A stretch of 63,287 nucleotides of DNA, counting the filler, from Octopus bimaculoides (lineage: Eukaryota), in the NCBI RefSeq assembly GCF_001194135.2. It is 7 parts of 6 records of this genome, joined end to end, with 100 filler letters (N's around TTAATTAATTAA, not from the genome) between each part and the next. Parts side by side here need not be neighbours in the genome. Positions count along the whole stretch, not along the records: positions 29,235 to 43,836 come from NC_068995.1; 6 more parts are not named here. One strand, 5' to 3'. Both the position numbers and the translations under genes were made by a program. Shown here one piece after another: positions 1 to 63,287 of the stretch. How positions within the stretch are numbered: the stretch's first letter is position 1; every line of letters begins with the position of its first letter. The notes below the pieces were generated by a model, which was given only the letters and a program-made list of their open reading frames with translations, was not told the origin of the DNA and did no database searches.

Positions 1-26351: not shown

Positions 26352-26570
26352 TCAGGACAATTACCCACTAGGACAATTACAACCCGGAGGATAATTCTCC
26401 CAACGACAACTACCCCCAGGACAATTACCCCCCTCCCCCATGGTTAATTACTCTCTCTCTCCAATATATTAAGAAGTCTTAAATCATCATCTGTTGTCCT
26501 CAAGGGGACTATTGTCCATGGGGACTATTGTCCATGGGGACTATTGTTCATGGGGACTACTGTCCTAGAC
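26352..26570. mobile_element. small foldback element with tandem 15-16 bp subrepeats in inverted arms
   Basis: Left arm has about six ggacaattaccc(c)-like units (26354-26455); right arm has four ggggactattgtccat units (26504-26567), the reverse complement of the left units. Confidence 0.7.
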
Positions 26571-27624
26571 TCTATAAACGTGATAGCCCAAGTGTTTTGT
26601 GTGATTGCGGCAGTGTATTTGTGAGTGCCGTTGTCGTCTGTGTAACTGTTTGTGTGGTAGTAGTGTTGGGTATTTTGTTGTGTGGTAGTAGTGTTGGGTA
26701 TTTTGTTGTGAGGTAGCGGCAGTGTGTTCGTAAGTGTAGTTGCTGTCTGTTTGTTGTTTGCGTGGTAGTAGAGATGTGGTGTAAGTGTGATAGCCGCAGT
26801 ATGTTTGTAAATGTATTTGTGGTCCGTGTTGCAGTTAGTGTGGTAGTAGAGGTGTGGTGTAAGATCTGTTAGTAGTAGCAGCGTTAATGTGCTTGTAAGT
26901 GTAGTTGTCATAGTATTTTGTTGTTAGTGTTGTAGTATTAGTGTGTTGTAAGCATGCCACCGTTGTAGCTGTGTTGTTGGTGTTGTTAGTATGCAGCCGG
27001 TGTTGTTGTTATGGCGATGTTACAGCAGACACAACATTAACATTAGGTCACCCTGTTTCTCAAACTTCAGCACTGAAGAGTTCTAATTCTTGTCCGACAT
27101 TTTTTTCTTCTTATCTTCGCATTTTAGAAGCACGCATTTTTTTTTCTATAAATATTATCTCAATTTCAAAATATCATTACGTAACACTAGTAGTGACTGT
27201 TGATACTAGTGTTGCTTCTACTACTAATACTGCAGTTGTTGTTACTGATGCCGCTATCGATGCAGATATAACTGTTGCTGCAATTGATACAATGTGACGC
27301 AGCGAACGCCACTGCTGTTGATGTTGGTGCGGTAGACAACAAGAATCAGCGAAGCTCAGGACAAAACGCTCTGCGGTATTTAGTCACTTTAACTTTCAGG
27401 TTCAAATCCTACCCAAGTCGATTTCACTCCTACCGGGGATGGATAAAATAGGGGGCTGACAGTCAAGTATTGGGGATCAATCAGTTTAACCAAATATATA
27501 CACTTGTTTCACAGGTTGAGATATCATGTATATAAGTTAGATACAATTTTTATTGCTTTTCATAACTGTTGATGTTGATCGTTTTATTGTTGTTACTGTA
27601 ATTATCATCATTGTTGTTGTGATT

Positions 27625-27797
27625 CTTGTTTAACACAGAACCTTCAGAGGAAAGCGTAAGAAAGTATCAGCTGTTAGCAATCAGTGGAATTACTAAGGTA
27701 ACAAGCATTTTTTAATTAAGATTTTAGGAACTTTGCGAAGGTTCCAAGCAGTGCAATTTTCTGTAGGTGCTCCATCTTCACATTTACTCCTATCTTT
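27625..27797 (-). mobile_element. Dong/R4-like non-LTR retrotransposon 3' fragment
   Basis: Minus-strand translation IGVNVKMEHLQKIALLGT; adjoins (TAA)n. Confidence 0.55.
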
Positions 27798-27799
27798 AT

Positions 27800-27871
<72 letters not shown>

Positions 27872-27884
27872 TATTATTATTATT

Positions 27885-28008
27885 GCCTTTGCACAGCGTC
27901 TATCGCTGGAGATGTACTACGGTGTCAGCTGTTCACTACCAGTAACACCTCTTAGTTTTCGAGCACCTTCCGGAGTATTCGAGCGCTTCCAAGCAGTGCT
28001 GTTTTCTG
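27885..28008 (-). mobile_element. Dong/R4-like 3' end embedded in (TAA)n
   Basis: Minus-strand translation QKTALLGSARILRKVLEN* plus a short 3' UTR; (ATT)n on both sides. Confidence 0.7.
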
Positions 28009-28076
<68 letters not shown>

Positions 28077-28096
28077 TATTATTATTNNNNNNNNNN

Positions 28097-28174
<78 letters not shown>

Positions 28175-28190
28175 GTTGTTGTTGTTATTA

Positions 28191-28405
28191 ACGCAGCGAG
28201 CTGGCAGAATCATTTGCAGAAAAGGCAAAATAATGTTTCGCAGCATTTTGCATCTCTGCATCTTCTGAGTTCAAATTCCACCGAGTCGTCTTTTCCTTTC
28301 ATTCTTTCGGGGGTCGATAAATTAAGTAGCGGTGAAGCACTGGGGTCGATGTAATCAACTAGTCCCCTCCCGCAAATTTCAGACTTTGTGCCTTTAGTAG
28401 AAAGG

Positions 28406-28406
<1 letters not shown>
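28191..28406 (+). mobile_element. family A SINE ending in an (ATT)n tail
   Basis: gcagcgagctggcagaatc...gagttcaaattcc...gtgcctttagtagaaaggattatt. Confidence 0.8.
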
Positions 28407-28459
<53 letters not shown>

Positions 28460-28460
28460 T

Positions 28461-28530
28461 GTGGTCTTTGCACAGCTTCTAACGCTGGAGATGTACTACG
28501 GTGCCAGCTGTTCACTACCAGTGAACTAAG
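28461..28530 (-). mobile_element. Dong/R4-like 3' UTR fragment in (TAA)n
   Basis: Closely similar to 27885-27945 (ctttgcacagc...gctggagatgtactacggtg(c/t)cagctgttcactaccagt). Confidence 0.65.
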
Positions 28531-28540
28531 TATTATTATT

Positions 28541-28587
<47 letters not shown>

Positions 28588-28836
28588 TGTTATTATTCAG
28601 AATGCGTAGAGTACTGGACGAATGCTTTGTCTTGGGCTGAATGTCATTCCTTTAAGACCCAGTGACAAAACAAAATAGTTGTTACCGTTGTTAATTTAAC
28701 AAACCTGTTTCATATCATCAGCCACATCTCTTAATTATTCTACACCTAATTAATCACCGCCCGCAGTCTGCCAATAACGCAAGGATTAATTGTTATTGGC
28801 ATGCTCCCTAGAAAAACCGACCGGTGCTAAACGTTT

Positions 28837-28909
<73 letters not shown>

Positions 28910-28974
28910 CGGTGGTGGAGATAGTAATAATGTTAATAGTAGAGTTGGTAGTAATAGTGGTAGTAATAATAGAA

Positions 28975-29025
<51 letters not shown>

Positions 29026-29749
29026 GTAGTAGTAGTAGTAGTAGTGATTGTTGTAGTATTGGTAATATTGGTGGTGATGGTGGTGGTGGTGGTGGTGGTG
29101 GTGGTTGCAGATGAGTGAAAGAGTGTCGGGAAATNNNNNNNNNNNNNNNNNNNNNNNNNNNNNNNNNNNNNNNNNNNNTTAATTAATTAANNNNNNNNNN
29201 NNNNNNNNNNNNNNNNNNNNNNNNNNNNNNNNNNTATATATACACGTATGCACCAAAATCCAGGCTATTCATTAGGTGCATGCCTCTGTTTGCGGGTTGG
29301 AATCTGAAATCAGGAATCTACACTTTCATTTAGAATGATAAGAATTTTCGAGACGCTGTATTTAGGATTTTGAAATATTCCAAACGAACTTAACTCGTAT
29401 GATAACATCATGTAGTTACTTTAGACCTAATAGTAGAGATTTACGTTGATTTAGTTAAATGATATCCGAGTTCTGATGATGTACCGCTCAATGAGAGCAT
29501 TCTCAGCTTGTATAAACAGAACAGTCTATTTATAATAAGGCGATGTGTGGCACTGATTCTCCGTTACCTGCATAAAATAAGCCACTTGATATCAACTGTA
29601 AAGCATTCGAGAAATTTGTGTTAAATGCATATGTATATAGATGTAGGTTTGTTTTGTTTCTTACTAAATATTGACAAACTGTGTGGTAGGCCTAACACAG
29701 CGCCATTGCTTGGTTTAACACCTCCCCTCTGACTCTTGCGTGTTTTTAG

Positions 29750-29946
29750 CTGTGTCTCTATTCTGGTGCAACATCCGGATCAGTGATCTGTAGTGAAGAT
29801 ACGTGGCTTCCTAAAGAATTAATAGCAGCAGTAGCAGTCACAGCAACAGCAGCAGTGGTCGCAACAACAGCAAACCATAAGATTTGGTTTCTTCCTTCGT
29901 CTTCTTCTCCTACCACATATATCTTAGTAATATTGTCAAGGTCAAG
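29750..29946 (+). other. candidate spliced exon, ATG-free (5' UTR-like)
   Basis: gtgtttttAG acceptor and AAG|GTAAGT donor; 197 nt; no ATG; one frame is open. Confidence 0.35.
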
Positions 29947-30194
29947 GTAAGTAGCCTTCTTCGTACTAAGCTATAGAAAATTAAGATACCTAAATTAAAC
30001 AAACTATACGAAACTAATAGACAACTATTTGTAGTTTCAAGACGCCCCAATCGTTTTCTTTATCACATAATTTTCCAGCGGAAAGATTAAGTTTAAATAG
30101 CGATAACCGCACCTTCATTTCACCTTATTGGTTATGTTACCTTCTCTGAGCAAAATTAGGGAAGGAAATAACAAGAAAACTAAATGTACGACAT

Positions 30195-30562
30195 TTGTTG
30201 TTGGCACTCCATCGCTAACGGCGTCGAGGATTCCAGTTAATCCGATTAACGGAACAGCCTGCTCGTGAAATTAACGTGCAAGTGGCTGAGCACTCCACAG
30301 ACACGTGTACCCTTAATGTAGTTCTCGGGGATATTCAGCGTGACACAGTGTGACAAGGCTGACCCTTTGAATTACAGGCACAACAGAAACAGGAAAAGGG
30401 AGAGTTGTGGTGAAAGAGTACAGCAGGGTTCGCCACCGTACCCTGCCGGAGTCTCGTGGAGCTTTAGGTGTTTTCGCTCAATAAACACTCACAGCGCCCG
30501 GTATGGGAATCGAAACCGCGATCCTATGACCACGAGTCCGCTGCCCTAACCACTGGGCCATG
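30195..30562 (-). mobile_element. tRNA-derived SINE (family C variant)
   Basis: Minus-strand head tggcccagtggttagggcagcggactcgtggtcataggatcgcggtttcgattccc; 3' domain shared with 25990-26162. Confidence 0.85.
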
Positions 30563-30828
30563 TACGATATAACAACATAACATATTTATTTATATCAGTG
30601 ATCCTCAAAGACTTTCTATCTAGGGACACCTTTGATTTTGATTTTACTCTGGCGGGTCCCACTAGCCATTTGATGTAAGAAGAATAGTTTTTAGATACTT
30701 CTTTCGAAATTCCTAGCTTGTTTTTCACACGTTAACCTGTGTAGGTTTGTAATACCACCTTCTGAGGGAACATGTTTAACTGGCGGGAAACATGATTAAC
30801 CATGTAAAGCGTTGGGCAAATAAACCAA

Positions 30829-31050
30829 CAGTAACCCCTCGGCTATCGCGGGTTTTACGTTCCAAAACCCCGCTTAATACGTGAAAATCCGCGAAGTAGA
30901 AACATTACTGTTGTGTGTACATTTTTTTGTTATTTTTATAATTTTTGTATATTTATCGTATTATAAATGCCAAACAAAACTCAAAGGAATCGACGTAAGC
31001 TTAAATAATAAACCGCAATAGGTGAATCACGACATGGCAAAGGATTAATG
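30829..31050. mobile_element. Tigger/pogo-like MITE, possibly nested in a hAT-like MITE (~30596-31187)
   Basis: Left cagtaacccctcggctatcgcgg; right cacgacatggcaaaggattaatg-TA (decayed inverted copy); similar to the end at 47009. Confidence 0.5.
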
Positions 31051-31366
31051 TAGCTGCTTTTTACAACAAATGCACCCAATGAAAAATCTTTATGTGGATC
31101 CCTAAAATTATACCATGGACCCCAGTTTACTATTTTTCTTGCGTGGACTCCCAGAAGTCTTGTAGTCATCCCAGTCGAGAAGCCCAGACTTATATAGGTC
31201 TTTTTTAACATTTTCTTACATTGCTATGGGGCACCAATTTAGTTGAGAGCTTATAGTCAAATAAATTGTCTTCGATATTTGATTGACTGGTTCTTCATTC
31301 TATCGATCTTCATGTATATGCATACACATATGCATATATGTATGTATATATATATATATATATATA

Positions 31367-32755
31367 ATGCATGGTGCGTGTTATTTCAAAGTTTATGAAA
31401 ATAAGTTTTAATTTGTGAAACGAAAATTATGAATGTAGAGTGAATTTTCTTTCTTTTTATTCACTAAACTTTTCAATATTTTATATTGCTGTGACTGTGG
31501 AAGTGAAACATCGTAAAATGTATGTAAGGGAAACCCTCGTAAGGAAGAAATGAGGCTGTGCGATGTTATTTTGATCAAGATAAGAGTTAAGTAGGGCAGC
31601 AGAAGCATGCCTAGCCATATGAGTTATGTATTATATACAGACTGAGATTAGCTGCAATTATCCTTACCGAAGAATATTTCAGTCAGTAAATCAGCAAGGG
31701 ACCGTCTATGGGGCGTCTCCACGTAGGCCCACTACTTACAACGACTAAATATTCTTCAAATCACGCCCGAAAATGATAGATAAAAGAAAGACACGTTAAA
31801 TAATGGTGTCTTACTAAACACTAAAAGGAGGGCATGATTGCATGATTATGGTGGAAATGTTTCTGTTCTTCTCTCTATGGGATAAAATCTGACCTTGAGC
31901 TATATAACTGAAACAAAAACAAAACAATCTTTTTTTCGTTTACTAAAGAATTAGTAAACAATCTATTAAACAATCACCCAGTTCCTTGCCGTATTCTATC
32001 TCCGTGTGGTAATGGCAGCTATTATGGAAGTCCACCGATCAATTATTACACTCGTCTTACGAGTGTAAATAGCTTATTTATAAATCCTTTAATGAATAAA
32101 TAAAAATTTAATGTTCATAATAGGAAACGTACCTTACATACAATTAAATACATATGCATTTCGTTCATAAACATAATTCCTTCGACGTCTTAGATACAGT
32201 GAGTTAATGGAATTCAAAGAAAGTTGTTTAAACTTTTTGTTTTTGTTTTAGTTATGTAACTCAAGGTCAGCTTTTATCCCATAGAGAGATCAGAAACATT
32301 TCCACCATGATCATACAATCATGCCCTCTTTTTAGAATTTTGTAGGACACCATTAGTTAACGTGTCTTTCTCTTATCTATAATTTTCGGGTGTGATTTGA
32401 AGATTTAGTCGTTGTGTGTACAGGGCCTACCTAAAGACACCCCATAGACGTTCCCTCGCTGGTTTACTGACTGAAATATTCTTCGGTAAAGATAATTGCA
32501 ACTAATCTCAGTCTGCTGCCCTACTTAACTCTTATCTTGATCAAAATAACATCACACAGCCTCATTTCTTCCTTAAGACGGTTTCCCTTACATGCATTTT
32601 ACGATATTTCACTTTCCTAGTCACAGCAATACTGGAATAACAAAATATTGAAAAATTTAGTGGATAAAAAGAAAATAAATTCACTTTACATTCATAATTT
32701 TCGTTTCACGAATTAAAACTTATTTTCATAAACTTTGAAATAACACGCACCATGC

Positions 32756-32757
<2 letters not shown>
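31367..32757. repeat. large inverted repeat: arms ~31367-31930 and ~32220-32757, spacer ~290 bp
   Basis: Arms align along their whole length (about 85-95% by eye), with a 38-bp and a ~9-bp indel; (TA)n on both outer flanks. Confidence 0.95.
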
Positions 32758-32822
<65 letters not shown>

Positions 32823-34106
32823 TTCATATTATATATATAAATGCACGTATGTATGAATGACTATATATGTATACATATATTCACAAGCATACAGACTAAC
32901 ATCCAACTATATAATGTCAGATACTCATATGCATGTTTACATACCTAAATACACATATATCATATACCTACACACGCACACAGACACACAGACACACATA
33001 CATACATACATACATACATGAATACATACATACCCAAACGCATATATATGCGTGTATATGTGTGTGTGTGTTTATTATACGCTTCCCACTTTGGTAAACA
33101 TAAATATCTCTTGATATGACTCATATTGGAAGAAGACACCTTATGCTTGTCCCTATCTTTCAATTTCCAGAAAATAATTACCAAAGCGTCGAAAGATATT
33201 GGCTCCCAATAAAGCAGATTTCTATTTTGGGAAGAAATATTTTCACCCCACCTACTACACTTGAATACTACAATACACGGAAATAGGTACGAGTACAAAT
33301 AACCAAATACCATTGTGTCATTCTGGTAATAATGTACAGTAGCTTTCATATTAATGCAAAGCCTTATTTATTAATTTTATTTTAAAGGCAAAATCTCGAG
33401 AAGACGTTAATAAAGTATTTGAATAAAGCTCTCTTTCTATATCTCCATCACTTTCTGTCTTCCATACGTTCTTATCTCCCTTTCTTCCCCCCCCCACTCT
33501 CTCTTTCTTTCTTCCTTGCTCTGCTTTCCTTCTTCAGCTATCTCTTTCTCTTTCTTATAGCTTATTAACTAATTCAGGAAATGAATTCTATTGTTGAACT
33601 ACCAGTTTCAAAACGAGCATAATTGTAATAGAATCTTTTCGTATTTTAATATGTATGTAAAGCTCAAACGCGCGCAACCACACACACACACACACACACA
33701 CATATATACACACACACACACGCACTCACGTACACACACATGCAACACAGAAACGTACTTAAACATAGAACACACATTGTTCATGCATTCATGAAACGTT
33801 CACGGAAACACGCTTATGTACAACACACGCACGAATACATACAAACATTTCATACCATTTTACACGCATACATTCACAATAATGTGAGTAGAGAAGTTGG
33901 CGGTGGTCTTGCTGGTGATATTTGTGGTGGTGCTGGTGGTGCTGGTGGTGATTGTCATGGTAGTGGTGGTGTGGAAACAATGTAAAAGATAAGAGATATG
34001 ACGATATGGAGCTATTCTCTTAGAATAAACAATCATGAAAATAACCTTGAAATTATAAGTAATATAACAAAGAATATATGATACATATTACACATATTAT
34101 ACACAC

Positions 34107-34164
<58 letters not shown>

Positions 34165-34939
34165 NNNNNNNNNNNNNNNNNNNNNNNNNNNNNNNNNNNN
34201 NNNNNNNNNNNNNNNNNNNNNNNNNNNNNNNNNNNNNNNNNNNNNNNNNNNNNNNNNNNNNNNNNNNNNNNNNNNNNNNNNNNNNNNNNNNNNNNNNNNN
34301 NNNNNNNNNNNNNNNNNNNNNNNNNNNNNNNNNNNNNNNNNNNNNNNNNNNNNNNNNNNNNNNNNNNNNNNNNNNNNNNNNNNNNNNNNNNNNNNNNNNN
34401 NNNNNNNNNNNNNNNNNNNNNNNNNNNNNNNNNNNNNNNNNNNNNNNNNNNNNNNNNNNNNNNNNNNNNNNNNNNNNNNNNNNNNNNNNNNNNNNNNNNN
34501 NNNNNNNNNNNNNNNNNNNNNNNNNNNNNNNNNNNNNNNNNNNNNNNNNNNNNNNNNNNNNNNNNNNNNNNNNNNNNNNNNNNNNNNNNNNNNNNNNNNN
34601 NNNNNNNNNNNNNNNNNNNNNNNNNNNNNNNNNNNNNNNNNNNNNNNNNNNNNNNNNNNNNNNNNNNNNNNNNNNNNNNNNNNNNTATATGTATATACAT
34701 ATAGATATGTATGTATATACATGCAGACATATATACACATACACGCAGGCATGTGCGTGCGTGTATGTGTATGCATGAGTGCATGTGCATGTGTGAGTGT
34801 ATGTGTGTGTATACAAAGATTTGCAAAGTTTAGCTAAGGTGTATGAGAAATGATCTTTGAGAATGACATTTCGTATACTAATGGATTATTAGGTGGTTTT
34901 GCTTTTCGTTTTTTCTTTCTTTGTATCATTCTTTGTATC

Positions 34940-35090
34940 ATTCTTCTTCTTCTTCTTCTTCTTCTTCTTCTTCTTCTTCTTCTTCTTCTTCTTCTTCTTC
35001 TTCTTCTTCTTGTCCTCCTTCTCTTTCTTCTCTTCATCTTCATCATCTCTTCTTCTCTTTTTCCTTCTTCCTCGTCTTCTTCTTCTTCTT

Positions 35091-35121
<31 letters not shown>

Positions 35122-35151
35122 TTATTATTATTATTATTATTACTATTATTA

Positions 35152-35190
<39 letters not shown>

Positions 35191-35211
35191 TATCATCTTT
35201 AATATTATTAA

Positions 35212-35256
<45 letters not shown>

Positions 35257-35280
35257 TACTACTACTACCGCTACGACTAC
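34940..35280. repeat. (TTC)n/(TTA)n/(CTA)n compound microsatellite
   Basis: Directly visible. Confidence 0.95.
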
Positions 35281-36735
35281 TACTCTTTCTCTCCTTTTTA
35301 GCTAATATAGGCGCATAAGATTGATTCTTATCTTGCACGAACGACAGAAGTAATATAGGAAGAACTCGCGATGAATGAATAGAGCCGTTTTTCTTATATT
35401 TTCCATTCCTCTCTATCTAAATAGTAATATCATGACACACACACACATATATCTATATATACTCATTCCTCGCTACTCGCTCGTTCTCTCGAACCGATCG
35501 TTAATGAGGCTCTTCAGTTGTTAGTTTCGCTTCACGCAATCACGCCTATTTCTAGATAGTGAAAAAGACACTTAAAGCGCATGCGTCTATGTTCTTATTT
35601 GTATGGGTTTGTCTTTTCGCGCTTTTGTTTCGTTTATGTGCATGACTTGAATGATGCTTATGGAATAAATTCCATGAAATAAAATAAAAACAAATAAATA
35701 AATTACAAAAATCCAATACATAAAATAAAATAAAATAATATAAAATAAAATTAAAATGAAATAAAATAAAATGAAGAAGACGTAAAGCAAAGGAAAAGAG
35801 AAGTAAAGAAGAAAAATTAAATAAATAAGCAAAAGGAAAATTATAATATCTGACATTAACCTTTGGAATATCAAACAGAGATGCAAATTTTATATATTTG
35901 AACTTTGTATCCAAAATGCAAAATACGTAGCAATTTTCCGACATCTTGGGCAATAGTTAAATGATGAGACAATATATTATATATTATATATATATATATA
36001 TATATGCATGTATGTACGTAAACACACGCATACATACATACATATATGTATATGTATATANNNNNNNNNNNNNNNNNNNNNNNNNNNNNNNNNNNNNNNN
36101 NNNNNNNNNNNNNNNNNNNNNNNNNNNNNNNNNNNNNNNNNNNNNNNNNNNNNNNNNNNNNNNNNNNNNNNNNNNNNNNNNNNNNNNNNNNNNNNNNNNN
36201 NNNNNNNNNNNNNNNNNNNNNNNNNNNNNNNNNNNNNNNNNNNNNNNNNNNNNNNNNNNNNNNNNNNNNNNNNNNNNNNNNNNNNNNNNNNNNNNNNNNN
36301 NNNNNNNNNNNNNNNNNNNNNNNNNNNNNNNNNNNNNNNNNNNNNNNNNNNNNNNNNNNNNNNNNNNNNNNNNNNNNNNNNNNNNNNNNNNNNNNNNNNN
36401 NNNNNNNNNNNNNNNNNNNNNNNNNNNNNNNNNNNNNNNNNNNNNNNNNNNNNNNNNNNNNNNNNNNNNNNNNNNNNNNNNNNNNNNNNNNNNNNNNNNN
36501 NNNNNNNNNNNNNNNNNNNNNNNNNNNNNNNNNNNNNNNNNNNNNNNNNNNNNNNNNNNNNNNNNNNNNNNNNNNNNNNNNNNNNNNNNNNNNNNNNNNN
36601 NNNNNNNNNNNNNNNNNNNNNNNNNNNNNNNNNNNNNNNNNNNNNNNNNNNNNNNNNNNNNNNNNNNNNNNNNNNNTATATATATATATATATATTTGTA
36701 TCTTCTCGAATTGTTCCGGCCTCACACAACAAATC

Positions 36736-37016
36736 TCTGGGAGTTGTGGCGTGCTCTTGTAATCCAGCTACTCGGAAGATTGGTTATTTGGCCGGTTTGA
36801 GGATAAGCATCCTGGTAGTCGGTCTCCTATGGCTATCAGGCGTCCACGCTAAGCTCGGCATTAATATGCTGTTGGAGAGGGACCTGAGGTTCGATTTGGC
36901 TCAGAGACGAAACGCAACAGGCAAAAGACCCCGTGTCGAGCAGTAGTGGGATTGCGCCTGTGAATATTTGTCGGCTGACAGACTGTTCCCTACAACTGAA
37001 CACCAATCTCTCTTTT
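36736..37016 (+). ncRNA. RN7SL: 7SL (SRP) RNA-homologous sequence, probably a pseudogene or retrocopy
   Basis: Colinear with metazoan 7SL: Alu domain ctgggagttgtggcgtgctcttgtaatccagctactcgg; ctatggctatcaggcgtccacgctaagctcggcattaatatg; helix-8-like cgaaacgcaacagg; cagtagtgggattgcgcctgtgaata; ends tctctctttt. About 281 nt, with the helix 6/7 region roughly 20 nt shorter than human 7SL as I recall it. Confidence 0.88.
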
Positions 37017-37020
37017 CTCT

Positions 37021-37078
37021 GGTGGTGCTGCAGCATGGCCACATCTTTAGAACTGAAACATGAACAAGAATAACAGAT
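37021..37078 (+). mobile_element. terminal ~55 bp of a family B SINE tail directly after the 7SL sequence
   Basis: ggtggtgctgcagcatggccaca...actgaaaca versus ggtggtgctacagcatggccata...gactgaaaca at 62402-62441. Confidence 0.65.
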
Positions 37079-38784
37079 TATCTTGGCCTACAATAATAGA
37101 AGCTTCTCCGTATAATACAATTACGCATGTATGTAAATTATGTATTAAAGAATCTATAAATATTCTCCGTCGCTATAACTGTACATTATTGAATGAATTC
37201 TCGATGGCTATGTATTCTTAGATACATACATACCATCCAACATTTAAGCATTTTGATCAGTCTGGATAGATTGATCATTAAACTCTATAATTAGTTACAT
37301 TCCACCTAATATTTATACTCGCACCCCCACTCACCTTGCTCTTATGGGATAATTACTTGCTTATAATCTACCAATTTTCTAAATTTACTTCCCATAATTC
37401 TCGCTATAATATTTCCTGTTCCTGCTAACACGTATAGCATTTTATAAAACCAAATACCCGTTTACTCATTATGACAGTATATGAGATGTGAATCCTTAAC
37501 TAATACATTATCCTTGATGAAGGAGGCAGTCTCTAAAATTTGGATAGAAGCATCCTTTAATTGTGTGGATTATTGTACCCTTGAAACGTCGGAGAATCAC
37601 CATTTAATTCTTGAAATTGGAGTAACGCCAGCTAATCATTGGAAACTTTACCTTCCGTATGAATGTTTAAACATTTCTTTATTCACCTTTACGCGAGGAT
37701 TTACACTTTTATTTTTAATGTATATTATCAATATCTCTTTAACAACGCTGTTATTCTGTAAGTAGGGCGATGTCTTCAATATACACCTTTTAAGACACTA
37801 ATATATTTTTTATACATCAATATAATTCTTCTGCCGATATATGTCTATTATATTTTTATATATTTATGTATTTATAAATTTCTAATATTTTTCTATATGT
37901 TAATTGGTGATACATTAAATATATTTTATTTGGTTTTATGGCTAAGCATATATTGTATCATTATTATATTCAATTTTATGATTGAGTATATGTTGTATTA
38001 TCATTCTAAATTGTTGAAACAGCCTGAATTCTCCTTATATATATATATATNNNNNNNNNNNNNNNNNNNNNNNNNNNNNNNNNNNNNNNNNNNNNNNNNN
38101 NNNNNNNNNNNNNNNNNNNNNNNNNNNNNNNNNNNNNNNNNNNNNNNNNNNNNNNNNNNNNNNNNNNNNNNNNNNNNNNNNNNNNNNNNNNNNNNNNNNN
38201 NNNNNNNNNNNNNNNNNNNNNNNNNNNNNNNNNNNNNNNNNNNNNNNNNNNNNNNNNNNNNNNNNNNNNNNNNNNNNNNNNNNNNNNNNNNNNNNACTAC
38301 CTTTAACAGGTAATTTTAAACGCTAGAAGAAGCAGTCAAAACGACCAAAACCAAATTGAAGAGAAATTTCAAAGGGAATGAAAAATATAAACTTTTACCT
38401 TGTTATTTTTGTATGGTTATACCTAGGTTTACGATATTTTTAGCAAGAGCAATTCAAACGAACGAATAAAAAGGGATAAAAGTACCTGCATAAAACAAGC
38501 ATTAATCTATACAAGTTGTATTCATTAAAGATTTCCCCTGACCCGCTTCTCAAGGAAACTGGTATAATTATGTGACCTCTGGACTGAAACAACTGTAAGA
38601 TATTATTCCAATTTCTATTACTATATGTTATATTTTTATAATTACTGATATAAGACATAATATGTCATATGTGTTTGTATATTGCTATAATTGTCCGCTT
38701 AATAAATAAACAAGTAAATTGACATAATATAATGTCTATTATTTGATGAAAATCACCTATTAATCCCCTCCATTTTCTTTTTAG

Positions 38785-38873
<89 letters not shown>

Positions 38874-38948
38874 NNNNNNNNNNNNNNNNAGTTAGCTTTT
38901 TTTATATTTCACGGTAGGCAACCGGAGTTGCCGGGTATGCGAATGAGA

Positions 38949-39000
<52 letters not shown>

Positions 39001-39691
39001 ACGTACATACAAACGCATATAACCACAAATGCCATTCCCAAATGATCACGGCACAGTAGCATGTACCACGTTTCGCAAATTGCTTTATTGTTTTAGGTGC
39101 CTATATTGTTCGGAGCAGACAAAGACGTACCTCTCAGCCCAGTGAACCATGCTTTCATTCGGCGAGACACATTAGCTGAAGTAGGAAACGTTCGTATCAC
39201 ACTTGGTGTTACTTGTATTCAGCTGAGTAGATTGGAGCATTGTTAATTTTAGCTAATTGTTCAGAGGTGCTACGCGCTAACTCATCCTCCAATTGAACAC
39301 ACAACCTTATGAACCTCAGACCAACATTTTAACCACTAGATCTTCTTACACTCACCCATGTACAAACATGCTTACACACACACATACGTAATCCCATCAA
39401 CGCACCACACGTTTAATTTCAGCAACTCTCCTGTTTATTTACATAACTGCTTGTATAATATTTTAATACATATTTGTGGTAACGTGCAGCTGGACTGCAT
39501 AATTAGTTCGTCACATAGAAATGCGATATATGTTTATATGTTGCATGGCTATACATACATACATACATACATACATACATACACAATCTTTATGTGTAAA
39601 TATGCGTATATATATAAATATATATATACTAACCTACATACACCCACACGCCACATAGTCTTGTCTTTTAGTTAGGTTAGGTTTCTCCAGC

Positions 39692-39723
<32 letters not shown>

Positions 39724-40144
39724 NNNNNNNNNNNNNNNNNNNNNNNNNNNNNNNNNNNNNNNNNNNNNNNNNNNNNNNNNNNNNNNNNNNNNNNNNNNNN
39801 NNNNNNNNNNNNNNNNNNNNNNNNNNNNNNNNNNNNNNNNNNNNNNNNNNNNNNNNNNNNNNNNNNNNNNNNNNNNNNNNNNNNNNNNNNNNNNNNNNNN
39901 NNNNNNNNNNNNNNNNNNNNNNNNNNNNNNNNNNNNNNNNNNNNNNNNNNNNNNNNNNNNNNNNNNNNNNNNNNNNNNNNNNNNNNNNNNNNNNNNNNNN
40001 NNNNNNNNNNNNNNNNNNNNNNNNNNNNNNNNNNNNNNNNNNNNNNNNNNNNNNNNNNNNNNNNNNNNNNNNNNNNNNNNNNNNNNNNNNNNNNNNNNNN
40101 NNNNNNNNNNNNNNNNNNNNNNNTATATAGTGAGAATTTACAAA

Positions 40145-40300
40145 AAACAAAAAACAAAAGACGAAGACGGGCGTGTAAACAACAAACGGATGTATTAGTT
40201 TAACACTCGGGAAATGAGAAAGTCTTACGTTTCGAGCCTACGCACTTCGACAGAAATGAACACAGAAATAAACAGGGAGAGAAAATAAAAAAAAGATTTA
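40145..40300 (-). mobile_element. Penelope-like terminal repeat fragment
   Basis: Homologous to 14470-14570; the minus strand carries a decayed hammerhead-like ...cgaag-gcgtaggctc-gaaacgt. Confidence 0.5.
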
Positions 40301-40344
40301 GTTGCTAGCCCACAAACACATACACATTCCTATATATATATATG

Positions 40345-40470
40345 TATAAGTAATGTGAAATGAAGTGTTTTGCTCAACAACAAAACTCATCGCTCTGTCT
40401 CGGAATTGAAACCGAAATCCTACGATTATGAGTTCATTCCCCTAACTGCTAAGCCACGCGCTTCCACGCT
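40345..40470 (-). mobile_element. family C SINE head (another decayed copy at ~39200-39345)
   Basis: Minus strand gcgcgtggcttagcagttaggg...tttcggtttcaattcc...ttgagcaaaacac. Confidence 0.65.
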
Positions 40471-41091
40471 TAGAGAACAATACTGTTCAGACCTGAACAC
40501 CTACTATCGTTGGTCTGTAAAAGAGCCAATACTAACCTCTTACTAGAAAACGAGCGCTTCTACGAGAAAATGACACTAGAATATCTCCGCGCCAATAAAA
40601 GAGCTTCAATTCCAATCGCACGACCCCTTTAAACATAGCCATTGATAAGGGATTGATAAGGTTGGAAATAACAGCGAAAGAACTTTTTGGCAAGCAAAAA
40701 CAAAACAATCGGATATTTAATAAATGAGTGGAATTGAACCAGCCAGTGTGTTTGTTACATTGGCATAAGTACTCATAACGACTCTCCCTAAACAACAAAA
40801 TAGCAGTAATTTTTTTTCGTAAATCAAACCATATCATCCTTAAAAAAAAATTACGATATCTTCCATGATGCAAAATCCTCGATATTTTATACTTGAAAGA
40901 AACGACGGATGAGTGTAGTAAACTCGATAAGGAGTTCATATGGTTAATCGACAAATAAATCTATAAGAATCAAAATATATACCAGCGTGTCAATCAAATA
41001 AATAGTTTTTTACTCATATTTTTTCTTCTGTAGACGTGCTGCTATCGGTACTATTTGCAGTGGAGTTCTTTCAGGGAGGAAAAATATCAAT

Positions 41092-41502
41092 TTCTTTCTT
41101 TGTTGCCCACAGGGGACTAAAAACAGAGGGAATAAACAAGTTCAGACAAAGGGATACCTCGACCCCAGTGCGTAACTGGTACTTATTCAATCGACCCTGA
41201 AAGGATGAAAGGCAAAATCGACCTCAGCAGAATTTGATCTCAGAACGGGCGAAATACTGATAAGTATTTTGCCCTGTGTACGAACGATTCTATTCTACTC
41301 TAGGCACAAGGCTCGAAATTTTGAGGGAGGGGGCCAATCGATTAGATCGACCTCAGTACGCAACTGGTACTTAATTTATGGACCCCGAAAAGATGAAAGG
41401 CAAAGTTGACCTCGGCGGAATTTGAACTCAAAACGTAAAGACAGACGAAATACCTCTAAGCATTTCTTCCGGCGTACTAATGATTTTGCCAGCACACCAC
41501 CT
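41092..41502 (-). mobile_element. family A SINE head-to-tail dimer
   Basis: Two units joined at 41287/41288 (minus strand ...gtagaatagaa|tcgttcgtacacaggg). Confidence 0.85.
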
Positions 41503-41849
41503 TATGGAGAAGAAAAAATATCATCTGAGCCAAAACTAGAGAGTTGGCAGTAATGATGGATAAACAATGTTTGAATGATGAATGCTAATTACAAGGGGCG
41601 GAGCCAGGATTATGGTTGCCGAGAGCGTAGCGGAATTTGAAAACAGGAAAGGATATCTAACAAAAACAAACAGTTATTCGAGTACAATATGATAAAATAC
41701 TGTATGAAATTTACCAGTGGGTTGGTGTTAGGTTTCTTCTTTGCTCTTTGCCGAACTTACCACAGATTTATGCTTCGTAACAAACTTTGCCGATTTCAAA
41801 ACATAATACGTTAACTTTGGTTTTCATTATTATTTTATTGAGGTAACTA

Positions 41850-42140
41850 TAGTATGCACTTGTTAACTGAAGCAACTGTTTGGTCCGGAAGAAGTGGTTG
41901 TGTCTATGACCTTTGCAGTTCAGTTTCTCACCCTTTTCTTGGCAACCAGTATGGTTTCCGTAGATCTACATCTGATGGAGTCTCATATGTAAGTAGTGGG
42001 CCCACGCCACTAGGAATTTCGGTGTCAGTTGGTAAAGTTTTTACAGTTGACATCAACTAAGTTGCACACTAATGATCTAAATTCGTCTTACATTTCCTTT
42101 ATTGAAAGCTTTCTGTCGGACGTACTTGAGTATGAGCTTA
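41850..42140 (+). mobile_element. decayed CR1/Jockey-group reverse transcriptase fragment
   Basis: Translation FLGNQYGFRRSTSDGVSYV resembles the QYGFR..RST RT motif, followed by VDIN* (cf. LDISKAFD); many stops. Confidence 0.45.
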
Positions 42141-43743
42141 TCTACTTTCACGTAGATGAAATTTGATAGCTTCATGAGACGTAGAGAGAGAGAATGTGTT
42201 TGCAGAGAGTCGAAATCGGTGATGGTAAGGTCTACCTATCGAATTACAAAGAGGGTGCTGAACACTTACCAACCGGGAAATTTCATACAAAAGTTTTTCG
42301 AAGGTTTTCAGGTAACTATTCAGTCTCGTTACCCTTTTTTTGTTTCCAAATTTCGCACAACCATAATTTTGGTCCCTTCTAATTAGTATTAATCATTACA
42401 AATACAAATGCAATCCACCAGACGGGTTTCCACACAGTTTCTTTCTCTCCCAAATCACTCACAACTAATGGAACGACTTGATGTACCAAAATGAACAACA
42501 AGCAACGTTAACATCCTCGATAAGATACGAACTCAAAACCTAAAGATAATCAACTAAATTTCGATACTTCAGCATCCAAAACGCTGGAAACCAGTAAATA
42601 AATAAATGAATACATAAAATTTATCATTCTNNNNNNNNNNNNNNNNNNNNNNNNNNNNNNNNNNNNNNNNNNNNNNNNNNNNNNNNNNNNNNNNNNNNNN
42701 NNNNNNNNNNNNNNNNNNNNNNNNNNNNNNNNNNNNNNNNNNNNNNNNNNNNNNNNNNNNNNNNNNNNNNNNNNNNNNNNNNNNNNNNNNNNNNNNNNNN
42801 NNNNNNNNNNNNNNNNNNNNNNNNNNNNNNNNNNNNNNNNNNNNNNNNNNNNNNNNNNNNNNNNNNNNNNNNNNNNNNNNNNNNNNNNNNNNNNNNNNNN
42901 NNNNNNNNNNNNNNNNNNNNNNNNNNNNNNNNNNNNNNNNNNNNNNNNNNNNNNNNNNNNNNNNNNNNNNNNNNNNNNNNNNNNNNNNNNNNNNNNNNNN
43001 NNNNNNNNNNNNNNNNNNNNNNNNNNNNNNNNNNNNNNNNNNNNNNNNNNNNNNNNNNNNNNNNNNNNNNNNNNNNNNNNNNNNNNNNNNNNNNNNNNNN
43101 NNNNNNNNNNNNNNNNNNNNNNNNNNNNNNNNNNNNNNNNNNNNNNNNNNNNNNNNNNNNNNNNNNNNNNNNNNNNNNNNNNNNNNNNNNNNNNNNNNNN
43201 NNNNNNNNNNNNNNNNNNNNNNNNNNNNNNNNNNNNNNNNNNNNNNNNNNNNNNNNNNNNNNNNNNNNNNNNNNNNNNNNNNNNNNNNNNNNNNNNNNNN
43301 NNNNNNNNNNNNNNNNNNNNNNNNNNNNNNNNNNNNNNNNNNNNNNNNNNNNNNNNNNNNNNNNNNNNNNNNNNNNNNNNNNNNNNNNNNNNNNNNNTAT
43401 ATATGTATTATGTATGTATGTATGCATGTATCTGTAAGATGTATGCGTGCGTGCGCTTGTGTACTTCTTCAAGAATAATTCGTTTCCCAAAAAATTATTC
43501 CCTTATTTTCTTCAAACTTTGCATGTAAATGTCAAATAAAAATAAAGTTCATTCTCACAAACAACACAAACACACACACACACACACGCACACACACGCA
43601 TACATACATACACATAAAACCCCTATGTGCACTCACGCAAGTACACCACATGTATAATTACTTTTTAAAGATTATGCTTGCATATGTAAGCGCACCAAAA
43701 TGTGTTCACTTATTAACACATGTATGCACGCACATACATTACG

Positions 43744-43796
<53 letters not shown>

Positions 43797-43946
43797 CATT
43801 ACACATACACACACACACACGTATATATATATATATNNNNNNNNNNNNNNNNNNNNNNNNNNNNNNNNNNNNNNNNNNNNTTAATTAATTAANNNNNNNN
43901 NNNNNNNNNNNNNNNNNNNNNNNNNNNNNNNNNNNNATATAGATAA

Positions 43947-44013
<67 letters not shown>

Positions 44014-44041
44014 TACATACATATACATATATATATGTGTA

Positions 44042-44072
<31 letters not shown>

Positions 44073-44084
44073 ATGTACATCTTT

Positions 44085-44455
44085 TTATCTTTTATGTTTT
44101 ACTTGTTTCAGCCCTAAGGCTATGGACATGCTGAGGCACTGCCTTGAGGAATTTTAGTCTAGCTAATTGAACCCAATACGTATTTTATATTTTTAAAACC
44201 TGGTACTTATTCTATCGGTCTGTTTTGCTAAACCGCGAAGTTACAGAGACGTAAACACACGAACAGCAGTCGTCAAAGTGGTGGTGGTGGTGGTGGGGGG
44301 AACAAACACACACACAAATACACACACACATACGATGAGCTTCTTTCAGTTTCCGCCTACCAAATCCGCTCACAATGTTTTGGTTGACCCGGAGTGGAAG
44401 TGAACCCAGAGCCATGTGTTTGGGAAGCAAGTTTCTTACCGCACAGTCATATGTA
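44085..44455 (-). mobile_element. family B SINE (composite or internally deleted)
   Basis: Tail, (CA)n and head motifs on the minus strand. Confidence 0.75.
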
Positions 44456-44911
44456 TATATATGTGTGTGTGCGTGTGTGTGTGTGCGCGTTCGCGCGTGT
44501 ATGTTTATTTATACGTAATACATACATACATACATACATACATACATACATACATACATACATACACTTACTGATGTTCTAAAATGTTCGACAAATTACC
44601 ATTGGATTTAGGGCTCTATTTTCCATCGACATTAAACTTCTGTTCTCGTATGATGTATCCTATAAAACGGCATGATTGCAGATTCGAACTAAAGCTATAC
44701 ATTAGTAGCGAGAGCCACATGTAGTTGAAAATAAAGCGAAATAAAGTTATTGATACTTCGAATATTTCATTACCAACCTATCGAAATATTTCTTTATCTT
44801 CCATCTGACGAAATGTATGATTGATTGATTTAAGATTATTTAAACGTGCATAGTGAAATGTTCGAAATATCAATAATTTCTTTTGTTTACATCACTTGTG
44901 TGTATGTGCTT

Positions 44912-44949
<38 letters not shown>

Positions 44950-46629
44950 ATATACAAACATGCTCGCATGCACACATCCGCACACACGCATTTATTTTTT
45001 CATGCATCTTTAATGCAACAATTGCTCACATTATCCTAGAGTTACTGGGTGTTTCGAATCACGCAGTATTTCCTGTAGAAGTTACAAATCTCCTTGGGAA
45101 ATGTTAATTCTTTTACTAATATATTTTCATATTTGCTATAAAGTCGTACAACAAAGTATTCTCTAGATTTCAGCCAATATTGTGTGTAACAATAAGTAAC
45201 CATCTTGTCCCTCTATTTACGATATGTCCTTTGTCAGAAAAAAGGTCAGCCTGAATAGTTTCTGTAACTGTGTATCCTCTATAACTGTTCCCAAATATAC
45301 TGCCTACAAATCCATTATTATGGATGGCGTTGGGGTGTTACTTAAATCAGATAGATTGACATGTGTTCTTGGCAATTAGTCGGAATAATAAATTTTTGGC
45401 GAGCTAACAGCCTTGCTTTCATTTCTAGTACTAGTTTGTGTTACGGTAAATTTTAGTGAACTATTTGTAATGGAAATACATTAACACTTTGTTCCTATAT
45501 ACGAGATCTTTGTTGATAACATAAAAAAAGGATGACGCTCGTTTACTGATATGATCCTGTTACAGTGTTGAAATTTTTCTGGCTGACTCCTGTTTTTCTG
45601 TCCACGAAAATATTTTATATTAAATACGATGTTACGTAAGTTTCTTGCATACGTACAGTGTGGGCTAATATTTATAGATACACTCTAAATATTATATAAT
45701 AATCATTGACTTGAAGCCTGAACTCAATGGTGGAAGCGCAGTGGTGTCACCGTGACATACGGCGTGTCTTAGGCACACTTAGATCTAATAGAGACGATTT
45801 TTCTCAGAGTCTGACAACAGCCGATGTCTTCGAGAAATAAAAATACAGGTGGGAATGGTACTTTATTTATCGACCCTCGAAGGACGAAAGGAAAATTTAG
45901 CCTGGGTAGGTTTTAAACACAAAGCGCAGAGAGCCTGGGTAATTACCACTTTAATGACTCTACCATTAGTCGTACAGTAATATCATTAAATCAAAACACT
46001 GTTAGTTTAATTTCAAAGTTGTGTTTATGAAGCATAACCATTTCTGAATTACAATTGTATTCAAATACGGTGAGTACTGTTAAAAGGATGTGGAGATAAA
46101 GTTCCATAAAAAGCTAGTTTCCTGGAGATAGCTTGGCATTCCCATTCGTCGTTGTCATCATCGCCGTTGGAAGAGAAGGACTCGGAACTTCAGTTCTTCA
46201 GTTCTTCTAGCGGAACCTATTTGCAACTATGTATACGGGACTACGTTGTTGAGAAGTAAAGTGACTAACGGTATGAAAATAAGCATCAGTTACATGAAAT
46301 AAACTGCCATATCCTGTCGGTTGACTATTTTGGAACTCTTATAAGCCGGCCATCATTGCTCAGTGGGACGTCATGCTGTATGGTTTACGTTATCAACACC
46401 GGAAGTGTAAAAAGCGAGATCAACCAATATAAGATTTGGATTTAGATTTAGAAAAATAGATAGTTAAAGTAAATTCAAAGTGGCTCGTTTGTTCGAGGGA
46501 AAGAGGTCGAGAAGGCCATAAACGTTTTTGGCTTTTATTTTCTTTTTTTTCAGTTTGGCTTCTATTTTCTTTTTTCCATTTTTTTTTGTTATTTAACTTA
46601 ATTTCTAATTTTAGGTACAAGGAAGTAAT

Positions 46630-46667
<38 letters not shown>

Positions 46668-46905
46668 GTAAAATTTATTAATGAGGGTAGAAATTGATAT
46701 TAATCAATTAAAACCAGTGGTCTAGCATATTAAAAAAATCCGAGGATTAAAATTATATTACATACAAAAATAAGAGGAATGACCAGCAAATGTGAGTTCC
46801 TANNNNNNNNNNNNNNNNNNNNNNNNNNNNNNNNNNNNNNNNNNNNTTAATTAATTAANNNNNNNNNNNNNNNNNNNNNNNNNNNNNNNNNNNNNNNNNN
46901 NNGTG

Positions 46906-46983
<78 letters not shown>

Positions 46984-47006
46984 TGTATGTATGTATGTAC
47001 AGTATA

Positions 47007-47418
47007 TACAGTAATCCCTCACTATATCGCGGTTCACCTATCATGCACTCAGTAAATTGCGGATTTTTCTGGCTAATATATGTAAATTTATAGCGCAGTC
47101 TCCTCAGTATATCGCGGGTTTCTGCGGCCGATAGGTATTCATATTTTTTTAGATTTTAATTATTTCTGTGGTAAAATAAGCATTTTCATGCCTAAAAATT
47201 AATAAACTAATCAATAGAAATAGAGTACAGTACTGCACTGTATAACACGTTAATTAAAATATATTAAAAGAAAATATGTAGTGTACTGTAGATGAGGAAA
47301 CAAAGAATTGCACGCACACTGCATAGAAAACGAAACTCGGGAGGCTAATGTGTGGTGTTGTTTTGCATTTATGATAAAATAAATATATACAAATTATAAA
47401 TTTTTTTTTTAAATATAT
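47007..47418 (+). mobile_element. Tigger/pogo-like element left end, running into a gap
   Basis: TA followed by cagtaatccctcactatatcgcggttcacct; internal repeat cctcagtatatcgcgg. Confidence 0.55.
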
Positions 47419-48074
47419 NNNNNNNNNNNNNNNNNNNNNNNNNNNNNNNNNNNNNNNNNNNNNNNNNNNNNNNNNNNNNNNNNNNNNNNNNNNNNNNNNN
47501 NNNNNNNNNNNNNNNNNNNNNNNNNNNNNNNNNNNNNNNNNNNNNNNNNNNNNNNNNNNNNNNNNNNNNNNNNNNNNNNNNNNNNNNNNNNNNNNNNNNN
47601 NNNNNNNNNNNNNNNNNNNNNNNNNNNNNNNNNNNNNNNNNNNNNNNNNNNNNNNNNNNNNNNNNNNNNNNNNNNNNNNNNNNNNNNNNNNNNNNNNNNN
47701 NNNNNNNNNNNNNNNNNNNNNNNNNNNNNNNNNNNNNNNNNNNNNNNNNNNNNNNNNNNNNNNNNNNNNNNNNNNNNNNNNNNNNNNNNNNNNNNNNNNN
47801 NNNNNNNNNNNNNNNNNNNNNNNNNNNNNNNNNNNNNNNNNNNNNNNNNNNNNNNNNNNNNNNNNNNNNNNNNNNNNNNNNNNNNNNNNNNNNNNNNNNN
47901 NNNNNNNNNNNNNTATATATATATATATATATATGTATGTATTATATGTATTTATTTTCTCCTAATTAATAAATAACTCGGACAAAATAAATTGGTTAAT
48001 ACCAGGGTAGCAATTTATGTATGTATGTATGTATGTATGTATGTATGTATGTATGTATGTGTGTGTGTATATGT

Positions 48075-48430
48075 TTGTATGCCTGTGTTCCCCCCCACCA
48101 CCACCACTACCACTACTATCGCTTGACAACCGATGTTGGCGTGCTTACCTCCCTGTAAAAGAGACCGATAGGATAAGTATTAGGTTTACAAAAAATAAGT
48201 CTTCCGGTCGATTTGTTCGTCTAAAGGTGGTGCACTAGCATGGCCGCAGTCAAATGACTGAAACAAATAAAAGAATAAAAGAATATGATATATATATATA
48301 TATATAATAAATCTCTGTATGTATATGTGTGTGTATATATGTATATATATATTCGTGTGTGTAAATTCTTCAAGGCGGTGCCCAAGCATGGCCGCAGTCT
48401 AATGACTAAAGCAAGTAAAAGAATGAAGGA
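48075..48430 (+). mobile_element. family B SINE tails (two)
   Basis: ccccccaccacc...cttgacaaccgatgttgg...cagcatggccgcagtcaaatgactgaaac; second tail 48360-48430. Confidence 0.8.
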
Positions 48431-48758
48431 ATGTGTTTGTTGGGGGGTACATAAAGATATGGCTAAATCTAACATGAGGACGCTGGAAGAGCCAAACCTC
48501 AGTAGCTGAGAACAATGGAGAACATTTCCCTTCGGAAACTATGACTCTGGACATTTCATAAGGAGAGACATCGTACGTTCTCGACGTACTAAGGCTCACA
48601 CACAAACGCGCACGTACGCGCACACGCACACAAGCTCGCACACCTATATATGCAGACACGTACGCACATGCAAGCACAACATATTCGCGTGTCGCAGTGT
48701 CTATAAACACATATATAGGGCATATGCATATACATACACACACACACACACACACACC

Positions 48759-48816
<58 letters not shown>

Positions 48817-49088
48817 NNNNNNNNNNNNNNNNNNNNNNNNNNNNNNNNNNNNNNNNNNNNNNNNNNNNNNNNNNNNNNNNNNNNNNNNNNNNNNNNNNNN
48901 NNNNNNNNNNNNNNNNNNNNNNNNNNNNNNNNNNNNNNNNNNNNNNNNNNNNNNNNNNNNNNNNNNNNNNNNNNNNNNNNNNNNNNNNNNNNNNNNNNNN
49001 NNNNNNNNNNNNNNNNNNNNNNNNNNNNNNNNNNNNNNNNNNNNNNNNNNNNNNNNNNNNNNNNNNNNNNNNNNNNNNNNNNNNNNNN

Positions 49089-49125
<37 letters not shown>

Positions 49126-49643
49126 CATCACACATATATGAAGTGTAACTACCAATACACGCATGAGTTAAATTTCCAGAGTCTTAAGAGATGGAGTCAA
49201 TATAATGTTACCTAATGGAAAGTCCGTATGGCTTAGTTGTTGTAATGTACCAAGCAATTTACTACATGAGTGGTTCGTTTCTCGTCACGACCACTACGAG
49301 ATAACCGTGACTAAACTCCCACCGACCTTCATATACTTAGCTTTAAATACTTTAGTATAACTTTAATAGTTTGTCAGATTCCCGTTTCGAACTCAATTCT
49401 ACCTGAATAATATGCGTAAACAACCTGCGACATACCAAACTACATTTTTATACAAATTGATCAGATAGTGGTTTCGGTGAGATAATGACCGTGGTAGATG
49501 GCAATTTTCATGCTATCGTTTTATCATACGGATAATTAGATTTATATATCCTTCTGTATCTGATGAGCAAAGGTTTTATTTGTTGTTTTTTTTTCTTGTT
49601 GTTTTTTTTACCAAATTTCAGATCAATATTACCATTAAGATTA

Positions 49644-49870
49644 AAGCGACGAACTGGCAGAATCGTTAGCACGCCGGGCAAAATGCTTCGGAGCATTTCG
49701 TCCGCTTTTATGTTCTGACTTCTAATTCCGCCGAGGCCGACTTTGCCTTTCATTTTATTCGGGGTCGATAAAAATCAATACCAGTTGAGCACTGGGATTG
49801 ATGTAATCGACTTACCCCCTCCTCCGAAAATCCTGTCTTTCTGCCAAAATTAAAACCGATATTACTATTA
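49644..49870 (+). mobile_element. family A SINE
   Basis: gcgacgaactggcagaatcgttagcacgccgggcaaaatgc...ccagttgagcactggg...gccaaaattaaaacc. Confidence 0.85.
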
Positions 49871-50209
49871 TGGTTATACAATTCTGCACTGTAGACTTCA
49901 CGTTTAGAATCCATATATGTATGCGTTGTGTGTGCGTGCATGCGTGTATGTATGCATGTATGCATGTATGTATGTATGCATGAATGCATGTATGCATGTA
50001 TGCCTGTATGTATTTATGTAGGTAGGTAGGCAGGTAGGTAGGTAGGTAGGTTGGTATGGATTTGTGAGAATATACACATATTGGCTACTTGTTTCTCTAG
50101 GATTGGTCAAATTAATGCAGACACCTGATGAGAGCCCAATAACGTTCAAAATCAATTAAGGCGGTTCATCATTTTTTTTTCAATCTACGGAAAAATAGCT
50201 AAGTAACAG

Positions 50210-50265
<56 letters not shown>

Positions 50266-50864
50266 GTATGCACACACACACACACACATCCATACACACA
50301 CCTATATGTGTGAGTGTGTATACATGTATACATGTATTTATTCATACGCATCGTACACACGCATGCATACTCTCTCCTCTATCTCGCTGTCTCTTTCTTT
50401 CTCTCTGTCTCACACGCACACTCACACACACACATACACACACACATACACAAAGTAAACATGAAACTGAACAGGAAACATTGAAAGACATACCAACATT
50501 ATCGGTATACTTCCATCAAATTCTTATTCTGCAATTATAAGTGGCATGTGTATATATGTATCGTCGTGTTTAAAGGGTTTCTTTTTTACTCTCTTTCAAA
50601 ATGGATTTTATTTGATAGATTTGGCATATGATGTTTTCTCTATTATTAGGCTGTACAGTTCCGAAGTCCCTTGGGATATATATATTTTGGCAACTTCAGT
50701 CTGTTGACCCAGAAAGTGTAATGTTCTTAAAGATACTCGCTTTTATTTTATTTTACTTATTTATCTATTTATTTATTTCGATTTGGAAATTGGCCATAGT
50801 CAATGAGAATCACCAAACTTTTCTGCAAGGATACAAAAATTAAAATAATAACACTAAAATCAGA

Positions 50865-51010
50865 TATGAGATGAACGTAAGCATTGATACGTAGTCAAGG
50901 ATCTCGCTGTGGTAACAACTTCGTTCCTAGTTCGTTCCACATTTGCGGCACCATTGAATGGTAGTGTCTTATATAGAGAACCTTGTCGAGCAGAGATATT
51001 TTAATGGTAT
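50865..51010 (-). mobile_element. possible decayed CR1-type LINE C-terminus
   Basis: Minus-strand IRHYHSMVPQMWNEL resembles the CR1/L2 C-terminal ...SF.PR....WN.LP motif. Confidence 0.3.
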
Positions 51011-51378
51011 TTGGTAGACCAAAAGTAAGGGAAAGCCAATCAGGTGAATTGGAAATTTCTCCCCGTTTTGGCCATGGGGATGCAACACCTTCTACGTTAG
51101 TGGGCTTTGCTTTTTGTCTTCCCTCGACGTCATTTAAATAAGTATCCGAGACGCTAAGGGAGTTGATAGAAAGGACTACAAATTTCGGACGTGATGCTCC
51201 AGCATTGCCATTATCCAAAGTCTAATGACTGAGACTAATAAAAGAATGGTAGAATAAAAATTTATATGATGGAACAGTAATAGCGTGGTTATGGTATACA
51301 AATATATGTCGACACTTGAACACATGCACAGTTACACATGCATTTACATGTATACATAATAAAGATATTTTCTTTACT

Positions 51379-63181: not shown

Positions 63182-63287
<106 letters not shown>

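What the first reader, a model, noticed from the sequence alone, without database searches (positions are those of the whole stretch)
36736..37078. 7SL RNA sequence fused to a SINE 3' tail: possible 7SL-derived (SINE1-like) or template-switch chimera in a mollusc
Seen: a nearly complete 7SL homologue with a shortened, altered S-domain is followed within ~5 nt by the last ~55 bp of the abundant family B SINE tail. No other part of that SINE lies upstream, and no clear TSD is visible. Established: 7SL-derived SINEs are best known from primates/rodents (Alu, B1) and few other lineages; SINE tails supply the LINE-recognition signal; RT template switching makes snRNA-LINE chimeras. Inference: either a one-off chimera or a member of an unrecognised 7SL-headed retroposon family.
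Basis: partly seen in the sequence, partly recalled or inferred. Interest (0 to 1): 0.7.

Follow-up and report, generated by a model that had tools for sequence, protein, structure and literature searches.

The report
Decayed 7SL pseudogene fused to retroposon tail
An octopus-type scaffold carries one worn-out copy of the signal-recognition-particle (7SL) RNA joined end-to-end to the last ~58 bases of a common octopus retroposon tail, most likely a one-off accident of reverse transcription and not shown to be a new Alu-like repeat family.

Summary
Rfam finds a full-length metazoan SRP (7SL) RNA match at 36736-37011 (134.7 bits, model 1-299), followed by C+TTTT (37012-37016) and 4 nt (CTCT). 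Then 37021-37078 aligns in register with the 3' terminal module of real octopus retroposons fetched from O. vulgaris and O. sinensis (68-80% identity; score 22 against 7.4±1.3 for shuffles).

The 7SL part is not a working gene. Helix 6 is lost (about 22 nt missing). Both conserved Gs of the helix 8 symmetric loop are changed, and two pairs next to its GAAA tetraloop are broken. In all, 21 of about 100 normally canonical pairs and 10 of 59 highly conserved positions are broken or changed.

No target-site duplication is detectable under any model. Only 59 bp of upstream sequence precede an assembly gap.

Best reading (about 0.45): an old chimeric retropseudogene, made when a LINE reverse transcriptase switched from a retroposon tail to 7SL RNA. 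Rivals:
- a truncated tail inserted by chance next to a 7SL pseudogene (about 0.2);
- a member of an undescribed 7SL-headed family (about 0.2), disfavoured by the T4 terminator between head and tail, the retained S domain and the decay.

No tool here could search octopus genomes by DNA, so copy number remains untested.

The parts
36677..36735 (+). The only real sequence upstream of the 7SL copy (59 bp; a (TA)n run, then unique sequence). An assembly gap (N) lies at 36061-36676.
   Evidence: There is no TATA-like motif around -30, and no match to the downstream flank above chance.
36736..37011 (+). Full-length but decayed 7SL (SRP) RNA homologue.
   Evidence: Rfam RF00017, 134.7 bits, model 1-299. 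79 of 106 model pairs are canonical and 10 of 59 highly conserved positions are changed.
36862..36886 (+). Remnant of the helix 6 region: 25 nt where the model has about 47. A GGAG and a GGGACC remain, but there is no complementary strand.
   Evidence: cmscan alignment (32 model positions replaced by 5) and direct reading of the sequence.
36887..36932 (+). Helix 8 homologue with its GAAA tetraloop at 36909-36912. The conserved AGG reads AGA (A at 36905) and AGCA reads AACA (A at 36917). Two pairs next to the tetraloop are broken.
   Evidence: alignment positions 169 and 181 G->A; pairs 171-178 and 172-177 non-canonical.
37012..37016 (+). 3' terminal C plus a TTTT run (37013-37016): the Pol III terminator, equivalent to the U-tail of the 7SL transcript.
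   Evidence: Sequence. It lies directly after model position 299.
37017..37020 (+). CTCT, four junction bases that match neither the 7SL model nor the tail module.
37021..37078 (+). 5'-truncated 3' terminal module (about 58 nt) shared by octopus SINE/LINE-type retroposons, in the same orientation as the 7SL.
   Evidence: Alignment A1. Score 22 against shuffles 7.4±1.3. 43/54 identical to the 3' end of O. vulgaris transcript comp3394, and 35/48 and 35/53 to the L002 SINE copies. Matches positions 337-393 of a 393-nt probe.

Best explanation
This is an old, inactive chimeric retropseudogene.

Proposed mechanism: during target-primed reverse transcription, an octopus LINE reverse transcriptase began copying the 3' terminal module of a SINE or LINE RNA. 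After about 58 nt it jumped to the 3' end of a 7SL RNA that still carried its oligo-U tail, and copied it to its 5' end. The integrated product reads 5'-7SL-UUUU-(4 nt)-tail-3'. It has since decayed neutrally, including a roughly 22-nt deletion that removed helix 6.

Shown here:
- a full-length 7SL homologue;
- its decay;
- the T4 run;
- the 4-nt junction;
- homology of the downstream 58 nt to the 3' end of real octopus retroposons;
- the shared orientation of the two parts.

Inferred: the RNA-level origin, the template switch, a single event, and neutrality since insertion.
For: The 7SL match covers model positions 1-299 and is followed at once by its T-run, as expected for a copy of a whole Pol III transcript.

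The tail homology starts 4 nt later and runs to the retroposon's own 3' end. It is in the same orientation, with no other part of that retroposon upstream.

Tail-only, 5'-truncated copies of this module exist in Octopus genomes, so reverse transcription often stops or switches early.

The two parts are similarly worn. About 17% of highly conserved 7SL positions are changed, and the tail is 20-32% from its relatives.

The 7SL cannot be the working gene (helix 6 lost, helix 8 motifs mutated), so a pseudogene origin is needed.

Precedent in the literature:
- U6/L1 chimeras, and more rarely 7SL/L1 chimeras, in primates (bioRxiv 10.1101/2025.02.02.635956);
- the same mechanism in a fungus (PMC2104539);
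- template switching proposed for module exchange in mollusc SINEs (PMC4758252).

Rough odds, my inference: tails occur about once per 8 kb in the sample. Chance placement of a truncated tail within 5 nt of a given point, in the right orientation, is therefore of order 1e-4 to 1e-3. That is below the percent-level share of chimeras among small-RNA pseudogenes in mammals.
Against: No target-site duplication flanks the chimera. The best flank match is at chance level (34% of random positions score as high). The two full SINE copies examined also lack visible TSDs, so this test has little power.

The four bases CTCT at the junction are unexplained.

The complete TTTT fits a genomic gene with its terminator as well as it fits a nascent transcript.

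Only 59 bp of upstream sequence are available before a gap.

No empty site, orthologous locus or second copy could be examined.
Confidence: 0.45

Rival explanations
1. Two unrelated events. A 7SL pseudogene (a retrocopy or a DNA duplicate of the gene with its terminator) later received, by chance or by some target preference, a severely 5'-truncated retroposon insertion 4 nt downstream of its T-run.
For: Tail-only copies of about 50 nt exist elsewhere, for example L002 7270-7345 next to another truncated SINE. The full TTTT plus CTCT could simply be the genomic 3' flank of a 7SL gene copy. A weak imperfect match, TTTTCTCTGG / TTATCTTGG, brackets the tail alone (my reading).
Against: That bracket match is at chance level (45% of random positions score as high). 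Exact abutment in the same orientation is improbable, of order 1e-4 to 1e-3 per locus at the tail density seen (inference). The tail's 5' end, not its 3' end, abuts the T-run. That is not what a T-rich endonuclease target would give.
Confidence: 0.2
2. A decayed member of an undescribed 7SL-headed retroposon family (SINE1-like) of octopods. The 7SL head supplies the Pol III promoter and the shared tail module recruits a LINE.
For: The architecture is a small-RNA head plus a LINE/SINE-type tail. The hagfish SINE1 arose this way, as a chimera of 7SL and an older SINE (PMC7245038). The 5' Alu-domain part is the best preserved: 1 of 23 highly conserved positions is changed in model positions 1-48, against 9 of 36 elsewhere (Fisher p about 0.04 by my estimate). 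Finding such an element in one small scaffold is more likely if copies are many (inference).
Against: A T4 Pol III terminator lies between head and tail. A transcript driven from the head would therefore mostly end before the tail. Helix 8 of the S domain is retained, unlike Alu, B1 and SINE1-1_EBu. Several helix 5 pairs near the Alu domain are broken.

No second copy was found in any sample:
- the 11.9 kb of real sequence in the piece;
- 73 kb of three Octopus genomes;
- the stored O. vulgaris transcript text, which has several tails but no 7SL strings.

Spurious-ORF searches found no close relatives either, but their positive control failed.
Confidence: 0.2
3. The authentic, expressed SRP RNA gene of the animal, with lineage-specific helices, followed by unrelated DNA.
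For: The full-length Rfam match is above the gathering score, and a T4 terminator sits exactly at the 3' end.
Against: Helix 6, the SRP19 binding site and universal in eukaryotic SRP RNA (established knowledge), cannot form. The conserved AGG/AGCA symmetric-loop motif of helix 8 is mutated on both sides, and the stem under the GAAA loop is broken. 21 of about 100 normally canonical pairs are lost. The fold is no more stable than shuffled sequence. There is no TATA-like element near -30 in the 59 bp available.
Confidence: 0.03

Closest known systems
Chimeric retropseudogenes made by LINE reverse-transcriptase template switching (U6/L1 and the rarer 7SL/L1 chimeras of primates; MINE chimeras of Magnaporthe)
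   Same: A full-length small Pol III RNA copy at the 5' side is fused directly, in the same orientation, to a 5'-truncated 3' end of a retroelement. It is a single dead copy.
   Different: The 3' partner here is a non-L1, stringent-type tail module of octopus SINE/LINE families, not an L1 3' end with poly(A). No TSD is visible. Four unexplained bases sit at the junction. The host is a mollusc, for which I found no such report.
SINE1: 7SL-derived SINEs (Alu, B1 and relatives in Euarchontoglires; SINE1-1_EBu of hagfish, PMC7245038)
   Same: A 7SL-derived 5' part joined to a tail taken from another SINE/LINE. The hagfish family is thought to have begun as exactly such a chimera.
   Different: Known SINE1 have lost the whole S domain, keep a foldable Alu domain, lack an internal terminator and exist in thousands of copies. 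Here helix 8 is kept, helix 5 pairing is eroded, a T4 separates head and tail, and only one copy is known.
Ordinary 7SL pseudogenes (Ullu and Weiner 1984, as cited in the text shown)
   Same: A mutated, internally deleted copy of 7SL RNA outside the functional locus.
   Different: It is followed by a retroposon tail module instead of an A-rich tract or plain flank.

Membership tests
Metazoan SRP (7SL) RNA, functional gene | Sequence and structure match to RF00017 above the gathering score, over the full length | tested here: met
   134.7 bits against 70, model 1-299.
Metazoan SRP (7SL) RNA, functional gene | Helix 6 hairpin (SRP19 site) present | tested here: not met
   32 model positions are replaced by 5. 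The remaining 25 nt have no complementary strands.
Metazoan SRP (7SL) RNA, functional gene | Helix 8 conserved symmetric-loop motifs (AGG / AGCA) and a closed GNAR tetraloop stem | tested here: not met
   The motifs read AGA and AACA. Pairs 171-178 and 172-177 are non-canonical.
Metazoan SRP (7SL) RNA, functional gene | Upstream promoter elements and expression | not testable with these tools
   Only 59 bp lie before the N gap at 36061-36676, and there are no expression data.
SINE1 (7SL-derived SINE) | 5' head derived from 7SL RNA | tested here: met
SINE1 (7SL-derived SINE) | 3' tail shared with a partner LINE or other SINEs | tested here: met
   37021-37078 matches the terminal module of at least three different octopus elements. 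The LINE partner itself was not identified.
SINE1 (7SL-derived SINE) | Dispersed family: many copies with the same head-tail junction | tested here: inconclusive
   No second copy in the piece, in 73 kb of Octopus loci, or in the stored transcript text. The sample is far too small, and no genome-wide DNA search was possible.
SINE1 (7SL-derived SINE) | Pol III transcript can run from head through tail (no internal terminator) | tested here: not met
   TTTT at 37013-37016 lies between head and tail. This copy is decayed, so the state of a putative master copy is unknown.
SINE1 (7SL-derived SINE) | S domain deleted and a foldable Alu domain retained | tested here: not met
   Helix 8 is retained. 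Of the Alu-proximal pairs of helix 5, 46-273, 51-268, 52-267, 54-265 and 57-263 are non-canonical.
Template-switch chimeric retropseudogene | 5' part is a complete small-RNA copy from its first base to its 3' end | tested here: met
   Model positions 1-299 plus the U-tract.
Template-switch chimeric retropseudogene | 3' part is a 5'-truncated retroelement 3' end, same orientation, joined directly | tested here: met
   The tail covers the last 57 nt of a 393-nt probe and ends at the element's end. The junction gap is 4 nt.
Template-switch chimeric retropseudogene | One target-site duplication flanking the whole chimera | tested here: inconclusive
   Best score 5, and 34% of random positions do as well. 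Two full SINE copies also show none.
Template-switch chimeric retropseudogene | Both parts absent together at the empty site in a relative | not testable with these tools
   No DNA search of octopod genomes was available.

The most novel reading that the evidence does not exclude
The locus is a worn copy, or a founder-stage relic, of a 7SL-headed retroposon family in octopods. That would be a third independent birth of SINE1 and the first in an invertebrate. It would have formed, as in hagfish, by fusion of 7SL RNA to the tail module of pre-existing tRNA-derived SINEs.
Probability: 0.17. Interest if true: 0.8.

Novelty: new member of a known kind. Interest (0 to 1): 0.35.

Why it matters
If it is a one-off chimera, it is a small but clean example outside mammals and fungi, and outside L1. 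It would show that a LINE reverse transcriptase can jump from a retroposon tail onto 7SL RNA. That step is thought to have created Alu-like families (PMC7245038).

If a genome-wide count showed many copies with this junction, it would be a new, invertebrate origin of 7SL-derived SINEs. Those are so far reported only from Euarchontoglires and hagfish (PMC10886601).

As it stands it is a single dead element with no sign of function.

Tried and rejected
Searches for other copies through spurious ORFs:
- Exact look-ups of five window ORFs found nothing on record.
- A homology search with the junction-spanning ORF found nothing. The positive control with a SINE ORF also found nothing, so this route is uninformative.
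- A full HMMER scan with the 7SL plus-frame ORF gave only spurious ORFs over 7SL genes of other eukaryotes, at most 52% identical.

DNA pattern scans:
- The tail pattern in JGI metagenomes gave one chance hit in a bacterial contig.
- A 7SL 17-mer in prokaryote genomes gave six chance hits, and none in viral contigs.

Literature string searches:
- The tail sequence is not printed in any main text.
- Six 7SL strings were absent from the stored O. vulgaris transcript supplement, at two word lengths.

TSD searches were at chance under three boundary models. A shared 7-mer, TCTCTGG, at the 7SL start and after the T-run is what chance gives (about 1 expected).

Rfam on the three Octopus loci found no 7SL. 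ARAGORN found no tRNA in the piece.

They were used only to fetch or locate real sequence. All comparisons reported are to fetched sequence or to text in a paper's supplement.

Full report
**What is there.** The piece (29235-43836) is a gap-ridden, microsatellite-rich scaffold with six N runs; one of them, 36061-36676, ends 59 bp upstream of the feature.

Rfam gives a single hit in the piece: Metazoa_SRP RF00017 at 36736-37011 on the + strand. It scores 134.7 bits (gathering score 70), E 6e-35, covers model positions 1-299 of 299, and is not truncated. The result was repeated with permissive filters.

Directly after the last model position come C and TTTT (37012-37016), then CTCT (37017-37020), then GGTGGTGCTGCAGCATGGCC....

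**Whose genome.** Two antisense copies of a tRNA-type SINE lie at 41155-41247 and 41284-41497. They are 86-90% identical to copies in loci I fetched from three species:
- Octopus vulgaris (L002, OX597836.1);
- O. bimaculoides (L003, CM046623.1);
- O. sinensis (L004, CM016881.1).

The window is therefore from an Octopus-like genome, but the species cannot be named.

**Is the tail real?** The tail has no second copy in the piece. It found two full-length copies in L002 (19342-19750 on +, 20154-20532 on -) and their orthologues in L004, but none in L003. The same probe matched window 37021-37077 with its last 57 of 393 positions.

Aligned to the real copies, the window tail is in register from GG(T/C)GGTGCT through CAGCATGGCC and CTGAAAC to the A-rich end (alignment A1). 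Identities and scores are:
- 35/53 and 35/48 to the two L002 copies;
- 31/42 to a tail-only copy at L002 7270-7345;
- local score 22, against 7.4±1.3 (maximum 15) for 5000 shuffles.

The closest relative found is the 3' end of O. vulgaris transcript comp3394_c0_seq1, printed in supplement file 3 of PMC9115989. It is 43/54 identical without gaps, but its body differs from the SINE. The tail is therefore a 3' terminal module shared by several octopus retroposon families. The window carries only that module, starting 4 nt after the 7SL T-run.

**Is the 7SL a working gene?** No. Parsing the cmscan alignment gives 79 of 106 model pairs canonical. Six of the 27 exceptions are also non-canonical in the consensus, so 21 of about 100 normally canonical pairs are broken. 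Ten of 59 highly conserved positions are changed.

The helix 6 region is 25 nt where the model has about 47. A GGAG and a GGGACC remain, but no complementary strand.

In helix 8 the conserved AGG reads AGA and AGCA reads AACA. Two pairs next to the GAAA tetraloop are lost.

The whole RNA folds no better than shuffled sequence: z = -0.27, with 73 of 200 shuffles as stable.

Helix 6 and the helix 8 motifs are universal in eukaryotic SRP RNA (established knowledge). This is a pseudogene or a derived element, not the SRP RNA gene. I had no bona fide mollusc 7SL to calibrate these counts, and that weakens them.

**How the two parts came together.** Three facts point to an RNA-level fusion:
- the 7SL copy is complete from position 1 to its U-tract;
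- the retroposon part is only its extreme 3' end;
- the two are in the same orientation, 4 nt apart.

This is the anatomy of template-switch chimeras. The reverse transcriptase starts on a retroelement 3' end, then jumps to the 3' end of an abundant small RNA. Precedents are:
- U6/L1 and rare 7SL/L1 chimeras in primates (bioRxiv 10.1101/2025.02.02.635956);
- chimeric retrogenes in Magnaporthe (PMC2104539);
- the same mechanism invoked for module exchange in mollusc SINEs (PMC4758252).

Early stopping or switching on this module does occur in Octopus. A tail-only copy of about 50 nt plus (GAAAT)n sits next to a truncated SINE in O. vulgaris and O. sinensis.

The two parts are about equally worn: 17% of highly conserved 7SL positions are changed, and the tail is 20-32% from its relatives.

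**What does not fit or cannot be tested.** No target-site duplication is detectable for the whole chimera, for the tail alone, or for the 7SL alone. In each case 34-45% of random positions score as well. The two full SINE copies examined also show none, so this test has little power.

The CTCT at the junction is unexplained. A full TTTT fits a genomic terminator as well as it fits a nascent transcript. The upstream flank is cut by a gap.

**The family hypothesis.** SINE1 is reported only from Euarchontoglires and hagfish (PMC10886601; PMC7245038), so an octopod family would be notable.

Against it:
- the T4 between head and tail would stop most Pol III transcripts before the tail;
- helix 8 of the S domain is retained, unlike all known SINE1;
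- several helix 5 pairs near the Alu domain are broken;
- no second copy turned up in the piece, in 73 kb of three Octopus genomes, or in the stored transcript text, where tail strings occur several times and 7SL strings never.

For it:
- the head-plus-tail architecture itself;
- the better preservation of the first 48 positions, where 1 of 23 conserved positions is changed against 9 of 36 elsewhere.

The samples are tiny relative to a genome of gigabase size, and no tool here could search octopus genomes by DNA. I leave this reading at about 0.2.

**Verdict.**
- An old one-off 7SL / retroposon-tail chimeric retropseudogene is the best explanation (about 0.45).
- Chance juxtaposition of a 7SL pseudogene and a truncated tail: about 0.2.
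- A 7SL-headed family: about 0.2.
- A functional gene: about 0.03.

The remaining probability is unassigned.

It is a new member of a known kind and of modest interest, unless a genome-wide count shows a family.

Noticed in passing
window 31312-31869 and 32287-32812: Inverted-repeat arms of about 560 nt, 88-93% complementary, separated by 417 nt, with (TA)n at both outer ends (I16-I19). There is no match in the three Octopus loci. It may be a foldback element, an inverted duplication or an assembly artefact.
   Followed up: no
window 41155-41247 and 41284-41497: Two adjacent antisense copies (one truncated) of a tRNA-type octopus SINE, 86-90% identical to copies in O. vulgaris, O. bimaculoides and O. 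sinensis. They identify the genome as Octopus-like.
   Followed up: partly
L002 7270-7345 (-) and L004 about 7030-7105 (-): A tail-only copy (about 50 nt plus (GAAAT)n) of the same tail module abuts a 5'-truncated SINE of the other family in the opposite orientation. It is shared by O. vulgaris and O. sinensis and may be a second composite junction.
   Followed up: partly
O. vulgaris transcript comp3394_c0_seq1 (supplement file 3 of PMC9115989): Its 3' end carries the tail variant closest to the window (43/54) behind a body unlike the SINE. The tail is therefore a module shared by several retroposon families, and this transcript may be the 3' end of the partner LINE.
   Followed up: partly
L002 19342-19750 (+) and 20154-20532 (-); L004 equivalents: Two full SINE copies in inverted orientation about 400 bp apart, present in O. 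vulgaris and O. sinensis. None is found in the O. bimaculoides rhodopsin locus L003. Neither copy shows a TSD.
   Followed up: partly
window 34100-34164, 34930-35270, 38818-38873, 38945-38996: Long (AC)n, (TTC)n/(TTA)n and (GT)n microsatellites. Several abut assembly gaps, which suggests the gaps are caused by simple repeats.
   Followed up: no
P0001 (137 aa): A spurious ORF from an unknown eukaryote that contains two tandem 7SL-derived units (the same 53-residue stretch twice). This implies tandemly repeated 7SL-like DNA in that organism.
   Followed up: no
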